From Blepharisma stoltei ATCC 30299 (taxonomy: Eukaryota; Protista; Ciliophora): a stretch of 64,000 nucleotides of DNA. The DNA is taken from NCBI GenBank assembly GCA_965603825.1, contig CBFDEM010000054.1:1-64000 (forward strand). The letters are read 5' to 3'. The translations under genes and the position numbers were made by a program. The notes below the pieces were generated by a model that was given only the letters and a program-made list of their open reading frames with translations, did no database searches and was not told where the DNA came from. Shown piece after piece: positions 1-64,000 of the stretch (positions are counted from its first letter, which is position 1; each line of letters starts with the position of its first letter).

Positions 1-3000
1 AACACCCTAACACCCTAACACCCTAACCCCTAACACCCTAACACCTCTAACACCCTAACACCCTAACACCCTAACACCCTAACACCCTAACACCCTAACA
101 CCCTAACACCCTAACACCCTAACACCCTAACACCCTAACACCCTAACACCCTAACACCCTAACACCCTAACACCCTAACACCCTAACACCCTAACACCCT
201 AACACCCTAACACCCTAACACCCTAACACCCTAACACCCTAACACCCTAACACCCTAACACCCTAACACCCTAACACCCTAACACCCTAACACCCTAACA
301 CCCTAACACCCTAACACCCTAACACCCTAACACCCTAACACCCTAACACCCTAACACCCTAACACCCTAACACCCTAACACCCTAACACCCTAACACCCT
401 AACACCCTAACACCCTAACACCCTAACACCCTAACACCCTAACACCCTAACACCCTAACACCCTAACACCCTAACACCCTAACACCCTAACACCCTAACA
501 CCCTAACACCCTAACACCCTAACACCCTAACACCCTAACACCCTAACACCCTAACACCCTAACACCCTAACACCCTAACACCCTAACACCCTAACACCCT
601 AACACCCTAACACCCTAACACCCTAACACCCTAACACCCTAACACCCTAACACCCTAACACCCTAACACCCTAACACCCTAACACCCTAACACCCTAACA
701 CCCTAACACCCTAACACCCTAACACCCTAACACCCTAACACCCTAACACCCTAACACCCTAACACCCTAACACCCTAACACCCTAACACCCTAACACCCT
801 AACACCCTAACACCCTAACACCCTAACACCCTAACACCCTAACACCCTAACACCCTAACACCCTAACACCCTAACACCCTAACACCCTAACACCCTAACA
901 CCCTAACACCCTAACACCCTAACACCCTAACACCCTAACACCCTAACACCCTAACACCCTAACACCCTAACACCCTAACACCCTAACACCCTAACACCCT
1001 AACACCCTAACACCCTAACACCCTAACACCCTAACACCCTAACACCCTAACACCCTAACACCCTAACACCCTAACACCCTAACACCCTAACACCCTAACA
1101 CCCTAACACCCTAACACCCTAACACCCTAACACCCTAACACCCTAACACCCTAACACCCTAACACCCTAACACCCTAACACCCTAACACCCTAACACCCT
1201 AACACCCTAACACCCTAACACCCTAACACCCTAACACCCTAACACCCTAACACCCTAACACCCTAACACCCTAACACCCTAACACCCTAACACCCTAACA
1301 CCCTAACACCCTAACACCCTAACACCCTAACACCCTAACACCCTAACACCCTAACACCCTAACACCCTAACACCCTAACACCCTAACACCCTAACACCCT
1401 AACACCCTAACACCCTAACACCCTAACACCCTAACACCCTAACACCCTAACACCCTAACACCCTAACACCCTAACACCCTAACACCCTAACACCCTAACA
1501 CCCTAACACCCTAACACCCTAACACCCTAACACCCTAACACCCTAACACCCTAACACCCTAACACCCTAACACCCTAACACCCTAACACCCTAACACCCT
1601 AACACCCTAACACCCTAACACCCTAACACCCTAACACCCTAACACCCTAACACCCTAACACCCTAACACCCTAACACCCTAACACCCTAACACCCTAACA
1701 CCCTAACACCCTAACACCCTAACACCCTAACACCCTAACACCCTAACACCCTAACACCCTAACACCCTAACACCCTAACACCCTAACACCCTAACACCCT
1801 AACACCCTAACACCCTAACACCCTAACACCCTAACACCCTAACACCCTAACACCCTAACACCCTAACACCCTAACACCCTAACACCCTAACACCCTAACA
1901 CCCTAACACCCTAACACCCTAACACCCTAACACCCTAACACCCTAACACCCTAACACCCTAACACCCTAACACCCTAACACCCTAACACCCTAACACCCT
2001 AACACCCTAACACCCTAACACCCTAACACCCTAACACCCTAACACCCTAACACCCTAACACCCTAACACCCTAACACCCTAACACCCTAACACCCTAACA
2101 CCCTAACACCCTAACACCCTAACACCCTAACACCCTAACACCCTAACACCCTAACACCCTAACACCCTAACACCCTAACACCCTAACACCCTAACACCCT
2201 AACACCCTAACACCCTAACACCCTAACACCCTAACACCCTAACACCCTAACACCCTAACACCCTAACACCCTAACACCCTAACACCCTAACACCCTAACA
2301 CCCTAACACCCTAACACCCTAACACCCTAACACCCTAACACCCTAACACCCTAACACCCTAACACCCTAACACCCTAACACCCTAACACCCTAACACCCT
2401 AACACCCTAACACCCTAACACCCTAACACCCTAACACCCTAACACCCTAACACCCTAACACCCTAACACCCTAACACCCTAACACCCTAACACCCTAACA
2501 CCCTAACACCCTAACACCCTAACACCCTAACACCCTAACACCCTAACACCCTAACACCCTAACACCCTAACACCCTAACACCCTAACACCCTAACACCCT
2601 AACACCCTAACACCCTAACACCCTAACACCCTAACACCCTAACACCCTAACACCCTAACACCCTAACACCCTAACACCCTAACACCCTAACACCCTAACA
2701 CCCTAACACCCTAACACCCTAACACCCTAACACCCTAACACCCTAACACCCTAACACCCTAACACCCTAACACCCCTAACACCCTAACACCCTAACACCC
2801 TAACACCCTAACACCCTAACACCCTAACACCCTAACACCCTAACACCCTAACACCCTAACACCCTAACACCCTAACACCCTAACACCCTAACACCCTAAC
2901 ACCCTAACACCCTAACACCCTAACACCCTAACACCCTAACACCCTAACACCCTAACACCCTAACACCCTAACACCCTAACACCCTAACACCCTAACACCC

Positions 3001-3107
3001 TAACACCCTAACACCCTAACACCCTAACACCCTAACACCCTAACACCCTAACACCCTAACACCCTAAACACCCTAACACCCTAACACCCTAACACCCTAA
3101 CACCCTA
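1..3107 (+). repeat. Telomeric repeat (CCCTAACA)n; chromosome end
   Basis: Near-perfect 8-mer tandem array with isolated variants near 25, 43, 2772 and 3066. CCCTAACA is the heterotrich (Stentor/Blepharisma) telomere unit. Confidence 0.98.
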
Positions 3108-3798
3108 TCCAAGCTATCTTCATCTTATGCTCTACCAGATCCAGTATTTTCTGTTTTCATATATCTTGCATGCATTCATTTACAAATAAAACTGTTGAGA
3201 CCATATGTGCTTCTTCGATGACCGCTTTTTTCGAAATTAGCAAGATTTTCAGTCTCCTTTCAGTAATTCTCCCTAATTTCCTAAATTCGTTGGTCTTTCA
3301 AGCTTTAACCTTTCTATAATAACTGATCTACTTGATTCTTTCTAAAGTTACACTGATGATCGAAATATTTATTGACAGAGAAAAATCACATGCTCATGAA
3401 CTGCTAATATTGCATAGTGCTTGTAGCTCACCAAGTTTTTTGTGACTATATAATGCTGTTGGCGTATAATATTCTACTATCTCATCTAGTATAAAATTAA
3501 AGCACAACTATGAGGAGTTACCACCCTATCTAACTCTTTTTTGATATCAATTACTCTGACAGACTCGCTTATAACTATTTGGCTTCTTCCTTCTAGTATA
3601 TCGCCTGCAACATATTGATGCTATCATCACTTATTTCTCTGTTAACCTAATGCCTTGCTTATGTCATGAAAATGGATAAAACTTAAATATATTGTTAAAA
3701 ATGCATTAAGATATCGAGAAATGAGCAAGTTTGAAGATTTTAATAGCTCATTAAATAAATTGCATATGTTTTAATTTGCTAATGAGATACCATACTTA

Positions 3799-6700
3799 TT
3801 ATTTTATAACGGCCATTAAGTTATTAAGCTTATCAATCATTTTAACCTCACTTTTGAGGTAAGGAAAATAGTATCCGAAATATAAAGACAATAAAGCTAA
3901 TGAATAAGCCAAAGTGACAAATGCGAAAATATTGAGCTCATTATAAATATGGTTTTCGGAGTCATTATTAGCCATATGATACTCATGTTCTATTATAGCT
4001 TGAAGAGCTGTGTAGTTTTTAATGAAATTATATCTCACAACAATATTAGCTGCAGAAGTTGGATTTCCGATGTAGTCTGCTTCTAATAGAAGATAATTAG
4101 TAGCATAGAAGCTTCCATATTTCATGAAGTTGTTGACTGGTGAGCTTTGCAATCCAAAGACGCTCGATTTTAGATCATCTGACATGAGATTCAAATAATT
4201 TTTTTTCCTTATATCTTTTAATGTAGATTTAAGGAAAGATACTGTGTTTGCATAGCTGATATTTGGATTGTGCAGAGCGTCCGAGTCAGGATAATGTAAT
4301 AAAAATCTAGGATCATTTTTATCTCTAGTAAAATACCCTAATCGAGAGAGTGTAGATTTTTTATAAACGAAATGGTTCAATACTAGCGGCCTATATTTCA
4401 TATTAATTTCTACTTTTGGGTAAAGGAAAAATATCGAAAGAAAGTAAAATGAAGATGCTATGACTAAAAAAAATGAAATTTTTAGCATATATCTTTGGAA
4501 AATTTTTGATTTGATTGAAATCTTTGTTTTTAATCGTGCTTTCTTTTTAAAAGTTTTGGAAGTCAAGGTTTTATGCACTTCCTCAAGCCTTTTTATTATG
4601 GAATCTGTAAGATCGTGATAAGATGATGATGTCTTTTTTCTGATAAAGCGTCATGCTTCATCATATCTTTTTTCAATGCAAGCTATGAAATATATTAGAG
4701 TTAAAGTACAACTCACAATGCTAAAATATCCGATGCCCATAACTGCATAAATTGTTTGGCTCATTTGATTAATTCTATCTGTTTCACAATTTACTAAGCT
4801 CTCAAGTGCTCTTAAGACATAGTTGTATGTAAAGGTCAGACAATTTATGACTAGAAATTTAAAGTCAGGGATATAGTCGCCTTTAGATTTGGCAATCAAT
4901 ATGAGGCTTTGACCCTAAATAATTTTTACATGATTGATAATTTTCTGGACAATATCATAAAGTGAATGTTTTGTTAGTGCAGGTTCTGGTTCAAATGCTC
5001 AAAGCGGAATTATCTGTTCCTTTACTATTTCTGAGCTTTCGCAGTAACTTCATTGATCATAGTCAGCTAAAATTGTTCCTTTAAGATAGTTCATATCTTC
5101 AACTCCTTCCATCAGCAATCCTAGATCTCAAGTTAGGTTATATCTACCTTGTCCGAGCGCTGCATCGATATCTCTTACAATTTCAGAAAAAGAGCTCAAA
5201 TGATACAGGATTTGGCCCAAATGATTAAAGGTCTGGAGAGAAACTTCATGAGAAACATTATTGTAGACAACTCATAAAGCCAGCCAATTTGTAGTTATTA
5301 TAAAAATGATCTAAATTACTTTTACTGAAACGAATAGGACTCATTGGAGAATTTTTACTGCATTTTTTGATTTCCCAACAAACCTCTGAGAGATTTCTTT
5401 AAAAGATTTGCTTCTCGAGCTGGATGATAACGATAAACATTCATTTATTTCTTCTTGGCTAATTAGCATTTCTTCATACTCACAGCTTTTAAAATCTGTG
5501 TCACTCCTATCGTCTTTCTCTGAGTGATGTTTTAATTTCTTTTTAATTATGCTGTCTTGTCTATTAAAACAAAGATTTTCACTTCTTGGCTTAATATATC
5601 CTACTTCAGAATCCTCATAATTGATCTCAAAAATATATTCAGGCAAGGATAAATAATCAAGCTTGTATAATATACCAAGCATCTCTTTACCGTTAAACAT
5701 GAAGCGATTAGCTCTTTCTTCTTGAAAATCAGAAAAATTATGAATGTATTCACTTATATGAGAACCTCTTTGAATAGATTCACCATGAATTTGAAAAATC
5801 AAGGGGATTTTACTGGAAAATTCCAAAATAATATGGCTTGAAGAGAGCAGAAAAACTTCTGATTTGCATGTCTGTGGCTCTAGGTTAATTAAAAAATAAA
5901 CATCATCGTTTAGCACTGTCAAATACCCATTCATTTTGCATTCCACCAAATAATCATTATTATTTTTTATATAAAATCTATTTAGAGTTGGAAGGGACGA
6001 TGTCGTTGAGAATTTCATATAATTTTGCATAGATAACTTTCAAGCATAAACTCAAGAGTTAGGTAAAATTGACAGAAAATTTCTGTTTTTATAACTTCTC
6101 TCAGTAACTTCTAAAATATTGTCCATTTTCTGATTCATAAAAATAACCGTCCCAAATCTTTCAGAGTTGCCCAAAAATATTAATCTTCCTTTGGAGTTTT
6201 CAATGATGCTAATTTCTTTTCTTCGTATTAAGTTAATATTTTTATTTCTAATTCTCGATGCTAAATCAATATTTCCAAGAATGCTGCCTACAAAAGATGA
6301 TAAACATTCATATATTTCTGGGTCATTATACTTTTCTGCCATTGAAGAATAGAGTCCTGAAACAGTATTGAAGGAGTCTGATAAATTAATAACTAAGCTC
6401 ATCAGTTTATTTGCTTCAAATGAATTAGAGACTACCTTCTTCAGCATTTCTATTAGTATCTGGCATAGCTCTTTATCTTTTCGTTTTAAGTTTCTCATTT
6501 CAATTAAGTAAGAAATTTGCGTTACATCATGGAAATTTCTATGGCTGATTTTTCTTTTTATTTTTCGCTCTTGAATAAGACCTTCTAATGTCCTGCGAGT
6601 ACTCTTAAGCTGAAGCAGCTTAATTTTTGCCAATTTAATGTCTTTTATAGTTTTTAAGCAAAAATTAGCTTCTCATATAACTAGCAGATCAGTTTTAAAA

Positions 6701-7875
6701 TTTGAAATATCAAAAAGAAACATAGAGAATTTGTTGATTATCTCTTCATAGTCAAAGTCCAGCTTTTCTCTCGTTAACCATTTTCTAAGGCTTAGCTCAA
6801 AATAAGTCTGAGATTTTTTTAGAGAAAAGTTTTCATTTCACAAGTAATTTGCCCTCTGCTTTAATTTATGGCTTGCAAGAAAAATTGCAATTGGCTGAAA
6901 AATGACAAAAGATACAACTGTAATTCCTGTTTCATCAATTAGAGTCGCGAGCAAGAAAGAAAACGATGTTGATAGTATGCTAGCCAAAACACCTCCACAG
7001 ACTATACTTTGTAAAATATTATAATAAGGCATGATTGATAGTAAGATAAAGTACAATAAAATGCTTAAAAGGATTTGTAGTACATAAAAATACAATAGAT
7101 TCTTCCTTAAAAAAATATTTAAAATGCAAAATGATGCATAGGTTATTTTTAAATAAATGTCAAAGTTTGAGTATGATCTTGCTTTGATGTCTTTCTGCAT
7201 TTTTGAATGTCTTATTTCAGCTACAAATAACTCAGAAAATATTGCTAGAAGCACTAAACCTATTATTAATATTATACTCAGGCATTCTCCTATCATCCCA
7301 AAATTAGCTCAAATGGAACTAACGGATTGGCTTTGATATATAGTCATCTTTTCTAAGTGCCCTGAAGAATAAGTGAAAATTTTCAACAAAATTAATAATA
7401 AGGGTATAAAGGCAATAGTAGTTGCTGTTAATATTATTTTCCTTGTAACAACAATTATTATCATAGGAGTATACTGTCAAAACAATTTAACTATACTGAG
7501 AAGAGCAATGCTCAAAAATATATACAATAAAATTGATACGCTGATAAGTGAACAGATGTCAAAAATATCAAATTCATCACAAATATTATCAAAACTGGAG
7601 TACCCTAAAATTTTTCAAAATAGTTCATAGTCTTTTCAGTTAGAAGCATTTATTTTCTGATATCAACACAGTGAAATTCCTTGAAAAGCAATTATTCCGT
7701 TGATTATCAGTGACAAAAATATTTGCTTTCTTCTTTGCAAGCTTGAAATATAAGAAGAATTTAAAGAAGCTTCAAAAGTACAAAAAATGCTTTCTATAAT
7801 AGGTGAAATTGAAGGTCCGAGGTGTTCAGAAAGTTCCAAGCAGTCATCGCAATCAGGATATTCTTCCTGGAGCAT
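3799..7875 (-). CDS. Large multi-pass membrane protein with central PAS-like domain (TmcB/tiny-macrocysts-like ciliate family), ~1358 aa
   Basis: Six ORF-track fragments share one frame and are separated by TGA. There are N-terminal and C-terminal TM clusters, a PAS-like segment (LGNSERFGTVIFMNQKMDNILE...FYIKNNNDYLVECKM) and a Ser-rich linker. Ends in TAA. Confidence 0.7.
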
Positions 7876-8860
7876 TTTTAATTTTCCTTAATAAAAAATA
7901 CTCTTTATATGATAGAAAACCCAATGATGCAATTGCTATAACTTTATAATTTAAAGGCCTTCTATGCTTTTTTATCGTACATATAAAAACATCTCAAAAA
8001 TTATAATAAAAAATAAATATGTACTTAGAGCTGAATTAATTATCAGTATCAGAACATGAATAAAAAATTAAAATTTATATATAAAATTTTTTTAGATTGA
8101 ACTATTCTAAATTGTTGATAGATCTGTAAATCTGAAAATCAGCAGAAATTGAAATCTGGTTGTATTCATCATTAATATTAACTTTATCAATTCTCTTATA
8201 TTGTAAATTTTAATGCTAATCAATAATGATTTTAAAATATCAATTAAATAAAATACTTCCGAATGAAAAATAGAGCAAATACAAATTTTTGGGCTAATAA
8301 TTTGAAGGCAAATTACCTATTTCATTTGCTTTATTTTCCAAGCATATATTGATTTAACAAATAGAAAAGTTTCTCCTAGAGGAGCCTCAAAGATTTGCTA
8401 GTTCTAAATTTAATAAGTACTAATACTTTCACATATTTAATTAACCAAATAAAGGATCGACTTTCTTAGAGCTGCTTAATAAAATTAGGATTAATTTCTC
8501 CTCTATTAGGCTCTTTCTAAGATATTATTAGATTAATCTTCCTCAAGATAATCAAATAATCTTTAAGTCCCTGAATTTGCATTTTTATTTGCTGCTCTTT
8601 TCGATTTTTGCTATAACAAGCAGTTAATTATTTCCAGAAAAATTTAGTAAAAATATGAGGCAAAAGGACATTAGCAAATGTATTATCCTAACAACATCTG
8701 ATATTCTTTTATGGTTTATCATTTGAGGATTAAAGATTAATTTCCGATTTTAATAATGTCTGTTGTTAAAAAACTCTCAAAACTGACAAAATTATTTATA
8801 ACGCATTGATCAAAAGATCAAATCATCCTGCTCAAAGTTTTGAAGTATAGCAGCATATCA

Positions 8861-9088
8861 CTATTTATTCTTGGAGGTGGGTAAGGTCCCAGAATATTCA
8901 GTTGAAGGCACAGTTACTTGTTTGGCAAATGTGCCCAAATGTTTTGCTTCTTCAAATTTATTAGGATTCATCCCAACATGAACAGTTGCTTTTCTAGTAG
9001 GGGGTCTTTGCAGTACTCCTTGATCAGCTCTGCTTTCTTTATCTCCTCTGAATATTTTCACTTTCCCAAGAGAAGGGTTGCAACCCAT
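8861..9088 (-). CDS. Small 75-aa protein with N-terminal MGC acylation motif
   Basis: MGCNPSLGKV...; a GC-richer island within AT-rich intergenic DNA; TAG stop. Confidence 0.55.
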   Translation of the reverse strand: MGCNPSLGKVKIFRGDKESRADQGVLQRPPTRKATVHVGMNPNKFEEAKHLGTFAKQVTVPSTEYSGTLPTSKNK

Positions 9089-9859
9089 AATCAATCTTTA
9101 TTTCCTTATGCATTTCTAATAATCGGTTATTTTATTAAATTTTTTGATTATGCGATAATAGACTATAAGTTTCTGCTGACGATAAATTCTATATGAGGAT
9201 TTATGTCTAGATGGGAACGGGAAGAATAGGAATTTTATTGATATAATTTATCATTTTTATTAATCATCCTCAAATATTAATCTAGCATTTCGGATTACTT
9301 GGCCTATCTTCTTGGATAATCGCTGCAATAATTTCAATTATTCATTTAGAATGTATTAACGCGTGAGAAAAACCAAGCAATTGCTAATCAATTGGTGAAA
9401 AAGCTAAGAAAAACAATTATAAGCTAAAATATTTAAATAGGCATTAATCATCAAGGAAATTAGCTAGCTTTCACCAATTGATTTTTTAGTTCTCTGTATT
9501 TTATACCCTTTATATATTTGGGCGAAATACTTAGCCAAATAATAATTTAAGCACATCTTTTAAAGACTAAATATATCCTTTCAGTTCAAAACTTTTCTTT
9601 CCTTCAAAAATTGATGCTATCTCTCTACACCAACTTATTTTGAGTTATAGCTTAGATGCAAAAGGTGTCTTCTCCAGCTAATTTGAACAATATATAAACA
9701 GATTTCTGGGATTTCTTATAAGTGATGCATTATTTATTTTCAATTTAATATTTATTCATTAAATAATAAAACTCGTACAAATCTTCTTAAATTGCTATAG
9801 AAATAATTTATTTGCATTTACTTGCCATATCTGAACTCAAAGGTGATGTCGAAATAATT

Positions 9860-11326
9860 ATGGCTTGCTGCTCAATTATTTTTCTATCAGTAATTGCACT
9901 ATGCTCTGCTGCAGAACCAGCAGTGCGAGTCTCTGTTGCACAATCCGCATTACAGAATCTGAAAAATGAGTTTATTTCCTACGTTGTCAGTAAAGCTCAG
10001 ACTGAAAAAATTCCTGATGTAAACATTACAAGCACCTTGTCAACATATATCTTCACTAATATTACACTTTCTCAGCTTGAGTTATCCAGTAATAACACAA
10101 ATATCATATTTAATCCATCAAAATCCACAATCAGTCTAAGTGTAACAAACTTTACATTTGCCTTATCCATGAATGTTCAGTTCAGATTTCCATTTGCAGT
10201 AACCGGAACGATGGATATCACCTTTACTAACGGCTCATTTGTTCTCCCGATTTCAATTGGTGACTCAAATGGTAAAATTAACTTCCAAGTTGGAGAAATC
10301 GATGAGGATGAGCTGGCATCTTTGAAAGTATCAATTAGCACAAATAACAGAATATTCAGATTAATACAGTTCTTTGAGGGATTTTGGCCATTTAACAAGC
10401 TTGCAGGGCATTCTATTAAAAAATATGCTTCCACTCTAGGAGAATCGTTGAATCCTGGAATTGAGAAGATTTTAAGCAAACTGAGCTACACTTATGCTGT
10501 TACCAATTATACCACTGTTGACTATCACTTTCTAGATTTCGCAATAGCTGACGAGCAACATATTAAAGGCGATATCAATGGAACTTTTTACCTCACAAGC
10601 CAGCCCAAAGTTGCCCCACAAGTTACTCAAGCTGCCCAGCCTCCAGCTTGGGCTTCAGATGAAGGGGTAAGAATCCAATTCACTGAATACTTCCTGAATA
10701 CCTATTTTTGGAGCATACAGACTGCTGGGCTTCTTAATTATTATCTTATAGGCTCTCAAGCTCAAAACTTTCCATTGAAAATGACAACGACTGGCCTAGT
10801 ACCTGTGGTTCCAAATTTAAGCAAAGCTTATGGCTCAAGCAAGCAAGTTGATGTCAGCTGTAACATTTATCAGGCTCCTGTTGCAGTGATTGGCCAAAAT
10901 GTAAATATCACAGCCAACCTATATTGCGATTTTATTGTCCATGTGAACTCTACAACTACTGCCAAAGCGTTCAGAACTCAAATGACGTTGTCTAATTTAT
11001 TGAGTGCCTATTTGGAAAATACTGATTCTGGCGTCTTTTTATATGGAGAATTCGATGAGCTTGCAATTCAGTTCTCAAATTTCCAGATTTTGAACAGCAA
11101 TGTCGGAACTATTAGTTCTACCAAAGTAGCTGCTGCTTTTAGCTATAGCGCTTATTCCATTGTTATGAAAATCAACTCTTATTTAATGGAGCAAGGAGTT
11201 AAACTCCCATTGCCTGATGGAGTTATGCTTACAGATGAAGTCTTCATCACTAGTCCTGGCGCCGTGGAGCTTGGGGCTACTCCAGACTTCTCCAATCTGA
11301 TGAAAGCAATTTCAGAAAATAAGTAA
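9860..11326 (+). CDS. BPI/LBP (TULIP) family secreted lipid-binding protein, 488 aa
   Basis: Signal peptide, then AVRVSVAQSALQNL...IPDV at the N-terminus, FTEYFLNT in the middle and GVKLPLPDGVML near the C-terminus; typical family length. Confidence 0.8.
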   Translation: MACCSIIFLSVIALCSAAEPAVRVSVAQSALQNLKNEFISYVVSKAQTEKIPDVNITSTLSTYIFTNITLSQLELSSNNTNIIFNPSKSTISLSVTNFTFALSMNVQFRFPFAVTGTMDITFTNGSFVLPISIGDSNGKINFQVGEIDEDELASLKVSISTNNRIFRLIQFFEGFWPFNKLAGHSIKKYASTLGESLNPGIEKILSKLSYTYAVTNYTTVDYHFLDFAIADEQHIKGDINGTFYLTSQPKVAPQVTQAAQPPAWASDEGVRIQFTEYFLNTYFWSIQTAGLLNYYLIGSQAQNFPLKMTTTGLVPVVPNLSKAYGSSKQVDVSCNIYQAPVAVIGQNVNITANLYCDFIVHVNSTTTAKAFRTQMTLSNLLSAYLENTDSGVFLYGEFDELAIQFSNFQILNSNVGTISSTKVAAAFSYSAYSIVMKINSYLMEQGVKLPLPDGVMLTDEVFITSPGAVELGATPDFSNLMKAISENK

Positions 11327-11470
11327 TCTTATTAAATGATGGAGTTTTAAGTAAGCAAAATTCAATAGAACTTTATTATATTCTTTAGTATCTGTTTAAT
11401 GAAAAATCCAATGATGATTTGGTATATAAATTGCTTCTTAAGATATTAGCACAAATAATAAGCCTCGGGC

Positions 11471-12418
11471 TTATTCAAAAAAGCTCTCATCAAGAAATGG
11501 CAGCTTTGAGTTGTTTTGCCGCGCCTTTGTGTCTCGAAAAGTGCATGGATCTGTGTGCATGGGAGTTAGAATGCTTTGGCTTGCAGACATCATGCTAACT
11601 CCAGGCGTCATATACCTCGGTGTAAAGCCAACGACCCTGCTTCCTCGATTCACAGGTGTCATTGCGGGCCTCAGCGATGGAGTTCTAACTCTTTTCCCTT
11701 TAAGCTTGATCGACTTAGGAATCACAAGCACAGGAGGGACTGACATTGTTCTCTCAATTGTCTGCTCTACCTTTACCTGCTGCTCTTCAGGCTGGAAAAC
11801 CTGATCATGTATGTGCCATTCGTCCAGATGAATTACAAAGCAGAGCTTCTTCATTGCGTTGACTACCAGGATTGAGAGGACTAAGATAGAAAATACACAA
11901 GTGAGGATCAGCGCTATTATGTACCCTTGCTCCTCGCCTTGGGCTTCAAGTAAGTACTTTGAGCACAGCAAGAACAAAATCAAACAGAGCATGATAATAA
12001 CCGCAAATAGCAAAGGGACAAACAGGATTTGAGCGACTCCTTCTTTGCAAGCGTCCTTTGGGAGAAACCGCCACTTAATTTTGTAGTCCATTAAGAATTT
12101 TGTGCTGCAGAGCTCGCATTTCCCGTTTTCTATGTCCTCATCGAGGGATGCCAGTCAGGTTTTTAAGCACTCTTCGTGAACATATTTTACACTGCCTGCA
12201 CATTTGCAAGGTGATATCAGCTTGTTTTCTGGGGCTTCTGGCTCAAGACAGATCCTGCAAGTCCGTTCTTCGGGCTCATGCTTGGGTTTTTCAGAGATTT
12301 CGGATTCCGCTTTTTCAGTGTTCATAGGTACAATTGAATTTCCTTTGTGGTTGGGCTTGCTCCCTAAAGAGAAGCAATTTTCATTGTCTAAACTGTTTTC
12401 CCCTTCTCTAACATTCAT
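11471..12418 (-). CDS. MARCH-type RING-CH (RINGv) E3 ubiquitin ligase with 2 TM helices, 315 aa
   Basis: CRIC...PCKCAGSVKYVHEECLKT-W(TGA at 12155)...CELC, followed by two hydrophobic helices. Confidence 0.9.
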
Positions 12419-12615
12419 TAATCTTTTATTTTTTTTGAAATGGAGTATGCCAAACTTTGCATACTGAAAACCTATTAATTTATAGTGAATTTATAGCCAG
12501 CAGGATCCCTTATTCTTTTAAAAAAATACTTATTAATTGTTTAGCAATTAAGCTTTTGTTGGAGATGGGAAATACTAGAAAGATTGGACTTCGGCATGAA
12601 TATCATTATTATTAC

Positions 12616-13572
12616 TTAAGCTGCAACTTCTCCTTCTAGCAGATCCTCGTTTTCAAACTCTTCTTCCTTAACCTCTCTTGGGTTCTCAAGCTCTTGGATT
12701 AGGTTTTCTTCTTCAATTTCTATCACCTTCGGCTCGTCATACAGCTGAGATCTTAATGCTTCAATTTGATTAGCGGTGATCCGACCAGTCATCACTGCCT
12801 GAATTTGCGGCTCAGTTTGCTGCGCTAATATACTCATATAACCTGCAAAATTCCTGTCTGTTTTGCTGTATTTTTGTATAGCAGTTTGCATAAGAAGATT
12901 AGCAGACGAGCTTAATTCAGTAAGACCATACTTTTCAAACACCTTAAATGTCCCTGCTTCAATTTTTGGGCTCTGCCTTTGGAATTCCATTTGGAACTCA
13001 GGACTATTAGGGTTAGTTATTCCTTTAGATTTTATGTCCTCAATGATATCATACATGCTCACTAGAGTCGCGCTATTCATCTCAGAGAATATCTTTAATG
13101 TCAGCTCAGAAGTGAGGAAACTAGGCAGATCTTCATTTAGAGTGGGGGTGATACCAGCAAATGAGTCCTCGAGAGCTTTTTTGGCATCTTTCATAAGCTG
13201 ATCAATTTCGCTATCGCCAGCAAAGGTGACAGTGCAGGCTTTTTCAAATTCTTCCTTTGTAGTTGAGTTTTTCTGAAGGACCTTCTCTACAACTTTGGAG
13301 AGCTGCTCATTGATTGGTGTTTGGCTCATAATAATTTCTTTTATGTACTCGTCAGGAATTCTGCCGCCCATCTGCTCTCTGATGCTCATTACGAATCCTG
13401 AGATCTGCATATAGACATTCATAAGTTCAGTACGGAGCTCTTTGAGGATTCTGACTACATCGTCCCTTGTGAGGGCAATTGATCCTGATGTCCCGTCATC
13501 AGAATAACGATAAGCTAGGTATCCAAGACCTAAACACGCAACTAGACCTCCGATGATTACTTGAGTATCCAT
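12616..13572 (-). CDS. Uncharacterised helical protein with N-terminal membrane anchor, 318 aa
   Basis: Long ORF with coding-like GC content; MDTQVIIGGLVACLGLGYLAY signal-anchor; acidic C-terminal tail. Confidence 0.75.
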   Translation of the reverse strand: MDTQVIIGGLVACLGLGYLAYRYSDDGTSGSIALTRDDVVRILKELRTELMNVYMQISGFVMSIREQMGGRIPDEYIKEIIMSQTPINEQLSKVVEKVLQKNSTTKEEFEKACTVTFAGDSEIDQLMKDAKKALEDSFAGITPTLNEDLPSFLTSELTLKIFSEMNSATLVSMYDIIEDIKSKGITNPNSPEFQMEFQRQSPKIEAGTFKVFEKYGLTELSSSANLLMQTAIQKYSKTDRNFAGYMSILAQQTEPQIQAVMTGRITANQIEALRSQLYDEPKVIEIEEENLIQELENPREVKEEEFENEDLLEGEVAA

Positions 13573-14031
13573 TACCGCAGATTTTATTACTAATCTTAAT
13601 GAGGGATAAGAAGTCATGAAAATTCAGATTGTATTTTTTAGCTTTTTGAATAATTTTAAGCAACAAATAAAATTGGAAATTTTGAGTAAATTGCTTGTGC
13701 TTTTTTCTTCTCTGAATTAATGCTGCCAAAATTTTGTATATAAAAAAATTTATAAAATGTGCAAATCAAATGCTTTTTCATTTAGAAATAATTATGGCTA
13801 TTAGCTGATCAGAATTATGTGCTTTAGTGGATTTTTTAGAAAACAGTAGAAATATGCATTTTCACTAGCTTATTTATTACTTTCTGATTTATCTAATTTA
13901 TGATAGTAATTGAAGAAAAGGTTTTTCGGGTAAGTAAAAATTGCTTTATTGAGAATTTTCATTTGAATTTTATAAACAAATAAAAATAATTTTGCGTTTT
14001 TTCAACTTCTAAATTTTACAATTAAATTAAA

Positions 14032-15690
14032 ATGAGTAGTAAACGATCAACTCCTAGATCAAAAATCGATGAAATTAAAGCACTTAGAGGTCTTTCTCGC
14101 CAAACGAAGACGAATATCCGCAACCGAGGACTCCTTTTAGGGTCAACTCTAACGACAACTCTCAATAGCATCGTCACAAATTCTGATATAACCCCATCTA
14201 ACAACTCTTTAGTGATAACCAAGCCCTCAGTCCCCCTCCTCCCGCTCTCAAAGCTTATCACCTACAGATCTCTCCGCGAGAGACGCGGAAACCCAGGTCT
14301 AAACCTCACTAATGCCTCGTTGAACAGCTCGCTTACTTCAAATTCCACAGTTTTGAATTCCTCTCAAAGAAGCGTAAGAATACCTCGGCCACCATCCAAG
14401 CCAAGAGAAGAGGAGCTTCAGAAGACCAAAATTGACCCTCAGATTGAGTTTTCTTCTTTGCAGAAGCCAATCTCAGCTGGTACTGCTTTAAAATTATTTC
14501 GAGAATCTTTGACAAATTATGAGCAATCAGAAATTTTGGAATACAAAGAAATTTACTACTTGGGTTTTAAGTCAAGCAAGAGCGGTACTTCTCAAGGCCC
14601 GAATTACGGCTTTGACGATGAAAAAGGAAACTTCAAGCTGTATAAAGGGGACCACATTGCCTATCGATATGAAATTTTACAATTGCTAGGAAAAGGATCA
14701 TTTGGGCAGGTATGCAAGTGTTTTGACCATAAAGCTAAGCAAAACGTAGCCATCAAACTTGTAAAAAGTAAGAAACGGTTCAGACATCAAGCTGCAGTTG
14801 AGGTTAAAGTTCTAGACACTTTAAAAAAATACGACCCTGATAACGCTAACAACGTGATTCGCGCTGAGGACCACTTCATTTTTCGAAAGCATACTTGCTT
14901 AGTCTTTGAGCTTTTGAGTTCTTCACTGTATGACCTATTAAAGTCTAACAACTTCGAAGGCCTCTCGCTCTCCTTAATTCGGCGGTTTGCAATCCAAATT
15001 TTTTTTTCCCTGAAATTCATACAAAAGCTCAATATAATCCACTGCGACTTAAAGCCAGAAAACATTCTGCTGAAGCAAGCTAATAAATCAGGATTAAAAG
15101 TCATTGACTTTGGCTCCTCGTGCTTTGAGTCAGAAAAAGTCTATACCTACATACAGTCACGATTTTACAGAGCGCCCGAAATCATTTTGGGGATCCCATA
15201 TAGCTATAGCATTGACATGTGGTCTGCTGGGTGCATCTTGGCTGAACTTTTTACTGGAAATGCCCTGTTTCCAGGCGAAAGTGAAGCTGAGCAGCTTCAG
15301 TATATCATGGAGATCAGAGGAGTTCCTCCAGAGGATGTGCTAGCAATGGCCACTCGCAGAAAGGTGTTTTTCAACAGCAGTGGCAGCCCAAGACTCGTTC
15401 CTAACTCTAAGGGAAAAATCCACAAGCCAGCAGCCAAAGACATAAGAGATGAGATTAAAACAGACGACGCTTTGTTTTTGGATTTAATTATAAGTAATGT
15501 TTATACAGAATGTCTTGAGTGAGACCCAGGGAAAAGAATAACTCCAGATGAGGCTCTGAGCCACGAATGGATTTTAGAAGGCATCCCGAAACCCCCAACG
15601 AGCCGCCCAACTACTTCAAGGCCGTTTTTAAATAAAACTTTGAGGGGTTTGGCTGTCAATAAAAATCATAACTATAAATTATCCAACTAA
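14032..15690 (+). CDS. DYRK2/class II DYRK kinase, one 15-nt intron (15494-15508)
   Basis: DH box (NYGFDDEKGNF), GKGSFGQV, HCDLKPEN, YTYIQSRFYRAPE. After splicing it reads DLIIKCLE-W(TGA)-DPGKRITPDEALSHEW. TAA at 15688. Confidence 0.93.
15494..15508 (+). other. 15-nt spliceosomal intron GTAATGTTTATACAG
   Basis: GT..AG with A at position 10; removal restores kinase subdomain XI spacing. Confidence 0.8.
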
Positions 15691-15748
15691 TTTCGTATTT
15701 ATTATAGCCTTTCAGCTTTCTAAGACATATTGTTTAAATATTTTTAAC

Positions 15749-17104
<1,356 letters not shown>

Positions 17105-18306
17105 TTAAGCCTATAACTGCCGAATTTAGAATTTGTTTCGAAAATGGAATTTAGAGGGAAGAACAGAGATGCCGCGATTATTCTTTTAATGGAGCAAGAA
17201 GACTTAGTCCGTGAATAAAGAAAACTTTTTCGATTTAAAAAAGAAATTTAAGGGAAAAAATTATATTATGAGCACGGTTTCGCTTTGTCTGTAATTATCT
17301 TTTTAAATTTTGAATTCTTATGATTTGGAGTTTAAGGTTTCGAATCCTCATTAGGAACCCTTTCCATACTTATAGCCTCGATGCGATTCAAAAGCAATGG
17401 CATACTTCATCTAAACTGACTACTAAAATATCTTCTCTCTTATTTTATTTAACTCCAGCCCTTTCTCGCACTTAAAATAAGGATGGAGACTCAAGTTTTG
17501 GTAATTTTTCTTTTATAGCAATGTAAAATTAATAGATTTTGTATAAAAACTTGAAGGTTGCAGATTGATGGATTGATATATTTCATCAACCTTATAGGAA
17601 ACAACAAAATTTAATCTCACTTGACCCTATGCTTAAAAATGACTGAGGTTGGGCATTTCTAAGAGTTCATAATTAAAATCAAACAAAAATCATTCAAGGT
17701 TGCTATTTTATCCCAAAATAATTCTCTCTTTTGACTACTCTTTTATAAAAAACTCTCTAACCTCCATCTAAAATTTTAAATCCCTAAATGCTCAATGAAA
17801 TTTTGAGTTTTCTGCGATCTTGTGAATTAATAATATCTTTGGCATTCACTGAGGGGTTTCAAGCTTGACAAAAAAAAATACATCCAAAAGATTTAAAAAT
17901 GAATCATAATCTCTATTATTAACCCTACTCAATTGGTTATGAACATTTAGCTCGGTTTAAAGGTTTAGTTACAAATCTTTTTTGATAAATAAAGTTTGCA
18001 CCATGAAATTGACTTTAATTTTCTTTCAAAATTAAATTTCATTTAAGATAATTTTTAAATTTTCAAGAAAATATTAAATAGTTTCTTTTCTCTTATACAA
18101 ATTATTTTAAAAAAATATTTAAATTAAAAATGACATCAATGATAGTAAAAAAAATTATTGCAAATTAATCAAGAATTAAATGCAATTTGCTTATTTCCTT
18201 TGAGAAATCATATAAATTTTGTTTTTAGATTATAATTAAATAAAGCATACCATTATTGAGTCCATAAAAAAACTGGAAATATTAAGTAAATAAATATTAT
18301 TTTACA

Positions 18307-19314
18307 TTAGGCGATTATCAGTAGCGATGCTATACTGTTTAAAACAAAATATAAAGAGCTTGAAAGTGTTCCAGATGGAGTTAATGTAAATTCAGTCTGC
18401 AAATTTCCATTAGAGCTTGAAGAACTGCTGCTTGAAGAACTACTACTTGAAGAGCTACTGCTTGAAGAGCTGCTGCTTGAAGACCCACTACTCGAAGAGC
18501 TGTTACTTGAAGAACTGCTGTTGGAAGAGTCATCACTGCTTGTAGAATTGCTGCTTGAAGAATCACTGCTTGTAGAATTGCTGCTTGAAGAATCACTACT
18601 TGTAGAATTGCTGCTTGTAGAATTGCTGCTTGAAGAGCTGCTGCTTGAAGGGCTGCTGCTTGAAGAGCTGCTACCTGAAGAACTGCTACTTGAAGATCCG
18701 CTACTTGAAGAGCTGCTACTAGAAGAGCTGCTACTAGAAGATCCACTGCTTGAAGAGCTGCTACTTGAAGATCCTGAAGAATTTGGAGCTACTGTATCAT
18801 ATGTCAGCGTTATAGAGGTACTTCCTTGACTTGAGTGCTGAATTGCTTGAGACTGGTAAGGTCCATTACAGTAAAGCAACTTATATGAAGTCCCTGATAC
18901 AAGTGTCATATGATTTGTAGTTCCTCCTGAACTTAAATTTCTTGTCCATTGATATACTGTATAAGTTCCGTTCACATATGATGTGAATTCAGTCAAAGAA
19001 AATGAATCATAAGGGGGAAAATAATCACCTGTGCAAGAAACACTTTTAACAAATTTGCTTGATAAGCCAATAATTAAGCAGTCAGCTTGTTCCATATGGC
19101 TATTACCGCCTGAAGATTTAATTCCAAGACCATAGTACCCTCAGCTGCTACTTGCCAATTTTGATGTGGAAACAGAAAGGTAAAATGTGACTGTGGTTTC
19201 TGAAGGAAAATATCAACCTAAGGTAACGCTGCTTGAGATTGATTTTGTTGTGTAGGCTGAGGTAAGAAAAGAGAACAAGAGCAAAAATAAAACCACTATT
19301 TTGAAAAAAGACAT
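18307..19314 (-). CDS. DOMON-domain surface protein 1 with long Ser-rich stalk and probable GPI signal
   Basis: Signal peptide MSFFKIVVLF; G-W(TGA 19213)-YFP, W(TGA 19141)-GYYGLG, MEQADC, WTRNL, IQH; poly-Ser stalk; hydrophobic C-terminus. Confidence 0.8.
18412..18780 (-). repeat. Coding low-complexity Ser repeat (15- and 30-nt units; SSSNSTSSDS)
   Basis: Repeated ctgctgcttgaagag-type and aatcactgcttgtagaattgctgcttgaag units. Confidence 0.85.
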
Positions 19315-19896
19315 TTATAATCCGATAAGGAAATTTTCTCCAATATAGGGCTAAGAATAGTTAGTAATAAATAAAATTGATTATTTTTCCTCTAAGTTAT
19401 TTATGAGCAATATCAAACTTATAATTTAAAGTTGTTATTAATAAAGATATTATTTTTCTGCAACTATAGTAATAAATTTTCTGGGAGGAGTTAGGTAGTC
19501 ATATTATTCGATAGTTTTTTATTGCAAAAAATAATATTTTATGACGTCAAACTTTTCGATATTTATACTGGAGGTATTATGTCCTCTCTTATACAAATTA
19601 TTTAGGATTCTTGCAGGTGGAATCGTATTTCATGTATCGGAATAGAATTCACATGTGAAGTAAGATAATGATTATTATTATCTTAATTTACCGCGATATA
19701 TATTATTTAATATTCTAGTTATTGGCTTTTTTAGCTGTTTTATAACTTTTGAGCTCTTTAAAATGTCATCCTTCAGCATTATTTAATTTTTCCTAAGTTA
19801 AAACATAATAATAGAATTTCTTTTATTAAGTATCAATAAACGACGCTGCAGGCTCAAATATGAAATTAGGTAATTATATGAAATCTATTTAGTTAT

Positions 19897-20520
19897 TTAG
19901 TTCACCATCAATAAAGTGACTATTCCAATTCCTATAATAGCAGAAGAGGAATCAGTAGGATTTCCATCACCACCAGAGTTTGCAGCAGGAGGAGCTACTG
20001 TATCATAAGTCAACTTCAAGGTTGTACCTCCCTCACTTGTATGCTGGATTGGTTGCGTTGTATACTGGCCATGACTGTAAATAAGCTTATACTCAGTCCC
20101 TGACACCAAAGTCATATGGTTAGATGTTCCTCCATTGCTTAAGGCTCTTGACCACTGATATACAGTGAAAGTTCCATTGGTATATGAAGTAAACCCAGAT
20201 AAAGAAAATGTATCTGAAGCTGGGTAAGCATCAGCGACGCACTGGACACTTTCAATGGTTTTTTGGGATAAGGCAACAAGTGCACAATCTGCTCCAACCA
20301 TATCCGTAGCACTGCCAGAAGACTTAAAGCCAAGACCAACGTAGCCATAGCTGCTTTCTGACAGCTTTGATGTCGAGACTGAAAGATAAAATTGTATAGT
20401 TGTGGTTGAAGGAAAATACCAACCCAAGTATATGTTGCTAGTAATTTCAATTGCAGTGTAGGCTGAGGTTAGGGAGAAGGAAAGGATGAAGAGAGAAATT
20501 ATTGCTTTGAAGAGCACCAT
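19897..20520 (-). CDS. DOMON-domain surface protein 2 (short stalk)
   Basis: Signal peptide; GWYFP, GYVGLGF, MVGADC, WSRAL, IQH; hydrophobic C-terminus. Confidence 0.82.
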   Translation of the reverse strand: MVLFKAIISLFILSFSLTSAYTAIEITSNIYLGWYFPSTTTIQFYLSVSTSKLSESSYGYVGLGFKSSGSATDMVGADCALVALSQKTIESVQCVADAYPASDTFSLSGFTSYTNGTFTVYQWSRALSNGGTSNHMTLVSGTEYKLIYSHGQYTTQPIQHTSEGGTTLKLTYDTVAPPAANSGGDGNPTDSSSAIIGIGIVTLLMVN

Positions 20521-20835
20521 TTATAGCGAAGCTAAAATTTGTTTAAAATCTCCATATGCTATTTTCTTGACATTTGAAGCGTTACAAATTTGTATGGAAT
20601 TTTTTTTAATTTTACAATAAATCAAGAAAAAAGCTATCAAAATGCTATGCAAGCAAGACAAATTCTTAAATAAATCCTAATAAAAAATATATTTCCCAGA
20701 AATAAAAAAATTTGGATTTCAAAAATTTCTTAGTAAAAATTCTTTCTTTTCGTAAATGTAGGCTGTTAAGCCATTCTGTGAAATCTAAAGAAGTCTTAGC
20801 ACTTGGATTTTAAATTTTTGTATATTTACTAAAAT

Positions 20836-21621
20836 TTAATATATAGCTAGGTAAATTGCCAAGATGCTCGCAAGACTGAGGCTGTATGCAGATGATAGAG
20901 TTCCATCAGGTGTCAAATTAGTTGACCCTGTCAAAGTAACCCATGTGCTATTGGTGGTTGAATCACTAGAGCCTCCTGAGCTTGACCCACCAGAGCTTGA
21001 GCCACCTGAACTTGATCCACCTGAGCTTGACCCACCAGAGCTTGAGCCACCTGAGCTTGATCCACCTGAGCTTGAGCCTCCAGAGTTTGAAGAACCTGGA
21101 GCTTCTGCGTCATAAGTCAGCGTAAGACTGATGCTTCCATCCTTCGAATGTTGTATATAATCTCCTGAATATTGCCCATAGCACCAAATGACCTTATAAC
21201 TAGTCCCACCAGCTAAAGTCATATGATTAGTACCTCCACTCAAATCTCTAGTCCATTGGTATACAGTGTTTGTCCCATTCACAAATGATGTAATTCCTGA
21301 CAATGAGAATGAGTCTTCTGGGGTGTAATTATTTCCTGTGCAAGCAACACTGTCCACAGTTCCCTTTGATAAGACAGCTATGACGCAATCTGCCCCTGAC
21401 ATCTTTGAGCTGCTTCCAGATGTTTTGAAACCTAAGCCATAGTAGCCTCAGCTTTTGCTTGACAAATTTGAAGTAGGGACTGAGAGGTAAAATGTTATAG
21501 TTGCCGTAGTAGGGAAGTACCACCCAAGGACAACGCTGCTAGAAATGGTTTTTGTTGTATAGGCTGATGCAAGGGAAATGAGGAGAAACAGGAGTAAAAC
21601 TTGTTTTTTTGATTTTGCCAT
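20836..21621 (-). CDS. DOMON-domain surface protein 3 with (GGSSS)n stalk
   Basis: MAKSKKQVLLLFLL signal; GWYFP, SW(TGA)GYYGLGF, MSGADC, IQH; about 8 GGSSS units; hydrophobic C-terminus. Confidence 0.8.
20968..21085 (-). repeat. 15-nt coding tandem repeat encoding GGSSS
   Basis: Repeated gagcttga(c/t/g)ccacc(t/a) units on the + strand. Confidence 0.85.
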
Positions 21622-21865
21622 TTATTATTCAGTAAGGAAATCAGTGACATTAAGGACAAGATTTTATAACGGCTCTAGAGGGGTTTTCGCAGTATAAAAC
21701 AAATTCTGAATTAAATAAGAATTTTTATACGTAAAAAGAACCATTATTATGCAGGAAAATACCTTCTTGAGAAATAAAGAAAAGGAGATTCAGGGTATTT
21801 TTGTTAATTTTTATTGAAATTTTTCTAATTTTTGAATATTTTTGATGTTTTAAAATAATTCTAAA

Positions 21866-22519
21866 ATGCAAAGGACTCACGATGAAGACTACGACTACCT
21901 TTACAAAATCGTTTTAGTAGGTGAAGCCGGAGTTGGAAAAACCCATTTATTATCACGCTACATCAAAGGGACGCTTCCAAAAAACCCAACCTCGACTATA
22001 GGAGTTGAGTTTGCAACCCGCACTGTTCCATTAGAGTCTGGAGGAATTGTAAAAGCTCAAATATGGGACACAGCAGGCCAAGAAAGGTATAGAGCAATTA
22101 CATGTGCCCACTATCGAAGAGCCGTAGGAGCTTTACTAGTTTATGACGTAACTAATGAGAAAACCTTTGCAAGCGTCAAGAGGTGGATGGAGGAATTGAG
22201 GGAAAATGCTGAGCCTGATATAGTAATTTTATTAGTGGGCAATAAAGTGGACTTGTGTGACAGAAATCCTGATTCCAGAAAGATCACAAAGGAACAAGGG
22301 GCGAGGTTTGCTATGGAAAATGGGCTCCTGTTTGAGGAAACTTCAGCTATTACTATTGTAAGGGTTAAAGAAGCATTTGAAGGGCTATTACAGGCTATTT
22401 ATAATGTAAAGAGTCAGGCTGGGAACACGAGGTCTGGGAGAATGTCTCAAACTAATCATTTGGCTACACAGCTAGCAACGAACCCTAAGGCGCAAGAAAA
22501 GAAATGCTGTGGAAATTAA
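21866..22519 (+). CDS. RAB11: Rab11-like small GTPase
   Basis: YDYLYKIVLVGEAGVGKT, STIGVEFATR, KAQIWDTAGQERYRAIT, YYRxAVGAL-like, NKVD, C-terminal CCGN prenylation motif. Confidence 0.88.
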   Translation: MQRTHDEDYDYLYKIVLVGEAGVGKTHLLSRYIKGTLPKNPTSTIGVEFATRTVPLESGGIVKAQIWDTAGQERYRAITCAHYRRAVGALLVYDVTNEKTFASVKRWMEELRENAEPDIVILLVGNKVDLCDRNPDSRKITKEQGARFAMENGLLFEETSAITIVRVKEAFEGLLQAIYNVKSQAGNTRSGRMSQTNHLATQLATNPKAQEKKCCGN

Positions 22520-22698
22520 CATTAAACATTATTAAAGCTTCTTTAAAGTTATTTAATTTGCTTTATTTCTTTCAAATTAAGGCTCAAATCATTTGAAGAA
22601 AATAAACTTAATAAGATTACGAGAAATCATAAGCTTTTATAAGAGAATTTTAATAATCATTTACTCTAAGTTTATTGCTTATTCAATTAGTTTATTAC

Positions 22699-23415
22699 TT
22701 ATAATTTCTCTATAGACTCCCTCATAATAATCGCAGGCGATTTCGACCCTGGCTTAGCTTTCAAAAAGCTATCACACACCCATAGCTGTATGATATTAAA
22801 TAAAAGAGGTACAATTATCATAACAACTATCAGCTCTTCCCTGGGATTAGAAGCCAGAGGCTCTAATACATAATTTCCTATTTCACTGAGCTGTTGAGAA
22901 TAAATGATGATCAAAATAATTAAAATTCACTTTGTCTGCATAAAAATCACCGTAATAATAATTGTCCCCCAGCACATAAGCTGTAAAGCCCAGATTCCTA
23001 AATCAACCTCGTCTTCAGAAAGCTCTGAGTAATAGCCACTTATGAGTTTCAGCCATCCTTTATGCCAGCTTATTTTTTCTACTAATTTAAGCAAAGTGTA
23101 AGCTGAGAAAACTCCAATTGTGCAGTCTATTGAAATATTGATGAAATATCAGCAGCAAGGGTTTTCATCTCCTTGGCGATTTGTAAGGATTACTGCTGCC
23201 ATTAAGTTCATGACATGGGCAAGGATAGCAGAAACTATTTGTTTAGATGTGTCCTAAGTAAAAAATACTAGGATGAAAATAATTAAGGGACGAGGCGGAT
23301 GTTCATAATATCTCTTTACTGAGTTAAAATTACCAAAAAGTGAGAAAAAGCAAATAGAAGCAAGTGTGAGCTGCACAAGTCCTCCAAAAATTCCAAACAA
23401 AGAGCATTGCTCCAT
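22699..23415 (-). CDS. STIMATE/TMEM110-family membrane protein, three 15-nt introns
   Basis: Spliced product: QLTLASICFFSLFVKRYYEHPPRP..LDTSKQ..AH..N...NPCC-W(TGA)-YFINISIDCTIG...ELIVVMIIVPLLFNIIQLWVCDSFLK. Confidence 0.85.
22936..22950 (-). other. 15-nt intron GTGATTTTTATGCAG (in-frame, no stop)
   Basis: A at position 10; removal gives Q-x11-K spacing as I recall it for STIMATE homologs. Confidence 0.6.
23254..23268 (-). other. 15-nt intron GTATTTTTTACTTAG
   Basis: Contains an in-frame TAG, so it must be removed to give L-DTSKQ. Confidence 0.9.
23319..23333 (-). other. 15-nt intron GTAATTTTAACTCAG (in-frame, no stop)
   Basis: A at position 10; removal gives SLFVKR, matching the family motif. 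Confidence 0.8.
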
Positions 23416-23968
23416 TTTGCTCTTCTGTTTTTAAAGTTTATGAAATAAATATTTTAATGCATAATATAATAAATAATAGTAAATTTTGAAATTAAACCAT
23501 TTTAAATGCTTAACCAATATAAAAGTAGCAAAATAAGAGCAATTTTACCTTTTAAAGTTTAAAAAGTGCTTATTTGATAATTCTTATTCTTATCTTTAAT
23601 AATATTTAATGGTAATTTGCGTTAAAATTATTTTTGAAAAATATGCTAAGGTTAGGTGTTTTTAAAGAAAAATTTGATTTAAAATTTAAAAAGTCTTCTT
23701 AATTTAGATGATTGGAACCTTAAGGGCTCAATAAAATTCAATTAATAAAGATCACTACATTAAAGCCAAATCTCCAACTAATATTATTTATTAATTAATA
23801 ACGCTTATAATCTATTATAAAATTTAAAACAATTCAAGTCTATTATTATTGGCAAAAGTTTATCTTTTCTCGCTTAACTTTCCTTTTTAATTTTCCATAT
23901 ATTTCTCATTATTTTAATTAATCAATAATAAGGAGCTAAATCCCTATTAGGCCATAAAGATAATAAAA

Positions 23969-25372
23969 ATGCAATCACTATTTTACGAAATTGATAAGAA
24001 TTCAAATGATCAATTCTGGATTCCTCCAGATATTAACATTCTCGCTGAGAGTTCAAATATAATTCACGGAGGCATCTTAACGGAAGTAAAGCCTACTGGA
24101 AAATCACATGAAACCTACTTCCGACTCACCAAATCTTATTTAATAGGGATCTCAATGTCAACTTCTGAAATAAAAAAAGCTACAAAGCTACGATGGAAAA
24201 TAATTGAGCCTTTCCTTGAAGAGCGGAAAGAAGACAACAAATTTGGCTTCCGGATTTGTTTTGGAAACCAATCCCAATATTTTTACGCAAAAAGTTCTGA
24301 TGATCTGGATAAATGAATTGATAAGCTTTCTAGGCTAGCAGTTATGACAGATATTGAAAATGATTATAAATTCCTAAAACAATTAGGCTCTGGAGCATTT
24401 TCTATCGTGTATTTAGCCAAAGATTTGGATAATTTCAAACAAGTTGCAATAAAATCTTTCAAGAAATCTTATTTAAATAGTGAAAGTCGAATAAATGCAC
24501 TGAAAAATGAAATTGAAATACTTTCATTATTAGATCATAAAAATGTGGTAAAATTGCATAAAGTTTATGAGTCAGAAAACCATGTACACTTGGTGCTGGA
24601 CTACTTAGAAGGAGGAGACTTGCTACAAAGAATTCTATATAAAGGGCCTTTTGATGAGAAAAAGGCATCTAAGCTTGCTTATAAACTGCTGTCATTGCTT
24701 GAGTATTTTTCAGAAATGAACGTTGTACATAGAGATATAAAGCTGGATAATATTTTATTGGTTTCTTCTGATAAGGATACTGATTTTAAACTAGCTGATT
24801 TTAATTTGGCCTGCGTTTCTGAAGGAAACCTCACAGCAAGATGTGGGTCACCTGGCTACGTCGCTCCTGAAATTTTACGAAAAATTCCTTATGGAAACAA
24901 AGTCGACGTTTTTAGCGTTGGTATTGTCCTTTATATGATTTTATCAGGTCATACACCTTTTTCAGGCAGAAACTCCAAACAAACCCTTATGAAAAACAAA
25001 CAATGTGTCATAAATTTCAATGATCAAAGATGAAGAAGTAAAACAAAATCAGCGATAAGGGCTATCCTTATTCTCACACAGCCTGATTATAGAATCCGTC
25101 CTTCAGCAAAAGAAGCATTAAAGTTTCCTTGATTTTCATCATTTAAAGAAGGTAAACTTGTCGCAGATTTTGGGTTTGGCTCTTGTTTTGTAAGACCCCC
25201 TCAGCCGAACAGCACACGGCTGCCTGATATTAATCAAGTTAGTAGGAGAAGAAGAGTGTCTGTTGATGAAAGTTCGAGGATAAATGAAATAAATGAAGCA
25301 ATTTTTAGCGGACTTATGAACTCGACTAAAAAGAGAGTTAGGAATTTAAGTAGGCCGATTGATGAAGATTAG
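23969..25372 (+). CDS. PH-domain + CaMK-group Ser/Thr kinase
   Basis: PH C-terminal helix DDLDK-W(TGA 24314); GSGAFS, VAIK, HRDIKLDN, DFN, CGSPGYVAPE; further TGA at conserved W sites; TAG at 25370. Confidence 0.88.
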
Positions 25373-25522
25373 ATAATTGTAAATTAATTTTTATCAATAA
25401 ACATAATAAGCACTCATTATTGCTACAAAAATCATAGTTTTGTAAATATAAGCTCTTTAAATTTGATAAGTATTTTAACAGACTTTAAAAGATTAGATGA
25501 CAAATATGATTATAGACAAAAA

Positions 25523-28111
25523 ATGGAAACATATATGCTTACTTTACTAGATGCCAATATAAGAGCTGAAACTATCTCAGAATTATCATACGATATAACT
25601 CTGCTGCTCACTGAGAATTCAGGGTTCTCTGGAATCTTAAAAGCCGAGTTTTTCTGCCAAAGTACAAAAAATCGTATTTTCCTTGATTTTCATGGGAAAG
25701 AAGTCCATTCTTTATCAATAAATAATGCAAGGCAAAAGTCTTTTATATACAAAAACAGCCAAATTGATTTAAATGATTTAGTAATAGGCAGAAATTTTGT
25801 TGAAGTCGAATTCGAAAATGAGTATTCTCATGATGGAACTGGCTTGCAACAGTACAGAGACAAAGAAGACCAGGAAGTTTATGTTTATTCTACCTGCAGC
25901 CCATTCGCAGCAAATCGAATATTTCCATGCTTTGACCAGCCAAACTTAAAAGCCTCTTTTTCCTTGTCAGTTTTTGCTCCGCCATCATGAAAAGTAATTG
26001 CGAACGAAAAGCATTCCAGAATTATCCCAATACCTAGAATTCCGTTTTCCAGCCCTTTATCCCTTCACATTTTCCATAAAACCCCTAAAATAAGCACCTA
26101 TTTATTCGCGGTATGTGCTGGACCCTATTCAGAATTTCGAAACGATAACAATGAGCTTTCTTTAGATTTAGGCTTTTACTGTAGAAAATCTATTTCTTCT
26201 TATTTTGACTCAACCACCTTTTTTAATTGGACAATAAAAAGTTTAGCATTTTTCAATGAATTTTTTGATTATAAATGCCCATTTTCTAAGTATGACCAAG
26301 TTTTTATCCCAGAATTTAAATGGACAGCTATGGAAAACGTTGGCTGTGTGACTTTTCTTGAATGAATTATGTGGTGGAATTCACAAATAGGGAAATCCCA
26401 GAACCTAGGAGTTTTTCTCCATGAAATGTCCCATGTGTGGTTTGGGAATGTGGTTACTATGAAATGATGAAACGACTTGTGGCTTAAAGAGAGCTTTGCG
26501 ACATTTTTGTCTTTTCTGGTAAAAGATACCATTTTTTGTGAGGAATTTCCTGATACTTGGATTGAATTTTTTATCAATAAGAAGCGTGGATATGCTATTG
26601 ATGAGCTGAGTACTACACACCCCATTTCGAGCATAATTGAAAATACGAATCAAGCTGAGACGAATTTTGATGGGATTTCTTATAACAAAAGCTCAGCTAT
26701 ATTAAAACAGCTTTATTTTTTGGTAGGTAAAGAAGTTTTTGCAGAAAGCTTAAAAAGTTACATTAAGAAATACCAATTTTCTAATGCAGATTTCCAAGAT
26801 TTAATTGATATTATAATAGAGCAGGCCTTAGATTCAGATATTTCTATTCAAGATTGGGCTGAGGACTGAATTAAAACTGCAGGTGTAAATGAATTAGAGC
26901 CTATTATAAGCAGAGACGAAAGTAGAAAGATAGTAAATTTTATTGTAAAGCAAACCCCTGGACTATTAGAATTCCCTACATTAAGATATCATAAAATCAA
27001 TGTAGAATTCTTTGACTCTTCAATGAATTCTATCCAAAAATTTACAATTAATGTACTTCCACAGCTGGAGACTGTTTTCGATCAATTTAATGGCATTGAG
27101 GCTCACTGCGCAATATTAAATGTTGATGACTGGGGATACTGCAAAGTCATAATTGACGAATTTTCAATGAAAAGTCTAAAAAAGCATTTTTCAAGCATTT
27201 CAAACCCATTAACAAGGCTTATCATTTATAAAGCACTTTGGGATATGGTGACAGATATCAAGCTATCTGCTGTCGAGTTTATTGAATGTTTTATAGCAGC
27301 TCAAATCCCGCTAGAAACAAATCTTTATGTTCTAGATTATGCATTTAATATAGCAACCCAAGCAATGAATTTTATTCCATCTGAAGCTTTAAAAGAGCAA
27401 GTCATGCACGAGATATTCAACATCATAGTCAATAAGATTGAAAATTCAGTCAACGATGAAGAACTATTTCTATTTAAAAATATGTCTTATCAATTTCTTT
27501 ATGCCAAAAGTGATATTGAAAGGTGTTTAAATTGACTGAAAAATAATGCAACTGATGTAAAAAATTGAGAGCTTGAATGCTATGAGAGGTGGAATATTCT
27601 AAGAGCTTATTCGGCCATAAATGTAAATGCTGAAGCATTTATTTTGGAAGAGACAAATATAAATAAAAGCTCATCTGGCCATTTTGCAAAACTATTTTGT
27701 GACGCTGCATATCCAGATATAGGGAAAAAAGAAGCTGCTTGAAATATGCTTATAAACAATGGAGAAAAACTGTCAAGTAAAGAAAGGCTGGAGTTTATGA
27801 AAGGGTTTAATATCTCACGACAAAAAGATGTGCTAAGTCCTTTTATAGACACATTTTTTTCCAGTCTTCGCAGCATTGTAATTGAAGCTGGGCCAGAATT
27901 TTCAAGAGCCTTTTGCCAATATATGTTACCTTCATCCAGAAACGCTGAAGACATTATAGAAAAAATAGAAATTGCCATAGAGAATATGCCAGAGGAAAGG
28001 CTAGACATTAAAAGAATATTAAGAGAATCAGCAGATAAATACCAAAAATATAAAATAGGCAGGAATTTGTCTCAAGAATATTTAGATAAAAAATTAAGGG
28101 TTAGGATTTAA
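25523..28111 (+). CDS. pepN: Aminopeptidase N (M1 family) with ERAP1-like C-terminal domain, 862 aa
   Basis: FPCFDQPNLKA, TAMENVG, HEMSHVWFGNVVTMK-WW(TGATGA 26465-26470)-NDLWLKESFA, FDGISYNK. Confidence 0.93.
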
Positions 28112-28192
28112 TTTTTAAATTTTAGAAAAATACTTTAATAATAGAAGCCAAGAATTTAAAAACCTTTGTATTTTGCTATAAAGCATCTACCT

Positions 28193-29062
28193 TTATGCAA
28201 ACCTCTGAAGGAACCGATTCCACCTCCCCTTCTTTTTGTTTTCTCCATTCTCAGGTCTAATATACAAGCTCTCTGGAAACCTCAGCATGCTGTCTCCTTT
28301 TGCCCCGGGATTAACTGAAATCCCACACTGCATTAAAAACGCTGCAAAAGGTAACGATAAATCATCAAAAAAATCAAATTCATTGTGTGTCATTTCTTTA
28401 GGCAAGAGCAAACAGCATGGCCCAGGGCAAAGGTCATGGAGCTGCTGTGAGTTTTCTCATGCGATGAGATTGTCTTTTTGACCGTGAATAAGGAAGGTAG
28501 GGCAGGTGATTTTGGGCATTAGATCGATGTTTTTAAATCTTTCTTTTACAAATTTCATAGCAAGCCTTCCAGCTATTTTTTTGACAGCTGCTTTAATTGA
28601 TGTATAAGCCGACATCAGCAGTAAAGCGCCTGGGTTTCTATTGGCAGCAAGCCAAGTTGCAGGGCCTGACCCAATTGATCTTCCAAATACTATAATGTCA
28701 CGTGTATTTATATGCATTTCTTGGACTAAATATTGAAAAATATCGTCTGCGTCTATAAGGACTTGTTTTGCACTACATTTTCCAGGGTAAATCCCATATC
28801 CTGGGTACTCAACCCCGATAACATGGACACTCAGTGTTGACCGTAAATGTTCAATAAGGTGGTAGCATAGGCCTAAATCTTCGGCATTCCCGTGAAAATA
28901 TAAAAGGACTTTGCTGGAGCCCCTGTTGCATGGGAGATAGATGCAAGGAATTGGATGATTTAATGGGTTTGAGGCACGGGGGATTCAAATTGTTTCTCCT
29001 CGAAATGTAGAATTGTCATAGGAAGGTTTTGGGGATGGAAAAATTATGTTGTTGAGCTCCAT
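28193..29062 (-). CDS. ABHD17-like alpha/beta hydrolase
   Basis: LYFHGNAEDLG, EYPGYG, GRSIGSG nucleophile, IHGQKD, THN catalytic His. Confidence 0.9.
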
Positions 29063-29225
29063 CTTATAATGTGAAAACTATAGAGATATATTAATATTAT
29101 ATGAAAAGAAAAGAAAATTAGTTAGTTTTTTTTATTTAAAAAATGATTTTTATGTTTAAATAGAGAATGAGACTGAAAGAATTAGACAGAAAATGACCAA
29201 GGAAGATTAAGCTGAATCAAGCTAT

Positions 29226-30146
29226 TTAACTAATGGTAAAGCCGGTTAATAAGCGAAATATTGATGCTGGATAGTACCCAATATCAAACGGGCCTGAAGC
29301 AGAGATAAACTTTTTAGCATAATCATTGATTTCATCCATATTCTCTTTATAGTTCATAATTGTCAACGAAATTCCATTTTTACTTGTCATATTTAAAATT
29401 GTTCCGATCATTTCGCCAAACTTGCAATTCATCGCCATCATGTTTGTTGAATTTTCCCATATTTTGAAAAAAGTTTTAGAATCTTCACAAAGTATCCGAA
29501 GGAATATGCATAAATCAAAATGCAAAAGAGCTCTATAGCACATTTGAGGATAATAGTCTAATATGTAAAAACAATTCCCAAAATTTACTGTAGGGGGTTG
29601 TAGGCCTTTTATTATTCCTCGATAGAATTGCTCTAGGTAGTATGATTGGCTTGAGGTTAATTCTAATTGCTGGATTATTTTTCTTTGAGAGATAAAGGCT
29701 GATTGTAAGAGGTCAAGAAACTGCTGTTCGGCAGATTGAAAATCTGATTGCTTTATTGATGATATAAAAGCATAAAGTGTTGAAGAGAACGGGGATGGGG
29801 TCAAGTGAAGTTCTGAGAATAGCTCATGCGAGTCATTTAACGAATTATCAATAGACAGAAGAAAAGCCTCAAAGTTGCGGTTGGAAAGGGTTGAAGAAAG
29901 ACTTGTTATAAGAGTATTTAACTGCCCATTAAGGGATTCAGGTAAAATATTTTCATTAAATTCGCCTACGAGCTTGTAGAAGTTGTTTATTATAGCGTCC
30001 AGTTGGTCGACGTCAAGACATTCAGGATTTTCAATAGGATTACCCACAATTTTCAAGTGGGCATCTAGAATGAAATCCTTTATGAGCTCAAGAGGATATG
30101 AAAATACATACACCACAGACAATATAATAAGATAGCTTACTTTCAT
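29226..30146 (-). CDS. Secreted helical protein, paralog of 30416-31354
   Basis: Signal peptide; shares KDF...P.EN..CLD and the C-terminal GY..A.I.+LL.F.IS with its neighbour. Confidence 0.75.
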   Translation of the reverse strand: MKVSYLIILSVVYVFSYPLELIKDFILDAHLKIVGNPIENPECLDVDQLDAIINNFYKLVGEFNENILPESLNGQLNTLITSLSSTLSNRNFEAFLLSIDNSLNDSHELFSELHLTPSPFSSTLYAFISSIKQSDFQSAEQQFLDLLQSAFISQRKIIQQLELTSSQSYYLEQFYRGIIKGLQPPTVNFGNCFYILDYYPQMCYRALLHFDLCIFLRILCEDSKTFFKIWENSTNMMAMNCKFGEMIGTILNMTSKNGISLTIMNYKENMDEINDYAKKFISASGPFDIGYYPASIFRLLTGFTIS

Positions 30147-30415
30147 TTTATAATGAGAAGATATAAATATATCTTCAGGATGGAAAAAGGGGTGATTAAT
30201 ATCAATTCTTTTGATAAATAATAAATATCATCAGAAAAGACCAGAAAGTCTATATATCTATAAGCGCATCAATAATTATTAAAATTATTGCTACTTTTAA
30301 GCTAATTTGTTTTGAAACACTCACTTTTATGGAAGGTTGACTAAGCAATGACGATGCTTAATAAGATAATTATTTTAATCAGCCCTACTTTTTAGAAATG
30401 GTTACTTAAGCAAAC

Positions 30416-31354
30416 TTAAGAAATGGAGAAGTTCAACAGAACTTTGAGGATATAAGCTAAGTTATAGCCCATCCCATAAGTGTTCCATTCTTCAGTGTCT
30501 TGAATGAGCTCATCAAAGTGATCTAGGATATCAGTTGATTTACTGAAGTATCTGAACATTACTGTTACAAAGTTCTCTGGGTCAGTAAGTGCTTCAATAT
30601 CACTGATTAGTGTTTCCATTTTGCAGTCGTTATAAATACTTGAAACTGCTGAATTAAATATAGTCAGATATGCTGGGACATCATTGCAAGCAGTAAAGTT
30701 CAAATAAGCGCATTTTTTGATTTCTTTGTATGCGTTATTCATTGATGGCATTATCATTGTGGTAGTATTGTAGCACTTAGTAAGAGGGGTGGACTTCGCT
30801 TGGAATCCCATAGCAGCTCCTTCAAGAAACAGTGTAAAGTTAGCTGCGAACGCATAAAGTCTATCTTGTTTTAGCTGATAGTCTCCAATTGGAATCATAA
30901 GCTTCATCATATTTCCCAATTGTTCTCCAGCAAGCTTGAACTCTCCTGCCTCAATTTGTTTCTGGAGGTCTGCAGAAATTGCTTTAATTGTGCTGAATTC
31001 TTGAGAAATTCTTAAGAAAAGCTGGTCGCCCTCAGTTGATAAACTTGATGAAAAAGCTTCGACATAAGTTTCAAGGCCACAGTTAGCGAAGACTGAAGAA
31101 ATGTCTGGAACAATGAAGGCTAAGTGGTGGATAAGGGTTTGGAGGGATCTATCCTCTCTATAATCCATAAAAAGCCTATCCAAGGAGTGATGAAGATTTG
31201 ATTGTGATTTATCGTCAAGACACCTGGAATTTTCTAAAGGAACACCTGCAAAGGACAGATAGACACCTTCTAAGAAGTCTTTAGCGCTATCAAATGACAT
31301 AGGGCGAGAAGTAACGCATAAAGCGAGCGTAAGAACTAAACAAAAAGCTCTCAT
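30416..31354 (-). CDS. Secreted helical protein with internal two-fold repeat
   Basis: Signal peptide; two FLEG...C...C...G..L units. Confidence 0.8.
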   Translation of the reverse strand: MRAFCLVLTLALCVTSRPMSFDSAKDFLEGVYLSFAGVPLENSRCLDDKSQSNLHHSLDRLFMDYREDRSLQTLIHHLAFIVPDISSVFANCGLETYVEAFSSSLSTEGDQLFLRISQEFSTIKAISADLQKQIEAGEFKLAGEQLGNMMKLMIPIGDYQLKQDRLYAFAANFTLFLEGAAMGFQAKSTPLTKCYNTTTMIMPSMNNAYKEIKKCAYLNFTACNDVPAYLTIFNSAVSSIYNDCKMETLISDIEALTDPENFVTVMFRYFSKSTDILDHFDELIQDTEEWNTYGMGYNLAYILKVLLNFSIS

Positions 31355-32201
31355 TTACAATTATAAATGGCGTAGAAATTCATAAAAATATCATATGCGA
31401 ATAAAAATGTCTGCAAGCAGCAGGTTTCTGGTGAAATAAGACATTTTAACAGCAATGTCTTCAGCAGCCTACAATTTATGTTAGAAAATATAAAAAATTT
31501 ATAAATTATTGAAACTAATAAAATAAATGACATTATTATTAAGCTGGGATGGTATGTTGATTTAAATGTTTATATTTATTTGCTTTCACTAATGTTCTTG
31601 ATTAATCTGAAATACTTCTCCTATTCTGCTTTTAATAGACAAAAATTATAATTATTATTAGTCATTACTCCACTTGCCTTTCTGAACTTACTGTGATAAC
31701 TCCTTTGAGGTTTTGCAACGAAGAGTGTGTAATAAAGCTATATTTAGTAATAGTTGCAATAAATATCAAATAGATAAATAATCAAACGAAAAATTAAATT
31801 TTTAATTTTACATAATAACCTACATGCTACTGCAACATAAAGGTAGCATAGATAAACAGAGAATATAGTAATTATTATAATCGAGAATTGATGGGTTAAA
31901 ATTTTGTGCTTTAAAAATATTCTTATTTATTCTTTATTCTATTTACCCAAATTTAATATGTAAAATTATTTTCCGTAAGTGATGAGTAATATATATGTCT
32001 ATTTTTATTCAAAACTAGTTATTTAATTTTTAAAATGAAAAATAAGCAGCTAAATGAATTAATTTTCTAATTAAATTCTTCTTAAAAAAATCAGAGACAA
32101 AAGAAGTCATTTTTGCCTCTTTATTCCTTTTAATCACCCATAAAATCTCAAAATAGCTCAAAATTGCTCATTTTTCATTTAAATAATCCTTAAAATTTTA
32201 A

Positions 32202-35081
32202 ATGGATAATGCACCAATTTCCAAAAGTCTCTCAACAACTCCTACACCAAAATGAAATTATTCCATCGACATGACCTCCTCCAACTTCGATTCAAGCACT
32301 TATTGAAAAAAAAGACTAAACGCAACCACCGTTATCAAAGAGGAAGAGCCTTTATCTTCAGAACACAAAACCATTTCACGTCGTGTCCCATCAATCCGCT
32401 CTTCCAAGCGAATTTTAAAAGAAAACCCTGACCCTGATAACGCTCCACAGCTAGAACGTATAAAAGAGCATGTAAAAGACAATTTTAATAAGCGCAGACA
32501 TGATGTAGTCCAAGAATTAACAAAAGGTTTATCAAATTCTGACCTGAAATCCTTAAAAGACATGGCAATCAAGCGAGCCTTAAACCGCACCGAAAAAAAG
32601 CTCCAAAGTAAAATCACGATTATGGAGCTTTTTAACAGCAAAGTCAATGAACGAATAGAATCCAGCAAAAAAATCATGACAAAAATCAGGATTGAAGAAA
32701 ACCCTTTGCGGATTTCAGTTATACATACAGTCCTAGGAAAATGCCTACGAGTGCTTGAAGCTCATATTGATGAATGCCGCAATGATTACCAAAGAGGCTT
32801 AAAAGTAAATACCATTGACCAGCATGGAAGGACAGCACTACATTATGCTGCTTGTTTAGGACAAATAGGAGCTATAGAAATGTTAATATATAGCGGGACT
32901 GACCCACGCATACAAGATATATATGGAAGGACTGCACTGCATTATGCTTCTTTGCAGGATAATAAAGAAGTTGTAGATATTTTGATTAATTTGTACCCAA
33001 AAGCTTTGAGGATGCTGGACAAGCTTTCTGAGACCACAAATGACAGAACTGTAGCAAGGCTTTTAAAGTATAAAAGGCTTAGAAAAATGGCCAAAGCTAA
33101 AAATACTAATGCAATAAGCATCGCTAGTATGGAAACGTCGAGCATTTTTGTGGATTTTGATGTCTTTGATGAAGAAATCCACAAGATTGCTGAAAGAATG
33201 GACTATTCTGAAGGGACTAACGTAATGAAACCTCGAAGAATCGCCACAAAAATCCCTACAGATTTCATAGGAACTGTGGATCATCTAGGACGAACAGCTC
33301 TTCATATGGCTGCTCTTTGTAACACTGTCCCTATAATCCGAGCATTAATTGACAGCGGGGCTGATCTTGACGTAAAAGACTATAACGGGAAAAAGCCAAT
33401 CGATTTAGTCGTGTCCAGGGTAGCTGCAACTATAATTATTTCTAAAATGAAAATGCCTAAAGCTAAGCACAAATCGTTAAAAGTCACAACTGATGAACAA
33501 ATTTTTGAGCAAAAAAACACAATAGACACCAAAGATATTTTGCTGATGGACGAAGAGTCGTTATTGAACTATCGGAATGGCCAGCTTTCTGATAACTATA
33601 TGATTTTAGCAGTAAAAAAAAACTCGCTGGAGTCTGTAAAAGTCCTGCTGGATAGAAAAATGAGCCCTCTGACGTCAAATAAAAATCATTGGACTTCTGT
33701 GCATTTTGCCGTGAAATTAAATTGTATGAAAATATTAAATCTATTTATTATGGGCCATGAAGAAATCGGAAAAGGAAAAGGCTTCAAATATGCAAGACCC
33801 TGAGTTGCTGACTCTTGAGCAGCCTTAGACCAAATAACAAGTGAAAACTGAACGATTCTCCATATAGCAGTTTCTTACTCAGACCCAGAAATACTTATAT
33901 GGCTTCTAAGTATCTACAAGCAGCGCCAAGAAGCTTTAATCCATCGAAGCACCCTACCCCAGCAATTTCAAGACATGAAAATCATTTCCCTTGAATCTAT
34001 GCTCGAAAAAGACACAAAAAGCCGGTACACCCCTTTTCTAATGGCAGTTAAACAAGAGCGAATGGAAATGGTGCAAATTTTGATGGAAAACAACTGCAAT
34101 ATTTATGCCCACAACGAAAAAATGCAAAATGCTCTTCATATTGCGACGCTGAATGGGAATAAAAAATTAATTGAGATGATAGTAAAAGCTGATAGTGATA
34201 GAAACCAGCTAAGAAATGAAAGGGACTTTAAAGAGAGGAAGCCAAGAGATCTTGATATAACTGGAAGGCTCACAGAAAGCTTTTACCATATATGAGACTA
34301 TGCGAAAAATGGGAATTTTAACATGTTAAGAGAAATGATCCTTACAAAAGTTTTCAGTGTCAATGCACAAACACCCAAACGAAAAATGACGCCACTTCAT
34401 ATTGCAGTTGAAGGAAAGCAGCTTCATTGTATACATGTGCTAATCCAATTAGGAGCCAATGTAAAACTTACGAATTTTGATGGAAAAACTGCTTTAGATT
34501 TAGCTCTAGCTAACCAGGAGTATCATTTTGAGAGTGTCGTAATAAAAATGCTGAGAGGCGATACTATGCTAAACACAAGCCTTTCAGAAATAAAGCTTGA
34601 CCAATATTATAAAGACTATATGCTCCACAAAACCATTGTAAAAAAGAAGCTGAAATTCAAAGATGTTGAAGACTACATGAAAATCCCTTTATTTTCCAAC
34701 CCCCGAACCAGAGTAAAAATAGAAAAAGCTACAGAAGACTATTGGAGAATTATGAGAAACCAACTGAATTCTAAAAACATCAAGCTTTCTGAGCTTTTTA
34801 ATATGATTGACAAAGACAAAGACGGGGCTCTGACGTTTGTAGAGTTTGAAGGGATGATGATTTGGCTTGGGATGCCTCTAAATGCTGACCAAATCCAGAA
34901 TTTAGCAATGGTGCTGGATCGGAATCAAAATGGCCTGGTAGAGTATGAAGAACTGATAAGAAAATTCAATGAAAGCTCGGTTGTGGATAAACAGAAAAGA
35001 ATGAACTCTGGGAACTTCCCAAAGATAAAATTGGCTGGGCAGAAGTCGTATGAGAAACTTTCGAAGACTTTTTATATGTAA
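32202..35081 (+). CDS. Ankyrin-repeat protein with C-terminal EF-hand pair, 959 aa
   Basis: Multiple GRTALH/TPLH ankyrin repeats; EF-hands DKDKDGALTFVEF and DRNQNGLVEYEEL; fragments in one frame joined by TGA. Confidence 0.88.
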
Positions 35082-35113
35082 TTATTCAATAATTTTTAAA
35101 TTAAATAATCCTG

Positions 35114-35842
35114 ATGGAAAATTCAAGAGTTTGACTGCTTTTGATTAAACAGGTTTTTAAGAGGAAAATACAGCGAGTTTTCATTCATTGGCAAAAACAA
35201 GCTATGAAAAAATCAGTCTATGAAAAATATTCAAAACTCAAATCTTATGCATCAAAATTAGCTCGAGCCCGAGTCGCTGGTAAGGCTCCAAAGATTGAAA
35301 TAAAAACAGTCAGAGCCCAAAACCCTACAAAAAACAATGATTCCTTTAGCATTGAAAATAAAGAAAACTCTAGACCCCCAAGAAAATCAAGCAGCAAGCC
35401 TTTGTCAAAGCAACAGTCAATTTCAAAGCCAACTTTAGAATTTACTTTAGGAAATGATGACACAAATCCTATAGAAAAAGAGCCAACCCAAAGGGAAAGA
35501 AGGACTTCAAGTTTTACAACAAGCAGCTCAGCATCCTCATTATTGGACAAAATCAAATCAGAAATGAGGCAAAAAGCAAGAAGATCTGAAACCCCAAAAA
35601 ATATCAGAAAAGACGAAAAGCCTAAATTTTCTGATAATAATGAGATAACATTTGCAAAATCGGCAAAAAAAAGCGGGAAATTTGACCATGTGGCTGTTGT
35701 CAGCAGTGCTTCTTCGGTTGGGCTGGGAAACAAATTAAGTTTTATAATGAAAAATGATAAAAGAGATGATTTGGTGCTGTCTGAGGAAGAAATTGATATG
35801 CCTGTACAAATAGTATCATTTGATAATGGCCAAGTTTTATAA
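35114..35842 (+). CDS. Uncharacterised basic, low-complexity protein
   Basis: ATG at 35114 reads through one TGA into the 233-aa ORF-track fragment. Confidence 0.65.
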
Positions 35843-35887
35843 GATATTGGTATTAATAAGTTAAATCTTGTTACTTTAATATACATT

Positions 35888-36805
35888 TTATCCACTCAAA
35901 TTCTTATGGTTTTCAAATGAGTCAGTGTCACTAGGCCTCATAGTGGCACCTTCTACTATTTTCAGCTCTTCAGATGTACCAATCAGTGTTTTCGTTTCAG
36001 GGTAATGATTTCTAGGAGAGATTTCTTCATTCGACCTATTAGAATTTACATCCGCTTTTTCGCCTGAAGTCGCTTCTGTGTGACTCATTATTTTATTTTT
36101 TTTCCTCATCTGGCATATATAGTCATAAGTTGTCATACCATTCGACCTCAGCCAAATATGGAAAATAATTAATTTTCCATTCGCTAAAAATACAGCCAGA
36201 CTTATAGAGGTCTGGAAAAAGATGAAAGCGTCGATGACTTGTTCACCTGTTTCTCCATAAATATCTATTCATTTTTCTTTTGTTTCTTGATAGGAATATC
36301 GATCAATTATCGTATATAAACCAAAAATAATAAAAATCAAGCCATTTATTTCGAGTACTACAATAAGGTATATGAAAAGCTTGTAGTTTTTTCCTCCTAT
36401 ACAATTATTAAGTCATTTACAATGATGGTCAAAATCAGAGACACAGCGATTGCAATATCCGCAATGTTTAGAATTTCCAGCTACATAAAATGAGCAAATT
36501 GTGCATACAGCTTCTCTATTCCTTTCATCAAAAGATAGCCTAAGTTTTATTTACCCATTATTTATTGCATACTCTTGCTGATAAACCAAAGGATCTGTGG
36601 GGTCTGAGCAAGTAGCTAAGACTCCTAAAATTCAATATAATATTTGAGCTGGCCAAAATAGCAGTGAAAAAACAATTTGCAAAGAAGTTTCCAGGATAAG
36701 TGTGATCAGAATTGCGACAGCTACTAAGAAAAGACTCATCAATCAGGTCGCTATTTGAAAGGGGTGATAAGGTCTGCTGAAACCATTTTGTTTTCGGGTG
36801 TTCAT
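35888..36805 (-). CDS. DHHC palmitoyltransferase (ZDHHC1/11-like), one 15-nt intron
   Basis: [12 protein letters not shown]-terminus; CTIC...[20 protein letters not shown](TGA)-LNNCIG; TTYDYI motif. Confidence 0.92.
36540..36554 (-). other. 15-nt intron GTAAATAAAACTTAG
   Basis: Contains an in-frame TAA; A at position 10. Confidence 0.9.
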
Positions 36806-36816
36806 ATAAATATTAA

Positions 36817-36966
36817 ATGCTGGATGAATATGTAGTGGGTTCTTTGCTAGTAATAGTGATTGTATTTGTTATTGCAATTACCTACTTTACTATGAGAAAT
36901 ATGAAATATGAAGATCTAATTGTTATGAATGATCAATTTGTTTACTATGGGAAGAAATTTAATTAA
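36817..36966 (+). CDS. Putative 49-aa single-TM microprotein
   Basis: MLDEYVVGSLLVIVIVFVIAITYFTMRNMKYEDLIVMNDQFVYYGKKFN*; one clean TM helix. Confidence 0.5.
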   Translation: MLDEYVVGSLLVIVIVFVIAITYFTMRNMKYEDLIVMNDQFVYYGKKFN

Positions 36967-37233
36967 AGATTTTGTATTTCAATTAATAAATGAAAATAAA
37001 CATATTCGATTAAAAATTGTTTTTCTATGAAATTTCAAGCCAAGGCGGCTCTTTTTTATTGCAATTCCCTTTTGTATATGCATTTCTAAATACTTCTATT
37101 TTCACATGCCAAAAGAAATTTACCCAGTATAGCATAAATAATTTTTCCAGAATTAAAGCTAAAGTGAAAGTAATCACATTTAATTATAAAATTTTAATAT
37201 AATACCGATTTTGATAATTGATTAATAAGTTAA

Positions 37234-37289
37234 ACACTCCTCAATATAGAGACCCTGTAAGTTTGCTCCCTATACTTCACATAGAGTGT
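37234..37289 (-). promoter_or_regulatory. Eukaryotic SECIS element (GUGA core, type II-like)
   Basis: Minus-strand RNA: ACACUC-UAU-GUGAA-GUAUAGGGAGC-AAA-CUUACAGG-GUCUCUAUAU-UGAG-GAGUGU. Helix I is ACACUC/GAGUGU, the core is a UGAA/UGAG tandem G.A quartet, helix II is ~10 bp, and the apex has AAA plus a mini-stem. Confidence 0.85.
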
Positions 37290-37307
37290 ATTGCCCAATC
37301 TTCTGGG

Positions 37308-37877
37308 CTAACGTCATCCTCCTTTTTTATTAAGATCAACGCCTATGTCATTCCACGTTGCCTTTTTTCCACATCCTTTCGCTTGAGGTTTTGAATCTTG
37401 AGTCGGCAATAAGTGGGTATTCGTCTCTTTTCTGTCTAATCTAGCTTGATCTAAAAGCCTTTTTTTGGCTTCTTCTTTAGCTTTCATTTCTTCTCTGATA
37501 GCTCTTTGTTGTCTTTCACGTTCTTTTTCTTCTTCAGATTTTAAAAGTTCATTAATTTCTGATGAAGTTACTTCTATGATTGGCAGAGCAATGTCCAGTA
37601 TTTCAACTGCACTAGAAAATTCATAGTCAGGGCCATTATCTCTATAGCCGATAAGATATAAAATGTCATTAATATTGCGAAGAGACAACAGCTTAGTTTG
37701 TATAGCTTTATTTGTTTTTTTTATTGACCTGAATTTGGCTTCTTCAGGGTGTTCAGATATATTTTGAAGTAATTTGATTAGGATTAAAATCCCATTTTGA
37801 GCATTGTTTGGTCCATTTTCTTGGATTAATTGTTGAAGGCGATGGTATATTTGGGTGTCAAGATCTTCTGACTCCAT
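37308..37877 (-). CDS. PUB-domain protein, candidate selenoprotein ending GG-U-R (189 aa, Sec188)
   Basis: PUB motif LIKLLQNISEHPEEAKFRSIKKTNKAIQTKL...LYLIGY, then a coiled coil, then GGA GGA TGA CGT TAG. A SECIS lies in the 3' UTR. Confidence 0.85.
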
Positions 37878-37962
37878 ATTTATAAAGTATCTGCGTGGCT
37901 GAAGAACTAATGTTTTCTTATTAACTATATTTTTGCATAAAATTTGCATATAAAATTAGGTT

Positions 37963-40353
37963 ATGAGGTTGACTGAAAATGCCATTCAAAAGCTACAGAG
38001 TAGAGGAGACCTCAGCTCTTTTATGCCAATTTTAAAAGTGGATTCTGGAGGAAATAGCCCTGAATTTGGATATACCGCCCGACTATCAGATGGCTCATCA
38101 TCATTAGATGCAGTCATTTCTAACCAGGATGGATTAGAAATTGAGCCTGGAGATTTGGTGCTATTAAAGCGATACAACTTTTTCCCAACAAGTTCGGGTC
38201 AAGCAAAACTAATGATTTCCGAGATCGAAAAAATTGGTGGCTCAACGCCATCAGATCCCCACAATCCTAACGAGCCAACACTTAAATTCACCCCCATCCA
38301 TAGCCTTCGGCCTTACCAAAAAGGCTGGACCATCAAAGCCAAAGTCTCTCAAAGGACCCACATAATACATTGAGAAAAAGACTCAGGCTATCATTTTGTG
38401 GCAACTTTGCAAGACGAAGAAGGAGACACTATAAGAGGAGTCTTTTTTGAAAGATCTGCAAGGAAATTTAATTTCCTCGAGCAAAATAAAACTTATGCAT
38501 TCAGCAATGGAAATGTAATTTTGGAAAGAGAAGAATTTGCGACCCCTCGGAACCAATTTCAAATCATTTTTGAGGATGATTCAAATATATGTGAAATTGA
38601 AAATGAACCCGAAACAATTTATATAACAGAGTTGAAAGAAATAGAAAACACACCAAGAAATGAGCTTATTAATATATGTGCCTTAGTTAAAAAATGCGGG
38701 GAAGTATCTGAGAAAAATACGAAGACAGGAAAACTGCATTTAATACAAAATATTAGCTTGATTGACCAAGCACTTAAGGAATATGATTTGTGTATATGAA
38801 ATAGTGAAATCGAAAAATTTCGGATGAAACCTTTCGACGTTATTGTAGCAACCAAGCTCAAAATTAGCGATTTCCATGGAAAATTGAATTTGAGCACCAC
38901 AAGAAATTTATCAGAAGTTTATATTAATAAGCTTGAGCTGGAGCAAGTTGAAATCTTGAAAAAATGAGGAGCTGAAAATGAGAATTTGATTAGAGACCGA
39001 GTCAATAAAATTAGAATCCCTATAGAATCGCCAAAAAAGAAAATGGAAGCTTCAACAGAAACTATTTTTACACCTATTGCGCAGCTAAACCCATTTATGG
39101 TAGTGTGAGCTATAAAAGCTAGAGTATTTAAAAAATATGTTGTCCAATACTTCAATGAAAATCCCGGGAAATTCTTAGCATTTCATCTAATAGATGCTGA
39201 AGGGACTAAAATTTCTGGAATCTGCTTCAACAAAATAGCAGATAAATTTGACTTTATCAGAGAAGACGCTGTTTATTCAATAAAAGGTGGCTCAGTCCGT
39301 CATGAAAGGCCAGAATATAAATTTTTTGAATCAAACTATAAAATTCAGCTAAATGACATATCTGAGGTAAAAGAATTAGATGACGATGGCAGCATACAAA
39401 AATATCAATTCGAATTTGTCTCAATTTCCCAGCTTGAATTACTAAATGAAAATGAAATTATTGACATTTGTGGAATTATTGTCGAAGTTTTCCCTCCTTT
39501 CGAAATTCAATTGAAAAATGGAAACTCAATTGTTAAAAGATATGTGAAAATTGCAGACGAGACTTTAAATTGCATTGAGATTGCTCTTTGAGAAGAAGAA
39601 GCAAATAATGCTAGCATCGTTAAGGGAAATGCCATAGCTGTAAAATCTGCTAGACTCAATAATTACAATCACCTTTCTTTAACTACAGAACGGTCGAGGT
39701 CGAGAGTTCTATATAGCATTGACCACCCAAGGATAAATGAACTAAAAAAATGATATCAATCTCAAAACATATCAGGAGCCGAGCTCTACAACTTAACAGT
39801 CCAAAAAGAGCCTGTCTTCTCCACACTTTCCGAAATTAGATCTAAATCTTCATCTCTCCTATCAGAAAATTTCAAAATTTACGGATACATTGGAGCCATA
39901 CATCACTATAATGACATAAGTACCATTGCATATCGCGCTTGCTGCTCACAATACTGCAGAAGAAAAGTAAAGACACAAAATGAAGAAACTAAACAGTTCT
40001 ATTGCGGATTCTGCAAAAAAAGCTTCGAAAATTGCAATTTTCTTTATAATTTTCAAGCAGAAATCGTTGACAGTACTGGATCACTAAGAGTCAAAATATT
40101 TGATGAAGTTGGAGCAATAATTTTTGGAAAAAGTGCAAATGAGCTTATAGATTTGATTGAGCATTATGAAAACAGCTTTTTATTTTCTATGACTTCTCCA
40201 CTAAATATTGAGTATGAGATGACGCTAACGGCAAGAGGAAGTAAAACTACTGGAGAAGTGTCATATGTTTTGCAATCAATTAAGCCTGTAAAGCCTAAAG
40301 AAATAGCTGAACTGTATTTGAAAGAAATTTACGATTACTTGTCTCCGGACTAA
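37963..40353 (+). CDS. RPA1/RPA70-like ssDNA-binding protein with duplicated DBD-A/B, 796 aa
   Basis: N-terminal OB (RLSDG); FTPIHSLRPYQKGWTIKAKV and FTPIAQLNPFMVVWAIKARV; two DBD-B-like units; DBD-C zinc finger (YRACCSQYCRRKV...CGFC), IVDSTG. Confidence 0.85.
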
Positions 40354-40511
40354 TTATAGTTTAAGTTAAATTTTAATTATGTGAAATTTTATTTAACAAG
40401 AATTACTTTAAGAAACTGCCTCAAAATATAGGCATATTTTCTTGAATATATGAAGAAATCATTAATTCTCATTTTTTTAACTACTTTATAATATATTTAA
40501 TTCAATTATCT

Positions 40512-41735
40512 ATGGAAGGTGCAATTAAAACTGGTTGGATAGAGAAGAAATCCCACTACCTAAAAAAATGAAGGAAGCGTTGGCTAGTTCTCGACGAAAA
40601 TTTTTTGCGAACCTACAAATTTCCTTATCAATTTGTCAACCCTACAGCAACAATTAAGATTTCCTCTATAGTCGACGCTATCCCATACGAAAGCGACTCT
40701 TCCAAAGATTTTTGTTTTAAAATTTCAACATCAACTCGTCAGTATATCATTTCAGCTACTTCTGATGTCGATATGATTGGATGGCTTAATTTAATCAACC
40801 ATGCTAGAAGATCGCCTCAAATATCGCATTTCTCATCATTTAACTGTATGCATGAGCGAAAAGCGCTTAGCGAGGTCTCATTAATATCGTCCTTTTCAAA
40901 GCTTAAAGAAATCCTTTATGCTCGAGAGCAAGAATTAATTGAAAATTTAGATGAAGCTTATCAGTCGAATATTGAAGAAATAAGCATAGAAAACTGCCAT
41001 TTAGAGAAAATCCTGCAAAAGGAGACAGAAAGCTATGGAAATGTCCAAGCAATTTTAAATTCAACTGACAGCATTGTGGAAAAAATAAGAAAAGTACAAA
41101 GAATCTCTGCCCAGAGCCTGAGTTTTAAGAAGTTTGATTATATAGAAGGCATCGACATCAAAACCTCAATCCAAGAAGAAAACTTAAAAAAGCTTTTTTC
41201 AGGCAACATAAAAGTAAGCCTAGAAAATCCACAAGAAGTCAGTGTTAGGAGAACCAATATAACAAGAGCTTTAAAATGAAGATACACAGGGGAAAGAGTA
41301 GACGCTCTAAGCTTTTCTGCTTCAGAAGACGTGATGCTTACAGGAGTTGGTATTTGCATGCCTTATAAATTTGGAGGACTTACACAGGTTAAAGATTTCC
41401 AAGTACTTAAAGGTAACACTTCATCTGCATTAGGAATTTATAAGCACCCTCACAAGTTTTCTATGCAGTTTAATCCTGATGACTCAGTGTTCAAAGTGAC
41501 TATGGATAAGCCTGTGAATCTTTCCAAAGGAAATAAATATACAGTGATGTTTTGCATTGAAGGATCGCATACATTTAAATGTGTTGACTGTATGCAGAGT
41601 GTAACTGGGCCTGGAGAAGTCAATTGGGATTTCGAAAATACTGTTTTCTCTCAGACTCATCAAAGTAATAGATGTGATACAATATGTGGGCCAATTGCTG
41701 ATTTTTATTACATAGTTGGGCATGCAAGGCAATAA
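40512..41735 (+). CDS. PH domain + coiled coil + PHR domain protein
   Basis: KTGWIEKKSHYLKK-W(TGA)-RKRWLVL (PH); W(TGA)RYTGERVDALSFSASEDVMLTGVGI...GPIADFYY (PHR). Confidence 0.8.
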
Positions 41736-41832
41736 ATATTTTATAATTAAATATTCATTGATATTTTATTGGAAATTAATAGTAATTTTGAAATAATCCA
41801 TCTATTAGAAGTTACCATAATCTTTTTTTACT

Positions 41833-43164
41833 ATGAAATTTGCATCAACTCCAGCCTATTCAATAGGTGCAAAAACCATCTCAGAGCCTAAAACTACCAA
41901 CAAAATGACGCCAGGGCCAGGGACTTATGCTGTTAGAAAAGAAGAAGTTGAAGTCCCTGCTCCTTATATTGGCACAGGTCTCCGTCCTGAACTTTACCCT
42001 AAAAACATGTACCCAGGCCCAGGTACCTACAGTGTCCCTTCCTTTTTAGAATCCAAAAAACTCTCAAAATCTGACAAAAAGCGAGACAAAGCAGAAAAAA
42101 CGTCATCAGGTCGAGATAAAACTGACAAAACCAAAATGGATGCCCCAGGTCCAGGGTCTTATAACCCTCAGAAACTGACCCGTTCCTATTCCTACACCAT
42201 GGGGAACAAGATTTTTAACATCAACAGCGAAAAACCCCAAGAATTAGGCCCAGGACAATACAATCCAAATTATAAAGCAGTCCATACTCAATATATGAGC
42301 AAGTTTGGGGTAGGCAAAAGACCAGAAATGTTTACAAGTAAAGGAGTTCCAGGACCTGGGCAATATAATCCTGCTGATAAACCTGATGGTCCACAGTTTG
42401 GATTTGGAACTGAGCCTAAGGCTAGAAGGCTCCTTAGCAGTGAAACTCCAGCTCCATGGGCTTATGATATACCAGGGATAGCTGAAGAGCTGAAAAACAA
42501 GCCAGGGAAAACTTTAGCCCCAAAACGCCCTTTTACTATAAAAGACTCAGGAGCTCCAGGACCTGGGGCATATCAGCCAAGACTTAGCGATACAGCTCCT
42601 TCATTTTCAGTCGGCACAGGAGCTCGGTCTAGCTTTACCAATGTTAAAAAAAGTCCAGGTCCAGGCGAATATGACCCGCAAAACCCAGCTCTGATAGAAA
42701 AATTCTCAAAAGTAGGCACAGGGAAACGTCCTCCATTATCAGTCCCAACCCATACACCAGGACCTGGAGCTTATCAAGTAGAAAGTACTATAGGTGGGCC
42801 TAAATTTGGAATGAGTGGCAGAAGGACTGATCTAAAAGCCACTGAACAAGTCCCAGGACCTGGCGCATATGACCCAACTATCAATTATGTTGTTAAAGAT
42901 AGCACTCATATAGGAATCGGGACTGGACAAAGATCAAATTCTTCCAGAAATAGACCAAGCAACGTCCCTGGGCCTGGGAATTATAATTTTTATAATAAAA
43001 AAGCTCAAGGACCATACTGGTCATTTGGTAAAGACCCAAGAAATAAAGAAACCTTTGACGACGACCCAGGCCCTGGACAGTATGAAATTCCTTCCACAAT
43101 TGCAGATGTTCCGAAATATCTTATGGCAGTCCCTGGAGCTTCAAATTCTTCGTTTAAATCTTAA
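41833..43164 (+). CDS. SHIPPO/ODF3-like PGPG-repeat cytoskeletal protein
   Basis: More than ten (T/V/S)PGPG(A/T/Q)Y repeats. Confidence 0.9.
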   Translation: MKFASTPAYSIGAKTISEPKTTNKMTPGPGTYAVRKEEVEVPAPYIGTGLRPELYPKNMYPGPGTYSVPSFLESKKLSKSDKKRDKAEKTSSGRDKTDKTKMDAPGPGSYNPQKLTRSYSYTMGNKIFNINSEKPQELGPGQYNPNYKAVHTQYMSKFGVGKRPEMFTSKGVPGPGQYNPADKPDGPQFGFGTEPKARRLLSSETPAPWAYDIPGIAEELKNKPGKTLAPKRPFTIKDSGAPGPGAYQPRLSDTAPSFSVGTGARSSFTNVKKSPGPGEYDPQNPALIEKFSKVGTGKRPPLSVPTHTPGPGAYQVESTIGGPKFGMSGRRTDLKATEQVPGPGAYDPTINYVVKDSTHIGIGTGQRSNSSRNRPSNVPGPGNYNFYNKKAQGPYWSFGKDPRNKETFDDDPGPGQYEIPSTIADVPKYLMAVPGASNSSFKS

Positions 43165-43179
43165 TAATTTTAATACAAA

Positions 43180-44385
43180 ATGGCTGCTAAAGTGACTATT
43201 GAGTTTCCAAAAAATTCAGAAAAGAAAGAGAAATTCTTCAATAAATCAGTCAGAAGGTCAATTTCAGTATCGAATACAGAGCCTAGAAGCTCAAAAACTA
43301 TGTCAATTTCTCCTGCAAATTCTGAAGCCTGCTATAAGGATTTAAAGAAACCTCAGCTTTTATTACTAAGCAATAAACTATCGATTAGAAGAAAAAATAG
43401 CGAAAAACCCCCAGCAAAGCATAGCAGGGTTTCCCCAAGCCCAAAATTTGAAAATATTCCAAGACGGCAGCTCTCAGCAACTCGCCCACGAGCTTTATTA
43501 AGGAATAGGAGTTCTAATGCAACCTCAAAGTCACAAACCGAATTAATTACATTAGAAATCCCTTTGCATCCTGACAAAGATTATTGAAATGAACGAATTT
43601 ATTGAAAAGCAAGAAAAATGAAAGCACAAGTTTTAATAATTAATTTTGAAGGTGTCATAGGGGACTACTATAGAGGTTCGTTTTGAAGCTTAGAGCCTGC
43701 ATCTTTTAAGCTGAGAGATGGGCTCTTCCAGGGGATGCTAAAATTATCGCAAAAATTCCGGATTGTAATTTTAAGCTGCTATGCGAGAAATGCTACATGC
43801 GAGATGACGGAATTATTCCAAAGCAAAAAAATCCATATTGACGCGATTTATCAAAAAAGACATAGAGAGTCACAGCCAAAATTTAGACATGACTATACTG
43901 CGATTTTTAAAGATTTTGAAGTTTCACATGAAGAGTGCATGATTTTAGCAGCTATAGAGCTGGACGCTGGGGAGATACAGAATAGGAGCGGGAGTAATGT
44001 GATTTTTGAGGACTCAGCATCTTCTTTGAGTAAATATTTGGTGAAGGCTGCGCCAATACCAAGTAAAGAGTATCAGTATACACCTATTACAATTTTGGTT
44101 CCGCATTTCAGATTTTCTGAAAAACTAGGGTTGTCTGCGATTGCTGAAGTAATTATTGATGTAAGAGCGAACAAAAGTATGTATAAAACCTCAGACAACT
44201 TTTTTCAAGACTCCTTAAGAGTTTCTATCCCAATTCCTATTGATCCTGATCTACCTTGTATAGCTGTAGATCCAAATCTAGTCAAAGCTCCAGAAGTGTA
44301 CTTCTATATTTTTTATAGTTTCCCTAAATCAATTCCAACGCTTCCACCTGTATCTACAAGATTAACCAAACGAACAAAACAATAA
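43180..44385 (+). CDS. Uncharacterised protein (disordered N-terminus, possible degenerate HAD-like fold)
   Basis: Two fragments in one frame joined through TGA; VLIINFEGVIG motif. Confidence 0.65.
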
Positions 44386-44489
44386 TGTTATTAATTATTA
44401 TCTATTTATTTTTTAAATAAAATCTCCTAGGCTAGCTGTTTACGTTCCCAAAATCATAATTTTTAACCATTAATCTCAATTTAATCAAT

Positions 44490-47489
44490 TTATCTATCTG
44501 TGCATCCAATCACCCCTCCAAGCCACCTCAAAAATCCTCCCTCTTCTTTTTTCTTTTTTTGTTTTTTTACCACAACTGGCATGGGTTTAATGTTGACTCT
44601 CTTTATCAGCCTTTCCAGCTCTTTTTTCTTTTTTCTCAGCACGTCTTTCGAAATGGATAATTCTTTTTCATAATCTTCTATTTCTTCTAATGGCTGCAAA
44701 GTGTTTATATACATGTCGTATTCATCTAAGCTCTGAGCATTTTTATTAACCACAATATTGGTATCTGGGATATCTGGGGCTGTTATTATTTTTTCTTTTC
44801 CATCATTTAGCCAAGCTTGCTCTAGGCTTGCGTAGAAGTCTAAATGCTGCTGCTCGATGAGTTCGCGTTGAGTTTCAAATTCTTTTCGATTATCACGGTC
44901 TGTAGAAATTGAGAAACTTTTAGCCATTTTGGATTTGGGGTTGATTTTTACAGGTGGAACTGGAGAGGAAGCAATTGGCTCAGGAAATTTAAAATTTTCA
45001 GAAACATTTTTCTTATGAGATGTTGCTGGAATTTCATTTTCCGAATTGTTTTTCAAAATCTTGGGGTTTTCTTGAGATTCATAACGCTTTTTCTTTTCGT
45101 TGAAATCTAAAGGTGAAAATGAGGAGTTCTCATAATCAATCTGTGGGGCTGGATTTTCTATTTCAGGGTTAGAATTATCATCGGATGTATAATACTCCAC
45201 TTGCTTATAGTCTTCTTCATGGCCTTTTTTTTGGTTTTCGATGTTTTCTTTTATTTCAATTTTAAAATCTTTAGACATTGTTGGCATTTTTTTAAAATCA
45301 GGCGGGCCGGAAAAATATTGAGGCTCATTGCTTTTATTATGATTATTCTTTAATATGGATTTTTTAGCGTTTGGATATTCAAACTTGTCTTCTGAAAAGC
45401 TTAAATCGTAATTTGATGGAATATCGCTTTTAAAAGATTTTATGGCTGGAGACACACTTCTTTGAGGCTCAAAATTGTTTGATTTGCCTGGACTTAGATA
45501 TGGTGGATCGATTGACTTAGATTGATCTTTAGGGCTATTAGCTTGGAATTTTGGTGAAAGGATTTGCTGAGAAATCTCAGTTTTTTGATTTTTGATAGGC
45601 TCAATTTGCTTGTTAGGCTTTGGTGGTGCTACAGGGTCAAATTCAATGTTTTCTGGTTTTTGATCAATTAATTTAGTATTGTTTATGGCTTTTTCATTTT
45701 TCTTAGGAGAGTTCTTTTTTAAAGCTTCTTCATCTTCTTTTTTTACTATAGGCGCTGCACTTTTTTCAGAAAGTTTTAGGTCATTTTTCTTTGAATTAGT
45801 ATTATTTTCATTCAAATTTTCTTTTAAAGATACAATAACATCAGGACTGCTCTTTGAAACAATACTTTTTTCATTTACCTTTTCATAAGATTCATCTGAA
45901 TCAATTTTAATATCCTGAAAGTCTTCTTGTGGGGCTTCTTCTTTAACTTTTGTCAGCTTATCTGCAGATAAAGCTGCAAGTGATTTATCAATTGATGCTT
46001 TTACATTTTCTACTTCTACTTTTAAATCAGGCTTTTTTTTGTTTTTTTTCCTTCTAGATGGCAAATTGCACCATTGTTCTAAATTATCATATAATTTATC
46101 TTCTTTTGGTGCCTCATCTTTTTTTGGTGCTTTGGGTGGCTTTTTAGGAGTTTTTTTCGCAGAGCTTGACTCCTCAAAGGTTACAAATTTTATGTCATCT
46201 AAACTTTCACTTTTTGGATTTTCTATTTTTCTGGCAGGCTTTGCATTATTTTCGTCAAATTCAATTTCTGGTCTTCTGGGACTTTTTTCCATGCTTCTTG
46301 CAAGTTTTGCATTATTTTCTTCAAAATCAAGCTCTAATTTCTGTGGACTTTTTTCTATATCAATTCCTGAGACTCTTCTTGACCTCGGAATTTTGTTGCC
46401 TCTTTTCAATATTTTTGAAACTTTAGCAATCGGCATAATTTCTTCAACATTAGCAGTTTGGAAAAAAATGACACAGTTATCCCCATCAATGGATTTCACA
46501 ACGCCTTCAGCCATTCCATAATTTTCTACATATTTTCTAATAAAAGACCCTACAGGAATTTCAGAAGGAGTTTTCAAAAAGGCATGATTTAAAATATCAT
46601 TTATCGGCATTCTTTCAGTCGGCTCAACTTTTAACAATTTTTGCATTAAATCTTTGGCGGCATCTGACACAAAAGTCGCATATCTTGGGTTGCATGAAAT
46701 TATTTGCTGGACTTTTTCATTTTCCCTTGCTGCGTTAAAAGGTGACTCCCCATGCAGCATTTCATATAAAAGTACCCCTAAAGCCCAAATATCAAGTTCA
46801 AATGAGTGCTTTTTCCCAAGCACCATTTCTGGAGCCATATAGTCTAAAGTCCCACAGAATGTGCTTCTTGCTTCATCTCCTTTAAAGCACCATCCAAAGT
46901 CACAGATTTTTACATTTCCATTTATGTCAAGCAGAATATTTTCAGGCTTAATATCTCTATGCACAATTTGATTTTGATGCAAAAATTGGATTCCTATTAC
47001 AGTCTGTAAAAAATATTTTCTTGCTACATCTTCTGATAGTCTGCCTATTTTTTGAATTTCTTGAAATAATGATCCGCCTTCTGCGTATTCAATGATTAAA
47101 TATATGTTTTGGTTATCTTCAAGATGCTCGTGAAGTTTGATTACGTTTTGATGATTAATCCCTTTGTGAACAGAAATTTCTCTGAGTAGAACTTCAATGC
47201 TGGCTTCTCTTTCAAGCAATTTTTTATTCACAATTTTTAATGCATATTCAGAGTTAGTTTCCTTGTGACGAACCAGTTTTACTTCTCCATAAGACCCTTT
47301 TCCAAGTATAGTATTTAAATCTTCGAAGTCTTCGAGCTTAAATAAGCTTTCTTTTCCGCAATTTATCTGATGGCCTTTATATCAGTCTTGGAGCCTGCAG
47401 TCCATGCTGCAGTAGGTTTTCTTTTTGCATCTGGGGCATAGGTGCTGATTTTTGGCCTCTTTTTTGCAATTTTTGAAATCACATAACAT
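44490..47489 (-). CDS. MYND-type zinc finger + Aurora-like kinase with long disordered tail, 999 aa
   Basis: MLCDFKNC...CPRCKKKTYCSMDCRLQD-W(TGA)-YKGHQINC; GKGSYG, HRDIKPEN, DFGW, TFCGTLDYMAPEM. Confidence 0.88.
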
Positions 47490-47846
47490 TTTTATAATTT
47501 TTAGGATTCGTTATAAATTTGTAATTTATTTAACTTACAAATGTATTACAATAAATTTTAAATAGATGGCTTAAAGAAATGGAAATAATTAAAATAAATT
47601 GGAAGGATTGAGCTTTAAGAAATTAGTATTTTGCAAAAATAGGTAGTGCATTTTTAGGCTGAATTTATATATATAATTTTACTTAACTGCCCAGTCTGCC
47701 AATATAATTTTTTTTTAAGTTCAATCTAAAAATTATAATATTTGTAAAATATTAGAGTAATAAATAGTGCTAATCCAAAACTAAAAACTTAAAAATTATT
47801 GCATCCCTTTAATAGCCAAAAAAACGAATATGAAATTTTATAAACT

Positions 47847-49127
47847 ATGTTTCGAGCAAGCCTCTTTACTATTCCAATATCCTTAATAGCACTCATAGTT
47901 TCAGGATTTAGCACTTCTTCTCAAAATACCCAACTTTCCCCAGACCTGGCATTAAATTCTTCCCCAGACCAAACATCAATATTTTTACAAGATACCCTGC
48001 AAGCCTCCCGAGACACAACTTCAGAAAGCACGCTCTCTTTTATTCAGCAAGAAGATAGCTCAACTGAAACATCTGAAGCCTCGTCAGATACTTCTTCTTC
48101 AGATACAGACGACACCAACCCTTTAGACCGTGACGAAGATAACCATCAACTCCCTGAAGATTCAGATGATGGAGGTGATGAATATTCCGGCGGGGACACA
48201 TATTATATTCTTGCTACCAGTTTTATTGATAATGAAGAAAGCACAGGAAAAGTATATGTAATTCCTATGAAATCTGAAGACTCTTCTTTTGAAATTTTGG
48301 GAGGGCTTGAAAAACCTGTTGGAATTTGCTTTGATATTAATAACAATTTTCTGTATGTAGTTGATGCAGGGACTGGGAATAATGATGGATATATTTATCA
48401 GTATGAAATTTCATGGGATAAAGAAAAAAGCTTTGCTTTATCCAGAAATATTTATGTGATCGTATATGAAGGGGAGTCACCTTATGATTGCAAAGTTGAT
48501 AAATATGGCAATTTATACTTTGTAGAGTCAAGCTTAAACCAAATCAACGCAATCAGCTATCTTGATTTATATACAGGCCTTAAAAACCAGCAATATACCT
48601 TATATCAAGCTGACAGTGACTCTAACACTGATATAAGTTCTCCATGTGCTTTAGATCTATACGAAAGCGAAGGAATTTACTATGTGAATAACGAGGATTT
48701 CGACACTTCCGGAACAGTAAACTACGCCCTCATTAATTCAACCACAATTAACGCAAATGATATCCAGCAATGTGTAACTCATGATGTAGCACCCTGGGGT
48801 GTTACATATAGTGAAGAAGAGAGAGTTTTTTATTCTTTGGACAGTGGAGAACTATGTGGATTTGATATAGGAAATAATACCGATTCCTTTGTTAAAGTAA
48901 GCCAACTTAGTGAGCCTAGAGGACTTTGCTATGGAGATGGGAAAATTTATATATCTGATCATTCTGATGGGGTGATTTATCGAGTTAAGGATAATGATGA
49001 AGAAGAAACACCAACTGCTATTGTGAATCTGCAAGGGGCTTATGCAGTGTTTTGTGTAAATGAAGGAGATTTTGCAATAGGGTTGGTGATAATGTGGATT
49101 GCTTTAATTAGTTATCTATTAATATAA
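47847..49127 (+). CDS. Secreted/membrane-anchored acidic beta-propeller (NHL/YWTD-like) protein
   Basis: Signal peptide; GLEKPVGICFD and LSEPRGLCYGDGKIYISD blades; hydrophobic C-terminus. Confidence 0.72.
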   Translation: MFRASLFTIPISLIALIVSGFSTSSQNTQLSPDLALNSSPDQTSIFLQDTLQASRDTTSESTLSFIQQEDSSTETSEASSDTSSSDTDDTNPLDRDEDNHQLPEDSDDGGDEYSGGDTYYILATSFIDNEESTGKVYVIPMKSEDSSFEILGGLEKPVGICFDINNNFLYVVDAGTGNNDGYIYQYEISWDKEKSFALSRNIYVIVYEGESPYDCKVDKYGNLYFVESSLNQINAISYLDLYTGLKNQQYTLYQADSDSNTDISSPCALDLYESEGIYYVNNEDFDTSGTVNYALINSTTINANDIQQCVTHDVAPWGVTYSEEERVFYSLDSGELCGFDIGNNTDSFVKVSQLSEPRGLCYGDGKIYISDHSDGVIYRVKDNDEEETPTAIVNLQGAYAVFCVNEGDFAIGLVIMWIALISYLLI

Positions 49128-49150
49128 GAATTAGACTGAAAAAATGTATA

Positions 49151-52100
49151 TTATAAATTAAAATCTTGTTTGTATTTATTAAGCTCCAAATCGATGATTT
49201 TTAATGGTAAAGTAAAATCCAAAATTTTCTCTGATTGAATAGCTGAAGCAAAATAATTCAATTTTTCTTCAAAAATTGATTCAAAAGATATTTTCCATTT
49301 CTTCTCAGGCTCTGATTTCATTTTTTGTAAAATATCATTTAGCTCTGCTATTTTTGCATCAATTTCTTCTTTAGAGTTTTTTATGCACTCATTAGCAGCC
49401 AAAAATTCTTTTATATCATTTTTTGATAATAAATTTTTTTCAATGCAATTTTGTATTAGTTCTTCTCGGGATATTTGTTCTCTGTTTGTTATTGGTAAAG
49501 AATTCTGCTTTACGTTGATTCTTGATATATAATGAGGCTCAATCAGCTGAATTTCGTTTCCTTCAAATTTTATTCTATCAGGAGAAATGTACTTTACCCA
49601 TATCAAAAATTCTTGGACAATTATTGTTTCATTTTTATCTTCTCCTAAGCTGCTTAAAATATCCATAACTCCTTCTTTTAGACTGCTTTGGTAAATTTCA
49701 TAGTTTTCAGTGATAATCTCTAGTAAATATTCTAATTCAATTAGCCCATTTCCATTAATTCTCTTTGGATCATTTTGACTATTATTTTCAACATCATTCA
49801 CCATATTAGTAATCGTATGTTTGCCTACCAACCCTTCAAAGCTTTCTTTTATACACTCAATTGCTCTCGCTGTTGGAAACATCTGCTTATCAGCTGAGTC
49901 ATCATACCCCACAACAATCCCAATTTTCGAATTAAGCATAAACTGATAGCAATTTATATAAAATAAAAAGCTTTGTTTGCTATAATTATGCGAATTTATA
50001 AATTTTCCACAGCCAATAAATCGCATATATATTATTGGCCTTTTGAAGTCAGAATTTTTTATTAATGAAGCTACAAATTCCAAAAATTTCTTTTCGCCAA
50101 CATTCCTTAATGTATATTTATTTGCAAATTCGTTATATGTTTCTTCTAGAAGCCCTTCGAATCCTTCATCGTTTTTTATTTTATTTACACATTCCAAAAG
50201 GATAGAGCTTGCTATACGGTTTACCATTCTTCTAGACATTTTGGACTTTTTTTTGATTGCGTCTAATTTTTTTTCTAAAAATTTTTGTAGCAGCATAGGC
50301 GCTGGGTTGACTTTTCTAGCCGCATTTTGTAACTCTGAATGAGCGAAATTAAATTCGCTAAATTTTGTAGACTCTTTTCCAGATTTTTTTAGGTTTTTCT
50401 TTAAATGGGCATTATACAGCGACATTTTCCTTTCATTTGTAGCCTCATCAGCTTCATTATAATCTAATGAAAAACTGTTAGTGTCCTTCTGGTTTTCTTC
50501 GCTTCAGGCTGAGTCTTTTTCGTTTTCTTCGCTTTGTTCTTTTATAGCTTGCAGATAGCCATCTGTTTGTCCTTGCTCATAGCCAAGTTTTTCGCCATCA
50601 CTGAATCCATCAACTCTGCCTTTTTCATATCCTGTATTAAATCCGGCTTTTCATGAAGAAATTTCTACACCTTCTGGAATAATTTCTGCAAAATCTTGTC
50701 CTGACATAAAATTGGATTCTTCATTTCTCAAGGAAAATCTTGGGGATTGAGCTTTGTTTTTTCCACTTTTGCTTTGGAAGAAAGCTGATTTCTTATTGAT
50801 TGGGCTTATCCCACCTCTGAGTCCTGCTGATAAAGGCTCCTCGTAGTCCACACTTTCTATCATCTTTTGTTTCTGTGCGATATCTTTATCAAGGATTTCC
50901 AGTATTTTCTTTTTTTCTTTGATTTCTTTCTCCAGTTTTTCAATTTCCTCTTTTTTCTGTTTTTCTTTATTTTTTGATTGAGCATTATTATCTGATTTAG
51001 CTTTTATTTGAAGATTTACTGATTTCTCTTTTTTCGAAGTTGGAGTCAGGCTCATTTTTTGATTTTTTATGTCTAATTTACTAGCAGCTTCTTCTTTTGC
51101 TTCTTCAGCTTTCTCTTTATTGATTTCATCCATTTCTGGGCTTGAAATTGGGGAAATAATAATTTCTGTTATCGTCTTGACTCCGGCCGCTGAAAATTTT
51201 TTTGGCGGTTTTGGTGCAGGACTTTTCCTTTTAATTACCTTTTTATTTTTTTTCTCTTTTTTTGTAGCTTCATTATTTGCTTGTGGAGGTATGAAGCTGT
51301 TTCTTCTTATTTTTTTGTTTTCTTTTTTGAATTCACCTTCAATGCTTGTATTTGGTGATTCATTAGGAATAAGTAAAAACGAAGGAGTCCTTGAAATTAC
51401 AGCTTTAATAGGAATTTCTCCATCTGATTTCGTTGATGTATTTAGTATTTCATTTCCAATGCTGCTATCATTAAGAGCTTCCTCATCATTTTTTACAGCA
51501 GAAATAGTCTCACTATCAACATTCCCTGAATTCCCCGAATTTTCAGTATTTTTTTGATTTTCATTAATAAGAGGTGCCTCATTATTCCTGTCATCGAACA
51601 TAGACATCCCAGACTTATCAATGTCATCGATCATTTTTGTGCCATCAGACTCCATAGTAGCTTCAATAATCAGTGTCGTTTGGACATCCTTTGTGTCATA
51701 GCTAAGCTCAGTTTTTAATTCCTCTTCAATTTCATCAGTTTGCATTTCTCTGTCTGTACATTCTACATGGTCTTTCATATTCAAAAATTCTTCAAAATTC
51801 GGGATTTCTTCCATAATGGTTGGCATTTGGCTTATGCTGGTTTTTTCATTATTTTGGTCTGATTTATTTTCTTTTATATCTTCATTATTTCCTTGCTCTT
51901 TATTTTCTTCTTCTTTTCAAAATACTTTTGAAAGCTCGTCAGGGTTGTGAGGCCTAGCTATTTTTTTTAGCTGCCAAGCTAAATGTGCATCATAATTACT
52001 CCGATTTCTATCATTATTTCCTTTAAAATATTTGTGAATAAATTCATCAAGCTTTTTTTTAAAAAACAACGCATTGCCTTGTGCTCTGATTTTACTATCT

Positions 52101-53092
52101 TTTTCCATATGAAGCAAGCTCTCTTTTTCTTTTAATTTAGCATTAATATTGGAAATTTCTTTTTCTAGAAGTGACCTGATTGCCGATTTTTCTTCTTCGA
52201 ATTTGTCTCTGAGCTCGTTCATTTCTTCTTTTAACTTGTCATTTTTTTTAATATATACCTCAGGGAATTTAATAAACAGTTCTTTTAATAAATCTCCTCT
52301 TTCAACACATTGTACCGAAACCTGCCTGACAAGTTCTCGGCTGCACATTTCATATATTAATTCAGCCGATTCTAAGTCTTCATAATCTGCTTCAATATAT
52401 TTATTTTTCATATAATTATACCACTTTCACAAATTCTCAATATCTTGTCTACCAGTTGGGTTTCCAAGATGCAGCCTTTCAAACGTGTCTATTGAATGAG
52501 GTGTTGGAGATTCATTATAATTTTCAGTAAAAGAGCCTACAGAGGCGCTGGGGTTTAATTTTACAGTCCTTGTAGATATTTGGTTTGTTGCGAGAACTCG
52601 GCTGATGCATGATTCTTTTTTACAAAACATAGGGTTTAAATTTCCGTTTGAGCCTACAATCATGGGCACTCCTCGAGTGTCACTACTTTCATAAAGAGCT
52701 TTTAACTGTAAAAGATCTGTAGGAAACTCAACTGCGTTTAATAAATCTAAGTTTAAAGATTGTTTGTCCTTTATGTGAGAAATGTCTCGGGTTGGCTTTA
52801 ATGAAGATAAACGAGCTTGGTCACGCTTCTTTTCTGTTTTTAATAATTCTCGAATCCGATCGTGCTCAAGGCTCCCAAAACGTTTATGCTCTGATAAATG
52901 TCCGAAATCAAAAATGTTCTGGGATTGCTGCCCCATCAGGATATTTTCCAGCTTATAATTTTTTGAGGTTTTCAAACTTTCCCTTGATGTAATGATAGGA
53001 AACAGGACTTTCACAAGATCTTCGTTTTGGGACTTTGGCTTGATTTCTATGTGTAGCCCAATTGGGCTTTTCTTTGATGGGCTTTTTTTCAT
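49151..53092 (-). CDS. Large coiled-coil protein with axonemal dynein light chain (p28)-like domain, 1313 aa
   Basis: Four fragments in one frame joined through TGA; PTGRQDIENL...ELVRQVSVQCVERGDLL motif. Confidence 0.75.
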
Positions 53093-53975
53093 GTTAAAAT
53101 GCAATATAATATAAATAAAATAATACAACGTTAAAACGTTCTTAATATTGATAAGCTCGCAAAGCCCTTCACCTCCTAAAGCAATTAATCAGTGATATAT
53201 GTATTAATTAGTTCTTAAGAAAAAAGAATCAAGTATTACCTGTGAGAGCTGTGGAAATTAGATGGTAAAATCTTGAGGGAAGCACAATTAAGCCAAATTG
53301 CATTTTCCCTGAACAAAAACGCCAAAGACTATTTAAAAGACCAACATATAGCTAATATAACTTATATAGATATAATTAAGAGAAGTACTAGTTTTATTTT
53401 TCATAAATCGAAATGTAACTTCTTTCTTCAAGAATTAAACTAAATATAACCAGGAGCTCCTATCATTAGGATTTCATTAAAATATTAAGTTCCCCTAGCT
53501 TCTTCATTAGATGTTTTTCTTAATACTCGGACCTCTATGCAAGAAAGATGTTTAAAAATAATTATTAAATACTCTTAAATAAAAAATAAATTTATATTTT
53601 AAACTGCCTTATTGATTTTATTTAGTTCATTTTAGGTTTCTGCCATTCTAATAAGGTTTCGGATATTTCCAAAGAACCTTTCTATTGCTATTACTATACT
53701 GATTCTTTATAGCTCTGCAGGCACGAAGTTGGAGATATCTTTTTTCTGTGTTTGAGAAATAAATTAGTCTTAAGGATTTATAATATCTATATATTAGCCT
53801 ATCCTTTAGAAATGCTAAAATGATAATATGGCTGACTTTCAAAGGCAAATAATTATGCTAAGACTCCATTTACATGGTTCATATTCAAATTTCAAATATG
53901 TAAAGAGAAATAACATCATAAAGCTTAAAATCTTAACTATGGTGAAATAGAGGATCTTATACATAATTTAAAAAA

Positions 53976-56613
53976 TTAATTATGGTAAAGTTTTCTTTTC
54001 AAAGAATGTAGCTCGCTACTACACCTTCCAAGTTGGTACGTTTTCTGATGCTCTGAATATAAACTCTTAAGGGTTTCCCTAAACTTCGTGAGGGGTTAAT
54101 TCCAATTTGTGAGGTCATTCAAAAAATGCATCTGAGGTTCGGTTATTTTCACTAAAAATAAGCCAAAAATTTCTGTTTCAAGCTGCGCTCCTCCTTCATC
54201 AGAAAACTTTAACGGCTTTTTTTTCTGCTTTCCTGGTACACCTTTTTTGAGTGTTTCATGAGTTGGCGTTTTTCTGGGTATCTCATAAAATCTTGGTTCC
54301 ATTTTTCTTATGTGATGTGCAAGTTCGTGAACGAATATCACTTTTTGTGCGCAAATGTTTAGTTTCTGAGTATTATTATATTTTGAATTAATAAGGATAT
54401 CTCCTCCAAAAATTTGACACCTGCTATATCATCTGGCAATGAAGCGAAATAAACTTGATCATAGCAGGGTTTTGCATTATCGAAGTTTAGATTAATTTTA
54501 CCAAATCCCTTAGTAACTACATTTGAGTGAACCAAATTCGTAAAGGCATCTATTTGATTTTGGTCAGGTTTAGTTATTTCTTCTGAAATTAGTTTTATTA
54601 AAAACGAGTTTGTTTCAGCTATAAAATTTACAGTTTTTTTAGAGCGTTTTAAGCTTAGGTCAAATAAATTCTTTAGCTGTGAAAGCAACCACTTTTTGAC
54701 TTGAGGCTGAAATTTATCTTCTTCAAAAAGTATTTTTAGAATGTATGACTCTTTGAAATCTTTTAAAAGATCAATGATCAAACTAGTATCTGTTTTAGGT
54801 ATCAGATTATCTCAAATACTTAAGTCTTCAAGATTATCAGGCTCACACAATTGATTTGGATTTTCAGTTTTTGTTTCTTCATTTATTTCTTCAATTCTTT
54901 TTTTCTCTTTTTCTTTCACTTTTTTGACTTCCACAATTCATTTTTTCTTCCTAAAATCAGTATCTCAGAAAATTCTCATCTGAATTTTTGCACAGTATTG
55001 AAGATCATTATAATCAATATTACTTAGACTAAATCCATTAATATTATTTGAAATCAAGGTTTCCATCTGAAATAAATCATTATCTTCTCTGTTCTTGAGA
55101 TAGTTAATTAGATGATCAATAAATCTTACAAAATAAACTGGGGGTGTTATAGCTAAATAATTATCATGCAAACATTTGAGAGCAAGCAAAAAGGTATATT
55201 TAGATAAGAAGTCTTCAATATCTATACAATCTGGCATATAAATGCATCCTTTATCTATTTTTGTATTTGCTTCTATGAATTCAAAATCTTTTCCCGGGCT
55301 CTAGGTAAAAATTGAAAAATTAGTAAAAATGGTTTCTCTCTATTAATTTATTTTTTAGCATTTTCATAAGCATTCTCAAAAAGTTTTAAAGAAAAATTCA
55401 CTGCTAAATCCTCAAACTCTTCATAAAACCTATTGCTAATATAAGTCAGCAGCAAGAGCTCCAAAATAATTTTTTCAGAATCCGGAATATTTTGATACCA
55501 CTTATCTTCTTGCAAAACTTTTGAGAAGTACTCTTTTAAGAAGCACTGATCATATGAGTTGCTTTCTATTTGATATGTAGCAAGCAATTCAAATCTTCAA
55601 AGGTTTTCTCTCCATATTTCCGGTATATTAAAACATTTGGAAAGCTCTGACTCTTTAATTATAAACCCTATGTTTCTTCTCTTTTTATTATTCATGTACC
55701 GCATGAGTATTTTTATTGCCTCATTAATATTTAACGACATCTCTTGCTTTTCATCAACCATTTTTATAGCCTTTTCCATATAAAAATTTATATAAATTGA
55801 TGTTCAATATTTGCTCTTACCAAAAAATGCATATTTATTATCAGACTCTTGCTCAAAGTTGTTGTTTACTTGCTTCTGAAGGATGAGAATAAGAAATATT
55901 CTGGATTTTCTTTTTTTGATATCTATCATTTCTTCCTTACTTTTGCTTTCTTCTGCTTTTGTAGTTAATTTCAGATATCGGCTTAAAGCAAGAAATATAC
56001 ACTTTCATGTTTCTTTTTGTGAAATAAGCTCTATCACTTTTGTCCAAAAATTTGGGTCAAATTCAAAATCCAGATTTTTGGCAATTGTGAAATTCAAAAA
56101 TTTTAAAAACCTCCTTAAGAGCAAATCCATATATAATTCTAGGCTATTTTCATGGTTAAATCTGGAGAAGTTTGATTCGAAAAAAGATATGATTGTTGCA
56201 AAATTTTCTTAATCAAAAATTGAAATGTTTATTTTTGCAGCTAAGTAAGAGAGAGTAAGAATCTTTATTAATGCATCTATACAGCATTCGTCTCTAACAG
56301 ATGTTAATTTTATGATCAAGCTTGCAAGATCTGGTAAACACGCTTCTAGCGACTTCAAAAAATCTTCATTAACCATGCTATGGTAGTCAAGCATTGATCC
56401 GATATAGTAAAAATCGTATTGGCTTTGCAAATCTTGAACTTCAGAAGGCTGCAGAAGAAGAGAATTTACAATTTGGTCTATTTGGAAACTTTCTGATTCA
56501 CTTAATGCTTGCTCGTTCCACACTTCTGAGGACCTTGGATCACTATTGAGCAATCTTAATATTAAATCTCTAATCATTTAATGAAGTTTATCTTGTGCCT
56601 CTAGCGTTTCCAT
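53976..56613 (-). pseudogene. Disrupted ~880-codon gene with C-terminal zincin-like HExxH motif
   Basis: [12 protein letters not shown]...[12 protein letters not shown]; in-frame TAA/TAG at 56578, 56209, 55348, 55301 and 54096; frameshifts near 55340 and 54410. Confidence 0.7.
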
Positions 56614-56702
56614 TTTAATTATATTGAACACGCTTTACTTTAAAATCATTTGCAAATTATTTAATGCTAAGCATAGGTAGATTATCTCTAAATTCGCTGT
56701 CT

Positions 56703-56882
56703 ATGGTAGAACTTCTCATCAGTTTTATAATCTTTGCTATATTTTGAGATAAAGGACTTGAATTCTTCAACTTCGAGACTGTATTGGATCAGCTGGTGGA
56801 GAAGAAATGTTGGCTGAAAAAACGAATGATGCTGCAAATCATAAGAGCAAGTAATTGTGAGAATGATAAAAAAGGCTTTTAG
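56703..56882 (+). CDS. Possible 59-aa small protein with hydrophobic N-terminus
   Basis: MVELLISFIIFAIF-W(TGA)-DKGLEFF...KKGF*; no homology recognised. Confidence 0.3.
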
Positions 56883-57130
56883 ATGAGTTTTATTATGTCT
56901 TGGTGTTGCTTCTTCAATTATTCCTATTAATTAAGTTTATAGAAACTGCTAAAATTATTATTAATAATAGATAAAATAATTTCTTATTCTGAAAGTTCAG
57001 CTGCGGACAATTGTGTACTTAAGGCATAAAATTATAATTTGGAGAATTTTAAGTAAGAAATCTCATAATTTGTCTAGTGATCATTATTAGGCTAGTAACA
57101 CATCTATTAAATATATTAAATAATTTATAT

Positions 57131-58123
57131 ATGGAAACATCTTGCATACCACTAAATGCTGAATATCGATGCCACGGCTTGCATAATTCTGGAAACTCTT
57201 GCTTTTTAAATGTATCTGCTCAATTTCTTATGGCAATTGGCCCATTTTATCATCTATCTCAGAACGTTCAAGGGGATTATCCATTTCTCAGGAGCATCTT
57301 ACAAGCTTATACATGTCAAAGGCTTTTAGAACCATCTTCTCCATTCTGATTGATTACAGAATTATTTTTAGGCTATACTCCTAGAGCAATTAGACAAAAT
57401 TGTGCTGGCGAATTCTTAAGATTTTTCTTAGGAAATTTGGATGAAGAATTAAAACATATTCGGCCTAGACAAGAGCACGATGATTCCTTCGTAGAGGCAG
57501 GAAAACGAAATAACTCTCAAAGCGTAAGCTTTCGGGCTCGAGGCCAGAGCGTACTATATGACATACTCGGTTTATGCATAAAAAATGAATACAAAGCAAA
57601 AGGGCATACATCAATATGTTTTCAAGAAGAGCTCGTATTGGCGGTTCAGGTTGAAGCCAATTTAACCACAGCAATTTCAAAGGCGCTTGCTATAAAAACA
57701 GTAGAAGACTATTGCATTGATGGAATTCCTACAACTTGTACAGTGAAGTCTCAAATCGCATCATTTTCTCCTTTCTTACTGATTCATATCCAGCGATTTA
57801 CTATAGTTAATGGTAAAGTCCAAAAAATTTCTCAGCATGTAGAATTTCCCAGAACTTTTACAATTCCTTTGAAATTTCTCTCTCCATCATTAAAACTCTC
57901 AACTGAGTCAGGACATGTGCAGCCTCCTACATATGAACTTAAAGGAATAATTGAGCATCATGGAGAATTCGCTAACTCAGGCCACTACACAGCTGTTATT
58001 CATCATGGGAACAGCTGAATTCTTATTGACGATAACCAAACTCGATTTATCACACCTGACAGTGTGCGAAGCAAACAAGCTTATATTTTATTATATCAAC
58101 AAAATAATAAAGAAAATATATAA
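57131..58123 (+). CDS. Ubiquitin-specific protease (C19), catalytic domain only, USP10/Ubp3-like
   Basis: GLHNSGNSCFLN Cys box, QNCAGEFL, HIQRF, EHHGEFANSGHY, W(TGA)ILIDD, AYILLY. Confidence 0.88.
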
Positions 58124-58125
58124 TT

Positions 58126-61100
58126 TTATGCTTTATTTGTTTCTATTGCAGATAAGTTAACTACATTGCTTGATGCAAACCTCTGCCGCCTGTAAAAAAG
58201 AATATACGCTTTTGATGTAATAATTTCATTTTCCACATCTCCTGTGACTTCAAATACTAAATTATCATCATAATAAAGCCACCTTTTCTCGTTTTCTGCG
58301 TTTAAGCAAAAGCAAGTATAATGCCCACCTTCCACACTACCTGAATGATTTACAACTGCAAATAGGTCGTACATGTAATTTTCTTTAGTTGTTGATATAG
58401 TAATTCCTGTTTTATTTTCTGTGTTTGCCATTATTGATGATAAATCCAGATATGTAAGAGGAAAAGTTACTAAGTTTGACAGCTTTTTAAAGCCATTACC
58501 GTCAAAACTGAAACGTTTTAAATGGACAATCAAAATGTCAGGGACTCTTCATATCTCAATTTGAGACTGCTTTTTATCGTGGCTGCATTTTTCGCATTTA
58601 GCTTCTAGCGTTTCAGTTTGCGTGAATTTTTCAAGGCATTGGTCAATACTAAAAACAGCTAAATCTTCTATTTCTTTTATGATAACATACTTGTAGAGTC
58701 CTGGATTTCTCCAAAAAATGCACACGAAGACTGATTTTTGGTTTTTTTCAATCCATTTTAATGTGTCGTTGTTTCTGGGGCACTCGCAGCCTTGGCATTT
58801 TTCTTTTGTGCAGAGAGCGCATTTCATGTCGCTGTTTTTTAATAGAAAAAATGATAAATTGGAAGGAGTGGTTTTTGATGTATAATAAGTCTTTATGGTC
58901 ACTTCTTTGCATAGCAAATCGAGCTGGTTGTTTAGGTCTTTTCATGTATATCAGTTTCCTATTGATAAAACTTGAGGAATTCCGAAAAATTCATAAGAAA
59001 GCAAGCCTTTTCTGGAGTGAGTTATAAGCAAATGGATAATTTTGTTGTCGTTTTTGGTATGTGTTCTTAGTGGGGCTAAAGATTCATCAAATTTAGATAG
59101 ACAAACAGTGCTAGGAATTTCTGTATTCAAATGGATTTCTACTTGTATTCCTCTTATATCTGCAATTTGGCCTTCAATTCAGCCATACTCAGCTGAATTC
59201 ACATCAATTTGTTGGCCTTTCTTTAGCAGTTTTCTTCATCCTTCTACATTTTCCCTCTTCAGAGTCAATTTTCCTGCCATTTCAGCTTGCTCAATATCGT
59301 CAATCACTTCAAAAGCATAAAGATCAGACTCATCATTTAAAATACAATCCATGATATTTTTGGGGTAAAACAAATCATCAGCATAGCTATGATTTACATG
59401 CGCAAATAAAAAATTTTGTGGCGAAACTCCTGTTAATGTATTCAATTTTTCAAATAAATCGCTAATTTCGCAATTTTTTTTTAGTTTCAGAATATATCTT
59501 ACAATTGGATTAGGAGGCCTTAAAATGACAGTAATTCTTATAGAAAGCTCAGATTGCTCATTTGGCAGTGGGATGCTTAAATCCATAAACATTTCAAATA
59601 ATGTTGTTATGTCGTTGCATTTTTCGCATTTTAATACGTTGCGGGTTTGGCCTCCACATAAATCTGATATTACAGAACCTCGGGATCCTTGTAATAATTC
59701 CCATTGTTCTTGGCTTGCTTTTTTTTCTTCTTGTGGGCTGGGATTGCTTAAGGAAAGAATTTGGTGTCGCTCAATATTTTCAACCCTTCTATTTAAATCT
59801 TCATGTAGACTATCCAAAAGAATTCGTAAAAACTCATGGCTGTCATGCTGCTCATAACCACGGAATTGTGAATGAATTTGTGAAAAAATGTTTAAAAAAG
59901 AATTCGGGCGATACGAAGGCTGTGAACCATTTCAAAGCTCTTGGAGGACATTTTGCAGCTCATATGAAATTTTTCCTTTAGAGCCATCCGGGTTATCGTG
60001 GTTAATGTGCTTTATGTGGGCTTCTGAAGAGAAAAAATGGTTCAATAAAGGAGTATTGCTAATAGGCTGCAAAATTGAGTTCATAAAGCAGGTGTTTCCT
60101 ATATTGACTAATCCCGTTGCACCTTTAAGGGTTTTATTATCAATTTGGATTCTATTCGGCTTCCTGAGCCTATATTTTTCATATAAAGGAATAGAAATTG
60201 ATTTTTTCATCCATCCTCCTCCTATAACAAATTCTTCATCTTTTATTTCAGTTAATGTCCCTGGCATCCAATAGCCATGATCATAATACTCCACAGGATC
60301 TCCTTCCAAAAATGCATCTCCTCTTTCTTCTTTTTCAGCGAAAAAGCTGCTATTTCTTATATCTCCTAATTCTAATATGCATTGGCTTATGTTGGGAAAA
60401 CTTATATCTTCAATAACCCATTGAGGATCTAACAGCTCTCTTGAATCTCCATCAACAAGCAGCAAATTCATGATATCGTCCGCATATTTTCCTTTAAAAG
60501 TCTCCAAGACGTCACTAATTTTTTTCTTTTTTGAAATTAAAATAAAAGTAGGTTTTTTATTTATTGACTGTCCAGCTTTTTTAACTATAATTTTAAACAC
60601 TTGTGGATAAAGCTCGATTTCTAGGTTTCCATTGTGTAAGATGGTTTCGCGGCTAAATTCAGGGCCTCCTCCATACCAACTTAGCAGCTCTTTTCACGCG
60701 GAGTTTGGGATCAGTTCAAAATGGTCGCCAGCTATGAGACCATCAAAAAGCTTAAGCTCACAGTTTGGGTCTTGAAGCTCACGGTTGTCAATTTCAATAG
60801 GTCGAGATCCTTGCACAACACTTCTTGAACGGATCATTCTTAAAGAGGCCGCTCTTTCGATTTCTGGGTCTTTTTGCTCTTCTCCTGTAAAATTCACATA
60901 TCTTTTCCAAGCATCAAATCAGTTTCCAGAAATCACGTTTCATATGTCTCCCTCTTTTCGGCCTGTTTTTTCAGATTCTGCTAGAAGGGTCCGAATGATT
61001 TCTCTCTCACTGACTGGTGATGGAATTATTTCAAAAGGCTGCAGTACTAAATGAAGCTCCAAATTTTCTAATGCCCAGTTCTTGAACTCTTCAAAGCTAA

Positions 61101-61596
61101 GCTGCTTTTTTTGATTAATACAAATGTCTAATACTGATTCACTATTTTTTGGAAATTGGTCATTTTCTCTTATAAAATTTTCACAATATCTTTGAAGCAA
61201 TTTGATCTCTTCTGTATCTAATTTTTCACTATTTTTCAAATCAAAGACCTTAAATAGGAATTTACATTTTTCGTCTCTATGCCCTACAATATATTGAGAA
61301 ACAGTTACGCATAAATTGTACCAAGAAATATACCCCGACGAATCACTATCAAAAACTTTAAATGATGACACAACTATTTCTTCAGGAAATTCTTTAAGTA
61401 GAGGTAATAATTTTCTAAACCCTTTTAGATCAATTCCAGAATCGGTTTGAACTTCTTTAAATTTCAATTTCAGCAGATTAAGTTGTGCAGAGCCAAGCCT
61501 ATCAAGTTTAGCATTGTATTCAATGATATTCAGCTTCTTTGGAATTGTAACTGGATTATCTTTAGGTCTTGGCTTATTGCCTATGCATGAACCCAT
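58126..61596 (-). CDS. USP32-like deubiquitinase (N-myristoyl MGSC, EF-hands, DUSP, USP), 1156 aa
   Basis: EF-hand DSDSSGYISW; DUSP (PIEIDNREL, W..L.SWYGGGP); GLVNIGNTCFMNS; QHDSHEFL; HLKRF; NHSGSVEGGHY. Confidence 0.9.
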
Positions 61597-61694
61597 GATA
61601 AAGAAAATTCTTATTATTCCTACATCCACTAATTGAATTTCTATGCATCTTATTAATTATGGGCTTTTTATTAGAAATTCTAACAAATTTAAGC

Positions 61695-62438
61695 TTAAAA
61701 GCTTACACAGATTGTTTTACAGCCACTTATTGCAGGCCCAGCTTTATCGTCCCTCATTAAAACACTTCTTCGATCAGGAGGCGCTTCAAATATCTCTGTA
61801 CACTTTTTACAAATCAGCTTTTCGACGCTGTCCCATCTTAGGCATTTTTCTGCGTCACTTTTCTTTTTATTCAGTGAATTTTCCAAAAATTCGATTTCTT
61901 CTAAAACTTTTTTGAGTTTTTCTTGGATTTCGTCAGCCTCTTTATCTAATTTTGAGTATTTATTTTCTATGTCTTTTTCAGACTCTTTCATGGTGTCAAT
62001 GGCTTCGTCAAGGTTTTTTATTGCTCTTAGCCTTTCTTCGTTGCTTCTTTTTTCTTCGTTGATTACTTCTTGGATTCCGTCTTCTTTGGATTTAAATTCT
62101 TCTTTTTTCTTGTCTAAGCCTTTTGTCATCAAGATAATTTTATTGTCAAGCTCTGCAATTTCGTGTATAAATGACCGAGAATGCTTTTTTACTCCATTCA
62201 GCTCGTCCTCCATCTCTTTAATCCTATCTGATGTAGAGTTTCTATATTCATTGCACTTTGAGCTAATATCACAATTGTCGCAAATCCGCTTATTTTCTTT
62301 CTTTTTCTTCGAATGAACGTCACATACTAATTTCCCACAGCTCTCACATGCAAATCCTGATGCTTTTTTCTTGAGAGCTAATCCACACATATAGCACTGA
62401 TTAATTGCTTTAGGAGGTGAAGGGCTTGGTGAGCTCAT
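61695..62438 (-). CDS. FYVE-like zinc finger + coiled-coil protein
   Basis: CYMC...CESCGKLVCDVHS...RICDNC; long coiled coil; Cys-containing C-terminus. Confidence 0.75.
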   Translation of the reverse strand: MSSPSPSPPKAINQCYMCGLALKKKASGFACESCGKLVCDVHSKKKKENKRICDNCDISSKCNEYRNSTSDRIKEMEDELNGVKKHSRSFIHEIAELDNKIILMTKGLDKKKEEFKSKEDGIQEVINEEKRSNEERLRAIKNLDEAIDTMKESEKDIENKYSKLDKEADEIQEKLKKVLEEIEFLENSLNKKKSDAEKCLRWDSVEKLICKKCTEIFEAPPDRRSVLMRDDKAGPAISGCKTICVSF

Positions 62439-62454
62439 TTTAATGAATATTAAG

Positions 62455-63012
62455 CTAATTATCATTAACTTTATCAAAATCTAAGTTACTGGATTTGATT
62501 TTCCGTTTTATAAACACGATTTTTCTTATTGGAGGGAATAGAATTTCGTTATCTAATTTTGGGCTGTTTGCAGGGAATGATATATCTATAACTGAGTCGT
62601 TTGTATAATTCCCTTGTCGGCTAAAAGTTTGGCACCCAACGTCCAGACTTTTAAATATTTTAGGCTCTGAAAAATTTGATTTAGGCACAAAAAGTAGTTT
62701 CCTAGCAAAGCTAGCTGGCTTTGGAGTAACATTTCTCTCAATTTTCTCTTGCGATCGATCATAAGAGTTAAGAAACGATCAGTTAATTCTCGAGCGGATA
62801 GGAGAAGGATTTTTGCTGGTAAGCGGCAGAGTATTTTGATTATAATTCAGCTCGTTTTTCTTATATTTTCGTTTTAATAAAAAGCTCTTTGGAGTTGGAG
62901 TGCTGCAGAAAAAAGGTCACTTAGCTAAAAGCATATTATCAATTTTTTTAAGAGTCAATAGGCAATCTTTTCGAGAATTATAATCTCCTGAATTATTTGA
63001 TTCTTTTTTCAT
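62455..63012 (-). CDS. Uncharacterised basic protein, 185 aa
   Basis: Open from ATG 63012 through two TGA codons to TAG. Confidence 0.55.
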
Positions 63013-63310
63013 ATTATCTTAATATATTACCTTATTGATCTATTTAATTTCTAGCGTTTCACTATTTAATTTCCTACCTTTACATCTTATTTTTCTGCAA
63101 TATCAATCTATTATATCTTCTTTTGCTAAATAAATTCTCAGTCATTCGATAAAATCATATCAATTTAAATATTCAAATTTTCCATATACTTTAAATCTAT
63201 CTCAGAATCAATAAATTTCTCATGAAATTATACTTTTTCTGATCCCTCACTACCTTTTCTTATTCTCTCTATCCTAATTCTCACATCCTTTCCGTAGATT
63301 CATAAAATTA

Positions 63311-64000
63311 ATGGTGATTCTGTTTCTTTTCTTATCTCTTGCTCAGGCAGCAAATGTTTTGAAATGAACAACTCAGCCTACTTCTGTAATTATAACATAG
63401 ACAACTTTAGGCGGCACTTTATCATCAGTCTCCGTTTCTGTTGTAGATTCAACCACCCAAGCAGTTCAAGCAAGCGCGACTGGCACTATTATTGTAGTTT
63501 TGGACTCTGGAACACTAACTGGAAGCACTCGGGTGGCTTTGTCCTCAGGAGTCGCTTCTTTTACTACTTTATCGCCTTGAACAGCTGGAAGTCGCTACTT
63601 GGTCGCATTTTCAGCTTCTTTAGATCCGGTTTACTCATCAACTTTTACAGTCGCTCAGGCTTATCCGTATTATATGACCATTTCTGGGTCGGCAACAGCG
63701 ACAACAGGCACGACTGGAGGGACTTGAACGGTGACTTTATATGATTATCTTGGAAACTTATATACATCTGCATACTCAGTTACTATGACACTTTATGGAA
63801 GTGATCCGACTGCAACATTAGGCGGAACAACGACAGTAACTACCTCAAGTGGAGTCGCAACATTCAGCACGTTAACAATAAGCAAATCAGGCACTTTTTA
63901 CCTATACCCTACCATTTCTGGGACTTCTATAGTCCCTAATGCTATATCAGTAACAGTTTCTGGCCCATCAACACCAGCCTCTATGCAATTTTCAAGCCTT
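63311..64000 (+). CDS. Secreted/surface protein with bacterial Ig-like (Big/invasin-type) repeats, truncated by window end
   Basis: Signal MVILFLFLSLAQA; repeats LKWTTQP...VSVVD...LTGSTRVALSSGVASFTTL and VTLYDYLGN...LGGTTTVTTSSGVATFSTLTISKSGTFYL; absent from the ORF track. Confidence 0.78.
63386..63400 (+). other. 15-nt intron GTAATTATAACATAG
   Basis: Ends in an in-frame TAG; A at position 10. Confidence 0.9.

Follow-up and report, generated by a model that had tools for sequence, protein, structure and literature searches.

A candidate soluble PUB-domain selenoprotein of Blepharisma stoltei, with relatives from ciliates to animals

A selenoprotein with a PUB domain has already appeared in the literature by name. 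Among 42 algal selenoprotein families, Jiang et al. (2020) include "PUB: PUB domain-containing protein"; in the available portion of that paper, it is one of the least widespread families and lies outside the three novel ones (PMC7539508). The first-pass annotation of the locus described here had held that no PUB-domain selenoprotein was known, a claim that the algal entry overturns. Other lists are without such a protein: the six genes of the Tetrahymena list do not include the gene that combines a PUB domain with Sec (PUB-Sec; PMC2612030), the 21 families reported in a 2012 survey that covered sponge, sea anemone, limpet, annelid and amphioxus contain no PUB protein (PMC3473315), and the PUB-Sec family is missing from a 2020 table of families in eukaryotes (PMC7435645). 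No description of the family in ciliates or animals was found in these three papers, which cover the literature incompletely. SELENOS is a protein of 189 aa with Sec at position 188 (PMC3628699). The Leu-Tyr-Gly terminus of p97 is the binding site of PUB domains, which places them at the D2 face (PMC10641518). A YxxN(x9)Y motif is essential to the PUB pocket, and SPATA2, which has Val at the first Tyr, binds no PIM (PMC6995525). A UGA codon can carry two meanings, set by SECIS elements, namely Cys and Sec in Euplotes and Trp and Sec in Amoebophrya (PMC3737529, PMC6394959). In Blepharisma, UGA is reported to encode Trp, and a tRNA-Sec has been reported from B. stoltei (bioRxiv 2023.10.09.561518).

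The window analyzed here is a 64,000-nt stretch of the B. stoltei ATCC 30299 genome (41.46 Mb, 64 contigs) that begins with CCCTAACA telomere repeats. Its PUB-Sec gene has no introns and comprises 189 codons plus a stop, encoding a protein of ~21.7 kDa (Table 1). As first reported, the gene ends GGA GGA TGA CGT TAG, giving the tail DIGVDLNKKGG-UGA-R, and its sole other Trp codon is TGG; there is one TGA (codon 188), one TGG (codon 175) and one Cys codon (169), the last lying 19 residues before the TGA. The public protein, P0001, starts at an upstream ATG that adds 24 aa found in none of the homologues, and its C-terminus is written GGWR, while the public proteins of its relatives end at G. Hence, the expectation that standard annotation would be wrong is confirmed: the window gene and its relatives are misannotated at the Sec codon. 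The UTR was likewise correctly described as GC-richer than its surroundings, with 33% GC in the UTR bin versus 18%–28% across the next 300 nt. The downstream neighbor (minus strand, below about 36800) encodes a DHHC palmitoyltransferase with a TGA at the conserved Trp after the DHHC. SELENOK has a DHHC enzyme as a partner. The arrangement in the window is probably due to chance, as the neighborhood differs at homologous loci.

Table 1. Features of the PUB-Sec gene in the window
Feature	Position	Strand	Remarks
Coding sequence	37308..37877	minus	189 aa, Sec188, start at MESED
PUB domain, residues 3-112 (Pfam core 26-82)	37542..37871	minus	N39, F49, K53, N56 kept; Leu36 replaces first Tyr
Long charged helix, residues 115-155	37413..37535	minus	conserved L..Q...DR.E
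Cys169	37371..37373	minus	not conserved in the PUB-Sec family
DIGVDLN motif, residues 177-183	37329..37349	minus	conserved; tail predicted to lack regular structure
UGA, codon 188, putatively read as Sec	37314..37316	minus	Gly-Gly before, Arg and TAG after
5-bp hairpin	37293..37308	minus	begins 6 nt past UGA; resembles a Sec redefinition element
SECIS element	37234..37289	minus	GUGA core, apical AAA, type I-like; core begins 33 nt past UGA

Is there a genuine SECIS element behind this gene? In the predicted fold, helix I pairs 37289-37284 with 37239-37234, the core consists of GUGAA (37280-37276) and UGAG (37243-37240), helix II is a perfect 10 bp with one further pair, and the AAA lies at 37264-37262, 11 nt past the quartet; the folding z-score of the hairpin is −2.6. 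The original description of a complete SECIS thus stands for helix I, core, helix II and AAA, but not for the mini-stem, in place of which RNAfold predicts a plain 10-nt apical loop. Rfam SECIS models have no match in the window region, and SECIS_1 gives one weak match across the whole B. stoltei genome. A descriptor of our own (RUGA core, helix II, unpaired AA, GA, helix I energy) matches both strands of the window (128 kb) only once, at the SECIS of the PUB-Sec gene. Across another 489 kb of the same genome, it matches twice, once as a weak false positive and once behind a GPx gene. A loose pattern search of the genome was uninformative but served as the source of background DNA. Our covariance model, which is clade-biased and misses distant SECIS elements, was trained without the window hairpin and places it top among the non-training matches in 105 kb (22.6 bits, E 0.023); genome-wide, it gave no match among the 150 scored of 31,937 candidates. 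The small hairpin just past the UGA was also considered as a conserved SRE and rejected, as no equivalent was seen in close homologues.

UGA is a common sense codon in this genome (68 TGA versus 67 TGG in long ORFs), including at the Trp position of the DHHC neighbor. Together with the reported Trp meaning of UGA in Blepharisma (bioRxiv 2023.10.09.561518) and the short distance from UGA to SECIS, this speaks for a reading in which B. stoltei decodes codon 188 mostly as Trp, giving GGWR with a vestigial SECIS, or in which the relatives simply terminate at the UGA. Several observations stand against it. The SECIS is intact, and the genome has the full Sec machinery, encoding tRNA-Sec(UCA), SepSecS, eEFSec and SBP2 (E 1e-20 to human SBP2); this includes each of the three components, tRNA-Sec, EFSec and SBP2, on which the selenoprotein proposal had been said to depend. 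A PSTK candidate (L123:1477-2223) is a 248-aa P-loop kinase whose best NCBIfam match, far under the cut-off, is seryl-tRNA(Sec) kinase. A second gene, encoding GPx (L033; G000:C62:663039-663362, minus strand), has a TGA codon for the catalytic residue, with a SECIS of the GUGA type 14 nt past the stop, making it a good positive control for the descriptor; the six remaining complete GPx genes encode Cys at this residue. No thioredoxin reductase with a Sec tail is found among the three loci examined in the genome.

The homologues bear on the codon more directly. DNA was compared at 27 distinct homologous loci, 16 of them identified by scanning for the DIGVDL motif and thus independently of the codon at issue. 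Gly-TGA is found at 26 loci and Cys (TGT) at one, with no TGG and no plain TAA/TAG, the outcomes that had been named as counting against Sec. The TGA is followed by one extra codon and a stop at 24 of the 26 loci (Gly 13, Arg 10, Lys 1), and by an immediate stop at the other two. Thirteen loci, including those of sponge, coral, chiton and annelid, end TGA-x-TAA/TAG, and the Gly-TGA pattern holds in standard-code animals too. In ciliates with UGA as the sole stop, the first TGA is by itself weak proof of Sec; because the one-codon extension past it is conserved, UGA as a plain stop makes no sense. In one metagenome, locus L091 has the tail Gly-Cys-Gly-Cys-Glu-stop versus Gly-TGA-Gly-TGA at the near-identical L098. 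At L091, TGT stands at the position of the Sec UGA and also at that of the next UGA, and the SECIS is still present. The pair appears to be an instance of the Sec/Cys exchange typical of redox selenoproteins, and it hints that the second UGA could sometimes be read as Sec. With Gly-TGA so nearly invariant, the SECIS kept and the Sec machinery present, the original selenoprotein reading is strongly supported, and codon 188 of the window gene very probably encodes Sec. Part of the B. stoltei product may still be GGWR, with a Trp-tRNA competing for the UGA, but a predominantly Trp reading here, or a plain stop in the relatives, is very unlikely.

The SECIS is conserved along with the codon. By the strict descriptor, an element lies downstream at 23 of the 27 loci, among them a weak annelid element at a distance of 1.1 kb; relaxing the core or loop raises the count to 26, and the descriptor finds none at one locus, which has a short UTR. 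Across an alignment of 14 elements, helix II pairing reaches 88% (34%–51% in slid registers), and all nine of its pairs show compensatory change, which is the covariation that had been proposed as a check. Arm pairing is 152/180 versus 91 ± 6.5 after arm swap. The pairing counts are inflated because the elements were chosen by folding. Rfam SECIS_1 matches the coral (32 bits), chiton, annelid and two ciliate elements, all under the gathering score. In three of the homologues (L038, L041, L042), the SECIS is part of a transcript-like contig. The spacing between UGA and SECIS in mammals has a minimum of 51–111 nt. The distance from UGA to core is 31–43 nt in most ciliate members, below that minimum, 72–73 nt in coral, sponge and chiton, and 200–265 nt at Tetrahymena-like and Protocruzia loci. 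Unusual variants occur at L039 and L042, with a UUGA core in sponge and, at L042, an apical CGA instead of AAA; L103:1264-1360 has an AGGA core and the tail G-TGA-TGA. At the ciliate loci L087, L091, L096 and L099, the SECIS is closely followed by a tRNA gene on the other strand.

How widespread is the family? Ten close homologues (47%–54% identity) all end after KKG or KGG, and a profile search yields about 75 clusters of 170–230 aa with the same layout as the window protein. Gly is the last residue before the UGA in 71 of the 97 full-length hits, none of which goes on with Trp or Cys except the window gene's own public model. Named ciliate members come from Tetrahymena thermophila (EAS03226.2), Protocruzia and Pseudomicrothorax, further members from Platysulcus and Ploeotia, and animal members from the sponge Halichondria, Porites corals, the annelid Owenia and the molluscs Solemya, Liolophura and Potamilus. 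With tails checked, the family spans Tetrahymena, sponge, coral, chiton and annelid; the animal genes were examined at the last exon and UTR, and the bivalve, euglenid and stramenopile members are known from protein evidence. The range suggested at the outset (ciliates, alveolates and stramenopiles) was therefore right for ciliates and, at the protein level, for a stramenopile, but too narrow, as animals and a euglenid also have members. On this distribution, the family appears to be old in eukaryotes, animals included. Protist contamination of the animal assemblies was rejected because the scaffolds are multi-megabase, introns are present, the sponge, chiton and annelid genes have a common intron just before the last glycines, and the animal sequences cluster in a tree (support 0.95), together with one further sequence.

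Several records at the edges of the family deserve mention. The sponge member carries the wrong name "UBX domain-containing protein 6-like". In the ESM Atlas, a matching 214-aa cluster has Mollusca as its commonest phylum, and two look-alike clusters of 185–186 aa have Basidiomycota as their commonest known phylum. To our knowledge, Basidiomycota are fungi without Sec, so the look-alike clusters may be non-Sec relatives or mislabelled records. In one member, P0044, two EF-hands are fused ahead of the PUB domain, and the tail is again DIGVD..GGG.

What does the PUB domain bind? Pfam PF09409 matches the window protein with E 1.6e-16 (60.4 bits, cut-off 34.3). An AlphaFold2 model (mean pLDDT 90) consists of the PUB domain, the long helix and a tail that lacks regular structure. 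Among solved structures, the PUB domains of UBXD1 and PNGase come closest (TM 0.86 to the latter), and the rmsd between the PUB model and the p97-bound PNGase domain is 1.3 Å. No membrane segment is found in the window protein (top 19-residue hydropathy 1.33), in keeping with the earlier description of it as free of a membrane anchor, and its predicted solubility is supported. At the pocket, the window protein departs from the YxxN(x9)Y core (L36, N39, F49). The first place is L/I/V/M in 75 of 76 family members, while the UBA-PUB proteins of the same genome retain YxxN. This, with SPATA2 as a precedent, argues for a selenoprotein whose PUB domain binds some other PIM-like motif, a deubiquitinase (compare SPATA2) or its own DIGVDLN tail, with the Sec tail as a redox switch on a protein–protein interaction. 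DIGVDLN resembles D-L-Y PIM motifs, and DIGVDL is highly conserved within a tail that has no predicted fold. We consider such a ligand possible but unlikely, given that 68–75 of the 76 members retain N39, F/Y49, K/R53 and N56, the residues responsible for binding the PIM Tyr and the free carboxylate, and that the closest structures are p97 binders. The K/RxxN carboxylate motif is present in the window protein (K53, N56), and both B. stoltei Cdc48 genes end EEEDLYS, a tail of the PUB-binding type. If codon 188 is Sec, binding of p97 by the PUB domain is somewhat more likely than not, and the p97 cofactor role first proposed for the protein is plausible. A VIM-like K-x5-AA-x2-R occurs in about ten close relatives only and is absent from the window protein; a VIM in the helix was accordingly dismissed as a family trait.

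There are three hints of redox chemistry. First, there is the Cys form at L091. Second, a paralogue on the same contig (L023:1423-2301; G000:C54, about 198 kb) keeps the PUB domain and helix, with 46% identity to the window protein over 151 residues, and has a nucleoredoxin-like WCGPC thioredoxin domain in place of the Sec tail; P0016 is its apparent orthologue, cut at the Trp of WCGPC. Third, an unrelated member, P0132, has a WCPPC thioredoxin domain fused before an intact PUB–helix–tail module. A further candidate fusion, P0042, was discarded on re-examination. The Cys of KGCGKK was correctly placed relative to the UGA in the first-pass annotation, but its suggested role as a redox partner fails: the column holds Phe, Pro or Tyr across the family, and Cys169 was rejected as a resolving Cys. 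As no Cys position is conserved, we infer that oxidized Sec is recycled in trans, and the two independent thioredoxin fusions point to a nucleoredoxin-like thioredoxin as the recycler.

These pieces can be assembled into a mechanism. The ribosome, directed by the SBP2-bound SECIS, would insert Sec at codon 188, even though UGA means Trp elsewhere in the genome. The product would consist of a PUB domain, followed by a helix of 40 residues and a flexible tail that terminates in G-G-U-R. The PUB domain would dock on the p97/Cdc48 C-terminal tail, on the side from which unfolded substrate emerges, and the helix would project the Sec tail, such that the exposed selenol could act by reduction or exchange on disulfides or oxidized cysteines of substrates or of the p97 machinery. 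Oxidized Sec would then be returned to its reduced state by the thioredoxin. A soluble, p97/Cdc48-tail-docked selenol redox cofactor is the best explanation of the locus, with a probability of roughly 0.55; for the redox role as a whole, in the form proposed, the sequence evidence gives about even odds.

The Sec tail could instead be a selenium-sensing stability switch, in which termination at the UGA exposes a Gly-Gly or K/R-x-G C-degron and the adaptor is destroyed. Truncated SELENOK and SELENOS are known for C-degron ends of this kind. The Gly that so often directly precedes the UGA, the single residue past Sec and the lack of a conserved partner Cys are all consistent with such a switch. 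The Cys form and the thioredoxin-for-tail paralogue point instead to thiol chemistry, and in the B. stoltei genome, failure to insert Sec yields Trp rather than a stop. We think the switch improbable as the main function, although it is not exclusive of the redox cofactor.

What are the implications of such a family? First, animal selenoprotein catalogues are treated as nearly complete, and this family escapes homology-based finders because it has almost no Cys homologues and Sec lies one residue from the end; its members are truncated in RefSeq and GenBank. Second, if the redox-cofactor reading is true, a C-terminal Sec would have become linked to p97 independently for a third time, in this case within a soluble protein. 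Third, a soluble protein should be easier to express and assay than SELENOK and SELENOS, whose Sec chemistry remains open. Fourth, the Tetrahymena member makes the family directly testable, and the B. stoltei copy offers a reporter for competition between Trp and Sec at one UGA with a very short SECIS distance.

How does the window protein compare with known systems? With SELENOS and SELENOK it shares a penultimate Sec, a Gly-rich disordered tail after a long helix and, by its proposed role, a link to p97. It differs from both in lacking a transmembrane segment, and no sequence similarity to them was found. Its proposed contact with p97 is from the PUB domain to the C-terminal tail, whereas SELENOS uses a VIM to contact the N-domain, and the family lacks a conserved resolving Cys, whereas SELENOS has Cys174. 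Membership in the SELENOK/SELENOS group is therefore ruled out by the missing membrane anchor, VIM and resolving Cys. UBXD1/UBXN6 and PNGase share the fold and most pocket residues with the window protein, which has a Sec tail but lacks the UBX, UBA and transglutaminase domains and the first pocket Tyr. The dual UGA would be a Trp/Sec case in a heterotrich, already implied by the reported tRNA-Sec. Among ciliates, Turanov et al. in 2009 reportedly described Euplotes crassus ep22, a 22-kDa selenoprotein said to have no assigned function. By this description, ep22 resembles the window protein in size, and it may be an earlier sighting of the same family. The algal "PUB" family shares a PUB domain and Sec with the window family, a comparison made by name only, and the two are quite likely the same; the available portion of the algal paper mentions no ciliate or animal member and no function (PMC7539508). 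Even if they are identical, the animal and Tetrahymena members are probably undescribed. It is doubtful that the family is neither algal "PUB" nor ep22 but an unrecorded one, as old as the split between ciliates, euglenids and animals, providing a membrane-free p97 cofactor with selenol chemistry at the substrate exit and lost before vertebrates. Most likely, the window gene belongs to a family so far present in the literature by name only, with a far wider range than reported, invertebrate animals included.

What the first reader, a model, noticed from the sequence alone, without database searches (positions are those of the whole stretch)
37277..37316. Dual meaning of UGA (Trp vs Sec) with very short UGA-SECIS spacing and a proximal hairpin
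Seen: UGA is Trp throughout the window. Here only 33 nt separate the UGA from the SECIS core, and a GC-rich hairpin GCCCA-GAAGAU-UGGGC (37293-37308) begins 5 nt after the UGA, overlapping the UAG stop. Established: Euplotes decodes UGA as Cys or Sec depending on SECIS context; mammalian systems need roughly 50 nt or more of spacing; and stem-loops just 3' of Sec codons modulate recoding. Inference: here Sec insertion competes with a Trp-tRNA rather than with termination. The compact hairpin+SECIS module may pause the ribosome and select this UGA, with failure yielding a full-length Trp variant, possibly Se-dependent.
Basis: partly seen in the sequence, partly recalled or inferred. Interest (0 to 1): 0.8.

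Follow-up and report, generated by a model that had tools for sequence, protein, structure and literature searches.

The report
Selenocysteine recoding cassette in Blepharisma
This stretch is the end of a real selenoprotein gene in a ciliate that otherwise reads UGA as tryptophan.

Summary
On the minus strand a 187-codon PUB-domain ORF ends GG-UGA(37316-37314)-CGU-UAG(37310-37308). A 5-bp hairpin (37293-37308) follows, then a SECIS (37234-37289) whose GUGA core starts 33 nt after the UGA.

The genome is a Blepharisma macronuclear assembly that uses UGA as a sense codon. It has tRNA-Sec, SPS, a GCUG-ending TrxR and a Sec-GPx. Six orthologues keep UGA-CGA-stop plus a SECIS with compensatory changes, and transcript-like contigs cover the SECIS. 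Sec decoding here is therefore very likely.

The principle is not new: UGA meaning Trp or Sec, with a very short spacing, was described for Condylostoma and Parduczia (Swart 2016). Other notes of this scan found SelS-like and SelW-like selenoprotein genes in this genome.

The hairpin is inconsistent: it is clearly significant in 2 of 5 B. stoltei modules and in 1-2 of 6 orthologues (one marginal). What is new:
- All five penultimate-Sec genes found share UGA-SGY-UAG-NY-CARAAGAUUG and a 32-33 nt spacing.
- All five use UAG, which ends 10% of long ORFs in the window.
- UGA is followed by C in four of them (G in TrxR); C follows 4% of Trp-UGAs.
- One gene carries a Trp-UGA and a Sec-UGA in the same mRNA.

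Short spacing also occurs in relatives showing no in-frame UGA among the few Trp codons sampled. Verdict: a new variant of a known kind.

The parts
37308..37877 (-). Coding sequence of the PUB-domain selenoprotein. It has 187 sense codons, then UGA, CGU and the UAG stop. The protein ends ...DIGVDLNKKGG-U-R.
   Evidence: Translation. Pfam PUB PF09409, E=1.6e-16. Ten 187-188-aa homologues all stop being called exactly at this UGA.
37314..37316 (-). The penultimate UGA codon, read as selenocysteine.
   Evidence: UGA, not UGG, is kept in six orthologues that share about 50% protein identity. The SECIS lies 33 nt downstream. The genome has tRNA-Sec.
37308..37313 (-). CGU (Arg) followed by the UAG stop. 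This gives the UGA-C context and a UAG stop.
   Evidence: All five B. stoltei modules read UGA-SGY-UAG. UAG ends only 3 of 30 long ORFs in the window. The base after UGA is C at only 4 of 92 Trp-UGAs.
37296..37307 (-). Conserved linear element NY-CARAAGAUUG, here CC-CAGAAGAUUG, at +7 to +18 after the UGA.
   Evidence: It is identical in position in five genes of four unrelated families. It is the only 7-mer that all five 3' regions share. It is identical in a TrxR transcript 96% identical in protein, and partly kept (AUGAUAAGAUCG) in a TrxR 78% identical.
37293..37308 (-).
   Evidence: -8.7 kcal/mol, P about 0.002 against shuffles. The pairing is not conserved across the other modules or the orthologues.
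37234..37289 (-). SECIS element. Helix I is 37289-37283 with 37240-37234. The 5' internal loop AUGUGA is 37282-37277 (GUGA core 37280-37277). Helix II is 37276-37267 with 37252-37243. AAA is at 37264-37262 and the 3' GA at 37242-37241.
   Evidence: Fold. In seven orthologues 8 of 17 pairs show changes on both sides, 0 of 500 shuffles reach the observed values, and slid controls are far lower.
37209..37233 (-). Tail of the 3' UTR, from the end of the SECIS to the transcript end.
   Evidence: Transcript-like contigs of four runs end at 37209, 37209, 37217 and 37271, and leave 36920-37208 uncovered.

Best explanation
The stretch is the recoding cassette of a genuine selenoprotein mRNA of Blepharisma.

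The next-to-last codon, UGA, is decoded by Sec-tRNA(UCA), delivered through a GUGA-type SECIS. That SECIS sits at an almost fixed 31-34 nt downstream, with helix I starting 22-25 nt after the UGA. With UGA in the A site the SECIS therefore stands just ahead of the ribosome.

Four things mark this UGA as Sec rather than Trp:
1. The nearby SECIS.
2. Its place in the last codons of the ORF, a zone where ordinary Trp-UGAs are avoided.
3. A UGA-C context followed by a UAG stop.
4. In the Blepharisma lineage, an invariant linear element CARAAGAUUG at +9 to +18. That puts it at the mouth of the mRNA entry channel, and I infer that a trans-acting factor recognises it.

The focal hairpin is a local way of folding that element, not the conserved determinant.

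Shown: the anatomy, the conservation, the covariation, the Sec machinery and the transcript coverage. Inferred: that Sec is actually inserted, that the motif acts in decoding, and which factor binds it.
For: Sec system in this genome:
- tRNA-Sec at 75.6 bits with anticodon UCA.
- SPS/SelD at 213.9 bits.
- TrxR ending GCUG-stop.
- A GPx with U at the active site.

The focal gene:
- Six orthologues keep UGA-CGA-stop plus a SECIS 31-34 nt on.
- The SECIS shows covariation.
- RNA-like contigs span 37209-37869.

The shared module:
- A pattern search plus a strict SECIS scorer found five genes sharing UGA-SGY-UAG-NYCARAAGAUUG at 32-33 nt spacing: PUB, TrxR, C12, C25 and C41a. No convincing module lacked the motif.
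- Stop plus motif occurs 15 times genome-wide against 8 for the reversed control. Five of the 15 are these genes.
- All five use UAG, against 10% of long ORFs.
- The base after UGA is C in four of five, against 4% of Trp-UGAs.
- In a congener TrxR transcript, third codon positions differ at 16.4% but the 3' UTR at only 3 of 108 nt, with none of those in the 21 nt after the UGA.

Dual use within one mRNA:
- The C25 gene has an upstream UGA that aligns with a Trp of its paralogue, as well as the penultimate UGA.

Literature:
- UGA as Trp/stop/Sec with a SECIS 'shortly' after the TrxR Sec codon in Condylostoma and Parduczia (PMC4967479).
- Blepharisma has tRNA-Sec(UCA) and a tRNA-Trp(CCA) with a 4-bp anticodon stem (10.1101/2023.10.09.561518).
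Against: - There is no direct evidence of Sec in the protein: no mass spectrometry, 75Se labelling or ribosome profiling.
- Rfam SECIS models do not score this element.
- The motif is absent from PUB orthologues and from TrxR genes of more distant relatives. Those work with other spacers, so the motif is not required for short-range Sec decoding in general.
- No partner for the motif was found. 18S rRNA shows only chance-level complementarity, and there is no conserved complement in cis.
- The survey only detects modules with an A-W-GUGA core and the layout UGA-codon-stop.
- Two further motif-plus-core hits could not be inspected.
- The RNA runs are only guessed to be RNA, and they are contigs, so the poly(A) site is approximate.
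Confidence: 0.7

Rival explanations
1. The GC-rich stem-loop works like a Sec redefinition element: it stalls the ribosome with UGA in the A site so that eEFSec can out-compete Trp-tRNA. On this view the secondary structure is the functional unit.
For: - The hairpin is significant in the focal gene (P about 0.002) and in TrxR (P 0.015-0.02). Both start at the G of UAG, 5 nt after the UGA, which is a typical distance for recoding stimulators.
- Summed over eight spacers, folding energy is lower than in every one of 2000 shuffles.
- TrxR genes of related ciliates carry a different, conserved GC-rich hairpin at the same place.
- The TrxR hairpin is unchanged in a congener.
Against: - Three of five B. 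stoltei modules have no significant pairing (C12 P=0.11, C25 P=0.74, C41a P=0.42), although they keep the motif letter for letter.
- Four of six PUB orthologues have no hairpin at all.
- No compensatory changes support the stem; the conservation is in primary sequence.
Confidence: 0.12
2. The compactness is a by-product of the very short 3' UTRs of heterotrich ciliates. The shared motif serves something other than codon choice, for example mRNA stability, localisation, selenium-dependent regulation, or termination at the UAG.
For: - Ciliate 3' UTRs are mostly under 100 nt, and those of heterotrichs are especially short (10.1101/2022.04.12.488043).
- The whole TrxR 3' UTR, not just the motif, is conserved in the congener.
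- The GPx SECIS acts from about 380 nt away and abuts its own stop codon.
- The invariable UAG suggests a link to termination.
Against: - The spacing is 31-34 nt in 12 of 14 complete modules across two gene families and several species. That is much tighter than a general push for shortness predicts.
- The motif is found at selenoprotein stops and, apart from one subtelomeric repeat family, not at other stops.
- The motif is at a fixed distance from the UGA.
Confidence: 0.12
3. The UGA is simply tryptophan, as elsewhere in the genome, and the downstream stem-loop is not a working SECIS.
For: - UGA makes up about half of the putative Trp codons in the window.
- Rfam SECIS models give no hit.
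Against: - The codon is UGA and never UGG in seven orthologues. These include contigs where all other Trp codons seen are UGG.
- SECIS covariation.
- The same cassette follows the textbook GCUG end of TrxR.
- Gly-Gly-Sec-Arg-stop resembles the SelK and SelS ends (from memory, not tested).
Confidence: 0.03
4. The shared 12 nt are conserved because they code in the -1 frame, where the five modules read T/R-L-x-Q-K-I-x. The one variable base would then be a synonymous Gln position.
For: - In the -1 frame, CAR is Gln and YUA is Leu, so both variable positions are synonymous (read from alignment A8).
- In the TrxR 78% identical in protein, AUU becomes AUC, which is also synonymous.
Against: - The Lys codon (AAG) and the Ile codon (AUU) never vary among the five genes.
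- No slippery site is shared.
- The -1 frames of the six PUB orthologues show no conserved peptide (read from the sequences).
- The GCUG end of TrxR is the well-established functional terminus.
Confidence: 0.02

Closest known systems
UGA 'triality' (Trp/stop/Sec) in Condylostoma magnum and Parduczia sp. (Swart et al. 2016, PMC4967479)
   Same: Heterotrich or karyorelict ciliates in which UGA is Trp and, with a SECIS, Sec. [quoted passage not shown]
   Different: In those species UGA is also the regular stop. The passages I read describe no quantified fixed spacing, no shared sequence element, no set of penultimate-Sec genes, and no PUB selenoprotein.
Euplotes crassus UGA = Cys or Sec (Turanov et al. 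2009; follow-up PMC3737529)
   Same: One codon gives two amino acids. Sec insertion is limited to the C-terminal UGA, and upstream UGAs in the same mRNA are read as the standard amino acid. The SECIS type sets that limit.
   Different: The competitor there is Cys-tRNA. The stop-to-SECIS-core distance is 124-138 nt rather than about 27 nt, and no UGA-adjacent sequence motif is reported.
Sec redefinition element (SRE) of SEPN1 and other UGA-adjacent stem-loops (Howard et al. 2005; from memory, with the term confirmed in the library)
   Same: A cis element that starts about 5-6 nt 3' of the Sec UGA, separate from the SECIS, and is proposed to raise Sec decoding.
   Different: An SRE is defined by a phylogenetically conserved stem-loop inside coding sequence. 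Here the conserved feature is an invariant linear 10-12 nt in the 3' UTR, shared between unrelated genes of one lineage, with variable pairing.
Mammalian TR1 position-dependent Sec insertion (PMC3737529)
   Same: A penultimate Sec in GCUG, with a SECIS that supports Sec only at or near the natural position.
   Different: The spacing is about 220 nt, the competitor is eRF1, and no dual sense meaning is involved.

Membership tests
Eukaryotic SECIS element (kink-turn type) | Core quartet: (A/G)UGA on the 5' strand opposite GA on the 3' strand, between two helices. | tested here: met
   GUGA at 37280-37277 faces GA at 37242-37241, between a 7-bp helix I and a 10-bp helix II. GUGA and GA are invariant in seven orthologues.
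Eukaryotic SECIS element (kink-turn type) | Unpaired AA(A) in the apical loop or bulge, about 10-13 nt after the core. | tested here: met
   AAA at 37264-37262, 12 nt after the UGA of the core. A26 and A27 are invariant in the alignment.
Eukaryotic SECIS element (kink-turn type) | Helices supported by compensatory substitutions. | tested here: met
   8 of 17 pairs change on both sides and 89.9% of cells are paired. 0 of 500 shuffles reach the observed values, and slid controls give 37-52% paired.
Eukaryotic SECIS element (kink-turn type) | Match to a curated SECIS covariance model (Rfam SECIS_1). | tested here: not met
   No hit at the gathering threshold or at E<=10. The one genome-wide hit is a false positive inside a PP1 gene. 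The bona fide TrxR and GPx SECIS of this genome are missed as well, so the model does not fit these GUGA-type elements.
Eukaryotic SECIS element (kink-turn type) | Binds SBP2 and directs Sec insertion. | not testable with these tools
   Needs binding or reporter assays.
Selenoprotein gene | In-frame UGA conserved as UGA (or Cys) in orthologues, with a SECIS in the 3' UTR of the transcript. | tested here: met
   UGA is kept in all seven orthologues. Transcript-like contigs include the SECIS.
Selenoprotein gene | Sec machinery present in the genome. | tested here: met
   tRNA-Sec and SPS. eEFSec, SBP2, PSTK and SepSecS were not searched.
Selenoprotein gene | Selenium found in the protein. | not testable with these tools
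   Needs 75Se labelling or mass spectrometry.
Sec redefinition element (SRE) | A stem-loop a few nt 3' of the Sec UGA, with its pairing conserved in evolution. | tested here: not met
   The position fits, starting 5 nt after the UGA. The pairing is significant in only 2 of 5 B. stoltei modules and in 1-2 of 6 orthologues (one marginal), with no covariation.
Sec redefinition element (SRE) | Raises Sec insertion or readthrough at the adjacent UGA. | not testable with these tools
   Needs reporter assays.

The most novel reading that the evidence does not exclude
Blepharisma has evolved a lineage-specific linear RNA signal, UAG-NY-CARAAGAUUG, at the ribosome's mRNA entrance. Together with a SECIS held about 33 nt from the codon, it licenses Sec at a penultimate UGA and shuts out both the near-cognate Trp-tRNA(CCA) and residual eRF1 activity. 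This would be a second, sequence-specific cis-determinant of Sec decoding, read by a still unknown trans factor. It would explain how one mRNA (the C25 gene) can carry a Trp-UGA and a Sec-UGA.
Probability: 0.35. Interest if true: 0.75.

Novelty: new variant of a known kind. Interest (0 to 1): 0.55.

Why it matters
How a ribosome tells a Sec-UGA from an ordinary UGA is well studied where the alternative is termination. It is much less studied where the alternative is another amino acid.

Blepharisma gives a compact natural test set: five small cassettes. Each has the same spacing, the same stop codon, the same +4 context class and the same 10-nt element. A sixth gene, GPx, has a distant SECIS and none of these features, and one mRNA has both kinds of UGA.

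This makes three questions directly testable with reporters, ribosome profiling and mass spectrometry:
- Does proximity alone select the codon?
- Can a linear mRNA element at the entry channel bias Sec against Trp or release?
- How short can a UGA-SECIS distance be?

It also shows that current SECIS models miss GUGA-type ciliate elements, so the selenoproteomes of such genomes are under-annotated.

Tried and rejected
- Rfam SECIS models on the window, on the 250-nt region and genome-wide found nothing useful; the one hit lay inside a PP1 gene.
- A covariance model built from the focal SECIS alone (R1) and one from the seven orthologues (R2) are too family-specific. TrxR and GPx score only 5-14 bits and the genome scan returned only the focal element. 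A model-based selenoproteome was therefore not possible.
- MAFFT could not align the PUB, TrxR and GPx SECIS elements together.
- Pfam SelK/SelG and SelO gave no match in the genome. The Rdx hits gave no clear CxxU gene in the loci I held.
- The motif has no meaningful complement in 18S rRNA, at best 7 contiguous pairs including G-U. It has no conserved complement in the 3' UTRs. By eye, tRNA-Sec offers only 5 bp.
- One scan of JGI metagenome contigs for the whole module found nothing, so congeners could only be reached through TrxR.
- I considered a -1 frame coding reading and a tiny-intron reading of the conserved block and rejected both. The Lys and Ile codons are invariant, there is no GU...UAG 15-16-nt intron, and orthologues show no conserved -1 peptide.
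- The Pfam scan of the C12, C25 and C41a proteins gave nothing above threshold.
- Two further motif-plus-core hits (contig 12 at 529238-529267, minus strand; contig 46 at 154944-154973, plus strand) could not be read.

Full report
**Where we are.** The window starts with CCCTAACA telomere repeats. It belongs to a 41.46-Mb, 64-contig assembly. Together with sense use of UGA, this identifies a Blepharisma macronuclear genome. The literature calls the 41-Mb reference B. stoltei ATCC 30299, and I use that name as an inference. In ORFs of at least 250 codons in the window, trimmed to their first ATG, 77 TGA and 78 TGG occur in frame. In a PP1 phosphatase gene of the same genome, TGA stands where Trp is expected; I read this from recalled PP1 motifs, not from an alignment.

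**The observation.** On the minus strand an ORF runs from ATG 37877 and ends GGA GGA UGA CGU UAG.
- UGA is 37316-37314 and UAG is 37310-37308.
- The hairpin GCCCA/GAAGAU/UGGGC occupies 37308-37293.
- A SECIS-shaped stem-loop occupies 37289-37234. It has a 7-bp helix I, an AUGUGA loop opposite GA, a 10-bp helix II and AAA in the loop.
- The GUGA core begins 33 nt after the UGA.
- The spacer folds at -8.7 kcal/mol, which 0.2-0.3% of shuffles equal.

**Is it a selenoprotein gene?**
- The genome has a tRNA-Sec with anticodon UCA (75.6 bits).
- It has a Cys-type SPS/SelD.
- It has a thioredoxin reductase ending GCUG-UAG.
- One GPx of seven complete copies has U at the active site.
- The focal protein has a PUB domain.
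- Ten 187-188-aa homologues from ciliate metagenome contigs all end exactly where the UGA lies.
- For six of them I read the DNA. All continue UGA-CGA-UAG or UGA-CGA-UAA, followed by a GUGA-type SECIS.
- On an alignment of the seven SECIS elements, 8 of 17 pairs change on both sides and 90% of cells are paired. No shuffle of 500 reaches the observed values, and slid controls drop to 37-52%.
- Contigs of four small, transcript-like runs cover 37209-37869 but not the intergenic 36920-37208. The mRNA therefore carries the hairpin, the SECIS and about 25 nt more. The runs are only guessed to be RNA.

I conclude that Sec decoding at this UGA is very likely, although it has not been shown directly.

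**What was already known.** Swart et al. 2016 (PMC4967479) state that in Condylostoma and Parduczia UGA is Trp, stop and, with a SECIS, Sec. [quoted passage not shown] In Euplotes, UGA is Cys or Sec depending on position, with a stop-to-SECIS-core distance of 124-138 nt. The 51-nt mammalian minimum is quoted there too (PMC3737529). A 2023 preprint shows the B. stoltei tRNA-Sec(UCA). It reports that Blepharisma decodes UGA with a tRNA-Trp(CCA) that has a 4-bp anticodon stem, with no C-to-U editing of the anticodon. Other notes of this scan report SelS-like and SelW-like selenoprotein genes in this genome. Neither the dual meaning nor the short spacing is a new principle.

**Testing the hairpin.**
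- TrxR has UGA-GGC-UAG, a 6-bp hairpin that also starts at the G of UAG, and a GUGA core 33 nt after the UGA.
- A pattern for 'UGA, one codon, stop, 22-28 nt, A-W-GUGA, 9-12 nt, AAA' was combined with a strict helix scorer. True modules score 12-16; most of the roughly 60 other hits score 10 or less. Two reach 11-12, and I set them aside as too long.
- This found five genes: the focal PUB gene, TrxR, two paralogous TM-plus-coiled-coil proteins on contigs 12 and 25 (ending CATGTUR and CKRSRGUR), and a 49-aa MGNCF... protein on contig 41 (ending PCWTGUR). A sixth cassette has no ORF and looks like a relic.
- Spacer folding is significant for the focal gene (P=0.002) and TrxR (0.015). It is marginal for C12 (0.11) and absent for C25 (0.74) and C41a (0.42).
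- Among the six PUB orthologues, one has a significant but unrelated hairpin (P=0.01), one is marginal (0.06), and four have none.
- TrxR genes of more distant relatives carry a different, conserved GC-rich hairpin and a 40-41 nt spacing.

Hairpins are enriched overall: the summed energy beats all 2000 shuffles. They are not the conserved feature.

**What is conserved.**
- All five B. stoltei cassettes align without gaps as UGA-SGY-UAG-NY-CARAAGAUUG (alignment A8).
- AAGAUUG is the only 7-mer shared by the five regions from -60 to +190.
- Stop plus motif occurs 15 times in the genome against 8 for the reversed control. Five are these genes and six are one subtelomeric repeat family.
- Motif plus core occurs 7 times against 2 for the control, and five of the seven are these genes.
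- The five genes belong to four unrelated families, and their SECIS stems differ. The block is therefore under selection, not simply inherited.
- All five use UAG, which ends only 3 of 30 long ORFs in the window.
- The base after UGA is C in four and G in one. Among 92 Trp-UGAs in untrimmed ORFs of the window it is C in 4. Arg is always CGN.
- Spacing is 32-33 nt in the five B. stoltei genes and 31-34 nt in the six PUB orthologues of other species.
- A TrxR transcript 96% identical in protein is probably B. japonicum, because it comes from MMETSP. It differs at 16.4% of third codon positions but at only 3 of 108 3'-UTR positions, and none of those lie in the 21 nt after the UGA.
- A TrxR 78% identical in protein keeps AUGAUAAGAUCG at the same offset.
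- PUB orthologues of other species lack the motif.

**How it most likely works.** This paragraph is inference. From general knowledge of ribosome footprints, with UGA in the A site the ribosome covers about 12-15 nt downstream. The motif (+9 to +18) then lies at the channel entrance, and SECIS helix I (from +23 to +26) lies just outside. The SECIS-bound factors are held next to the A-site side of the ribosome. An invariant sequence with variable pairing, and with no conserved complement in 18S rRNA or in cis, points to a protein or other trans factor. The +4 C, the invariable UAG and published evidence point to a three-way contest between Sec-tRNA, Trp-tRNA(CCA) and eRF1. That evidence is that Blepharisma eRF1 reads UGA weakly in vitro, and that UGA is depleted 25-30 codons before stops. 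In the window, the nearest Trp-UGAs to a stop are 10, 11 and 35 or more codons away.

**Limits on the 'proximity selects the codon' idea.**
- The Sec-GPx has its SECIS about 380 nt from the UGA, starting right after its stop, and has no motif.
- PUB orthologues and a TrxR from contigs with 12 UGG and no in-frame UGA have the same or similar short spacing. Two other orthologue contigs do use UGA for Trp. Compactness therefore probably predates, or is independent of, UGA=Trp, and fits the generally short 3' UTRs of these ciliates.
- In favour of position-specific decoding, the C25 mRNA has a UGA at codon 26 that aligns with a Trp of its paralogue, in addition to the penultimate UGA.
- Trp codons in the six selenoprotein ORFs are 13 UGG to 1 UGA, against about 1:1 in the window. 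This is suggestive only, because codon use varies a lot between genes.

**Verdict.** The general phenomenon is known. The fixed spacing, the shared linear element, the UAG and +4 signature, and the in-mRNA dual use are, as far as I could find, not described.

Noticed in passing
L007:1501-2379 (same contig as the window, 198012-198890, + strand): A paralogue of the focal gene. Its N-terminal half is 50% identical over the PUB region and is fused to a thioredoxin-like domain with WCGPC. It has 292 aa and no Sec. PUB domains in this genome are repeatedly joined to redox modules.
   Followed up: partly
L067:1555-1974 (- strand) and L080:1581-2009 (+ strand): Two paralogous proteins of 142-151 aa with one TM segment and a coiled coil, ending C-x4/5-U-R. 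Their architecture resembles SelS. Pfam finds nothing. The L080 copy has an upstream UGA aligned with Trp of the L067 copy, so one mRNA has both Trp-UGA and Sec-UGA.
   Followed up: partly
L081:1857-2009 and L081:2480-2560: A 49-aa candidate selenoprotein, MGNCF...PCWTGUR, which may be N-myristoylated. About 480 nt downstream lies a second cassette (UGA-AAC-UAG, a degenerate motif, a good SECIS) with no ORF in front of it. This looks like a decayed tandem copy.
   Followed up: partly
L015 (- strand; Sec codon at oriented nt 1597; SECIS L015:1300-1359): One GPx gene has Sec (VACEUG); the other six complete copies have Cys or a variant motif. Its SECIS starts directly after the UAA stop and about 380 nt from the UGA.
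   Followed up: partly
L049:1420-2520: The only SelD/SPS gene has Cys (GCSCK) rather than Sec at the active site.
   Followed up: no
window 37277-37282; L036:1922-1927; L015 3' UTR; L037-L045: Every SECIS seen here and in the related ciliate contigs has a GUGA core, not AUGA. Rfam SECIS_1 misses all of them, so selenoproteins in these genomes will be under-annotated.
   Followed up: partly
L086, L090, L092, L093, L095, L096 (around position 1500 of each; near contig ends): A repeated, mostly subtelomeric sequence family contains UAG-NY-CAAAAGAUUG by chance or by descent. It shows no UGA or SECIS context.
   Followed up: no
Contig 12 at 529238-529267 (- strand) and contig 46 at 154944-154973 (+ strand) of the same genome: Two more places have CARAAGAUUG followed 10-20 nt later by AAGUGA. 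They could be further selenoprotein cassettes with a different stop layout, or chance, since the control gave 2.
   Followed up: no
L146:2135-2175; L148:2325-2366: TrxR genes of two related ciliates share a conserved GGCCUGGGCCUGGCC element directly after UGA-GGC-UAG, and have a 40-41 nt spacing. This is a different, structure-rich solution at the same place.
   Followed up: partly
L039:2848-3564 versus L044:2226-3567: In the orthologous carboxypeptidase M14 genes next to the PUB gene, one contig uses TGA where the other has TGG-Trp. Closely syntenic ciliate contigs therefore differ in UGA usage.
   Followed up: partly
window 1-2000: The window begins at a chromosome end with CCCTAACA telomere repeats, including a few variant units.
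   Followed up: no
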